A stretch of 64,000 bases of DNA from Anthoceros angustus (taxonomy: Eukaryota; Plantae; Anthocerotophyta). Position 1 is the stretch's first letter. Every line of letters starts with the position of its first letter. Under the pieces are notes generated by a model. It was given only the letters and a program-made list of their open reading frames with translations, had not been told where the DNA came from and searched no databases. Below are positions 1 to 64,000 of the stretch, piece after piece. The DNA lies in contig MU008177.1 of NCBI GenBank assembly GCA_010909165.1, positions 868,001 to 932,000 of the forward strand, read 5' to 3'. The position numbers and the translations under genes are program-made.

Positions 1-600
1 GACTCATGGATCATCCTCGATCCATTTATTAAGACACAACATTTATCCAGACCTGAACCTCAACCTCAACCTCAATCGATCAGTAGATATCATATACGCA
101 AACCTTCATGTGGTGAGGAATATGATATTTGTGACCTTAGTTCAGTTGTGAATCCATCCATGCAAATTAGCTCATCAAATGTATGTGATGGAAGATACAA
201 GGTGAAGGTAAAAAATATGGGAACATTGTTATGTAGGATGATAACAAATACAACCAGTTGTCCTGAAGCAGTAATATCAAAGAAAGCTTGGAATAAACTC
301 CTTCGTCCATCTACACCGTACAAGTTCAAAGAACTTGCTATAACTCTTCCTTTGCTTTGAACTTGCTATAAATCTTCCTTTGAATTCACGATAATTATTT
401 TTGACATATGGTTGACATCCAGAGGTACATTTCAGTGTCCATCTAGAGTCATATTTCTAACAGCATCGACTTGCTGAAGATACATCCTGGACTAGTTTAG
501 TAGTATGTAGGCTATTCAATTTCCTCTAGATGACTTTAGATATGGGAGTTTAGTTACTTTACTCTGACCCTTGAGTCTCATTTCATGTCCTTAGTGGATG
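1..600. mobile_element. AT-rich degenerate, probably TE-derived remnant (partial, window edge)
   Basis: AT-rich, stop-riddled, with a local imperfect direct repeat (GAACTTGCTATAA(C)TCTTCCTTTG, about 331-381). No recognisable domain; only a vague resemblance to a retroelement protease region. Confidence 0.2.
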
Positions 601-1352
601 CACCCATCTCTCTCCTTCATAAAAATTTCACATTTGTGTAGTTTGCTGGCCTCTAGGAGTTTGTTTTAGTGCCTTGGCTGAGGAGCCGTTTTAGTATTTC
701 GATCCTAAAATATAGAGTTGATTCCGATGCAAAATGGAAAGGGTGCCGGTCTCTCAAAGCAACCGGAGTTTCATAGTTGCAGTTTTGTAATGGGCTGCGG
801 ACACATAGATTGCGTGCAGGGAGAAGGCAGCTCAGCTTTCCCAAGTGACTCCATGCCGCTTGCCAACTTCTTTTTCCGGTTTACTGCAGCAAATCAGCGC
901 TCAGCTCTGCAGATTTCTTGCAAACGATCTCCGTCCGGAGCCCATGGTCTGGCATGGGCTCGGGCTTTTCTCTTCTTTATAACGCAAACACAGCCACGTC
1001 TGGCCACCTGGGCTACGGCCTTGTTCCATTTGCCTTGAACAGGCGTGCACATGGGGTGATGGGTTTGATTGCTTGGACCGAGATTGCGCTGCCAGCCTAG
1101 GATGGAACACGCCAGCTTGGGATAGACATAGGCTTGATGCTTGTTTGGGATGGACAAAAATTTTGTATATATGTAAGCCCCTGAGCCGGCGGGATGAAGT
1201 TCACGTGCGGAAGGAGGAGGATGCTGAGTCTGCGTGAGGCGAAATCGAGCCGAATTGGCAATTGATGTTGGTAGCATGTGACTGGAGTTGTTTTACAGAA
1301 CATCTGGTGCAAAGCGCCCATCACGGGTAACGCTGCCAACGATTTTCGAGAC

Positions 1353-3351
1353 ATGGCTGCTGGCTACTGGCACGGGATTTCCGCCCTCCTGGTCGTGTTT
1401 TGTACCTGTGTAGTGGTTGCAGAGCAGATGGTAGTGGTCTCTGCTGATGAGCCGGTGGATTTGTGTTCTGCTATAGTGCTTGGCTATGGCTACCCTTGCC
1501 AGGAGTATACGGTAGGCATTCCGTTTTCGTGCAATGGCGAGGGTCGCTTCTCATTTCCGTGTCTACGTACCCATGTGAGACAGATCATGGTGTCCTGACT
1601 CTGCTGGCAGGCGTTTCGCAGGTTCCCACGGAGGATGGGTTCCTCCTTGGTGTTCAACGCATACCCTACGGTCGTGCTGGGTTGGATCTCAAAGTCGAGG
1701 CCAGGAAACCTGTGTTCTTGCAACATGGGTTGCTTCAGGTTGGACAAACTTTTTGATCTTCAGTATGTTCCTCCTACTTGTTTCCTGCAAATCACTGAGT
1801 TCCTTTGGATGGCTGAATGACAGGCTGGTGATACATGGCTTCTCAATGAACCGGATCAGTCTTTAGGTTTTATCCTGGCCGACGAGGGATTCGATGTCTG
1901 GATCGGCAGTGTTCGGGGTACTCGGTGGAGCCATGGTCACATGTCCTTGCTCTCAGGCGATCAGGCATGTCTACCAGCACACCAATTTTATTTTCTGCTT
2001 GTAGCTCTTCCATTTTTTCACTGAATCTGACAGTCATTAGCTCTTCAACCAATCCGCTTTCAGGAGTTTTGGGACTGGACGTGGGATGAGCTGGCTGAGT
2101 TCGATCTTCCTGCAATGCTGGGCTTCGTGTACAGGACCACAGGCTCTCCTGTTTATTATGTTGGGCACTCTCAGGTAAGGGGTGCTGCTCTTTGTCACCC
2201 GTTTTCTTCTTGTCAATTGTATACTGAGAACCTTCTGCGTGGATATTCTAGGGTACAATTATGGGGCTAGCTGCTCTGTCACAGACCAAGGTCGCAGAAT
2301 TTGTGGCAGCGGCAGCTTTACTAAGTCCTATCTCTTACTTGGACCACATAACCTCCAAGTTCTGCAGCAACGCTGCTCACCTGTACATTGATAAGGTCGG
2401 AGTGAATTCCTTTGCTAGCAAGGTTGCTGATTTGCCTGTAAGCTGTTCGTGCACCTTCATGAAGCGAGGCCTGCCGGCTGATCCCATCTCTGCCTGCAGC
2501 TAGTGAAGGCCATGGGATTTGCTGAATTCAACCTTCGTAGGTGAGTACTAGCAGTCGATGAGGCCATGTCTAATTCCTGTTGTCTCATTCAAGTAGCTTT
2601 TAACCTCTCTCTCTCAAACCCTGGCTCCTCGGCAGCAATCTTGGCGTTCAGTTTGCAAATATGGTCTGCATGAGCATGGAAGGGGAATGCGGGGACTTCC
2701 TAACAGCAATAACTGGTACTACTCAGTCTGGTGAAACCAATTTGAGATCTTGTAGAAACCGGCACTCTCTAACCTAGTTTAAGTGGTTCAACGGTGTAGG
2801 GCCAAATTGCTGCTTCAATAGCAGCAGGGTGCCGTACTATCTGCAGTACGAGCCACACTCTACATCCTTGAAAAACATGCAACACCTAGCTCAGAGTACG
2901 TTTCTTTTGTTTGGGCTGCCTCTAACAAGATTGAACTAGCTCTGCATCCCATTAGCTTGTCGGTATCATGCAATTGTGTTGCATCTTGTCCCACTGCTGT
3001 AACGCTCCTGCAAACTTTCCTGTGCCAGTGATCCGAAAGGGCACATTTGCCAAATACGACTACGGCTGGGTTGGCAACCTGAAGCACTACTACAGACTGA
3101 CTCCACCTGAATATGACTTGTCCCTCATCCCGAAATTCTTCCCCATGTGGATGGCTTATGGCGGGAACGATGCTCTGGCTGACCCCATTGACCTCCTCCG
3201 CACCATCAACGAGTTGCAGTCCAAACCGAGGCTGGTTTTTGTGGAAGACTATGGTCACATCGACTTCATTCTCAGCACCCGGGCTAAGGCGGACTTGTAT
3301 GATTCCATGGTCAGCTTCTTCAGATCTTTCGACAGACAGGCAGATGCTTGA
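1353..3351 (+). CDS. LIP1: Triacylglycerol lipase (gastric/lysosomal lipase-like alpha/beta hydrolase), multi-exon, with signal peptide
   Basis: Spliced exons give YPCQEYT-VPTEDGFLLGVQRIP, KPVFLQHGLLQ, GFDVWIGSVRGT, EFWDWTWDELAEFDLPAML, the nucleophile motif GHSQG, FAKYDYG, GGNDALAD and the catalytic His in YGHIDFI. Hydrophobic N-terminus. Confidence 0.93.
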
Positions 3352-3676
3352 GATGCCTGAATTAGTATCATTTTGGTCCTGTGTGTCTAAGTAGGCAGGT
3401 GCAGGATGTACGTAGGCCACGTTGTCCGAACTCCGGGTGTCCCTTATCGTGGGTTGTAACCTGTGGTGTCTGGGTGTACGCAATTGCGCCTGTGTTGGTT
3501 GTATATTATCCCGAGTTGTTCAAGGATCGTTCGCTGCACTCTTTCACGGAAGCAGTCAAATGTATCAGGCCCTCCAGAGCATGAGCGGAAAGATGCGGGA
3601 TTTGATGTACGCTCTCTCTGATGCCGAAAGGGTCCGTTGGGTTGTCTGATCGAGCGCAGAGTTTGAATTCCTGGAC

Positions 3677-5661
3677 ATGGCGGCGTCGTTGTGGAAGCGG
3701 TTGCTCCGGCCTTCGGTCCTGCACGGGGTGCCGGAGCCCAGCGGGCCTACATTTGAGGTGGATTGGTCTGTGATCTCTCCTGGGGGTCTTGGCATGCTAT
3801 TCAAGGAGCTCCTGGCGCACCTTCTGGGAGCGCCTCCGCCGGCGGACCTGCACAAGGGCTTCTACGCGCTGGATGGGCACCAGATGTGGGGAAGGAAGTT
3901 GAACATTGAGGATATCTACTTCCAAAGGCATTTCATTGAGGGAGTGGAGACCGGATTTCTGGTGCGTGGAGTGATCTTTGACATGCCTGCCTTGATTGAG
4001 GCATCACGTGAGGACCTCTTTTTGCTTTCCTGTAGTCGCCAGGTTGTTGCTGTTTTAGCACTTGGGTTAGCAGAAGCTGGAGATGTGCACAGTGCGCAAG
4101 CTGGTAGGAAGGGTTTCTGTTGAGGTAGCAGGCAGGCAGGTCTAATAGTACTTGGCAACGAAGAACAAGAATTTATGCATCTGGTTACTGACTATGGTTC
4201 TGCCGTTGCGACCTGCGTAGGTGAGGTAATTCCAATGCCGAAGAGGTGGGAGGACTGGACGACCATGTTAGATTTCAGTACTACAGACAAGATGAAGCCT
4301 GATGAGCAGACTGTCGACGCCACCGAGGTTATGGAAAAGCTGGGGCTGAAAGGAGTAGCTAGCCTGGAAGGTCGCCTGACTGCAGCTAAGAAAGCAGAAC
4401 AGAAGGATGCTCAGTCGAAGCTGGAGGAGAAGCAGGCCATGGAGGAAGTACTCGGAACTGGTGACAGCATTCGAGCAAAATACATGTTGAAAATCAAAGC
4501 CAAGAAACTAGCAGCAGATGCTCGGAGAGAGCAGGGCAACCTTGAAATCACGCCTGCTTCAGGTCCCAGAATGGCTGCAGGAGGCAGGACTTGGCAAGCA
4601 GCTTCAGGGGCTTTTGGTCTTGTTCGTTACCTTGAGGTTTGTGGTTCTCTTGTTTGGGTTGCTTCATTTGATCTTGCTATCATGTCTCTTAGCATTTGAT
4701 TTAGAGTCTCGGTTGTTATGCATTTCCCACAGCATCTTTGTCTTGTTTGCCCAGGTATTGCATCTGTTGGCAAATGATGGTTCTGTAATGCCTGGATGCT
4801 CTGTCTCCAATTTTTGGACAGGAACGAGGAGTTTCAAGAGCTCTGCTGGCACGGGGTGAGAAAGGTGATCTACCTTATCTACTAGATCAGCTGGGGAATC
4901 ACAAGTTTCAGCAAGTTACAGAGGTGCGTGTGAACCAAGAGGATCCTGGAGGTGGCGAACTGCTGAGGTACAGATTGTTCTTTGCTGACTGTTGAAGTGA
5001 AGAGCAATGATGTCCGAGGTCAGCACACAGAGGCCTCTTCTTATTGTCTCTTTGGTAAATGACAGCAATGGACTACTGAAGTCAATATGCGGCAATTTAG
5101 GCCTTCCAGCAAAACAAGTTATGGTGGTGTGTTCATCAATTCCTTTTCCTCCTGTCGTCTTGGTTTGCACCTTTAAGCCCCTTAACTGTACACAGGTTAG
5201 CACCTTGTTCTTGTCTATTGTGTCAGGTGATTGGTGAAGGCCCGCAGAGTGATGCCGTATTGGAAGTGGTGGCAGACTCAGGGTTTTTCGTGTGCAGGTT
5301 AAGTAGACCGCCACCTGAGCCTGATACGCAAGCATCAACCTCTGATTCTTCCGATGATCACTCTGGCCTCAGAAAGCAGCAAACATTTTTCCTGTCGGAA
5401 GGAAATCTTGACCTTGGTTGGACGAAAGGTGGGAAAGCAGGTCTAGTCTCTTGGTTTAACAGACTTGCGGAAGGGACATTACATGTAGACGAGACTGCAA
5501 GGGCAACGGGAGGAGGCAATGTCCATTTTAGCGTAGGTGATATGACTGAGCTGAAATGGGTCATTGAAGACTTGAACGGGACATCCTACAGGAGGAACAC
5601 CTTTTTTACAGGATCTGAACCAGCTGCGAAATGCACTTCGACGTCTGGAGAAATTCATTAA
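3677..5661 (+). CDS. Uncharacterised multi-exon protein (about 500 aa), possible mitochondrial presequence
   Basis: Long GC-rich ORF segments (3677-4042, 4136-4636, about 4755-4855, 4921-4966, about 5067-5137, 5228-5661) can be joined in frame through GT-AG introns of typical size. N-terminus MAASLWKRLLRPSVLH. Family not recognised. Confidence 0.55.
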
Positions 5662-5829
5662 GCGATGCACTTTCAGCGTAAATTGCTAAGGGGATTCACT
5701 CTTCTCTTTAGCAATGCTGGAGCAATTCTGCTGGACAACATGTACACTCTCAGGCCTGTCTTTGTGTCCACATCACCGAATCCGGATGTTAGGAATGTTA
5801 TATCCAACGACCCTGAAAAGCTAACATTG

Positions 5830-6795
5830 TTAACCCGGTTTCGGTCGGTCAAGGGCGTAGGGTTGAAAGAACGAGGTAAAGAGTGCCGCTACTTGTCGAA
5901 GCACGCACTACCGCCCGATGCTCCACGCTGTTGTGCTTACCGTTGGACCACACCTGGAAGGAGTCTCCCACACAACATAAATTTTGAAGGCATCAGAACG
6001 AGGCTTCACATCCATGCACTCCCCATCCTTCATCTTCACCTGCAAGCCTCCGGCTTCGACCTACACCAGGACTGCTCAAAGCAATGGCCGGATCAGGAGC
6101 TGGGCACTTGAGTAAAGGTATAGCCGTGTGTAGGCAGTATAATTCCCATAGAATCCATGGTACTTCCGGGATGCCAGGCCAAGGCTAAGAGCAATCAGCA
6201 CCAGAAGCCTGAATGCCAGAACCTCCACCGCCAGCGCCCAGTTCCCGCACGCCGCTCTGAAACCCTCTGGTTGCTCTGTCCAGCAGTTCGAGAATATAGT
6301 CGTGGCCGCGGCATTCCCCCTCACCCTCCAAAGGAATCTCAGGCAGCTCCATACTTTCCCGTGCTGCATAATCAAACCACCTCCTTCCAATCCATCACGT
6401 TTTTTGTGCGCTCTTCATCGTAGAAACCCAGGTGGTTGTCCAAGCTCCTCCTCACCTTTCGCTTGACCTCAGAATCTGGCTGAAGAAAGCCTGTGACAAG
6501 CGCTTGAGGCCAGCCAAAAGCTCCTCCGGCACGCCATGGTTGGTCACCTGGATGACGCCCCGCTCTTCGCAGGCCCTTCCCACCACAGCCAATACCTGTT
6601 GCGGCAATCGGCCCGAAGTCCCTGCCATCTTCCGAGCTCTCAGTAGAGAAGAGTGCCATTTCTATCACCGGAACATCATTATGAACGGTCACCTTAGGAC
6701 CGGCAACCGCAGTTGCCTTGGGTCGGGTCCAGCACAAAGGCTGAATTGCTGATGAGGTTTTCGAGAGACGCTTCCAATGACTTTTCCTTCCCCAT
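5830..6795 (-). pseudogene. Intronless 2-oxoglutarate/Fe(II) dioxygenase pseudogene (DOXC clade with the TKNVxDWKE motif)
   Basis: Motifs appear across shifting frames: VPVIEM, ACEERGVIQVTNHGVPEE, LGFYDEERTKNVMDWKEV, FRAACGNWA..LIALSLGL, CPAPDPAIAL, EAGGLQVK, GDSFQVWSNGKHNSVEHRAVV. Several frameshifts and stops; the HxD segment is missing. The 3' boundary is approximate. Confidence 0.85.
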
Positions 6796-6956
6796 GGATC
6801 CCCCTGCAATGTCTCCAACTGCTGGAGCAGAAAAGTTCGGGGCTATTTATCGGGACGCCTATCCATCTACATCCAGTGAACGAATTATTTCCACCGTGAA
6901 CTGCAGGTCATGACCAACTTCCCCCGTGATGCGCCACTAACAATTAAGTTCAAGGA

Positions 6957-8285
6957 TCAAATCCAGTCTCTCTCTTGCAACTTCATGGGCAAATAAACCT
7001 CCGACAAATATTGGAAACCGAAGGAACTCAACGCCTGGATCTCAGCCTTCTCCTTTGTCTTCACCATGAGTTCCAGCTCCCTCACCCAGTTGGGATCCTT
7101 CTTGATGAAATCCTCCTCGAGCAAATCCCTGCCCGTCTTCAAATCCTGATCAGTCATCGGCAACCTGCACTGCTCCGGAATCTTATACTTGTCCAAGTCC
7201 GAGGGACGGACTCCTAACCACTTGATATCCGGGGTAGTGAGGTTCGAGCTATCGTAAGACATGTTCTTGGAACCACTCATGTAGACCGAAAGGATCTTGA
7301 GACCGTAGGGGTCGCTATCCACCAACCCTAGGACAGGCAACTTCAATTCCGTCTTCAGCTTCTTCAAGAACAGCCTGGTAGCGACATCAGGCTGTCCCTT
7401 AGCAGTGATGATGACACAGGGAAAGCGGTTGTAAAATCTATCTTCCGCAAGCCTCATGAAAGCAGCATCCTTCTCCACCAGCAATATGAATAAAGCGTCG
7501 CTACGCATGTCCCCGACCTTGTCTATGTTCGGTGGGATAGCTTTCCCGCCAACTCCCATCTTGGTGCAATCAATGGTATCCCCATCCTCCACAAATATGA
7601 GCTTCCCTACAACCACCCCCTTCTCCGAGGCCACCACATTCAAACTCGATCTCGTGCATCCCAGCATGCAAGAAACGTCATCTAGCACACTGTCCGACTG
7701 CCCCTGCTCCTGGAACAGCTTCACATCCGTGTAGAACAGGTCACGCTTGGTGACATGGATCCGCTTCGTGCACAGCTGGTGCACAAGCTGCAGAATACGG
7801 GTCGTAATGGTAGTCCTCCTCACAGTCGAGATGTTGGCAAACTGGCGGAAGGATGACTTGTCCTTGAGCACTATCCGGTCCAGCTCAGGCACGTAAAGCT
7901 GATTCGCCCCGCTTCTGGCTGGCACGCTGAACCCGAAGCCCTTCCCGTGGATGATGGACTTGGCTACAGCAAGGAACTGCTTCTCGATTTCATGCACCAC
8001 ATTCTCATGGCTCAGATCGACCACCTCTCTGCAGGTGTGAGGCAGATTAAGATCTGCTAGAGAACGGGTGTCTGCCTTGGCACTCTTCACCGTCTGAGCC
8101 AAGGACTTGAGAGAATTGAGGATGTAATTATCCCCTTTCAGTTTGTTCCGGAACCCAAGAGCGTCCTGGCCCTGTGCCTTGGGTGCCACCTTTTCCCTCG
8201 CTGCCTTCTTCCGAGTCTGCGACGGCTGTTCCTCCAGCTCGTAGTCGCTGTCGGCGTCCGCTGCCCGCTTCCGCTTGGAAGCCAT
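6957..8285 (-). CDS. TOP6A: DNA topoisomerase VI subunit A (SPO11-3/RHL2/BIN5), single exon
   Basis: Uninterrupted ORF containing TKRDLFYTD (catalytic Tyr), [28 protein letters not shown] and C-terminal [15 protein letters not shown]. Confidence 0.97.
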
Positions 8286-8615
8286 AGTTGTAAGACGAGA
8301 GCAGAAACAATGGTGCTTCAAAAATGACCTAGAACAGTCGGTACATGTGCACAGATTCTAGGGTTAGGCTTATAAATACAGTCTACGCCGAGGCAACTCT
8401 CTTTTGATAGCGCCTAGAGCTTTTGCTCCCCCTCTGTGCTATTACATGTGCACAGATTCTAGGGTTAGGCTTATAAATACAGTCTACGCCGAGGCAACTC
8501 TCTTTTGATAGCGCCTAGAGCTTTTGCTCCCCCTCTGTGCTATTTAAGGGCCCTCGCGACGACCGGAGTTCCCTGGCTTGACGACCGCCGGCTTGTTTGC
8601 CACAGAGAGAGCAAG
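8286..8615. promoter_or_regulatory. Bidirectional promoter TOP6A/RPS15a with duplicated telo-box (TAGGGTT, 8359 and 8460) and TATA box (TATAAATA, 8371 and 8472)
   Basis: Divergent ATGs are 330 bp apart. Telo-boxes are typical of plant ribosomal-protein promoters. Confidence 0.7.
8343..8544. repeat. Perfect tandem duplication, 2 x 101 bp
   Basis: 8343-8443 is identical to 8444-8544 (ACATGTGCACAGATTCTAGGGTTAGGCTTATAAATACAG...CTCTGTGCTATT). Confidence 0.97.
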
Positions 8616-9298
<683 letters not shown>

Positions 9299-10249
9299 CA
9301 TGGCCCGGCATCCAGGACCATCGGAGGGTTCTGTTTTCGTCTGAGCCGCTTAGGGCGAAGCGATTTAGAAAGCAGCTACTGTCCAAGCTGCGCCTTAGGT
9401 CATTAGTGTTATCAATCATGAAGTGAATACCGGTTTTACCAGCGCAGCTGATCACCATTTTTTCACCAGCTCCGTTATTGATACCCTGCTATTCCCTTGT
9501 TGCTCTGTGTGAACATGCTTGTCCGAGAGACGGATGGTCTCTCATAGAGTGGAATTGGGAGCGCATGAGAAATGGGGACATGCGCTTGCTATGGAGCTCC
9601 GCCTGCTTCATGCAGAAAGCGCACGTCAATTTGCAAATTCTCCCACTCTTATCGTCTCCCTTCTCCATATCAATATCTTTTGAGTGACTTTCTTGATTCT
9701 GGCCAGGGATTTCATCTCATCGAGCTGTGCCAGAGCAAATTCTGATAAAATCTAGTTCAGGTACTGTGACTGGCCAAGATTCAGACTTGACTGGCCTCCT
9801 ACAGGCCCTCAGCAGTCCTGCAGGCCCTTAACCCCAAAACGACGTACCGACTGAAATCGAGTCGGCACGTCTGGGAAACAGATGTTTTTGCCTAATTTTG
9901 GTATTCAAAAATGCCGAAAAATTGCAGTCACCATCACCTCCTGCAGCTGCTTTGCCCCATGCTTGGCACGTCACAAACAAACTAGTACAGACGAAGTAGG
10001 AGCTGAATGATGCTTCCCGCTTAACAACAGTGAGGAGACCCCTTCTCTTATACATCGCCCAGCCAACCTTGGCTATCCATCCAAACTGGCGGAGGCATGC
10101 CTCCGCCACACACTTCCCTATCCTGATTATGCACTTCGTTTATCACGCCCCCTTGCCTTAAGTAAGTAAGAATGTACTGCACATGGCTGCCTGTAGACAC
10201 GAGGAAGCATTTCTTGGTCCTACTACCTCACATTACTGCCTTCTTATGC

Positions 10250-11350
10250 TGACAAAATGTTGGTGATGTTAGAGAGTTGTTTTGGCTAAAACTAAATGCC
10301 AGATGCCGTGTTTACTCTTCAATTCTGGAACCCTACTCAGATCAGGCTAAAACTATTGTTTCATGATGTAAGAAAGTTGTTTTGGCTAAAACTAAACGCC
10401 AGCTGCAGTGTTTACGATTCACTTTTGGGATTTGTTGAGACTAGGTTAGCACGCAAAATAAGATACCTACTCAAGAATAACGAGGATGAGGATGGATATG
10501 GATAAGACTTGGCTATAACATTGGATGATGAAGAGAATATAGATATGATCCTTAAGAGAATATGCATATGATTCTTAAGTAGGGATGATTAAGATTCCAT
10601 GCAGAACTCTCAAATGTATTTGCTTGCTTCATAGGTGCCTTCCCAAATCTTATCAATAATAATTGTACACACTACACAGAACTTTTTGGACACATCCGCC
10701 GTTTGTATTAGCTCTTGCGTCTTTGGTGTCTTACTCGTATTTGTGTTGAATCTTGATGTCTTAAACATTCATACACTTTGTATGGTGTTATATCTTGAGT
10801 GCTTGAGGTGTTCTATATCGAGTATCCATTATATTTCAAGTGTTTGTATTGTTGTATGTATCTTTCACTATTAGAGGTGTAACAAATGGAGTGCCTCTGT
10901 CTCACATATTTATCCTTGTTAAAGACGCTTCTCTGCATTTTCTTGAAGTCTCCATTGCTAAGTAGGTTTTCAAGATTTGTATTAATGCCTTTTCAATATT
11001 TGTATTATACATACGCTTTAAATATATATTATATTCATATTCCTAATATCCATTCAATTATTATAATTCCCATTCATATTTTTAATATTTTAGGGAATAT
11101 TTTTTTCCTAATGTACATAATTAATTATTTGGAATAATTACTTATCGCTTGGAGATGAGTAATCTAAGCTGAATACTACCACTCCTGCGTATACCATTCC
11201 TCCTGTTCTATCATCCGAGAAAAATAATCATGGTAATAATATTAGTGAAGTTTTATGACATTATAGGTAAGAATAATAAGCTGCATTTACTTACTTTTTA
11301 AGGAGGTATTGCATTTTTCTTTGAGATATTCCTTATGGAATTTGAACAAT
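10250..11350. mobile_element. AT-rich island, probable decayed TE
   Basis: Sharp drop in GC between genes, with an internal direct repeat of about 35 bp (TTGTTTTGGCTAAAACTAAA..., about 10277 and 10377). No termini or domain identified. Confidence 0.25.
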
Positions 11351-11734
11351 AATCAGCTAGCCACGGGACAAACATCCAACAGGCAGACAGAAATTTTTAG
11401 ATCCTTTCCGCTTTCCTGCAATGTTTTTTTGCCAAATTAGCCAAACCGTTGCAGAGCTTAATAGTTTACCACGTTCGACGCATGCACATCATGTCAAGAA
11501 CAAATGGGCCACTATGTGAGCAAGCACGCATAGCCCAAACAGGTGCAGTCCCTCCGAATTGGGCCAAAAAGTGTAGACTACCACTCCAGCCACACAAGAA
11601 CAAGAGGTGAGAGTTAAGATGCGAAGTACTAGTGGGCAATATCCTTCAGATTTTCCAAAGAATATGCCATTTAAGACTAGCCACCTCTTTCCTTCTCTAT
11701 TACTGGCATTGCTTTATGTGCAAGTTTCTAAGAT

Positions 11735-15803
<4,069 letters not shown>

Positions 15804-16149
15804 TGCCGCTACACCTGCCTGCACACAGAGATTTCTGAGCACTTCTTGCGACAGTGCATGATGCAAATGGCAATCTCAGAACACGAGGAAGCCAGCAAAA
15901 CCTTCTCAAGCTCACGACCGGACTGGACTGTCAGCCAATGCCGGCAGGAAAACACAGACAAGCGATCTTAAATTGCAGCACTCCGATATACTTTCAAGTC
16001 CATGATATACACGTGGCCTGGGCAGGCCAATTGTCACAAGAAGGATGAGGGAAGCGCAGGCTGAAGGAAGCTGCCGTTGAGCTTTCCTATTTACACTCAA
16101 AATTTTGCGACCCGGCCACTGCCAAGTGGAACCGGGCAATTCCAGCCAG

Positions 16150-17100
16150 ACAGTAAAACTGCAGGATTTTTGGTTTCAAAATTGCATGTTTACCTATTGC
16201 TTTCTATATATTGATAACTTAGCTGCCCATCCCTAACTACATTATTCATGCAAGTTGATTTACATAAAAGGCTTCAAGAATATGAGCATCTTATAATATT
16301 TTGATGAACACTTACTTCATGAGATTGAAACTTCTTCTTTGTGACATTTGGTTGCTTAACTTTCAAGTCTTTCATTTTATAAACCCTGAATAGAAAACAA
16401 AAATTTGAAGATAATATTTTGAATCAAAACTTTCATGTTGGACATCATGTTCAGAAAGATAGGTTATTGTTGGTCATGTCTCATGTCCATGTTATTCAGT
16501 ATTTTATGGAAAAGGTAATAGATTCTTTAAATACAAAATAAACTATCCAAGTCAAAAATATAAATGATCACCATGTAGGTGCAGTTGTTTCATCTCAGAA
16601 CATTATCTATCCTTCTATCCTCTATAAAACAATTAATCTATAATTGGAACTGAAACAATCAACGTTGATGGGGAGAAATGCAAGTGACATGGTCCCCTTC
16701 CAAAAGGATCAAAGATTATATGGTAGAAATTGAAGTGAGAATGTAATTAATTAGATTTAATCTTAGATTCTTATTAATAGATATATTCTATTGATTGTAG
16801 CTAAATTTTATTGCAGATATCATTATTGATCAATATGCAGGAACAATTACCTTAGCAAACAAAACTTTGAAAATTTGATAGTTTGATAAGGTTGATGGAG
16901 AAAATTGAAAGAACTCAAGGGAAGTGGACAAGAAATGGATGACGTGAAATCAAGAGAAGAATATGAAACCCAGCCTAACATTATGACATGAGTTATCATC
17001 CAAGTTCATCAACGATATTTATGTTTTTCATAATTGTTCATTTATATAGGAATTAAGACTCAACATTAAGACTCTTGTCTATTTGTCTTCAGAAGACTTT
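16150..17100. mobile_element. AT-rich island, probable decayed TE
   Basis: About 950 bp of very AT-rich, ORF-less sequence between GC-rich genes. No TIR or LTR found. Confidence 0.25.
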
Positions 17101-17265
17101 AGCTAGTTGTGCTCAGCTGTTTAGGGCTCCTTAGCTTTTGTTCCATGAGGTGCGTCAAGACTGATATCATTGTCCGATCACTGTTTCAAGATTCCAGTAT
17201 TTTCGGATCGCAAATTGAGAAAGGAAAATATTTGTACTTCATTTGTTTTGTTTCTTTCGTTTTGT

Positions 17266-19129
17266 CTAAAGAGCCTTGTGCTTGGATACGACAGCCTCAC
17301 TAAGGGCTGAAGTGGTCTGCCAGAGTTTTGCAGCCAGCTCTCGGTTGTATGACAGATTTGAAGAAGGTAACGTCCGGCCACCACCTCCGAAAAAGTACTC
17401 CCCAGAACGATTCTGAAAATTACAACAGAGGATGAGAAAGTGGAAGGCAGTGCACAAAAAACTCAGTCCAAAAGTATCTTCTCGTCTGGTCTCACGGACA
17501 TTGGGGGCGAGGGCAGCATCGATCACTGATGCCGATCCAACTGCTGGAGAACCCAACAACCCGAGGGACCTGAGGACGACGCTGCTGAGGTCCTTCAACC
17601 AGACAGGAATTTCCCTTAGAATATTCGTATCAACAGCCCCAGGATCCGCTGCCCTGCACAGCGATTGTGGGATAGTTTGTAAGCCCAGTATCACCACAAG
17701 AGTAACTAGTACTGAAAGAGCCCTTCATTTGCTTTTGTTAGGGTCTGAAACATTGCTAACCTCCTTGGATATCACATTGTGTTTCTTTCTTTGTAGACAC
17801 AAAAGCTGTCAGCACTTACATGACACTGATCCTCGAAGACTCCGGCAAGATGAACAGCCGGTGATGAAGCTCATAGGTGAAGAGAATCAAAGACACTGCC
17901 ACAAGAAAAACGCTGGTAAAGGAAGTGAGTAACCAGAAGCCAGAGATGGTCCAACGATAAGCAATCGCTGGGGGCTAGCTAAGAGCGTACATTTGGATGC
18001 CTCGTAGATTCTTGCCATCCTATACCACGTGGTTGGAGGCAAGTTTTGCATGTTTCCTTGAATAAGCAGATTTGGATCAACCTGAAACGTGTTCACTGCA
18101 CCTTGAATCAGTTTAAAAAAGAGAACAAAAGCAATGCCTTCATATTCAAACTTTGAACCCCGGAATCTCACATACCACAACGGTGAGTGAATGACACGAC
18201 ATTCACGATACGAGGATTCCATGAGTGCTTTTGCAGAAGTGGAACAAGTTGTTGCACAAGTATAAACGGCCCGAAGTAATTGCTTGCCATCATGCTGAAT
18301 TAGAGATCCAGAAAGCTTAGGAAACAAAATGTCCAAAGTTCCTGCAGGCTAAATGCAAAACCACAGCAGTAACATGACACAGGATGATGCTAACTTACTA
18401 GTCAAATCCATCAGCGCTATATCTTTCAGATGCAGCAAGCATGCCTGCATTGTTGATCAGAAGGTCCAGACTGTACTGCTGGTCCACGGATTCAAGCCAC
18501 AATTTCACATCTCGCACGAAACTCAATATGGAAGGAACACTGGACAGATCCAACTCCATAGCTTGGAGTGACAAGCTCCTGGTTTCGCCTTCGAAGTCCT
18601 CAATCACCTGACAAAACTTCCCTCCTTGTCAGTCAGAATACATGACAGTATTTCCTTCACTTCCTGATGTCATCAAGCGATTCCATGTACCTTCTGTAGC
18701 TTTGCCAACGACCTCCCCGCTGCAAACAACAAGATTTAGACCTAGTCGCGGATTCCCTGAACGGGGTCCTGAAACTCATACAGATCTTCTCACTCTTACC
18801 GAGGATCACATGGTACCCTTGATGAGCAAGCGCAGCAGCTGTGGCCCTCCCGATACCGGAAGATGCCTGCAAGAAAAGACCATCTCACCGTCAACGAACC
18901 CATCTGGCAGTGAAGTCAAATTACACACAAGGATCGTGCTGCTTACGCCTGTGACTATGCAAGCAGCCTTTGCACTCCCAAGTGGCATCAGGGAGACTGG
19001 AATTCTGGGAGACGCACGCCGGTACCAGCTTCGGACCCATAACCGGATATAGCAGAGGATGAGCACTAGAGTCCATACCACGCCCATCCGCCCGACATTA
19101 GCCAGCCTGAACACATCACGTCCTGCCAT
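17266..19129 (-). CDS. Short-chain dehydrogenase/reductase (retinol dehydrogenase-like Rossmann fold), multi-exon
   Basis: CIVTG|ASSGIGRATA (TGxxxGxG), MELDLSS, LLINNAGMLA, NYFGPFILT, YEASK (YxxxK), C-terminal SGEYFFGG...SYNRELAAKLW. Confidence 0.92.
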
Positions 19130-19286
19130 GGCTATGCGCGCTACGGATTGCGGATTTTCAAACGTGTCTTGCGATTGTAGCTGCAACGACGGGTGTGCTG
19201 CTGCATCTGTACACAACAGGACCCTTCCATTTTCAGACCCTTTCCTTCTGTTTTAGCTGCCTTCAGGTTTAGCTGCCTGTCCGGAA

Positions 19287-21690
19287 ATGCCAGCATACGC
19301 CGTGATTCTGGGCCCATGTTCCTGCGTCCCTGAATTGCGGTTGCGTCGCCCAGTACAGGACTCCCGTTTTCTCCGAAGCTGCAAGTTGGCCTGGGCTCCA
19401 ACCAGCATGGGTGATTACAGGGCCAAGAGGATTGAGCTGGGACGTGCCCATCGAAGTTCGACTGTGGGAATCGTTGCGGGAATTGGGAGGGATGGTCGTT
19501 TGCAGTCTCGCTTGGAGGCCAGAATTTGCAGAGTGGCGGTGATAGGGGCTGGCGCAGCTGGGCTGGTGGCAGCTCGGGAGCTTGCAAGAGAGGGGCATGA
19601 AGTTGTTGTGTACGAGCAAAGTGGGCTCGTGGGCGGAGTGTGGGTGTACGATCCCCGGGTTGAGGATGATTTACTGGGAACGAAACCAGATACAACGCGT
19701 GTGCACGGCAGCATGTATGAGTCTCTGCGAACGAATTTGCCTCGGGAGCTGATGGGATTTCTGGACTTCCCTTTTCTGCCCACGAAAGGGAGGGATCCGC
19801 GGCGATATCCAGGGCATGAGGAAGTGAGATTGTACTTGCAGGATTTTGCTGAGGAGTTTGGGGTTATGCGTTTGGTGAGATTCAACACCCAGGTTGAAGA
19901 TGTCAGTCCCGTGGTGAAGGATGTGGATGGAGGTGCCGGAAATGGATGCCGTGAAGATGCATCCCAAAAGATGTGGGATACTGCGGATAGGATACATGGG
20001 TCTGTCGTGGGTGACACGAGAGAGTTGGCAAGGCCGTTGTTTGAGCAGCCGATTGTTAATGGTGTGCAAGGTCTGGATTTGGGAGAAGTAGGACCTCAGG
20101 TGCCTGCTCAGTGGGTTGTGACGAGCCGGAGGGTAGTAGGGGAGAAGGCCGATGATGCTGCAGAAGAATTGTTCGATGCAGTTGTTGTTTGCAATGGCCA
20201 CTACTCGAAGCCCAAGATTGCTAGTATTCCTGGTACGTGGTGCTGTTGGTTCGTTGGTTTGCACAGGTTCTCTGCATTCAACTTGGGCAACAGGATGGAC
20301 ATGATGCCTGTTTGTACAGGGATTGAGAGCTGGCCTGGCACAGTTATGCACAGCCACAACTACCGTGTTCCAGCTCCATTCCGGGACCAGGTAGGTGTAG
20401 CGAAGTTGGGGTACCCTGCATGGGGGTGCTGCTGTGCTGTCATCTTGTAGAGCCCACTGCCAGATTGGTGTGACAATGATGTAGGTGTCTACCTTGTCGG
20501 TGCAGTGAAAGTTGCAGGGATATGTGTAGGTGGTGGTTCTTGTGGGCGCTGCAGCAAGTGGTGAGGACATCTCCAGAGAGGTAGCAACGGTGGCTAAGGA
20601 GGTGTACTTGTCTGCACGAGGCTGGAGCTCCTCTTTGGACCTTTCAAAGCCAGACAGTCGACAAGGAAATCTCTGGCGGCGTCCTTTGGTATGGCCCACC
20701 TTCCAGATCCATCGTTGAAGCAAATTTTCAGCAGAGAATGCTCTCATACTGCAAACAATCCGTTACGTGTCATCATCTCAGATAGAGTCCGTTTCAGCCG
20801 ATGGAGCTGTGAGATTCCAGGATGGGTCAACGGTTGTGGCAAACACGATAATGTTTTGCACTGGGTGAGTCCTCGGAGCCGAACTGAGACATGTTTCACT
20901 CCTTGTCTGCTTTCCAACTCATTCGGGTGTTGGAATCCATCCGAGCATTTGCTTGACACCTCAATGACTGGATGCTAAAACGCAGGTATGTTTACTCGTT
21001 TCCCTTCCTTCACTCACACGGATGTGTGTCAGTTGAGGAGAATCAAGTCGGTCCTCTGTACCAGCATGTGTTTCCTCCTGCTCTAGCACCAACTCTGTCC
21101 TTCGTTGGACTCCCATACAAGGTGAGACTGAAGGCTGTTATGGCACTGCTACATGGCTTTTTCTTGCCCTCTTTTGCAAAGATCCATTCACGGGGCTCTT
21201 TCCGCAGGTAGTTCCCTTCCCACTATGTGAGTTGCAGTCGAAATGGATCGCCAAGGTTCTATCTGGCAAGCTGTGTTTGCCATCCGCCCACCAGATGATG
21301 GCGGCAGTGCATAACTTCTATGCCTCCTTGAAAGCGCACGGCCTTCCCAAGCGCTATACACACAATGCGGACACGTATCAGGTCTGTCCTCTCCCCTCTC
21401 GCTTGTGAGCTGTGTCTGTATTTCTTTTCCTTGGGTGAAGCTGCGTCAAGCTAACCATGCCGTGTGCTGTGTTTCTGCTGGCCATCGCGAATCAGTTTGC
21501 CTATGTGTCTTGGCTTGCCGAGCAATGTGGGTGCGAGGTTGATTGGTGGAGACAAGAAATGTACTCCGCGAGCAGAGACAGCAAAAGGACACATCCTGCA
21601 ACGTATCGTGACGAATGGAACGACCACCACTTAATGAAGGCAGCATATGCAAGCTTAACCCTAAAACCGCCAATTCAAAGCGTAACCTAG
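19287..21690 (+). CDS. Flavin-containing monooxygenase (FMO GS-OX-like), with N-terminal transit-like extension
   Basis: VAVIGAGAAGL (FAD), SMYESLRTNLPRELMGF, RYPGHEEV, VVVCNGHY, WPGTVMHSHNYR (FMO identifying motif), VVLVGAAASGEDI (NADPH), FCTGY, YQHVFPPALAPTLSFVGLP. Confidence 0.93.
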
Positions 21691-21974
21691 AATTGTCATT
21701 GAGAAATTTCAGCTGGTTTCCAAGTATCTACATACATACCGGTAGTACCCCTAAGGCAAACACCTATCAAATATAACATTTATCAAACTCTGATATATAG
21801 CCATTAGCCCCAGCTAGGGAGTAACATTTCCCAGAGTAGACTGTATTTGTACTACCGGCCTACGTACAATTGATCCCGCCGGAAGGCGGGAACGCAATTG
21901 CATACGCAGGCAGAAAACAACAGCGTCACGAAGTACGCCGGTTGAAGTGCCCGGCGTCCAGGGGGGATCCAACA

Positions 21975-23701
21975 TCACGCTAGTCGCTCTAACCTGGCGG
22001 AGACAGCGGCTAAGGAGAACGAAGTGGCCACTCCTTTGGCGTGCAGAACCTTGCTCACCAGCATCTTCCACCTTGTCTCGTCCCTGGCAGTCTGCTGAAG
22101 ACTCACTATCCTATCCTTGAAATGACTGCAAAAACAAAACAAGTACTGGTCAACATCGCACCAGTAGATTAGGTGGTGACAAAAACTGTTCAACTCGGTG
22201 GAAACGAGCGCGACTGCTTACCTACAAAGAGGAACTTTACATGTGGTTATATCTGGACATATGCGTGAATGTAACTCAAGAAGCTGCCACATACGTTTGC
22301 AATGCACGCATCCCCCAGAAACCTTCAACTTGCAGCCTGCGAAATGTCTCACCAGGGATTCTATGCCCTTGCAAGCTGTGAACTTGCATGGAAGCTGCTT
22401 CCTCCCATCTACAGTCTTGTCAGAAGGCGCTATGCTTCGGCAGCCGTCTCTGCAAATGTGTACTAACGCTTGCATTGCATCATGAAGCTGCCCGTAAACC
22501 TTGTCCTCCTCAGCCTTTCTAATCCTTTCTTGCCGTTTCTGCAGCAGACGGTGCAGTGGGTTCAGACTGTGCAAAAACATCCCACTTATGTGCAGTCCCT
22601 TTTTTTGCTAGACAGTTGAACATACTGAACTTACAGAGTCAGCTTCGATCACTGCTTCGACGAGCTCCTGCTCCAGCGATGGTTCATACTCCTTCATATC
22701 TCTCCAGCCCTCCGATCTTACAACGAGCTTGAAATTGCGAATAATAAAACGCATGGAGGTAAGGTTCAGCCTCGGTGCATCACAGAGCCTTGCTAACTTC
22801 ATGACATCGATGGCATTATCTGTGCTGAGTAGCCCCTGCTCGAGTTGTTGTTGACAGACTCGCTTGAGTGCTGGAATGCAATATGCATGGGCGAGTACAA
22901 GAAAGTGCAGAACATATTTTTGCATCTCCTCACGTTCATATCTGACAAAACCACGGTTCCACAGGTCACATTTCACCACCTATCCCTAACTTCCTTGCAA
23001 TCCAAGCTTGCTGCAGCAGAAATTGCCGCTAGCTCACCTTGATGAATAGATGAAACGAACGAACGCCCTTGCAGCAGGATAGGAAACACCTGGTATAACA
23101 ATAGCATGTGACCAACTTCGGCACGCTTTCCGCTCAAACAGAGCTTGCCAGACAGGGGAGGTCGCAGCCTGCAGCAAGCGTGTCATATAAATGCAGATTG
23201 TAACAGAACAGAGGTTTCGATGCGAAATTGACACTCAGCAAATCAGTCCTCGGAAATCTGGAACACCTTAGAAGCACGTACCAGAACATAAGAGTGCGCT
23301 GCAAATACCCCGCCGTCCTCAGTACTGATCGCCACATCCCCCTCGATTCCCTCAATAAAGAGTCTGTCCCATGCCTCCACAACCTCTTGGGGTACACACG
23401 GATCTGCGGCACTCCTGCCTCGGAATGAAGCGTGTGACGCCAAAGAAAGGGGAGGCGGAGGAGGGGGAGGCACAGGGGGAGCTAAACCGTATTCCAATCC
23501 AGCACTAGGCGGTGAAGATGGTGGAAAAGGCAAGCTAAGATTTTCAGAAGTGAGCGTATCGGCGTCAATGATATCTACCTCTTGCACGACAGGAGCAATT
23601 CGCCTCGCGTCTTTCAGAGACTGTATCCTCTTCAGAGCGGATGGTGGCAGCGGCGGTTTGGCAGGGGTATAAGCAATCTCTGACTGCGAAACCTGAGCCA
23701 T
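21975..23701 (-). CDS. BT: BTB/POZ and TAZ zinc-finger domain protein (BT family)
   Basis: [76 protein letters not shown]...[26 protein letters not shown]...CKVPLC. First ATG taken at 23701; an upstream exon is possible. Confidence 0.92.
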
Positions 23702-24251
23702 CAGGCGATCCACTTCACAAGAGGAGCTCCTTGCCAACAGTGACAATACACCCGCTCCACTAAGACTTCAGCTTGCATTGCGCTGGTCGGATACGCGATG
23801 ATACATTCTCGTCTGTTCCTGCCCCTCGACTAGCTCAATTCTCCAGCAAGCGTCTCAAAGCAACGGATCCTCTGTGCACAGTGCTCTGTTCAGCAATCCC
23901 CCCTCAGAAGAACCGAGAAAAGCGCAGCTACCTCAGCACGTCCGCGGCAATTACATCCGGCATAGCTCGTCTCCAACTCTCGAGATATAGGGCCAATTCA
24001 GTTCCGGTGCGATCGATCCTCTGGAGACAGCGGAACGTTTCGGCCGGATCGCAGCCAGCAATCCTTGAGCGGCGAGATGGCGAGGCGCACCGCAGCCGAT
24101 CCAAAGCCGCGCGAAGAAAGAGGAGCCGAAACGGACAGAATGCAATTTATTTCCAGGTTCGGTGTTTATCCCGATGCAGCTCAGGCAACACAATATCCGG
24201 AATTTACATGCGCACCAACAACTTGGGAGCCGGTTATTATACACAAGGTTT

Positions 24252-24350
24252 GAAGTGTGTGCAGAAAAGGAAGTATGCAAAAAAGGAAGTGTGTGCAGAA
24301 AAGGAAGTTTGTGCATCAAAACATTTGTGTGGAAAAAAGGGAAGTGTCCG
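24252..24350. repeat. Short degenerate tandem array (about 16-18-bp unit GAAGTGTGTGCAGAAAAG)
   Basis: About 4-5 imperfect copies are visible. Confidence 0.6.
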
Positions 24351-25270
24351 CAAGAAAGGACGAAGAGCGCATCTACCCGCGTCTGCCACAAGGATAAGAG
24401 AACTGCTACCACAAACGACATTGGCGAGTCAGGACTATTTTACTCTGGCAACCACCACTCCCAGGGAGTATGCAGGTCGTGATGGCCCTTCCAAGTGGCA
24501 TGACATCAAGGGGCCCCAGTTTGATATCCGAGATACTTGCTCCGCTTGAGAAATGCGCTAACGACAGGAATATGGCTCCTGACTCGTCTGTCGGACTCAT
24601 CAGCCAGGTCAACAAATTGAAAGCTGCAGGGCAGAGCACTCGATGCAGTGCTCTGCAGAGCAGTCTTTCCTCAGCATCCACAGCAGGCATATATGCGGCC
24701 ACCAGTACCTCCAGCGCCGTACCTACAGCATGATCACGCTTGAAGAGGCGGATGAGCTTGGCATCTTGAGCTCCGAGCAGGGACTGCTGCAACCTCCTGC
24801 GCATGCTGCTTCATGAACCTCGTGAGAATTGGTTAGATAGTTCGCTTCACAAAGAGATCCATATTCCATCAAATGACCAGGCAGACAAGAGGAGCCACGG
24901 CTTCCGAAGGGTGGAACCACAAATTTCTCCGCTTTGCTTCAGGACTACGCTTCCAACTTCCAAGGAACAAGCAGATTACACAATATGTGACAGCACACTT
25001 GGGCTGCTAATCTTCCAAAGTAAGGGCACAGGTGGAGCTGAGAATTCCACTGCTTGCAGCTTGCCACCAGGGAAGACGGGATCGCGCTGAAGTGTGCTTG
25101 CGCTACAGAATAAACAGTGAAGAGAACACTCTCCATAAAAATAAGCGCACCCTTCAAACTACAAGGATAGGCCTGCCGACTATTCTCTGTACAGCTGAAT
25201 GATGCTGCCAGCCAGCTCCTATCAGGAGAACTGAAGCGGAAACCACAATACACAGTACAGTGACTGGTGC

Positions 25271-28200
25271 CTACTTGTCAACCTGCTTCACCCGCTTGGC
25301 CTTTTTATGCGAATGTCGCACAGGCTTGCTAGGCTTCTTGCCCCTGGTCAGATGAAAAGGAACCATCAAAATGAGGAAACAAGAATGAAGTCTAATCTGA
25401 TACGGCTCTGGTAGTCCAGCCAAACGGCAAGAAATACCGTACAACAAAGAGACAACCCTATAGCTTACATGACTACCCCACGTCTGGACCCGACACTCAA
25501 AACCTATGGTCCCTTGTGGCAAGTAACTCACCTAAAAACCGTAGAAAACGCAGAAGACAACACGACAAATGCTGCTACAACTGGCAAGGCGACCAGCAAA
25601 GAGGCCTGCAAGACACATCACATGGTTGGCACACGAGAAACGAGGGTAACAAACTTACCGCAACCTAAAAAAACGTCCTAAACCACAACCAGACTTGCAA
25701 ACACACTGGAAACTTCACACTTCAGTTGCTGGTCATCAGGCTCATACCAAAAACCACACCACCTCTCTACTTGCAAGGGATGACAATGATTCATGCTTGC
25801 TCAACGTACTCTTCACAGATGCCTGAACCTGCAAACAGAAAAGCAAGTAATTACACTACGACAAAACAGTAAAGAGTTGACAGAACCAGGCACCTAAGTA
25901 CCTAAATCCTACAGGAAATGACAGCATGTACACATCATTTTTTCGGAATTCAAAGAGACCACAGGCACCTGCTGGTGGTATGCTGTTGCAGAAGACAGCA
26001 AATCACGATACACAATACTAAACCTCTCCACATGGGGCTCCGCAAGTGTCCTTGCTTTTTGGTAGTGCGGACCCACTGCAGACCCCCAGGTTTCGACAAA
26101 AGGTTTCACTGTCTCTTGCACAACCTGAAACAATACGCATCAACAATTCCATCAGTGAAACTTCCCTTCAAGGAAGAGGCAGTATAGGCACCATGTAGAT
26201 CATAGAAACAGACCTGCAAATAGGGTTCAAAGTACTTCTGAGCGTTCTGAAAATGTGGTGCAAAGGTATTTTTGGTTGTCTCATAGCCCCTCTTTGCCTT
26301 CTTTCTGGCGTTCTTGATGTACGGCGAAGACAACTTGGAAATCGTGTCAAACTGTTGCTTGACATAAGGACTCCATTTCTGCTCAATGCAGAGGTTTCAA
26401 TCAGATCTCACCAAAGCTCAAAACATAAGAGATGAACCACTCTGCCGACAAGGATATATACACAGCTCTCCTGGGAATGTGGACGCATGACTCAATATCA
26501 GCACACATGAAAACAGCCTTACCTTCTGCAAATTAGTGACATGCGGCTTGGCCCACTTCTCAAAAGCTGCTGTGTTCTCAGTAACCTGTATTGAGGTCAT
26601 AGAACATCAACACGCTCAGTACTGGTGCGTAACAGGCTGAAAGACAGCTCAGCATAGGTCCTATATGGCACCTTCGTACGGAACGTCTTGTAATGAGGTT
26701 CTCCATGCTCAAGCCACTTGGATGCAGCAGAAGCCTAGGGTATAATCACATAGCAAGACCATAAGCAAATACCATCATACTGCTAAGCCCAAAGACTAAA
26801 ACTGCAACAATCGGCAGATATCCTGCATACTTGTAACTGTGCAAGATGAGTAACTGCCCACGGTGGCAACCAGCCTTCATACACCTGCGGAACACGATCA
26901 CAACTTAAAGAACACATTCACAAAACTACCTGAGTCAGCATACTATGATCCCTGTGCACTTTACCCATTCACCAAAAGCAAACCTAAGACCATGCACAAA
27001 AAAGAGACTCACACGCAAAGACATACAACAATCTAAATCCACTACCTGACACCTGGAGTTGGGGACCAAAAAATATAGGCGCCCAGAAACCAACCTTTAA
27101 GAGCTCTTGCGCTTTGGATGCAACTTCAGCCTCAGCTTTCCGCATTGCAGCCTAATATAAGCATCAAGGAAGAAACATGTGACAAAAGGTCCTGCACTCT
27201 GGAAGACAAAAGGAACACACCCAGAACTAGCTCTGTCCCGCTAAACGCGGAACAATCTTTCCAGCCAACCTCGGCAATCTTTAGGGCACGTTCCGCGAGC
27301 GAGAGCTTCTTCTTCTGCTCAGCTGAAGCTTTCTCAGCCTGCCCAGGATAACCCAGTCAAGAACGAGCTGGCACATCCCTGTATATTCTACTTTCTGCCC
27401 CAGGCAAGGGAAAGATACAACACTGCTGCCCGAAGTCATGTTACATCCTGAACTTGGTGGAAACAATGCTGACGCACCTTCTCAAGCTTTGAAAGAAGCT
27501 CATCAGCCGACACTTCTGCATTATGTGCGCGGGAGCTGAGAGCCTCAACTGTCTGCTCCAACTCCTTAGAATATGCTTTGAGATCTACAATCTGCAATAT
27601 GCGCATCCCATTAAGCATAAACGCAGGTCCGTTAAATAGAACCCAAACACAAGTACACGCAGTGAGAGCCCAGCAAACAACCTCTGCCTCCAGGAGCTGC
27701 ACCCTCGAAAGGGCAGCCTCAAGCTTAGCCTCCACATCCTTGGTATCCTTCTTCTGCAAGAAGAACTTCACAGATCAGGAGATTACTTGGCAAGGAAGCC
27801 AACCTACAGCGATTCTCTTAGCTAACAATGAATTCGTCCAACCTGTAGCTGATCCAAATCAGTCTGGAGGGATACAATTTTTTCATCTTTGTGCTTCAGA
27901 AGAATGACGTGATCCTGCAACCGCAACTCTGCGCAACAACGACGTCAGAAGCAGCTCACACGCGTCAATCCACCTGCAAAAAGAGGTCAGCCAACCAAGC
28001 ACCGTCGCCAATCTTACTGCTCTACATCTCCAGCTACGACTCAGATCACTAACTAATAACACCGCTGATGATCACTCCGCTGTCCCACAAATGACCTAGT
28101 ATCTGCTCCTCTCTTGAGAGGAGGACGCCATGACTCGACCTCTTTCCTCATACACCTCGCAACACTAAACCAAGATCTCCAGCGCCACAGGAGGCCCCGC

Positions 28201-28646
28201 GTGGTGCGATATCAGCCATTTTCCCGACATACCTCTCAGTCCTATATAAACTGAGCGGCTCTTGATATCGGCATTCCTGACGCTCAAAACAACACCCGGC
28301 AGTGCTACACCATATTAGGGCTACCGTTCACCGAACAGCCTGCCATTCCCACCAGACTCCCATTCCCCCTCACCGATGCCTATCAGCACAACCGATCCAG
28401 CGACTGAGGCATCAAGGCAGCAGCCGTACCGAGCGACGACAGCTTGTGCTTCCAATCATCGATCTCCTTCTGATGCGACACACGCTCCAACTCCAGCTCC
28501 TTCAGGTGCAAAACATCTTTCCCGTGGCCCTCGTGATGCACATCCGGATGCAAGATGTCCTCGGCGCTGCCGGCCGCGGAATTTACCAAACCGACAAGCA
28601 GCAGCAGGAAGAGCCCGATCCCGGGCCCCGAGAGGCGGCGCTCCAT
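25271..28646 (-). CDS. Signal-peptide coiled-coil protein (plant myosin heavy chain-related family), many exons
   Basis: Hydrophobic N-terminus (MERRLSGPGIGLFLLLLVGLV), heptad exons (DVEAKLEAALSRVQLLEAEV), WLPPWLE, YFEPYLQ and the family-typical basic tail KKPSKPVRHSHKKAKRVKQVDK*. Confidence 0.85.
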
Positions 28647-29879
28647 GTGCACGGCCTGTCCGCCCCGACTTGGCTGCAACGACGATCCTCCGTCCTTCTC
28701 TTCGCAGCGCTGAACGATTCTAAGCGCACAAATTTGGATCTGGGTCCAGAGATACTCCTTGCCTAGAGGACAGGGCGAAGCCTGCGTATCAGGCTTGCTC
28801 GCCGCTGCGCGAAGCAAGGAAGGCGACAAGACGCAGATGCCTCGCGCACAGCCGCCTCGCATTCGTCGCTCCGCTTAGGATTTAGGTTAGGCGCGCCCGA
28901 GCCTGGAGGCCCCACCTAGGCTGACGACTAACGACCAACTGATGGTCCTGACCGCCGTCTTTTGCTGCCATCACAATTTCCAGCAAATCACACAACATCA
29001 CCACATATCTGGACAAATACAGGTGGCAGGCTCGCTGATGCCCACGAGGCCAGAGACGACTACGTCTCATAAAAACTCTCAAATACTTCACTTTAAATTC
29101 ATATGTGCTTATAGATTTGGTGCATGTAGCGCGGACTTGATTTATTTACTTTGCATTCCTTCACATTCTTCATAGCAAACAGCCCGCGCTATTTCTGCTT
29201 GAAAAGTTCCTGCTCTCGGCAAACAAACTTGTCAGCAACACGCGTAAGGGGGGTATTTTCGAAGTTACATAGTGTTTATTGAACAATACTGGTAAATGAA
29301 TATGTGAAAGAGGGAGATCAGGGGTTTACACATCCAACCTGTTAGCCTTTTCTCATATGGGAAGATAAACAAAAAATCAGACCTCACGCAGGTCTCTCGA
29401 TTTTTCTACCCACATACAAGAAGGTGTCTGCAAGTACAACTTTGGCCAGCTACAGTGTTACAACAACAGGAATCACGGTCACTAGCAACGGTTCCTGGAG
29501 GACAATCAAATCAACGGCAACGTGTCGACATGGACAGGCATCAGCTTCATGTGTATCAGCCTAGCGGACAACACAGTTCACAAGGCGGATTCATTAGTCA
29601 TCAGCATTTCATTAGGACAATGCAACATAGGCAATGCAATATCCATTCATCAGGGTGGAGCATGCTCAACAAGCATTTCGAAACAAAAGACGGTAGCTTT
29701 GCAAGGTACACGGTAGCCAGCAACTAACTCCAGGAGCAAAGCTACAAACAACCTTATTTTATTCCTCAAGTCCTTCCTTTCTTATGGCATAGGAATGCAC
29801 TCTCCTCGAGACACCTTTCTTAGCTTCAACCTATGCAACGCCTTCTAGTCTATTTTCCTAATAATACCTACTGAACTAT

Positions 29880-31335
29880 TGTGGCGCGACTTTCGCTGAC
29901 GGCCAGCCGGGCGCGCACAATCCCGTGTCATTGTAGTAAGGGGTTCGTTCCACAGGGAATGGACTCGTGCTTATTCTGCCTGAGCTCTACAACCTACCGC
30001 CTGAACGGACTTCATCATGTTGGGTCCGGCGGCTCCACAACCTTAAGTGTGTGCCCCTTCACAACTCGTCGGACCAGACGCGCAGCCACCGGACCTTCCC
30101 ACAAACTCCGCCCAGGTTTCTCCAGTACCACCGGAACCGGTTTAGCGACGCGTTCCTCCGTCAGTCTACGTACTCTAGCGCCCCAGCGCTCCTCAACTCT
30201 GTCCGGCCACAACTCCACCTCAACACACACGCCGCAACGCGACCCTCCTCCCTTATCCATCCCCAGCTAGTAGTCACAACACCAACACGCCGATGTATTC
30301 ACACCAGGCCGCCTTTGCCCCTTCCTACCGCTTCACGCTCATGGAGAAGTAGCTTTGACTGCAACCCCACCGTTCGTGACCTCTAAGGATGGCTTCCGGC
30401 CAGCAGGGTCACCCCAAGCCCCTAATCCCTTCCGGGCTTCACGTTACCGGATAAGTAGCCGCGACTGCAACCCCACCTCCGTTCCGGCCTCCAGGGTTAG
30501 TCTCGCACCCGGGAAATCACCCTCGAGTACCTCCTCAGCTCAGGTCCGACCCCGGTCCGCACCCATCAAGCGTGTTGGCGGAGCTCGTCACTAGAGCTCT
30601 CAACACATCCCTCTACCACCAATTAATCCTGCACGGTGACGCAGAAACACACTCCGCTCTTCGAACACGAGAGGCAAGAGCACACGGAGTGCGAAGATGG
30701 TACCCGGGATAGTCTCCCCGGTCTAGGGCGCCTAGGCCTCCTTATACTTCCCACACCCTAATCTAACCCGCCTATGTATGTACCCTAACCCTGGGTCGTG
30801 GTAACCGCCAAGACGTAGCTCATCATTCCACCGGACTTCGTCCACCAACTGCTTCCCCGCCAAGCAGCAGACCCGTTCCAGACTATGCCATTCGGACTAA
30901 CCCACCGCCGGACCACATCCGAACTAAGCCGCCTAACCGGACTCCATCCAGACTAGGCCGCCCCGGCCGGACTTACTCCGTCGAACGCCGCTCGGCCAGA
31001 CTTGCTCCGTCGAATACCGCTCGGCCGGACTTACTCTGTCGAACGCCGCTCGGCCGGACTTACTCCATCGAACGCCGCTCGGCCGGACTTACTCCGTCGA
31101 GCAACGATCGGTTGGACTTACTCCGTCGAACGCCGCTCGTCCGAACTTACTCTATCGAACGCAGCCGGACTTCCTCCGTCGAACGCCGCTCGGCCGGACT
31201 TACTCCGTCGAACGCCGTCCGACCGGACTTACTCCGTCGAACGCCGTTCGACCGGACTTACTCCGTCGGACGCCACTCGGCCGGACCACTCCGTCGGACC
31301 CCGCCCAAACGGACCTAGGATCTAGGGATTGCACA
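29880..31335 (-). mobile_element. Probable solo LTR (about 1.46 kb)
   Basis: TGTG...CACA termini; 4-bp flanks CTAT/CTAA (3 of 4 match); minus-strand TATA-like GTATAAGG near 30740 followed by a pyrimidine-rich R-like tract; tandem array in the U3-like portion; no coding region. Confidence 0.55.
30964..31300. repeat. 29-bp minisatellite (CGGCCGGACTTACTCCGTCGAACGCCGCT), about 11 copies
   Basis: Directly visible head-to-tail repeats with no unique spacers. Confidence 0.95.
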
Positions 31336-31489
31336 CTAAGTGCAATTTGGCCAAAAATGACCTTATTGGCTAACTCCTCCCTATCCCAACTATTATTAAT
31401 AGGTTCATATTATATATATTTTTAGTGATTTCTAAGACTTCGTAGATATTTCAAAGTATACATCGAAGTCCCGCACTACGATTTTGATC

Positions 31490-32110
31490 CGGAGTAACCC
31501 CGTAGGCCACTAACAACTGACGGGCCTGTACATTGCAAAGACAAGGGCATGATGTTTATAAAAGGAGGCCCTTTGGACCGATTAGTGTTCGGATGGGGTG
31601 GTCCCATCCCTCAGCTTCGGACCGATTAGGAGGCTTTGATTAGGAGGCCCCAAAGGGCCATGAAGCTAAGATGGGTAGCGCCCCATCCAAGTACTGATTG
31701 GGTAGCACCCCATCCAGGTACTAATCGATCCGAAGCCTACAGGGCCATGAAGCTGGGGGATGGGTGGAGTAACCCCGTTTGCCAATAATAATTGCGGCCC
31801 TGCACAATGTACAGAGGAGCGCATGATCTTTATAACATGTGGATCCACATGATCTTTATAACATGTGGCCCTATGTGGCCATTAAGCTAGGGGATGGGTG
31901 GCACCACATCCAAGCACTGATCGGTCCGAAGGATGCATAATTAAGGAGTAACCCCATGGGCCGCTAACAACTGGTCGCCCCGCACTTCACAGAGATGAAG
32001 GTATGATGTTTTTAACCAATGACCCCCTACAGGACCATGAAACTCGGGGATGGGTAGAGTAACCCCATACGCCACTTACAATTGGCCGCCCCACACATTG
32101 CATATGGGGC
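31490..32110. repeat. Degenerate repeated modules (GGAGTAACCCC..GCC.CTAACAACTG, 4 copies) with GGATGGG..CCCATCC hairpin motifs
   Basis: Motif recurs near 31491, 31766, 31944 and 32057, with nested 26-27-bp local duplications. Confidence 0.7.
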
Positions 32111-32697
32111 CATGAAGCATAAGTGAGAGACCTAGCTATGGCTTTAAAGTGAACACATCGGGTGTTGGGCAATCCTCCATCTCAATGGATCTAATGTTAA
32201 TATAGCAAGTTGGATCATCGTGTCAATTCCTAGTAAATTGCAAAAGGAACCCACCGCAAGACCTCTTTCCAAGGTCTGCTTTATGTCCATTTACCTAGAG
32301 TTATGAACTATATCTTTCTTCTCCAAATGGGGATGAGATATTTGCATGTAACATAAAAGAGCCTTAGTTTAAGGTTGGAAGGATATATAATGGACGTTGG
32401 AAAAGGGCAGAGCATGCAATGGTGGGGTGGCTGGCCGGGGTCGCAGATGGTGGCTTTGGATTACCTCACTCAGGTGTTGTCTTTATTTGATCTTACCATG
32501 TTCCGCTGACAAACCCTGAACGCGAGTCCTCAAATGAGTAGGCCAGGCTATTGAGTAACTGAACTAGAGAGGCGCTTATAGGTTGGCTTAGGAGGAGCTC
32601 ATTAAAAATAACAAATATGTGCTCCTGTCCTTGTACTGTCTTGCATACAAATATGATCCTGCAACATATTTCCATGTCCAACATTGTAAAGAGAGAG

Positions 32698-33010
32698 CAT
32701 CTAACTTTTAGTCCAATCAATCATTGTCCTGCCACTTGCATGTATATTTGTGGTGAAGAGGAACTTAGAGAGAAACTACTTTCTAGATTACTTCACGGAG
32801 AATTCTTAACCCCAAAATGCTCAACCACCTCGAATTGAGACATTGAGGTATGTGTTTGTGTGTCACTTATGGGGCATCTAATTTTTAGTCCTGTCAATCA
32901 TTGTCCTGCCACTTGCATGTATATATTGTGGTCAAGAGGAACTTAGAGAGAAGCTACCTCTTCGATCACTTCATGGTGAATTCTTAACCCCAGAATGCTC
33001 GACCACGTCC
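32698..33010. repeat. Diverged direct repeat, 2 x about 135 bp (period about 178 bp)
   Basis: CATCTAA..TTTAGTCC..TCAATCATTGTCCTGCCACTTGCATGTATAT...GAATTCTTAACCCCA at about 32698 and about 32876. Confidence 0.85.
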
Positions 33011-33799
33011 TTGAATTAAGACTTTGAAGTACGTTTTCGAGCTCCCACAAAAACTTGTGACCTACATAAATAAAAAATGCAAGCTTCTTCCGCTTCTTGT
33101 TCTGCACCTATTGACCTATAAAGCAAAAACAACGGACCAACATAGCATCAAGAATGTCGATCTGAACGTCCATGCATCAAGAGTCAATTTCAAGGACTTG
33201 ATCACTAGAACCGTTTCCTCGAACGCAGAGGGAGAACGACATGCACTTCCCTCCTCTCTCTATGGTATATATCTGCTGGGGTGGAGCGGGTAGGCAAATT
33301 GATGGGTACCGAGTATGTAGACATCGAGCAGATTTTGGAGAATACTTAGTTCTAGGCAGGGGATTGTGTAGTGATAGGCATTGACTACTAGACAATTTTC
33401 TACAAAACTTTGCCGCAACCGTCCCAATTTCGTGTGGGAATTGCCGATCAGAATCTTGAACTCGATCGTAATTAGATTGTTTGCGATGATTTTCGGAGAG
33501 GATGCTCCCCTCAATTTGCTAACCAAAATGCCATGTTGATGCCACACACCTATTCAAAATTTGCTTCTACACAAACCACAATCTACATAGAATGGTGGTT
33601 CCCGTTATGAGATGACTTTCTGGTTGCATGAATCGAATGCAAGCAAAGCACACACCATTGGAAAGCGCGTGAGTGCATGAGGCCTACTTGATTTTTCCAT
33701 ATTCATTGAACACGAGATGTGAACAGGAAAAATGAAAGAGTTACGATAGTGAATTATTAAAAAAATAGGTCTGGAGAGCCCGGTGATTCAAGGGCTAAA

Positions 33800-35900
33800 A
33801 TAACTAATGCAAAAAGTATCGAAGGCCTTTGCTACTTTTCTTGATACAGCACAAAACATCAACAGGAGAAAATCTACAACATGAGAATAACTTTAGGCTT
33901 TCAAAGTATGTTATTTTCAACACTATTTTTTCTTGTAAAAACCCTTGGTTGAACTCTCGCCGTCACGGAGCATGTCAAGTTTTCTTGTTTTGGAGCTGTC
34001 AAGGCATGTAAATAATTAGGATGTATTTATGAAATGAAACTAAAGAGAAAGATATTATATGTACCTTCACTTAAAGATTGGGGGTAAATTTTTAAGATTT
34101 TTTGGCTTATGGGTAAGATCTTGTAAGGTGATTGATGTCATTTCATAAATACATTTTAAGCTTATCGTTTTTCTCATGGGGTTGATTGTTTTTTTGTACA
34201 CCTTTCCACAAAACCTGTTTACTATGGATTTTTGTAAATCAATTTTGAATTCTCGTGCGAGGAGTATCATTATTTCGAAAATGATTGTCAAACCGTTGCA
34301 AATAATCTCCTTATCCCTATGTACCCATAACTGGTATATTGTTGCAACTTCACTTTTCTTCTCCAACATATCGTATAGGTATGATAAAGCTGTAGTCTAT
34401 ACAAGAAAAAAATTTGATGGTATAATTTTGTATATTAATAATCAATTAATAACCAATTAAAATTGTTGATACATAGAGCAATAGAAATTGAAGAAACTTA
34501 CCAATGTGTCCACAAGTTTGTTGCACTTTCGTATCTTTATTTCCCACTTCGTTTCCATGTCTCTCATGTTTGTTACATGAGGAAGCATGCACAATTCGCA
34601 ATGGCACATAGCTTTTTTAATCTTAGGAATCAATTTTCGAAACCTTTGAGGACGACTGTAAGTGCAATGAGAGCGTTGTTTGCAGAATTTACCCTCCCGC
34701 ATATTGAGCCCACATGCATACTCCACACATACTATATTAATTAAAACATAAATAAACTCATCCTCCAAGTCTTCACTTCCAATTCCGTGGAATTTGTTTG
34801 GTTTCCCTTGACCACCATTATTTGATGTACGAATAAGTTTCAATAATTTACGTACTTGCTCAGCCTATGTACAAGTTTGACGAACAAAAATATATAAGAA
34901 CAAGTAATTCATTCATCATAACCCACTTCATTTGTTAACTTGCTAAACGGGTATGATGACTCACCAAATTCAATATGGCTTGTTTTTGTCCAAATTGTAC
35001 ATTTTCGTCACTCTCAACTTGTTGAAGGATCAAGTTTTGCAACATATTGATCAATTCTCCGAGGGTTGGAGCCATAGTATAAACTAGTTTGTTTCGTACG
35101 AGATACTTGACTCTAGGCAGATTTATTATTGATTTGCTCAGTGATGCGAAATCGAGTCCTAAATAATTTCTCCTACAAGGCCCACAAAGATAGGAACCTC
35201 TGAGAGAGATAGGTGAGACTTATTACTATACACGTATTAGGTTGGTCACTATGTCTTTTGTACTAGAGTTTGTCTCTCTTATATAGAGATCAACATTGTA
35301 TGTATTAGCAATTACTATATATAAGAACTTACAACCAGGAAGCAAGTTAGGTTAGTAACTATGTCTTTTATATTAGACCTTGTCTCATATATACAAAGAT
35401 TAGCAATTGCTTTATTTAGGGATTTGAGGTAACACAAATCACGGACTTTTTCTCAAATGATAACAGAAAGTTAGGTTGGTTCTATGTTTTTTACAGTAGG
35501 GGGACTAGGTTACATGACTAAGATGTCGTCTTTGTGGGTTGAATTAAAATTTGTTTTTCTCCTTTTAACACAAGAAGACCCAGGTCATGAAATGTAACAA
35601 GTTGAACCAAGGTTAAAAAGATGGAGAATAAGAGACAAGGATAAATCGTATTTGTGGCTCTCATTGTGTCGTAATTTTCTTCTTCTTGTTCAAGATTCTT
35701 ACGACATCTCTTTTTGTGACAGACAAGTCCATAGAACATGCCAGATGATTGTAGATTGGCATAACCTTGTCTCCACATGGACTAGGTACTTGTTTTAGCT
35801 GCCAAATGAAATTTGCCATTGGGTGTAGAACCCAAGTTTGAGCCGGCCTTCTATTAAAAAAAATAAAATTATATACTCGACAGAACATAAACAAAACATC
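33800..35900 (-). mobile_element. Highly decayed AT-rich retroelement remnant (possible gag fragment)
   Basis: The minus ORF at 34457-34843 contains KFHGIGSEDLEDEF..NIVC, loosely resembling the start of Ty3/Gypsy gag. A degenerate repeat of about 115 bp occurs at 35237-35500. Confidence 0.3.
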
Positions 35901-36102
35901 CCCTAGGCGAATTGTTGGTAGAATGTCACCAGCCATGTCTTCGGTAGAATGTCACCAGCCATGTCTTCTTCATGTCTTCGTCTTTTCATCATGAATAAAT
36001 GCGTCTCCGGTCCTTAGCCAAAGACTCCTAGTTAAAACCCTTTTTATATAGGGCATATAAGGCTTGGCAGAAGAATATGCCTAGGATGGCTGGATTCAAG
36101 CC

Positions 36103-36174
36103 AAACCCTAGACCTAATGACCTAATGACCTAATGGCCTAATGCCCTAATGCCCTAATGCCCTAATGCCCTAAT
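36103..36174. repeat. Telomere-like array: AAACCCTA followed by 8 x G(A/G/C)CCTAAT
   Basis: Units GACCTAAT x3, GGCCTAAT x1, GCCCTAAT x4 at 36111-36174. Confidence 0.95.
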
Positions 36175-36258
36175 TCGGGACGGGGGAACGGGTCCCGGAA
36201 TTGCAGACTACCAGCGGATGCAAAGGTCGGATTGGGGAGTGAGCTGCCATTGGATGGC

Positions 36259-38166
36259 ATGTTGCAGCGCCTCCTGCAGCGGTGTGGGGCGAGGACAAGT
36301 CGGGGCTTGAGCGCGCTCTCCGACGCGAGGGCAGCCGAGTGGCCTGCCAGTTGGGAGGACTGGAATCGGCTGTGCGATGGTGGACGCGTTGTGGAGGCGT
36401 TCCGGGCGCTGGAGGGCTTGGCTCGGCGAGGAAGCTCCGTGTCGGAGAACCACTTGCACCGCCTGCTGCAGGCATGCATGGCAAGCAGGGACCTGGCCAC
36501 CGGGAGGGAGGTTCACCGCCTGATTGTGCGGTGCGGGTTCGAGGCGCAATGCTTCCTGGGGAACCAGCTCATCCAGATGTACGCGTCTCACAACAGGTTG
36601 GCGGAGGCGAGTGGGGTGTTCAGCAGGCTGCCGGCCCCGAACCAGCATGTATGGTGTTCCATCATCCGGGCACATGCTGAGTCAGGGCAGCCTGAGCAGG
36701 CCATCAGGATGTACGAGAGGTTTAGGGCTTCGGGAGGGAGGGTGAACGAGTGGATCCTTGTGGCTGTCCTGAAGGCGTGTGCAGGGGCGCGCGATGTGAG
36801 GAAGGGGAGGTGGGTTCATGAGCACGCGGTGGCCGTGGGGTGTGTGGGGAGTCCGTTTGTGGGCAGTAGCCTCATCGACATGTATGCCAGGTGCGGGAGC
36901 TTGGAGGATGCGCAGGGTGTGTTTGAGGGGCTGTGTTCCGGGTCCAGCAGCGTGGTGCTGTGGACTGCGATGCTGGGAGGGTACGTTCGGCTGGGGTGTG
37001 GCCGGGAGGCTCTCGAGTTGTATGAGAAGATGGTGGGGAGGGGCATGGCGCGGGACCGTATTGTGATGGTGTGTTTGCTGAAGGCTTGTGGGGTTGCAGG
37101 AGCTGTGGAGCGAGGGGCGAGCTTGCACCAGGAGATCGTGGACATGGGGCTTGAGAGGAGTTCTCTGGTTGGGAATGCCCTTATCTACATGTATGCCAGC
37201 CTTGGGTTGCTGGACACTGCCCGGAGAGTGTTCAGCAAGGTGTTGAGAAGGAATTCGTTCACGTGGACGGCGTTGATGAATGGGTATGGGCAGTATGGAG
37301 ACCTGGCCGGGGCTGTACAGTGCTTCGAGCAGATGGGGAGGCACAGGGTGAAGCCGGATGCAACAACTTTCGCTTGTCTGCTTGCTGCATGCAGTCGAGC
37401 CGGTGCTGTGGATGACGGGGAGAAGTACTTCAAGATGATGGAAGCTGCAGAGTATGCGGTGGTACCTGCTGTGGAGCACTTGAACTGCATGTCCGATCTG
37501 TATGCCCAGGCAGGACGTCTAGATGATGCTGAGAAGTTGCTGCTGAAGGCTGGACCGCCGGAAGCTAACACCGTGGGCTGGAGGAGTCTGCTGTATGCTT
37601 GCTTCAGTCACAAGAATGTGGAGCTGGCAAGGAGATGCTTCGATCGTGTTTGTCATCCGGATCCTACCGACCCTGCACCATATGTCATCATGGCAAGTAC
37701 GTACGCCGATGCGGAGAGTTGGGCGGACGTGGACCACATCAAGCAGCTGCAGAAAGGCGCCGGTGCTGTAAGAAAACGTTCGAAGGCTGTGATCGAGGTC
37801 GCAAAGAAGGTGCATGAGTTCTCAGGGGACGACGACAACTGCTCTCCCATGGTTCATGCCAAGCTGCAGTCACTGAACGCACAGGCCCAGGAGAGGGTGG
37901 AAGAGGGATGTCTGTCGCAGTCACCTCTCGCATGGAAGCCACTGCAGGACGATGAGACGGAAGATGTGCTGTGTGGACACGCAGAGAAGCTGGCAATAGC
38001 CTTCGGGCTCCTCCACACCCTCGTGGGAGCACCTCTGCATGTCGTGAAGAATCTCCGTATGTGCAAGGACTGTCACAGGTTCTGTAGCATCATTTCCAGG
38101 ATGGAAAAGCGCAGGATCACAGTAAGGGATGACCATCGAGTGCATGTCTTCAGCCACGGGACATGA
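36259..38166 (+). CDS. PLS-class PPR protein with E1/E2 and a DYW:KP-type deaminase domain, C-terminally truncated; single exon
   Basis: Repeated P/L/S motifs (FVGSSLIDMYARCGSLEDA, VFTWTALMNGY-like), E domain GWRSLLYAC..NVELARRCF, KP-like box RKRSKAVIEV, HAEKLAIAFGL, KNLRMCKDCH; ends VHVFSHGT*. First ATG is 36259 (36232 is TTG). Confidence 0.95.
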   Translation: MLQRLLQRCGARTSRGLSALSDARAAEWPASWEDWNRLCDGGRVVEAFRALEGLARRGSSVSENHLHRLLQACMASRDLATGREVHRLIVRCGFEAQCFLGNQLIQMYASHNRLAEASGVFSRLPAPNQHVWCSIIRAHAESGQPEQAIRMYERFRASGGRVNEWILVAVLKACAGARDVRKGRWVHEHAVAVGCVGSPFVGSSLIDMYARCGSLEDAQGVFEGLCSGSSSVVLWTAMLGGYVRLGCGREALELYEKMVGRGMARDRIVMVCLLKACGVAGAVERGASLHQEIVDMGLERSSLVGNALIYMYASLGLLDTARRVFSKVLRRNSFTWTALMNGYGQYGDLAGAVQCFEQMGRHRVKPDATTFACLLAACSRAGAVDDGEKYFKMMEAAEYAVVPAVEHLNCMSDLYAQAGRLDDAEKLLLKAGPPEANTVGWRSLLYACFSHKNVELARRCFDRVCHPDPTDPAPYVIMASTYADAESWADVDHIKQLQKGAGAVRKRSKAVIEVAKKVHEFSGDDDNCSPMVHAKLQSLNAQAQERVEEGCLSQSPLAWKPLQDDETEDVLCGHAEKLAIAFGLLHTLVGAPLHVVKNLRMCKDCHRFCSIISRMEKRRITVRDDHRVHVFSHGT

Positions 38167-39580
38167 ACATGTGCTGTCAGTATCCTCCTGACGGACTCCA
38201 GGTATACACCTCCCACCCTGTCTCTCCACCAAACCAAAGAACTCCATCGGGTTGCCATCCGGGTACCCGCCATCCTGACTCTCTCTTCTGTCATGCAGGC
38301 AGGCATCCCAGCTCCTCCCCACCCTGCTCCCGCTCTCTCCCTCACAGACTTGAAAGGTCCACATCTCCACCCATACCCGTAACCTCTCTTGTCCTGGCCA
38401 GCCCCTCCACACACAAGCAGAGACAAAGGCACAACACACACAAGATCCACACACACACTCAAGCAGCACATGACAACCAGTTGGCCACGCCCCCCTTGTG
38501 CGCAGGTGGTAGGCCTGGCCAGGGCATCTGCCAGCTTCCCTGGCCTATGGGTGTGTGGAAGTGTGGCCGTTGTGACAGCATGGCAACAAGCGCTGGCTGC
38601 AGAGTGTACGTGGTGCATTCCACACCCCATCATCACAACGCCATATCTCCTGCCCTCACCACGGTGCGTTTTCCCCTCCCAGTCCCCTGCCCACACCAAT
38701 CTGCCATCTCTCTTTTGTACGAAACTGAACCCACAAACGGACGCAGCCACGAGCTTCACCATGCCACGGTCCTGCCCCTGTACTTCCCCCTCCCTCACCC
38801 GGATCACTCATCATTCCCACCGATCCCCCTCCAGGTACACCAGCAACCCGTCTCCCTCTTACAGGATACTGGCAGATTCTCCGTTCTCCAGAGACGCGTT
38901 CCGTGACGCCACCATACAATTGCAAAGCCGCAAGAGATGCTTCCGTTTCCTTGCTGACAGCAGCCGGGCCCCCGCAACGTGCCCGGAAATGAAAAGGCCG
39001 GCCCGCTACATCATCTGGTACTATTCCCGTCCTTCCATTACACAATCCTCCTCCATGTCCGGCAACTCCGGATTCCGGCGATCTCTACATCAAACCATGA
39101 AACCCCAGAAACCCCAGCCGGGCAGCCCTTAATTCAAACGGGAGCCCTAAACGTCCTCCCGCTCGGCCCTCCCGGGCCCACCACGGGGGCATATTTTGGG
39201 CGCACTGAGCACATGCGACGACCGCCGGGCAGTCGTGCAGCCCGGTCGGCGTCCGTCGCGTCCCGACGCCCTCCGGTCCCGGGGTCAAGCCCGAGTCTCC
39301 AGAAAGATTGAGGGCTGGTAATTCCGTTGCCCCACCGGGCCGGTTACCTAATCCCGGTTTATGGACCCGGCCGGATGAGCGACGTGGGCGGGCGGATTCG
39401 GAATCGGATAGGCCGATCGGCCGGGGACGGCGTTCAATGCCGTGGGCCCGATCTCGCTTCCGGCCTTCCTCGTCCCGGGCGCGGGGCATGGCTGCCGGTG
39501 CCTTGGGCCGGCCTCCAGAGCCACATTGACGAGCGCGCGGGACTGGAGCATGGAAGCAGGCTGCTGCGACCGACCTCGAT

Positions 39581-39608
39581 CCGACCCGACCCGACCCGAC
39601 CCGACCCG
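39581..39608. repeat. (CCGAC)n pentanucleotide microsatellite upstream of the SPRY gene
   Basis: Five and a half perfect copies. Confidence 0.9.
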
Positions 39609-39698
39609 CATTGCGAATTCGGGGCGGATTCCGAAGCTTCAGGGCGGCGGGGTGGGGAGGGCAATGTAGAGGGGCCGCGGGCGGTGCGGAGCTGGGGA

Positions 39699-41275
39699 AT
39701 GGCGGACTCCGGGAGCGGGATGGGCACGGTGAAGGTGGCGGCTGTGAGCACGGGCGCGGGGCTGGCGGCGGCGGTTCTGCTGCTCCTGGCCGTGTGCTGC
39801 GTGCGGCGGGGCGGAGGGCGGGACGAGGAGAGGAAGAGGATGCGGCTCGGCGGGAAGGGGCAGGAAGAGGCTGCCGGGGAGTCGTGGGAAGAGGACCTTG
39901 AGCAATTGGAGGGCTACGTATCCTGTCACCGCCTTCAGCTGGGGAACCATGCGGCGTATGTGGCGGAGGCGGTGGAGCACAGGTGGCCGGCCTTCGCGCT
40001 CGCGTTCTACGCGTCTCCGAGTGTGCCTGTGGCGTCGAGCCTGTGGCATATGTGTACTAAGTGTGCGTTGCATGATGGGTTCGAGCCGGAGATCACCTGG
40101 GACATGGGCGCCGGCGCGGACTACATGCAGCAGGTGCGCTTCAACCCCGGGCTGGCCTCGAAAAGGGACTGGTGTCTGCACCCCGTGCAGGCGTTGCAGG
40201 CGGCGCTGCCGCTGCCGGGGCCGGCGCTGGTTCCCTGCACCTTCCCGCAGGACGCGTATTTCGAGCTCACCGTGCTGGCGGAGGGGCCGAGTACCGGCCC
40301 GGGGCGGGCAGGGGCACGGCGTTGTGGGTCCTGCGGAGAATGAGTATGTGAAGCTGCTGCGAAGGTCGTCTTCCGACCTGCAGGTGGCTGGGGCCGGGGC
40401 CGGGGCCGGGGCCGTGCCGCAGGCCGGGGGTGGGAGTGCCAAGGGCTCGTTTGATCTCAGCACGTCCAAAAGGAGCGACTATGTGAAGTGTGGAGGGGAG
40501 GGTGTGGGTGTGGGGAGATCGGACGCGGATTTGCCCTCGTCCTGCTCGCTGGATTATGCTTTGCACGTTATTGCTGTCGGGCTCGGTGCGGCCAATGCGC
40601 CTCCCTTTCGGTTCCCCGGGACGGATCCTGGGTCTGTTGGGTATCACTCTGCGGATGGCGCCGTGTATTTGAATGGTGGGTTGTCTTGCTGTTGTTGCTC
40701 TTGTTCCTGATGGTGGGCTTTGGGTTTGCGAAGGGTTGGGGTTGTTGGGTTTTTTTGGGTTGCGTAGGGTTTGTGGTGATGGAGATGGTGGGTGTGTGGT
40801 GGCAGGGGCGCTGTTTGCGGAGGAGGGGAAGAAGGTGCAGGCCAAGAGGAGGATCTGGGGGGCGGTTACTAATACTGTAGGGTGTGGGTTCGATCCGAGG
40901 GTGAGGAAGGTGTATTTCACGCTCAACGGGGAGCTGGTGCACGAGGTTAGCTGTAAGACTGCGGAGTATGGAAGCCCACTGTTTCCCATTGTGGCTGCCA
41001 ACTACGATGTCACGGTCATGGTGAATTATGGGCAAGTCTCGTTCGAGTACATGCCTGCCAACGGCCTGAGGGCTGCGGATCCCAGCAGCAGGACGCCGCT
41101 CTCCAGGTCAGGGAAGGTGGGGGAGGATAGTGGGGATCTATTCTCCATGGGTAGAATAGATTCCCACTGGCTTTCGGAGCTGGAGTCCCCCAATTCTCCT
41201 GACCTCTCCCACCGGCATGTGCTCTCGGAGACGGAGTCTGATCTGTTCGAGATTGTGCTGGACGGTCGAGGTTAG
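39699..41275 (+). CDS. Membrane-anchored SPRY-domain protein; 1-nt frameshift near 40280-40340 (pseudogene or assembly error)
   Basis: N-terminal TM helix; ALPLPGPAL..FPQDAYFELTVL in one frame; VIAVGL..PPFRFPGTDPGSVGYHS in the +1 frame; after an intron (about 40677-40805) TVGCGFDP..VYFTLNGEL, LFPIVAANYDVTVMVNYGQ and ESDLFEIVLD. Confidence 0.8.
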
Positions 41276-41878
41276 AGAGGGTTGTTGTTGATGTGTATAC
41301 ACGCAGTGGTTGCACTTGTACCATATGGGGAGGAGGAGGAGGTGAAAGGAAAGATCCCCGCCTCGGTGCAGAGGCGGGGTTAAAGACAGCCTTGGGCGCC
41401 GTCTGCCATTTGCAGCCGGTGGCATGTGGGCACATGCCGGCCGTGCAGAACCGTGACCCTCACCCAAAGTGACGCTGCAGGTGAATTGCACTACAGCATC
41501 AGCGTCCAGTCTGGCTATGGCGGGAGTGGAAAGTGCCTTTATTTTTGTCAGCCAGGGCCTCTGTGACATCACGCACCGGCCAAGAAAGGAAAAAGGGGTT
41601 CTGAGCAATTGTAGGCCATGCCTCTGCCAACCCCCTGGACCTGGTGTCTCATCACACGGTTTTCCAAAGTATTGCGTTGCAGGAGGATGTTTCCTGTCGC
41701 CAATCATATGGCCTGACGTTCAATGTCTATGACTAGGCCGGTCCTCGCAGAAAGGAGGTCTGCAGCCTTGTATCCTTGGAAATTGTGATGGAAAGAATTT
41801 TTCAATCATGGGCATTGGGACTGCTCTCTTGAGAATCTTGAGCAGCAGAGAAAAAATTAGGATGCGCTTTGCTCTACG

Positions 41879-44866
41879 CTACATTCCATCCTCTTCTTCA
41901 ACCTGCTTAGGCTTGCCCAGACTGCTAGGCAAAAGGGGCTCGAAGGTCCAGATTGCAGTGGCCAATGCCACCAAGCCCAGATTGAAAAACACGAATTGAC
42001 TCCCTGGACACAAAAGCACGTCCACCCCATAATGTCACATGGCTTCCGACCCCCCAGTAGATCCTGCAATAGCGCCTACCGATCATACCTGGTAGAAACT
42101 GCGAATGCCGACTTTGAGACCAGGAAAAACTGCATGGAGAAACCGCAAAATCAGTGGATTTCCACCAAAGCTTCTGGAACTTACACCTGTAGGCATGATG
42201 GCTACTCACATTGCACCTCCACTGCCAGGCCCTACGGCCTTGAAGAGAGAAACAATGCTGACGGAAAGCCCGTTTGCCGCTCCCCGTCGGCTTGCTGTCT
42301 GCGAAATGTCCATGAGGTGGGCAGTGTGAGAAGACTACATCTTCGGATAATCTTCCGGCAAAGACTATATGTACAGGTGGAGAGACTGACCACAGAATTG
42401 TTGATAAGGAGAAAGGCTCCATTGAGAGTGGCAACCTGCAAAAGCGCCAATCATTTCGAAGCCCCAGCACTTTTTCTCCCTCCCTTTGTTCTTTCTACAC
42501 TTCAGAATCTGGGAGGGTGCTCACCGAAAACATGCACTTGAGGACCGTGGCTATCACAACCAATCCCTTCAGAAGAACCCCGTTGAAGTTAGAAAACCAC
42601 GGGTAGGCAGCTAGCACAGGCAGGGCGAGGATCTGCAGCCGGGGGAACGATAGCCCGCTTGAGCAGCAGTTTCACAGTTATGGAAGTGATCGTTTGTTCA
42701 GCAATGCACCAGGGCCATGATCACCTACTGCACAGATGCGTGTGACTTTGATGGGTCCCAGTCTGTTTGCAATGGGTGGAAAGAGCAGAAGTTGGAACAC
42801 CAGCAAGATCAAACCTTGAGCCCACAAGCGCACCCTTCAGTGTTTGACCAGACTTCCGACAAGTGGCACACGGGTGCGGCTTAGCTACCTGAGGACGAAA
42901 GAGCATTGCCGACATCTGTTGTGGTTAAGCCCAGCCCTCCATATGCTCTCGGGCTTACACAGTATAAGGAGAAAATCTGCAAAACAAGCAGGCTCTATTA
43001 GGCTTTCACCAGATGGGGAGAAGGGTCTGGTGTCCAGAATCATGCAGATGCAAAGGAGAAGCAGCTCCAAGGTACCTCAGTGAAAGCCATGTCGTGCAGG
43101 GACCAGAGGCAATACAGTGTTATAGCTGACATCAAGGGCCAGTTCGTCAGCAGTGAGATGAGAGAATTTGTGTCTTCTGATGTCTGTGCTTCGTGGGCAG
43201 CCGGCTCCTCTGCCACTCCTTGGGGCTTGTGATGCATGCTTGCCTGACCTTTATCATCCTTGTGCACATGAATGGTCTCCTGACGTTTGGCATTATCAAT
43301 TGTCAGCAACGAGGAGGAGCAGGATTTGGAGCATACTAGTATTTTCCCTCTGCATTCTGGATCTTGTTAGAAGAGGGCCCAGAAAAAGAGAGAACCTACA
43401 GGCAGATGGAAGGCAATGCACATGCCCACGAAACAGGCAGCTGAACACACAACCGCGGGCAATAAGTACGGGTACCTGCAATTGCGAAAATTGGCAGTCT
43501 TTAGAGAGGCAGATTCGAAGTGTCTGTTCTAGAACCGGAAGGATTTGAGTAAGACCAAACCTACTCAGCAAAGAGCGAGCCATCGGGGAACAGGCTGGGA
43601 TACTTCTGAGCTGGCTGCAGTGCACGACCAGACCTCAGCTCGTCAATCGTACCAGTGAGTATACGACAATGCATCAGGCGATACACGTACAGACTGCCAC
43701 CACCCACCTGAGCCAGGTACCCTCCAATTGCCGGACCGATTATTAGACCAACGCCCCATGTGGTGCCCACCTGTGGGTTAGGACAAAATGGAGTGAGCCA
43801 TCTCCTACCCTTTCCTACCCCAGGACCTAAATGTTTGCACAGGTAGCAACTCACCACTGCCACAGCCAGTGCCTGAGCATCTTCACTACACAGCTCGGAC
43901 GCGTAAGCCTGTAGTCATCACTTTGCGACAACACAACACATCATCTGAATGTAGCTCTCAGGTTAATCACAACCACCCATTCACTTCTGAGAATGGGTGA
44001 ATCACCTTCACAGGTCCCAGCACCCCGTTGAAGCAGCCAAACAGAAATCGGGACGCCAGTGCCATCCAGAAACTTCTACTGACTCCGAAAATCAAGTTGA
44101 GCACCATCCTGCATTATTCCAAACAGAAACGATCAGCTCAAGAGCCCTGATGCCAAATGGTGATCTTGAGTTCCAAACGTGAGCACATGAGGCTGCCCAG
44201 GCCTCTTTGCGACAGGCCTGTGGAACACTCACCCGGAGAAGACACCTGCTATGATGATCGGCCGTCTCCCATACTTGTCAGCTAACTGTCCCCAGTGCAT
44301 GGCAGTCAGGCACCGACCAACCAGGAATGCCGAGCCTGCAAGACATGCACCGCAAGGTTCACAGACTCCGGGACCTGGCACCATAACAGCATCATACTGT
44401 ACAGCGTTCCGCAACACCGAGACCCACCAACGAAGCCAGCGTAAAAGCCTATATCCTCATCACGCTCTGCGATGTGAAAGTCTTGCACCTGAAAGATTTG
44501 CAAACCCAGGAATTTTAGAAAGTTGAAAGGACGTCTCCACGCTCGAATTGTCGAGAAAAGAGCGACAGGTGCGTACCATGAAATAAAGGAAGGGGTACAG
44601 AGAACATGTTGGCAACGCTGCATGCACAGGGCAGAGTAAAGTGTACGGTGAACCTCGAAAATTTCCCAGGCCTCAACAACTTGATCTAAGTGCAATTGAC
44701 ATGGAAGTACAAGCCCACCATTACAAATAACCACCACGGCCAAGGAGAATAACTTGGAGTAAGGTGGAGGAGCCCCCTCAGCCCGCAAGTGGGCACATTT
44801 GCATCCTGGACAGTTGGGATACACAGCCTTGCTTCTTTGCAGCAGCTGCTCATTCAGATTCTCCAT
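41879..44866 (-). CDS. ZIFL: Zinc-induced-facilitator-like MFS transporter, many exons
   Basis: CPGCK..LAVVVICNALPTCSLYPFL, EDIGFYAGFV, HWGQLADKYGRRPII, WGVGLIIGPAIGGYLAQPAQKYPSLF, NWPLMSAITLYCLWSLHDMAFTEIFSL, C-terminal GSQFVFFNLG. Confidence 0.93.
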
Positions 44867-45344
44867 CGTCCAAATCGCTTGGCACACCCGACACGTAGTC
44901 ACATACTGCGTGCAGCAGCAGTGCTTTGGATGGTCATGCAGGTGCCCGTGGTGGTGGTGTAGTTCTTTGCATGAGCCTCTTATAACTAGCATTTGCTTCC
45001 GTCTTTCACTGCACACACGACTTCACATAAGCAACTAGCTGGCAGGCTCCGAAACAAACCACGGCTAGGATGGCATAAAATAAAATAGAATAAAACCTCG
45101 GTTCCGGAGTTCCCGACGGACCACGGACCCAAGACGAAAGTGGCTGAGGACCCGTGTTATCCTGGATGGACATGGGCAACCATTCACACCCAACAGCAAA
45201 TTCCTTTTCTTATTTTCTCAGTACATTTTTTATCTTCTTTTCGGTAATCTTTCTCCTAAAAGTGTAACATAGTGTAATCATAAAAAAATAATATAATATA
45301 ACAAAAAAATTAATGCACTTTTGGAGGTTGGGCATCAAAACTAT

Positions 45345-46159
45345 TGTTAACTATCTCTGTGCAACGAGTCAACAGACATACCCAAACTTGGGGTGTCCTC
45401 ACACCTGGAGGAGCAGGGCATATAGACAGCCCCCTAGTCCCTCTCAGACCCACCTGTGGGCATAGGATTAGGCAGCACCGAGGACCTATAGATACACGTA
45501 TGTCTAAGGTCTCATACTGGCAGGGTACCTGCAGGACTTCAACAAATTGCTCAGCACATCTTTAGCAATTCGGCTCTCAGATGCCTAGACGATAACTGTT
45601 ACATTACTCTAGAACTGAGATGCATGCACAACGACAAGTAGAATCTTAGTCCTAGCAAAGACTGCAGAGGAAGGTCACCCTAGAACTAGGGCTCCCGAGT
45701 TGGTTGACTAATCAAGATTGCCTAAAAAGAAGAGAGGAGGAGAAGGATCTAGAGCTAAGAAGCTCCTTTCATGGCAAGGGAGGCAAGGCCTCGTCCATTA
45801 CTTCAAATCCCCCGTACATAGTAGCTAGTATGGAAAACCTAGTTAGTAGTTAAGACTTCTACTCTAGGTTAAGAGTTAGTTCTACATTTTAGTTATGACT
45901 GTTTAATAACCGTTTATCCTTTGTGTATATAGCTCAAGCTATTCCTCCTTTTAAGACACTCTCTTTTATGCTTATGCTTGATCGCTCTTCCTTGCCGACG
46001 CGCTCGATCTCTTCTCATGTCTTACCACCGCACTTCTGTTGCATGATCCGGGGCAGCCATTTTCTTATGGTATTAGAGCCTCCTTCAGCAAGTGCGCTGG
46101 TCGCGGGTCACCGACATCGACTCCACTGATTCTAAGTCAGGTGGCCTTACCTTACGACA
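45345..46159 (+). mobile_element. LTR-like fragment (solo or partial LTR)
   Basis: TG start and CA end, TATA-like TGTATATAG near 45925 followed by a CT-rich R-like tract. No TSD found, so the boundaries are tentative. Confidence 0.35.
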
Positions 46160-46165
46160 TCGAAT

Positions 46166-46220
46166 GACCCATCTTATAATTGGTAGTGTCTTTATGACCA
46201 TACCAATTATAAGATGGGTC
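46166..46220. repeat. Perfect 20-bp inverted repeat with 15-nt spacer
   Basis: GACCCATCTTATAATTGGTA (46166-46185) and TACCAATTATAAGATGGGTC (46201-46220). Confidence 0.95.
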
Positions 46221-46299
46221 CATGTGTCCATAATAAATATAAATCCTTGGATATAAAATTAAGTAATTTACTAATTTCAAACCGGACCTTTTATGAACC

Positions 46300-46991
46300 C
46301 TCGGTCCCTGAAAAAAATAGGGGACTGAGGGTGGGGACTGGACTCCTGAAGAACCTCCAGTCCCATGTTTTTTTTAACACATGCTGGGACCGGGACCGGG
46401 ACCGAGCTTGGGACGGGGTCAAAATGACACCCTGTTTGCGTGGCTAGTTTCGATTGATCTATTTATAGTAGGCAATCAGGCATAGTGATAAACATTGGCT
46501 AGTTTCGATTGATCTGTTTATAGTATGTAAACAAAACTTTGTGATGAATAACATGAGAACTAGTCTTAATATTTTGACCCTTGATGCATTGATGAGTATA
46601 TCCATCAATGGTCTGCCTATTAAGGAGATAGATTAGAATGATATTTTTAAAGCTTGGAAAGACCAGCCCCGACGATAGAATATACTAGATATTTATATTT
46701 TATATTATTATTTATAGATTATTTATTTAATATTATTATATTTAGTGACCAAGGGTCGCAAAAAGGCACGGTCCTTGCTCGGTCCGGGACCGAGCGTAGC
46801 CAGGCAAAAAGGCACGTTCCCTGCTCGGTCCGGGACCGAGCGTAGCCAGGCAAAAAGGCACGGTCCCTGCTCGGTCCGGGACCGAGCGTAGCCAGGCAAG
46901 AAGGCACGGTCCCTGCTCGGTCCGGGACCGAGCGTGGCCAGGCTAGGTGGTCCCGGGGACTGTGATAGTACTCGGTCAAAATGACTCCCTG
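46300..46991 (-). mobile_element. Two same-orientation hAT-like termini with GGGACCG sub-terminal repeats
   Basis: Minus-strand CAGGG(T/A)GTCATTTTGACC at 46417-46434 and 46974-46991, each flanked internally by GGGACCG/CGGTCCC motifs. Partner TIRs not found. Confidence 0.45.
46759..46942. repeat. 4 x 46-bp tandem array, each unit carrying the 19-bp palindrome GCTCGGTCC-G-GGACCGAGC
   Basis: Units start at 46759, 46805, 46851 and 46897. Confidence 0.96.
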
Positions 46992-47381
46992 TACACAAAT
47001 TTCATTATGCTCATCCCTTACTCTCACTTCCACACTACCAAGCCTTCTTTTGACAAGCCTTCTTTTGCCTCTAATTCCATCAACGATGGTCTATTCACTC
47101 AAAACATTTGAGGAAGAAAATGTTTGACAAAGCAGACATTTTTGACTGAGAAGGGACATTCCCGAAGTAAAGCCGTTTGCCATGTTATTCAGTCTTAATC
47201 AGGATCGGGCACCTTATTAGATAAGGGCACCTTATTAGATAAGTAGAGATGGGGTGAGCCCATCTGCCTTACCACGACTTGTGGAAGACCCCGAGGGTCG
47301 CCGAATTAAAAAGAATTGAATGAACTGTCCCATAAATTAGCTTTCCCGGGCACATCGGAAAGCTCGTTAGGTACGAAGTAC

Positions 47382-49062
47382 TCAGGCATCGGTGCAGGCC
47401 ATGCCATACGCTCGCTTCGCGGAATCCACAGTATTGGACAGAAGCATTGCGATGGTCATGGGTCCAACTCCGCCCGGAACGGGTGTGATTGCTGAGGCTA
47501 CTCTCACTGCTTCCTCATAGCAAACATCCCCCACTAGTCTGTAGCCTCGCTCGCAGGAAGAATCCTGGGCCAGACAAGGAAGCATGTTAACAACGAAATA
47601 CTAGCAGGATATGAAAAACTTTCATTAAGCTCATATGGGTCAGCTCAATGGGGATGTTTGATGATCCCACCTCGATTGGGTTGATTCCCACATCAACCAC
47701 CACTGCCCCAGGCTTCAGCCAATCGCCTCGAACCAGATTGGGCACGCCCACGGCTACGATGACCACATCTGCGTTGCGTGTTATCTCCTCTGGGTTGTGG
47801 GTTTGTGCGTGCACCACAGTGACTGTCATGTTGTATTTCTGGAGAGAGCAAGGAAGGGTTCAAGGACATCACGGGGCAGACGATCCCCAGTTGGGAGCAG
47901 AAACAGTAAGCTGGAGCTGGAGCAAGAACCATCGAAGAGTAATGGAAGGCAGTACCTGCAATAGCATGGACGCGGGTATACCAACAATGTTGCTCCGGCC
48001 GATGACCACTGCATGTTTCCCAGCCATGTCAATCCCTGAACGCAGCAGAAGCTCCATGCAGCCCTTCGGAGTACAAGGCACAAACAGAGGATCACGTCCA
48101 TGCATTGCAAGCCTCCCGATGTTCAGGGGATGGAAACCATCCACGTCCTTCTCAAGACTCACTTCCCCTAGAACCTTTTCCTCGTTGATATGCTGCAAAA
48201 CGGCGAAAGCGTTGAAGATTGTAAGCCATCAGGCATGAATCCCAACCTTCAATAACCACACCAATACTGCAAACTTAGGACGAGGTGAAGCACACCTTGG
48301 GAAGGGGCAGCTGTACAAGCACTCCATGTACTGCTGGATCATCGTTAAATTCGCGGATGTACTTGATCACTTCCTCCTCAGATGCCTTCTCCGGAAGGTG
48401 AACACCAAAGCTTAGAATTCCTACCTCGTCGCAAGCCATCTTCTTGTTCCGCACGTAAGACTCGGAATCCCTACGGTTTCCTACCAGCACCACAGCCAGA
48501 CCTGGAACACCACCAACTCGCTCCTTCATTTTTACCACTTCAGCAGCAATCTCCTCCTTTATTTCCTTGGATATCTTGATACCATCAATAATCGCAGCAG
48601 ACTTGTCTGCTGAAGCTGTCCCCAAGACACAACCCCTGTCAGAACACCAAGTCCTAACCAGCGACAAACATAACAAAACAAAAAGGCCATATCTGCAACC
48701 GAAACCTAACCTGGGAAGACATGCTGCAAAGGTGGCCAACTAGGCCGGGCTTTCCACGCATCTTCAACATTCCATCCCAGCGTCGGAGGTGTCTTGAGCC
48801 GTTGAGACCCTGGTTGCGAGAATCCCAAATGGTTCATCCCCGGCCTTGCATTTCCCGTCAGCCCGGTCAAGCCTGCTCTACCGAATACACCTCCATAAGC
48901 CGGCGTCAAGGCGTCACTCCCATTGGCCGCCGGGCAAAACGCCAAAGCCTTTGCCCACAAATCCAGACTTTGCCTGATGCTCGGGACAGCCACCGCTCTC
49001 CGCCATGACGGAATCAGCATGCCCCTTGCACGCGACCCTGTCAGACGCGCCGTGTTCCTCAT
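47382..49062 (-). CDS. FOLD: Bifunctional methylene-THF dehydrogenase/cyclohydrolase (FolD), organellar, 5 exons
   Basis: [111 protein letters not shown]; long N-terminal targeting extension. Confidence 0.95.
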
Positions 49063-50490
49063 CGGAGCTCCCCTGCTGGCCTACGTCGGAGACAGGATCC
49101 AGAAACTGGAAGTCGAAATAGGATTCCTGTGCACAAATCCATCCCCCGCACATCAGAACAAGCAAGCTCTGGCGGCAACGGGGGCACCCACCAAGAACCT
49201 GGGGCAGAGCCGCACTCACCGGATTCTGGTCAAGGAAGCAGGAGCATAATCACACCACCTATCTGAAGCTCGCACCGCCGCTGAATGACACACAGGGGAG
49301 CCGACGGAAGCACACATCTCATCCCCCGCTCACCAGCCTGAAAAACCCACAACCCACAACCCACAACCCGAAACTGAAAACCCACAAACAGACATTCCCC
49401 AACAACACAACCCACACCGGAAGCTCAAAACCCAAACCCATCATCCTCCAGAATCACCCACCGGCGCACCGATTCCACTGCATCCACCAGCGGACCAGAA
49501 AGGCCTCAGCTTGCTTGGACACAAAGCCCACAAAAGCACACAAGGGGAACACCAACAAACACCGATCCCGTCCTCACAAATTCCCGATCTGGGCAGCGGA
49601 AGGCCACGAGCTCCTGAAAAGGAGACGCAGACAGCGGGGGACGCTTCGGTCACAAGTTACGAGCCAAGAGGAGCAATCCGCAGTCAACCAACACGGCCCC
49701 CCAGTGGAGCCGCTTCCTCACAGGAGGTAACAGGCCCAGCACGCGCCTGCTCGATTGGCCAAGGAGGGTGGGTCCATGCGCCCTCTCCTCCATCGCCACG
49801 CGCTCATCGAAACATCGACAGACGTTGCCGCCGGCCAGTCTTCTTGCACGCCGCCCGCCACCCGGGCTATACAGTCCGCGTTTCAGCCGCACTGCCCCGA
49901 TTCGTACCGCCACGTATTGCCTGGCAGCCGACAAACTTTGTCCGAGCGGGCGCCACCTGGCTATACTTGCTGGCGCCAGCCTGCACTTATAGGTATAGCC
50001 TTGCATGGGTATGGGATGAAGATGCATGTTAGTCGTTCCCATTCTCAGAAATAGATGCTATGGTGGCTGAAACCAGGGAAGAGCGTGAACGAAATACGAA
50101 ATGCACATACATACAGTGTTGGGAGGCAGGTTGTGCCATACGGGCTATACATGCGATACATGGGCTGGTCGGAGCGGGAGGCCGGTTGTTTGAATATATA
50201 TTATTATCCTGAAGGCTTTGGGGGGCAGGTTTTCGGCCTTTCCTCGAGGGGAGAGACCGGAAAACCAATGGGCGGCCACGTTGAGGGACGGACAGCACCG
50301 CGGCAGCTGCTTCCTTGTCATTTCCGGGAAATATCCTATAACCGCATAACGGTTAGGGCCGGCTCTTAGATATTTCCACCCTCACAAGCATCCTATCGAG
50401 GTTGCGTGACAAAGCATGGCATGTATGTACTTGGCATATTCGGGAATCCACTGGATGCAGAGGCGTGATGCCAGTGGGCCTTGAATGAAT

Positions 50491-52551
50491 CTAGTTACGA
50501 CTCACATGCTGGACTGGTGCAGAGTCTTGCTCTTCTTGAGGACTGCTTCTGGCACTCGTTCTCACTGCTGTGATCCCATCAACAGTCTTGAAGCCCCCCC
50601 TGGATAGGTGAAACATCGCTTGCCTGTTGCTCACCTGGAAGTCAACATACAAACAGGTGAATACGGTTTCCTCACTGCCTGAAGCTGGTGCATTGAAGGG
50701 TTGGGGAGGTGGACATACCACTGAACTGTGCTTGAGCACGGTTGCACGGCAGATGGAAGTTGTGTCATCACGTTCCAGGAGCAGCCTTGCGTGAGGAACG
50801 GATTTCCAGCTTTCACCTAGAGCTGGCTTGGTCTTGCCGTCGTCCCCAGTAACAGTATGGTTTGTGACCTGTGACATCAAGCACATGTCAGCTCCACCAT
50901 TTTCACACAGGGCATCTTGGTGCTGATAAGGATCACTGTGGAAGGTACCAGGATGGCAAGATTCTGTGCGTGTGCAATCCGCTTCAGCATGAACCCCAAT
51001 TTGATCATCGGAGGATGACCTGGAGCATTTCATGTAAATGGGCCATTGCTCAGGTTGCTGTGAGATGACATACGGAATCAGCACAAGAGTAGAGACCCAT
51101 TCACTTGTACCTTGTTGTGACCTTCCTCCAAGAATAGGGGAGATTAGAGAAGATGCAGAATCTACTATCAAAAGACTCAGCGTGGGATGCTCCTCTGTTG
51201 CCTGCAATGCAGAAAAGTTTGATTGATGTATAAATCACAAAAGTAAGCATACAGTGTTACTGCAACGTTTCTGGCAAGTACAATATCGTGCACAGGGATC
51301 TGCACGACGCAAGTACCACACCTGCACGGGCACTGCTTCGAGCTCCTGGATGAACTCGAAAAGAGAAAAGATGCTGTATATTCGATAGACTACAATATTC
51401 CTCATGGCACACTCCAGCTCATCTTCTGCGTCCTGAAAGCTATACAACACAAGGGCTGCATAATTTCTCCAGTCTTTCCCCGCATACATCGCCAAAACAT
51501 GTGGTCAAAGATTTGTGCACTGGCAAAACAGGCTGCCGCCTTTCAGGTCCGGAGCAGTAGTTCAACAAGTGACTGGTAATTGCTCACCCTGATTTTCTTC
51601 CTAGATCCCAAGGCACCACCCAGCATGTGCGCAATTCTCTTAGCTGAAAAGGAGTTCGATGTGTCTACATATGCCACAGATGCCATTGTCTGGCAGGCCA
51701 CCGTTGCAGCAGTTTGCAAACAGAGCTGCTGGGCACAAGCAAACGGGTATTAAGGCTGCTGCACATCTAGCACCAAAAGGTGACGTAATGACATAAAAGT
51801 GAAACAAGTCCAAGCGGGAAACTGAAGGACGAGACGTCATCGTCAAGCACCCAAGTTCCTAGCTGCTGGCATGCCAGTACTGAGACCCATGAGGCAGAGA
51901 CCAAGCTGCCTGAGAAAACAACAAAGCAGAAGTACCTGTGTTTTGCCAGACGCAGATGCACCGACCACCTCTGTCACCGCACCTTTTAACAAGCCTCCTT
52001 GAAGCATAGAGTCCAGACTGCAACGGAAAGGAAACTTTTGAAGTGCTTGTGGAGGTGCCAGACTCTCACAGCGCGTATCGACATCTCCCTACCTGACACA
52101 GCCAGTGGGAAGAAAATGATTGCCACGCTGCTGCTGCAGAAAACTGTCACCAAAGTGGATTCCTCCATGAAGAGTCTCTGCAAATGACAACAACTCTGCA
52201 ATAGCCTACAGGTCCGAGCAGTTAGTCATGAAATGTGCAATCAGCTCTTAGCGTAGTTATGGAGAAGGGAAGTCGGGGAGAGGTCAACCTGGCTCCGTTC
52301 TTTCCTGTCAGTGCCTGGCAAGGACTGAACGTCGCAGGCAAGGAAAGCTTCGACTGCCACATTAACAGGGAGTGGTAAGCACAAGCGTCCAATGAATCAG
52401 CTCCCCGAAATTCAAGACTAGACTTGAAATGCAGTCCTGAGAGGCTCAGAAAATCAAGGGGCAGAATAGACATACCTGTGTAGATGGATTGGGACGAAAA
52501 GTACGCAAGCGCCTTCTGACTCAGGGATGGAAGTGAAGACAGCAAAGGCAT
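50491..52551 (-). CDS. RAD51D: DNA repair protein RAD51 homolog 4
   Basis: VEAFL, FLPTGC, Walker-A-containing exon, LLIVDSASSLISPILGG, VTNHTV..KPALGESWKSVPHARLLL..VLKHSS. Confidence 0.9.
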
Positions 52552-52892
52552 TCTGGCATTGTAGGAAAAAGTTGCTCCAACTGCACCACGGCATTCAGCA
52601 ATGCATTCTACTTAGCGCCATGGTGGTGACTCGAGAATCAGGTGCAAAAATAACTAGGTTACGGGCGTCCGTGCCTTCGTGGTGCGGACAACTGGCAAAT
52701 GCAAAAATAGTCGCCCCCTCAGAGCATTATGTTGGAGCTGGGCGTCGTCTTCAGTCATCTCGGAGACTGCAACTCGTGAGTCTGAGGAGCGTCCTGGACT
52801 TCAAGGTTGGCTCATGATCGAATTGCAGTCACTCTCCTGCTTGCTGTCAAAGGAATGTTTTCACGTCATCCATTCTTGGTTGTTTGTGACAG

Positions 52893-54422
52893 ATGCTTCG
52901 CCCCGATTTGAACCAGGTTGCAGGGCACCGGTTTGAAGGTAAGACCCACCTTCATCCTAATCCTGCATTGTCTTCAGCAAGTGGAAACTCTGCTGGTTTT
53001 GGGTTGCCAACGTCGGGTTGAGCTGGGCTTCCCCTCTGCGGTCAGAGGGGAAAGTAGGATCGTTGGTAGATGACCAGGGTCGCTTCTACAAACCGATGCA
53101 AGACAAAGATAGGGGAGACAGTGAGTTGGGATTCTACCAGAAGTTTTGGGGAGATGACACCGTTCCAGAATTGGCGAAGAAATTCTTCCCCCGGTTTTAC
53201 GGAACCACTGTCGTTGATGCCCCGGACGGCAGTGGCCAGATCAATATCCAACGCCATCTTGCTAAACTTCGTCATGACTGTGAGAGACATGCTAGATTCC
53301 ACCATCTGGGAAACCTTAACTCTCAAAACGACATGCCATCCTTGACAACTTGACCCAGGGCTACCGGAAGCCGTCTGTGGTTGATGTGAAGGTACTTGGT
53401 CCCGCGTCGAAAGTTTTGTGCATATTTATGTAGCATGCTCTCCGTCATGAATGAAATCACAGGACATTTGAACAATGGAGGACATCTGGGTGGTGCGTTT
53501 GATCCTGGGGAGTGCATTTTGTTGGCAGGTCGGGCCCCGGACATGGTATCCTGGAGCTCGGGAGTCCTACATCCAGAAGTGCCTGTAATGACATTTTGAT
53601 GTGAAAATGCAATTGATACTGGCAGATTTGATTATCTTTCTCAACTATGTCAGGCAGTGCGGCTTTGCAGCTCCATGGCTCTAAAATGTACGCTGCTGAA
53701 TGATTGTTACAGCGAGAAAGACCGCGACAGTACATCATCAAGTCTAGGTTTTCGGATAGCTGGGATGCAGGTGGTGTAGACTTTCCTTATCCTGTTTCGT
53801 ATACTGCTCAGTCCTCAGTCCCAACTGTGCTTTCAGCAAAGAATGTTGGCATGTTTTCGGCGATGACCCACACACAAAAAAAGAATGTTGACATGTGAGG
53901 TGCCAAGGCAGGCGTACGATGCGGAGCAGGACAAACAATGGAAACCCGAACGGAAGTGGTCCAAGAAGCTGACAGCTAATGAAGTGCCTGCTGCATTTAC
54001 CCGATTTGCTTCTACGAACCCTCTAGATGGAACAGATTTTGATGGTGGCTTAATATCATCTGTTTACGGCGGTCACCAAGGCATTCTGTCACAGCTTGCA
54101 GATCTGATTTCTTGGTACGTTCTTTTTATGTTGCACAGATTTTTCCTCGTGGAGTTGCATTAGATTTCCTCATCCTATCCTTTTTCTTGGGTAATCCTGC
54201 AGGTTTGAAGTGCAAACAAGTTACTACTTCTATTCCTGCTCCGTGTTATTCGTTTATGAAGGAGACACAAAATCTGATGCAATGGATAATATGCCTCCGT
54301 CGGTGAAAATGATTGACTTTCCTCACGTAATTGATGGCCAGGGCAGAATTGATGAGAACTTTCTACTGGGTCTCAAGTCCTTGCACAATACCCTCACCAA
54401 ATTGGTAGAGAAATCTGAATGA
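52893..54422 (+). CDS. IPK2: Inositol polyphosphate multikinase
   Basis: QVAGH, GSLVDDQGRFYKPMQ..RGDSELGFY, FFPRFYG, HAILDNLT..PSVVDVKIG.RTWYP, LGFRIAGMQV, FYSCSVLFVYE, VKMIDFPHV, IDENFLLGL. Confidence 0.93.
53244..53329 (+). other. AT-AC (U12-type) intron in IPK2
   Basis: Donor ATATCC at 53244, branch CCTTAAC at 53314-53320, acceptor AC at 53328-53329. It is the only splice found that restores ...GSGQI-R-HAILDN... in frame. Confidence 0.8.
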
Positions 54423-54494
54423 GACTAGCTTTCCAGTACAGTTGTGAAGAGACATTTGTCCCACACGTAAAGACGCAGCAGCAGGTGAATGGGA

Positions 54495-55683
54495 TCAAAT
54501 GGGTCTTGCATTCTGTGTTGCCGAAGGACCAGATCCTACAGCAGGGACCGATCCATTCTCTGAGCAAGCAGCCTGTTGCTGGCACCTACCAGTTCCTGCA
54601 CACATTTCACACTCTTCTACGTCTCCAGCCACCTGGCTAAGGCAGTAGTTCATTCTATCTTCAATGACATTCTGCATCACAAGTGACACGATAAGGAAGT
54701 GGTGCATTCTATCTTCAATGACTTTCTGCATCACAAGTGAAAGGTAAATCAGTGCCCTCAGCCCAGCTAACTCTTCAAGCAACCAGACAGAACAACATAC
54801 CACCATGAGCTCGTGCAGGCCAATGGGAGCTGTTACAAGATATGGCACAAGGGGATGCTTCTTTGCAGCGTCTGCAGCCAATGCTGGAATGTCCTGCAAC
54901 CCACCTCTGTATCAGGTTCTTGCTGCTATAACAAGTACAATCAGGCAAAGGATGAGAGACACAAGACCAACCCTATCCCAGTGCCTGCCAGGGAACAGAA
55001 AGTAGGTGCTGATGATGACTCGGGTGGCTCCTTGCTCAATACATCGATCAAACGCTTGAGCGATCGTTGGCTCTGCTAGCTCCTGCCGAATGACAACACC
55101 ATCCCCAGTATCTGAGCTGCAACGTCCAGCGAAGCACGAAGAAGCGTGATCTATTGCACTGCCTCTGGCACAAACCTTAACTCCCTGCAACAAGATTCTC
55201 ATCACACAAGATGGGGTAAAGGCTTGCCATGTGCGCTGGTTCGACAATGGTATGACCTGTCCGTTTCTTGTACATTTCCACGAACTGGTCTGCATGTGAC
55301 AGATACAAGCATCAACAACCTGCACAGCACCAAATGCTATGGTGACAGCATAGTCTCTGAAAGAGGACCCAAAAATTCATACTCAGCATAGCATTCGACT
55401 CGGCACGACGTGAGCCATGATCCACAATCACCACACCATCGCCCTCTCTGCGCTTGCTCTCCCGGGAATCCCTGGGCAGACTGCACTGGATGCGACCAGC
55501 CATGTCCCCTAGCTGCCTCACCCTTGTAACGGGTCCCAAGAGCCTTAAACTGCGATCCCCTTCACCAAATCCAGCATCATTCCATGCCCTAGAAGTCCTG
55601 CAGCATGGCTGCTGCCCCGCTATCCTCCTTGTGACGATGGGAGGGAAGCAGCCCACTCCAGTCTGCACCGAAGCAAAGCTCAT
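54495..55683 (-). CDS. SIRB: Sirohydrochlorin ferrochelatase, plastid
   Basis: Transit peptide, GVVIVDHGSRRAESNAML, ELAEPTIAQAF, FLFPGRHW..DIP, LVTAPIGLHE, C-terminal Fe-S cysteines CLSQVAGDVEECEMCAGTGRC. Confidence 0.95.
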
Positions 55684-55946
55684 GGTTCAGCCTTCATGCC
55701 CACTTGACGTTCAGGTGAAATCTGGTGAGCAGAATTGAGTAACCAGCGTTTTCTTTCCCAAGACAGTGCAGCTAATTTCTCCGTTAAGTTAGTTGTGAAC
55801 TATGACGGCCAGATGAAGCTTGTCACGGATTCCGATCTGCTCTGTGACGCCGCTCTCAGATTCTGGCTGCCTTTCAAGGCGCTCGATCGATCAGGGATGC
55901 ATTTGCCATCTTCCTCGAGCACCACAGACATATCTTCTTGTTTATT

Positions 55947-57506
55947 ATGGCAAAGCATGGAAACAGAAGTTCTGAACCAGCTGGGGAGGAGCCCTCCCCG
56001 TCTGGGCGCAAGCGCAAACGTGATACCTCCTCCTCTTGGCAGAAACGGGAAGCCAGCCAAACTGCTGTAGAAACACCCGAGGAATTCACAAGGTTGTCCC
56101 CTGACGCAGCAGAACAGAGGAGGAGCCTGGAGACAGCAGGATGTGAGGATGTCGAATTTAGGGCTGGTGGTCTGACCGATGCCACTCCCTATGACGATGA
56201 CCACTCCTTGGCTGCGCTATCAGACTTGCCCTCAGATACCATGGTTGCTGTGAGGCTCATGCTTAGCCAGTTTCCCAAATTCATTGAAAAGGTAGGATTT
56301 CTCGTTGCTTTTCTTGTGAGAGCCAGCAGGCTTCTTGATGGTTACTGCTGTGAGTCCAGACGTTAACATAGCCTCATGACGCACTGCCATCAGGTGGCTG
56401 TCCGCCCATTTGTTCTTAGATCTCAAGTGTACAGCAGCGTAAACGACCATACTGAAGTTGACAGAGATTTGGAAGTAAGATCTGCTGTTCAGTATTCCTT
56501 GCCTGTAGCTTCCGTTTTCTCAAGTATGACGTCTTGTCACAAGTGAGTACCTGGTTCCAGGTGTTGAGGCGTAGGAAGGAGATCCGGATGTTCAAGTTGA
56601 ACACAGGCCAGGATGATTATGCCGTTATGCTCATGGCCGACTACATGATCCAAGTACACCCCTCTGATTCCCACAACCACTTCGTCCTTTCGGCAGTGTT
56701 ACCATAATCTTTCGGCACACGTCTCTGGAGGAGTGGAGGGCTAGATAACAGGAAAGCTAACCCCTGCTGTTTTCCACAGGTCAGTTCTGCAGAAGAGCGT
56801 ATGAAGTCAAAACGGCCAGAATCAGAGGCAGATGTGTTTCATTGGTTCAGAGCTCATGTGCTGTCAAGCAATTCAGAAGTAGGCATCTCCCACAATGAGC
56901 TGGTGAGACCTAGGTACACCTAACAACCTGCCTACCATGTGTCTCCCCACCCACCTTCTGAGCAGAAAGTCTGAACCCTCCAAGAACGCAGGTGACGAGT
57001 CTATCTCAAGGAGGTAAACTGCAGGACAAGCACATAACGCTCCTGATCAACGCTGGTCTCCTGGTTAGTCTGACAAGCAGCTCCATCAACCATCAAAACT
57101 CCATTCTCAGTCTTGGACAACAGTGTAACCCCTCTCCACTCTTCTGATGCAAAATGCAGGTCAGACAGCTCTCCGACGACACATCCTACTGGTTCTCCAT
57201 CCCAAACGTTGGGTTGGTTCTAAAGAACCTCACAGAGGTAACCATATGCTGTATTTGGCAGTCCCTAAGTGAAAGCTTCTGGCCCGAGCTTACTCACACC
57301 CTAAAACTGTTCAGGGACGAAAAGAACTGCTCTCCTTCATCGCCAAACGTCGTTACAAGGAGATCCTACAACATGAACTTGAAAAAAGGCGGCTGCGGTA
57401 CTCTAAGCTGGACATGCTATTTCATCTCCGCGATCTACTCGGTTCAGGGAAACTGGAGTCGGTTGACACCACAGTCGGGCCGCTCATCCGGCTGGCTAGA
57501 GACTGA
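55947..57506 (+). CDS. STK19: STK19-family winged-helix protein
   Basis: SDTMVAVRLMLSQFP, SQVYSSV.D.TEVDRDLE, IRMFKLNTGQDD, WFSIPNVGLVLKNL, GRKELLSFIAKRRYKEIL, SKLDMLFHLRDLLG, TVGPLIRL*; NLS-like RKRKR. Confidence 0.85.
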
Positions 57507-57697
57507 GTCCCGATGGACAAACGGATCTTATTTCATATTTCCGGCTCTCAATTTAATAATACTAAAACACTCTGACAAGCACAGGGATCGGATCATGGCT
57601 TCCTTGTGCCACCTTCCGCGCCAGAAAGGGCAGCCGACGACGAACTAGCGCTGTAGCGGGCCCGGTTCCGGTCCCGGATCTAGACGGCATCGGGCCA

Positions 57698-57880
57698 GCC
57701 ACGTGGCAGTAGATCGGGCCACCGACGTCAGGGACGGCGTGGCCGCATAGCGTCACTTAGATGGGACCGAGCGGACGGCCAGGAGGCAGAGAACGTGGCT
57801 GGTGGCACGCCTCTGGATCGCGCCGCTTGGACGGATGCAGATCGGCAGCGCGCCTTTCATGTCAATGCGTGTTACGTGGC
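57698..57880 (+). promoter_or_regulatory. Cluster of ACGT elements upstream of HY5: G-box GCCACGTGGC (57698), C-box GACGTC (57724), T/G-box AACGTG (57792), TACGTG (57873)
   Basis: Four ACGT cores within about 180 bp; these are established HY5/bZIP binding cores. Confidence 0.6.
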
Positions 57881-58231
57881 AAACACTACTCTTCCCGGTC
57901 TATTCCGCAGGAAGGCGAAGAATTTGGAGATCACATCACAGCCGGCTTTGCTGCTGGTGGCGTGGGCGGCATTTGCAGCTGGGGGTGAGATCGTGGCATG
58001 GCGCTGGCTGTCCTGTGCAGTCTTCCATTGCGCTGCTCGTCTAGGGTTAGGTCTTGGTCGTGCTGCGCGCACGCGTTCCGCAGCGGAGCTGTGCTGTGAT
58101 GTGCCTGGGAGTGCGAGCATTGTGATTTTTTCTTGCCAAGGGAGTGATGACTGCTCGTCGCCGGTGCTCCGATTCCGTGGCTTCTGGAGGTGGCCCGCTT
58201 CTGCAGCAGCGGTGATATTCGGGCTCCGCCA

Positions 58232-59004
58232 ATGCAGGTCACTGCCTCGACTTCAGCCCAGACGCAATCCCAGTGTGAGAAGGCCCCTGCGTCCGTCACC
58301 GGCCCGTCTGACGGCAAGCAGGATGGTGCGGAAATGCGTGCAAATGTATGGAGGAATGTGATGCGTGGCCGTGATGTTTTGTCTCATTCGGTTTGCCTGC
58401 TGATGGCGCAGGAGAGGATGACAGCGACTCTGAGGTCAGGAGAGTGCCTGAGGCTCCGGGCAAAGGAGGTGGAGCCGTGTCGTCCGCGGCTCGCCCGCAG
58501 TCCTCGAGTGCGAAGAGGAAGCGAGCTGGAGCTTCCGCTGATAAGGAGAATAAACGCTTGAAGAGGTTCGATTCTTTTTCTTTCAAGGCTGATCATGCTC
58601 GATGCGGTGTGACGTAGGTGTTCGGTATTGCTGGTGAGGGGATGTGATGTTTTTTGCGGATCGTGCAATGCGAACTGAGTTTGGCGATGGTATTTTGTAG
58701 GTTATTGCGAAATCGAGTTTCCGCACAGCAAGCTAGGGAAAGGAAAAAAGCCTATCTTACCGAATTAGAGGAGAAGTTTAAAGAGATGGAGCAGAAAAAC
58801 GCGGAGCTGGAAGAGAGGGTGTCGACATTGCAGCGGGAAAATTTCATGTTGCGTCAGGTTGGTCTATTGGTCCACTGTGCGGTTGTTTTTCGCAATTGTG
58901 GGTTTGTTTGTAACACGCAATCTTTGCGCTTACAGATTGTGAAGAACACGACGATGAACAAGAGTGGAACTTCTGCAATGTCTTCTGGTTCAGAATACAC
59001 TTAG
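58232..59004 (+). CDS. HY5: bZIP transcription factor ELONGATED HYPOCOTYL 5, 4 exons
   Basis: COP1-binding VP motif [10 protein letters not shown]; basic region [10 protein letters not shown]|[19 protein letters not shown]; zipper [17 protein letters not shown]|IVKNTT. Confidence 0.96.
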
Positions 59005-61170
59005 CACCGGCCGAATGCGTAGCGCAGGTTGAGGGTGTCAATGATCCTGTAATTGGGGTTTGGCGCACCACTAACTCGAGAGTCACCGACATGACCGGCG
59101 CATTACTTGCACGTCCAGCAGCCAGAATGTCTGAAGTAGTAGACAGTCAGATCTTAGGTGTAACGGGAGGTGGGCAGACTGGTCCTTTACAGCGGTTGGC
59201 CCTGTGATGTTGGTTGTGCAACTGCGACTGGCACATGGGCGTACAACTAACATGTGGCCACCGGTGACACTTGCCCCAGATCTGTCACCAGTGCAGTCAG
59301 CAACCAGGTCATGGATTCTGGACCCCTCATTGAGCTCGGCACTTTGCAGGAGGATACCTGGTTTAGTGTCTCGACGTTCGACGACACGGGACAGTGCCCA
59401 ATTTATTCACGTAGCGAATCGGGAATATAGGCGATACTACAACCATTTTGGCTTAGAAATCTTTCCTTAAGCAGAAGTTATAGGATTCACTTGCTGTATG
59501 TCACTGCTCTCTGTACCCTGTCCTTGTCATTCTTGTGAACCTTCATGTCAGGTTGCAACTGTTCCAGCCTTACAGCTCAGTCATCTTTTACGTACGTTGC
59601 TATTAGTTCTCCGCAGAGCCAGAGTTCCAAAAAAACACAAATGTGTGCCGCTAAATGACAGACATCCTGGAACCTGTACCTGCCACCATTTAAAGGCAGC
59701 CCAGAAAACCCGTCTTGATGGGATGATGACTTTCAAACAAGCACTGTCCAGTTCGGATGAGTTATTATTCTATCTTCATGTACCACCCAATCCCTACGTG
59801 TCCCCAAACTGCGGATGGAGAAAAGCCATGGCTTGGACGGCACTGAGACACCGAAGCTTCTCTTACTCCTGAGTCCGACAAGGTGGCCCTGAGTTGGTGG
59901 CAACAAAAGGGGGTGTGAACATTCCAAAGAGAATTTGCATCATCTGTATCCTGTGTAGGTCAATACAAGAACATGCCCCACGCAGTATGTCATCAAAGAA
60001 CCGAAATCCGCATACTATTATGGCGGGTGTCTCATCATCAAACACAAGAAGGCACTGACATCCAGCTCTCGTACAATCATAAAGTGGGGAACGGGCCCAT
60101 CCAAGCCACGAAGCCACTACATACATGCACCACTGGTACAGCTCATTGAACTACATAGATTTAGGGCCGTGTGAGCTGGTTGTTGCCGTGCAAGAAAATG
60201 AACACCTCCCCGTTCGTCCCGGGGACGGAAGGTCGACATACCTGCGGTGGAGAACGGGGTTACGGGCGTGGGACAGGATGCTGTGCCAGACGTTGGGCGG
60301 CAGAGATGACTCCGACGCACTGCAGCCAGGTGGACAGGTTATCCAGACTTTCGTCGTAAGACGATCCAATTTAGACTTTAATTTGTGGTGAGCCGTGAGG
60401 CTCTTGTCCAAAAAGTAGGGTATGCCGCGATTTTGTGTCCCGCGCACGGTATTCTTTAGTAAAAGGCGAAAGAATAGTTCGCTTTGTGCTGAACACACGG
60501 CTCATACGTTTCCTGCGCCGAGACCGGGTCTAAGTACAGGCAAGGTGGTACACAAGAAAGGCTGGCCGATATGGGATAAATATACCTGGTCTGGGGAGCC
60601 TGTAACCGTCACACGTGACTGTCCAGGCTCCGGCCCGGAGAGATCCAGCTCACGGTTCACGTACTGTGTGAAGTTTATGGTCCCAGACCACCCATTCCAT
60701 GAGACCCAACTGCTGAATCGTAAGTTCAAATCTTTGCTCAGATAATGTTGTGGCTTTAACTTTTATGCCTTATTTGAATTCAAAGGTCCGTGGTGAAGGG
60801 AACGGGGTGCACACGAAACCTGTCCCGTTTTGGCCGGTGAGCGCACGCTCCTTTCAACGTTCCCTCCCGCCTCAATGCTTTTCATTAGCCTCTTCTCCCT
60901 GATTTTTATTTTAGGAAAGGCCATGGAGATGTGGCAGCTAGAATTCTTAAAAGAAAGGCCCACCTTGGGCCTCAAAGACTAAGCTACAAGACTGATGTCA
61001 ACCCGGTCTACTAAGCATGCCAGACACCCTTGTGCGAGTTCATATCCGCCAGATCACTTATTCTCTAATTAATGCTAAAGGTAAGGTTACCAGTAATAGT
61101 AATGGGGCTTAGAGTTGGAGGAGTTTTTGTTGAAGTTGCAGATGTTGGCAATGACAAAACAATTGGGGTA

Positions 61171-61902
61171 TCACCATTTGTCGGTGGTGATGAAAGAGGT
61201 GTTGGAACTTGTGTTGTAAACGAGCCGGTTGATGACGACGTGAGGGGTCGGTGTAGGCACTGTTGGGGATGCGAGAGGGGTCGATGTAGGTTTCATCGAT
61301 GGGGACGCGAAAGGGGTTGGTGTAGGTTTCGTCGATGGGGACGCGAGAGGGGTCTGTCTAGGTTCTGACGGAGGGGATGCGAGAGGGATCAATGTGGGTT
61401 CCGTTAGTGGGGACACGATAAGGGTCGGAATTGATACTATCGGAGGTTGCGTCGATGATGGGGATGCACTTGAAGATGGTTCTATCGGTGATGGTGGTGC
61501 CCTTGAAGACAGTTCTGTCAGTGATGGTGGTGCCCTTGGAGCAGGATCCATTGATGATGGTGGTGCCCTTGAAGATAGTTCCTTTGATGGTGATGGTGGT
61601 GTCCTTGAAGATGGTTCCTTCGATGGTGATGGTGGTGCCCTTGAAGATGGTTCCTTCGGTGGTGGTGATGGTGGTGCCCTCGAAGATGGTTCCTTCGATG
61701 GTGATGGTGGTGCCCTTGAAGATGGTTCCTTCGGTGGTGATGGTGGTGCCCTTGAAGATGGTTCAGTTGGTGATGGTGGTGCCCTTGAAGATGGTTCAGT
61801 TGGTGCTGGAGGTGCACTTGGAAATGGTTGACTAGGTGAGCCATCATTAATGATGCGGGAAATCAAGCAGCATGGTTGCTTGATGGACGATCTCGAAGTC
61901 AA
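61171..61902 (-). repeat. Proline/serine-rich repeat ORF (unit about RAPPSP(P)KEPSS, 33-39 bp, about 10 copies) with no ATG
   Basis: Tandem GATGGTGGTGCCCTTGAAGATGGTTC.. units at about 61480-61830; the minus frame is open for 243 codons. Confidence 0.8.
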
Positions 61903-61929
61903 AAATAAGGTGATGAATATATTTACAAA

Positions 61930-62924
61930 AGATTTTTAAATCAAAGTGAAATGTCCCCTAGAAAAATTCGTGTGCTTTGAATCTATTTAATACTTGTCCC
62001 AGATGAAATACATCCCACCAAGGAAGCTTTCTTGCGTACTACAAGCTAGAATACCATGTTGGCAATAAGTTTGGCCATTCAAAGCTCCTCCACCCCAACA
62101 TGCAGTATTATTATCAAATTCGTAGCGAGAGAGATCTTTAATCGATTGGTGAGTTATATGATATATAGGAGCCATAAATACAACAATACATTTTTCAGTG
62201 GTGATGAAAGAGGCACTTTTATTCCATCATCGTTTTCAAGCATATCTTGCACGGTAGCTCAAAGCTTACAGTTATAGTTCACGATTCTCTTATTAATATG
62301 GCCTAAACATTTCCCATAAGTATTTTTTGCATTATTTTTGGCCAATAGAAATGGCATGCATCCTAGAGGTTGAACCTCTATTATGAAAAACTTCCGTGGT
62401 CCTTTATTATAAAAGTATTGAATGATATCTCTAAATTCACATAGAATGTTGTCTTCAAATTGACCCACTTCATTAAATATTGTTTGATTATCGCTCATGT
62501 AAATTTTCTTCCTCTCATTACTTCCCACTGAGACGTAAATTAGAGAATTAGCTAAATAGTTAGCATAAGTTTTGGATCGAGTTGACGAAGTTGAATTAAA
62601 GAATCTTCTCTAAAAAACATAAATTGGTCTCTTAATGGTATAAGATCTCCATATGTTTTCTTATGTCACGAAAAATACCATATCTAATTGATCCAAAATT
62701 AACACCCACTTTTGGATTGTTATTATCATGACTTAAAGAAGAGGGTGGAAGTTCACTCAAATTAAATTAAGATATTTTTGAGCTATAAAATCAATAAGAA
62801 GAAAACCAAAGTATGTCGTCCAGTAGCTTTATGATGTATATGATGAATCTCCAAAAATATAAAAACCAGTAAAATTCTTGGCACTTGTGATACGATAGTG
62901 ACTCAAAACAAACACAATACTCAT
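61930..62924 (-). pseudogene. GDSL esterase/lipase pseudogene, AT-rich
   Basis: Signal peptide plus FYIFGDS (stop at 62829-62831), GVNFGS, GSNE, FYNKGPRKFFIIEVQPLGCMP, ACWGGGALNG..C, WWDVFH (DxxH). Several frameshifts and stops. Confidence 0.85.
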
Positions 62925-64000
62925 CAAAAGGGGAACGTTCTTTATGATAATAAGACGGATTGATTTTATGGATCTTACAGTATTAGAATTCAAGTGCCTT
63001 GCCATCTAATAAACAATTTATAGCATACCCCGTAACGATATAGCTCTTTACTGGTCACGGACAAGAGAGCGCACTAGAGATCTATGCTTTTCGGGCATAG
63101 TCCTTATGCTCCCAGAAATATTCTCAAAGTAACTTTCCACTACGCTCTCTAACATAGACAACTTTCATACAAAAAAGCTTTTGATCTTCAATTCTTGGCC
63201 CTATTTAATTCTTGTAGGTTTGTTCTCAATTAGGATATGACTTGATAATTAACCTATCTCCCTGGAACCACACATCATGTATATTACCTTCCAAACCTTC
63301 CTCTCCAGGGATTGTATACAACTATTTGTAGCCATATGATTTACATGCAGCAATGAATCTAAACCCAGATTGATTTCAACTTTTTGAGTAGATTTAACAT
63401 TTTAGAGTTTTTGGTTGAAAGAGCATACGTTTTAAGGTAACTAGAGCTATGCAATTAATTCTCATGTATTATAATCACTTTGTGGAGAAAAACCCAGTTT
63501 TTTTAGTTATCTATTTTAGCATTAATATGTATAATAACTTCGATGTATTTCTTTCATGGAAATCTGTAGCCCAAATTCAAAGTTTGGACTCGGTGTGCGG
63601 TGCTGGTTTTTCCGGCTTGTTGTGATTTTGGATACTCTCCTATTCGTGCATAATCTTTTAGGGTGAGTGACTGATGTGTATTTTGACCTGATAACCTGAA
63701 ATTAATGACTTTTTATTAGCACGTTTTTCACAAGCGTTATGAACCCTTTCATGTGGTTTTTATGACGATGCCCATCACCTGGCGTCATAAAAGAGCGCGA
63801 TGTGGAGCTCGCCTGACAAAATCATCGACATCATTCATCGCCGTCCTGCAAGTTTGAAGCTCCAAGCTATCATGTGGCTTTCACGTTGACGACGGCAAAG
63901 CTCACTACTAGGTTGGCAGTTATTGCTAAAAAGAATGCTAATACCCTATTTGTAGTTTTATTTTCGCCTCAATCCGTCTCTTCAATGCGCTTTTTGCATC

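Follow-up and report, generated by a model that had tools for sequence, protein, structure and literature searches.

A divergent DYW:KP-class PPR gene of the hornwort-like clade whose reading frame stops at the first cysteine of the DYW motif

Can a PPR protein of the DYW:KP class, the class linked to U-to-C editing of organellar RNA, still serve as an editing factor when its deaminase domain lacks the DYW motif with which it should end? The question is raised by the longest open reading frame (ORF) in the window, as we call the whole 64-kb stretch of DNA analysed here. For native U-to-C editing factors, neither a target nor an activity has been established (PMC11845758, PMC9478123), and any well-described native KP gene is therefore a usable candidate. 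The initial annotation of this ORF had put it forward as one, a proposal of which only part withstands closer analysis: the class assignment holds, whereas the enzymatic step is weakened by the loss of seven C-terminal residues, of the two cysteines of the second zinc site (Zn2) and of the proline of the KP box.

The ORF lies on the forward strand (36259..38166), running from an ATG at 36259 to a TGA at 38164–38166, and is a complete coding frame of 635 residues plus stop for a PLS-PPR/E1/E2/DYW:KP protein, its coding part intronless according to the ORF call, Pfam and contigs of a sister species, organism B. Pfam recognizes PPR (PF01535, E = 1e-40), PPR_2 (PF13041, E = 6e-34), the E_motif on residues 451–503 (E = 9e-9) and DYW_deaminase (PF14432, E = 1e-24) on residues 558–634, where the match covers profile positions 9–85 of 93 and misses the last 8, since the ORF breaks off after ...HVFSHGT. 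Segmentation leaves an N terminus of 31 residues ahead of the PPR motifs (36259..36351, forward); it is Arg-rich (MLQRLLQRCGARTSRGLSA), with D22 as its first acidic residue, and may be a putative organellar presequence, the annotation having taken its arginines as a hint of mitochondrial import. It is followed by an array of 12 PPR motifs of 31–37 residues each (36352..37569, forward), segmented by hand in register with the Pfam PPR and PPR_2 matches and arranged as (P)-L-S-P-L-S-P-L-S-P2-L2-S2. The alternation of P, L and S motifs, its P2-L2-S2 ending and the E1 and E2 motifs behind it are those of a PLS-class protein. E1 (TVGWRSLL...ARRCF...) and E2 occupy 37570..37770 (forward; Pfam E_motif and segmentation), and the remainder, 37771..38163 (forward), is a KP-type deaminase domain of 131 residues from which the family's last 7 are missing, as delimited by Pfam, the tree, the profiles and an AF2 model. 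Elsewhere in the window, the neighbours are ordinary nuclear genes, namely a Topo VI-A/SPO11 ORF at 6957–8321 and an FMO-like ORF at 19287–20450.

The DYW:KP class is defined by the KP box, by Ala or Cys within HxE, by a variable terminal triplet, by a Met before the zinc Cys and by Lys88, and in hornworts it comprises two subgroups, DRH and GRP (PMC11845758, PMC9478123). The strings on which the annotation had based its class call are all present in the ORF: GWRSLL..ARRCF in the E region, the HAE active site, KNLRMC, and RKRSKAVIEV in place of the PG box. What that annotation overlooked is that the last of these reads Lys-Arg instead of Lys-Pro. Compared with KP relatives, this box (37771..37800, forward) is degenerate, with Pro replaced by Arg and Ala by Ser relative to the KKPAKAVIEV of relative P0001; the Lys is kept, the PG pair is absent as well, and the rest of the box is KP-like. 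HAE and LRMC agree with the class, while the domain departs from it in having no non-DYW terminal triplet and in its length, which is 131 rather than 132–133 residues, with 5 residues inserted and 7 missing.

In a tree of 59 DYW domains, obtained by a quick IQ-TREE search with SH-aLRT support, the query is nested within the hornwort-like KP clade (aLRT 99) and forms a trio (aLRT 99) with P0012 and P0015, both of which end in GRP, although its own branch is long (0.82 against a median terminal branch of 0.19). Profiles built from 10 KP and 28 PG domains, the comparison that the annotation had proposed as a check, give the query 146.6 bits on the KP model and 112.9 on the PG model, the latter lower by 34 bits. 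A PG-type reading is thus rejected, as both the tree and the profiles favour KP, and the class call is right on the grounds of phylogeny, profile scores and diagnostic residues (HAE, LRMC, RDxHRVH and xKAVIEV). By this sequence evidence the domain evidently belongs to the DYW:KP class, in a hornwort-like clade that adjoins GRP-ending proteins; to judge by that clade, the organism is probably a hornwort.

It is a poor fit to that class all the same. KP domains scored on a profile from which they had been withheld reach 188–247 bits, so that the query lies 40–100 bits below them, and of the 60 columns with at least 90% conservation across the KP clade 15 are changed in it, against 1–12 in the members. 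The closest database proteins are 39–42% identical to the query overall, and in the PPR array the query shares 39–42% with its relatives, which share 48–56% among themselves; the nearest DYW domain found is 55–57% identical to that of the query. The best database matches all carry KPAxAxIEV, HAE, LRMC and RDAHRVH, with tails such as CSCGDRH, CSCGGRP and CSCRDHH. Searches for orthologues in the protein database, a collection without the window's species or its sister species, returned nothing above 42% for the whole protein, 41% for the C-terminal 340 residues or 49% for E1-E2-DYW, and a metagenome scan for related loci gave 38 pattern matches and no relatives among them. The whole protein evidently represents a divergent lineage, and we read it as an atypical, poor member of the known DYW:KP class and as no new kind of system.

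The catalytic core is nonetheless intact. The H-A-E at 37978..37986 (forward) supplies the Zn1 histidine and the catalytic glutamate, the Ala between them agreeing with the KP class (PMC11845758). The Lys of VVKNLRMC (domain K93; 38047..38049, forward), in an invariant column, is the retained equivalent of Lys88 of designer KP proteins, an active-site residue that marks the class and is required there for U-to-C activity (PMC11845758). Behind the KP-typical Met of LRMC, C-K-D-C-H (38062..38076, forward) provides the two Zn1 Cys and the first Zn2 His (PMC7611903; PMC9478123), and the His of H-V-F (domain H125; 38143..38145, forward), the second Zn2 ligand contributed by the deaminase body, is likewise retained (PMC7611903, PMC10482289). 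Across 30 PG and KP domains 19 columns are invariant, and the query keeps 19 of 19, including H70, E72, the Lys88 equivalent, C98, C101 and both Zn2 His (H102 and H125); had the core been eroded at the rate of the KP-specific columns (25% changed), the chance of this would be about 0.004.

The fold of the DYW deaminases is also recovered, together with its HxE...CxxC zinc-1 site and gating domain. An AF2 model of the domain without its tail has a pLDDT of 86 and TM scores of 0.72–0.80 to DYW structures (9kfx, 7o4e/f and 7w86), with 9kfx (0.80) and 7o4e/f (0.73 for 7o4f) as the best PDB matches. Searched with phmmer, the domain matches 7o4e, 9kfx and 7w86, and the alignment to 7o4e covers residues 8–130 of 138 (E = 6e-21). 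Relative to KP domains, the query carries the 5 extra residues in the gating-domain region.

What sets this domain apart is its end. In the family alignment the TGA (38164..38166, forward) takes the place of the first Cys of the DYW-motif CxC: where the ORF ends, relatives continue with C-S/C-C-x and a three-residue tail, and a TGT two codons on, at 38170–38172, still occupies the position of the second Cys. A stop in this place deprives the protein of the nine-residue DYW motif and, with it, of two of the four ligands of Zn2; both His of the site are kept, and CxC and the terminal triplet are gone. CxC is invariant among the KP relatives (10 of 10), and of 291 DYW proteins that were fetched and have HxE...CxxCH intact, 288 carry it, the 3 exceptions looking like annotation artefacts. 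The effects of losing the DYW motif are, to our knowledge, known for PG-type enzymes only and for none of the KP type. In OTP86 the last nine residues are the DYW motif, of which C954 and C956 bind the structural Zn2 together with H924 and H947 (PMC7611903). The substitutions H123A/Y, C130A and C132A in the moss factor PPR56 abolished editing at both of its targets (PMC10482289), and mutants of the D/W tail were impaired in the PG enzymes OTP86, DYW1 and PPR65 (PMC10482289, PMC7611903, PMC9478123).

To follow the history of this stop, we compared the region 36150–38450 with public contigs of organism A (X1 and X24) and of its sister species organism B (X10 and X20). The letters ACATGA-ACATGT at the stop resemble a 6-nt tandem duplication. 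Past the stop position, in the frame of the ORF, the organism-B transcript reads T-C-S-C-Q-D-P-L..., and the window reads T-C-A-V-S-I, by way of a 1-nt loss and two substitutions relative to organism B. The canonical G-x-C-S-C-x-D tail is thus evidently recognizable as a fossil behind the stop, a former DYW-motif coding sequence that, by the organism-B comparison, is now 3' UTR (38167..38201, forward). The 34 nt behind the stop differ from organism B by 4 substitutions and 2 indels, matching neutral DNA since the split; the truncation is therefore not very recent, which argues, as far as an alignment can, that constraint on the tail was lifted long ago, at least in the window's lineage, with the array remaining under it.

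Several ways of removing the stop were considered. An intron that skips it is rejected, since the organism-B transcript is continuous through 38172 and its sole intron begins at 38202. An assembly error is rejected as far as testable: run X1, possibly the window's own source, has the same letters at the stop. For recoding of the UGA, as selenocysteine or by readthrough, and for editing of the nuclear mRNA, we found nothing in support.

The intron itself is a 97-nt GT..AG intron (38202..38298, forward) that starts 35 nt behind the stop. The 2305-nt X10 contig joins 38201 directly to 38299, and the skipped 97 nt open with GT and close with a pyrimidine tract and CAG. As these 97 nt are missing in X10 and retained in X20, a DNA run of organism B, X10 is RNA, and the orthologue in organism B is evidently transcribed and spliced, with at least 80 nt of 5' UTR. 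As to whether the window's own species transcribes the gene, run X24, which may be RNA from organism A, gave only paralogue-conserved pieces.

The same contigs allow conservation of the coding frame to be gauged. X1 covers the whole of 36150–38450 with 3 substitutions in total, none of them in the last 1100 nt of the ORF or at the stop; seven 1-nt losses, mostly in G runs, are listed in it for the ORF and its 5' edge (36182–37846), a further seven being located past 38006, and organism B agrees with the window at all seven of the listed places. The organism-B orthologue (X20, with a contig of 1312 nt, and X10) has about 94% nucleotide identity. Its contigs align over 36223–38172, and the sole indel within the ORF is a 6-nt in-frame deletion at 37893, which falls where the query has extra residues compared with other KP domains. 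One indel in 1905 nt of ORF contrasts with 4 in the next 260 nt; had the ORF gathered indels at the latter rate, it should hold about 29 (P about 6e-12), about 13 of them in its last 855 nt (P about 3e-5). Within the first 350 codons, the differences from organism B that are listed (36267–37308) comprise 22 synonymous and 15 nonsynonymous changes, with about 8 more there. These 37 give pS = 0.088, pN = 0.019 and a dN/dS of 0.21, a value pooled over both lineages, so that, if organism B does not carry the TGA, the constraint may come largely from its side. Neutrality is rejected (P = 4e-6), as is one neutral lineage (omega 0.6; P = 0.0015).

Constraint is uneven along the gene. By contig totals, divergence from organism B is about 4.3% over the first 1086 nt of the ORF, about 7.8% over its last 864 nt and about 10.6% downstream of it. 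The E/DYW part therefore appears accelerated yet kept in frame, and the roughly twofold divergence of the C-terminal 285 codons relative to the array could reflect decay rather than a new role. A processed or decaying pseudogene would be marked by frameshifts or stops in its body and by a dN/dS near 1; here the sole stop precedes the usual end of the family by 7 codons, dN/dS is 0.21 and the indel is in frame. All in all, the ORF is evidently a real, conserved plant nuclear gene that, by its sequence, encodes an organelle RNA-binding PPR protein of the U-to-C-linked class.

The reading that we favour, tentatively and at somewhat less than an even chance, is that of a maintained site-recognition factor of the KP class that is either impaired in catalysis or needs a partner for it. 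The twelve PPR motifs together with E1 and E2 make up its RNA-reading part, and the protein would bind one organellar RNA site about 4–15 nt upstream of an edited pyrimidine, the edited site most likely being U-to-C, as for the DYW:KP class. With its own catalysis impaired or in need of a partner, it would act mainly as a site-recognition subunit, like the E+/DYW-less PPR proteins that use DYW domains in trans; truncated (E+) PLS proteins are reported to be enriched in hornworts (PMC13386178).

The protein might instead be an autonomous U-to-C editing enzyme, its KP domain working without the DYW motif and the Zn2 Cys, or by way of the remaining His and other ligands. The intact catalytic centre, the Lys88 equivalent and the full set of 19 invariant columns speak for it, as do the E/DYW frame preserved between species (1 in-frame indel against about 13 expected), the natural variability of KP tails (GRP, DRH, DHH and DDT; PMC11845758) and the confidence of the tail-less AF2 model (pLDDT 86). 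We nevertheless consider this unlikely in view of a CxC that is invariant in KP relatives and found in 99% of fetched DYW domains, of the dead Zn2-ligand mutants of PPR56 and the impaired tail mutants of OTP86, DYW1 and PPR65 (PMC10482289, PMC7611903, PMC9478123), of a KP score 40–100 bits below that of real members with 15 of 60 conserved columns changed, and of the terminal branch of 0.82 against a median of 0.19.

An explanation of much the same low probability is a young pseudogene in the window's species, in which a nonsense change from TGY to TGA would have disabled a once canonical KP enzyme, with a working gene retained in the sister species. In keeping with this, the stop falls precisely where a Cys codon should stand, and the second Cys codon survives two places on; the organism-B transcript reads C-S-C-x-D in frame past the stop position, all three of the tail differences that can be polarized (Ser/Ala, the 1-nt loss and Asp/Tyr) arose in the window's lineage, and the possible organism-A RNA of X24 yields only the paralogue-conserved pieces. 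Against this stand the pooled dN/dS, which rejects one fully neutral lineage, the absence of frameshifts and of any other stop in 1905 nt, and the changes behind the stop, which equal those of neutral DNA since the split and so make the stop old, yet the array is intact. Improbable in our view is, finally, an RNA-binding PPR protein with a non-editing task such as stabilization, processing or translation, its deaminase a structural or pseudo-enzyme module, or else a C-to-U factor. The conserved array and accelerated C-terminal part would suit such a role, and substitutions of K88, as well as small changes, shift designer KP proteins towards C-to-U (PMC11845758); a pure scaffold, however, would have no need of the catalytic residues, all of which are kept, and we see no positive sign of any such function.

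Set beside known systems, the query shares with the hornwort GRP-subgroup DYW:KP proteins (Gerke 2020, Gutmann 2020) the PLS array with E1/E2 and a KP-type domain, the HAE, LRMC and RDxHRVH motifs, a box ending in xKAVIEV, and the lack of a Lys at the K103 position; it differs from them in the Arg that replaces the KP proline and in having neither CxC nor a terminal triplet. Proteins of this subgroup were the basis of the designer proteins KP2 and KP3 (Ichinose 2022, PMC9478123). With the DYW:PG structures (OTP86, 7o4e/7o4f; DYW1, 7w86; and a synthetic PPR-DYW, 9kfx) it has the fold and the zinc-1 site in common, but it carries the KP-type diagnostic residues and lacks equivalents of OTP86 C954 and C956 as well as the final D-x-W.

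For the favoured reading of a site-recognition factor, the E+/DYW-less proteins offer the nearest precedent in kind. CRR4 is an editing factor of this type that receives a DYW domain in trans from DYW1; we know of no KP-type trans system that has been shown experimentally. Like CRR4, with DYW1 as its partner, and like CWM1, the query joins a conserved array for reading RNA to a deaminase domain that is incomplete at its end, although it loses only the last 7 residues, its catalytic centre is intact and its partner is hypothetical. Of CWM1 itself, one species has a truncated form and another the complete protein (PMC10482289).

The claim with the widest reach, that a KP factor has long been under purifying selection without the DYW motif and the two zinc Cys, is one that we hold to be possible and rather doubtful. 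If it is true, U-to-C editing may dispense with the structural Zn2 site that C-to-U editing requires; alternatively, U-to-C editing in hornwort-type plants may be the work of a split editosome, with truncated KP proteins relying on DYW:KP domains supplied in trans. Judged from its sequence, the gene would amount to a natural experiment, with the catalytic centre intact, the DYW motif lost and the RNA-reading array conserved, its activity being that of a candidate only, and it bears both on the need for the zinc site in the reverse reaction and on trans-complementation in KP-type editing. Genomes of this kind hold hundreds to thousands of such PPR genes. Their number limits the significance of any one of them, as does the fact that C-terminally truncated PLS proteins have already been reported to be common in hornworts (PMC13386178).

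The array finally gives a first description of the RNA site that the protein would read. The annotation had suggested deriving the code from the fifth and last residues of the motifs, and this could be done for 8 P and S motifs, which carry, by position relative to the edited base, N/S (−15), N/N (−13), C/N (−12), S/S (−10), T/D (−9), N/N (−7), T/D (−6) and N/N (−4). The predicted target, approximately 5'-Y N Y N N R G N Y G N Y N N N-[edited base], holds little information. None of the listed differences between the window and organism B falls on a fifth or last PPR residue.

Contigs of run X1, a public data set that comes from the same organism as the window (organism A) and is possibly the window's own source, lack one base at each of positions 36182, 36337, 36558, 36736, 36846, 37417 and 37846, and seven further 1-base losses occur in these contigs within 38006-38450. 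The losses fall mostly in G runs, and at all seven listed places between 36182 and 37846 the sister species, organism B, matches the window sequence; a PPR gene could therefore look 'broken' through homopolymer errors in a single data set. Caution is needed with other findings in which KP genes of this genome (PPR genes of the DYW:KP class) are called frame-broken 'as assembled'.

The PPR ORF (36259-38166, + strand) is immediately preceded by an 8-bp tandem repeat, CCTAATGC, at 36113-36174 (7.8 copies, 96% matches). The organism B transcript contig, which has an 11-nt gap at 36212-36222, extends 5' to about 36178, which places this repeat either at the 5' UTR or just ahead of it. The gene is intronless apart from a 97-nt GT..AG intron in the 3' UTR (38202-38298), 35 nt past the stop codon. 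Within this intron, organism B DNA has gained 4 nt at one place and lacks 5 nt at another.

Base composition changes sharply just upstream of the gene, from an AT-rich block at 32001-36000 (GC 0.34-0.42), towards the end of which lies a perfect 26-bp tandem duplication (35917-35968), to the GC-rich block at 36001-42000 (GC 0.58-0.63) in which the gene is located. Past the gene, the GC-rich stretch at 38073-41001 contains numerous overlapping ORFs of 240-340 aa on both strands. One of these, a 338-aa ORF at 39327-40343, gave no match in a Pfam search; its product includes a hydrophobic stretch, and the ORF may belong to a genuine gene. Elsewhere in the window, two long, single-exon ORFs encode a Topo VI subunit A/SPO11 homologue (6957-8321, - strand; Toprim domain, E 2.5e-68) and the N-terminal part of an FMO-like flavin monooxygenase (19287-20450, + strand; E 2e-21).
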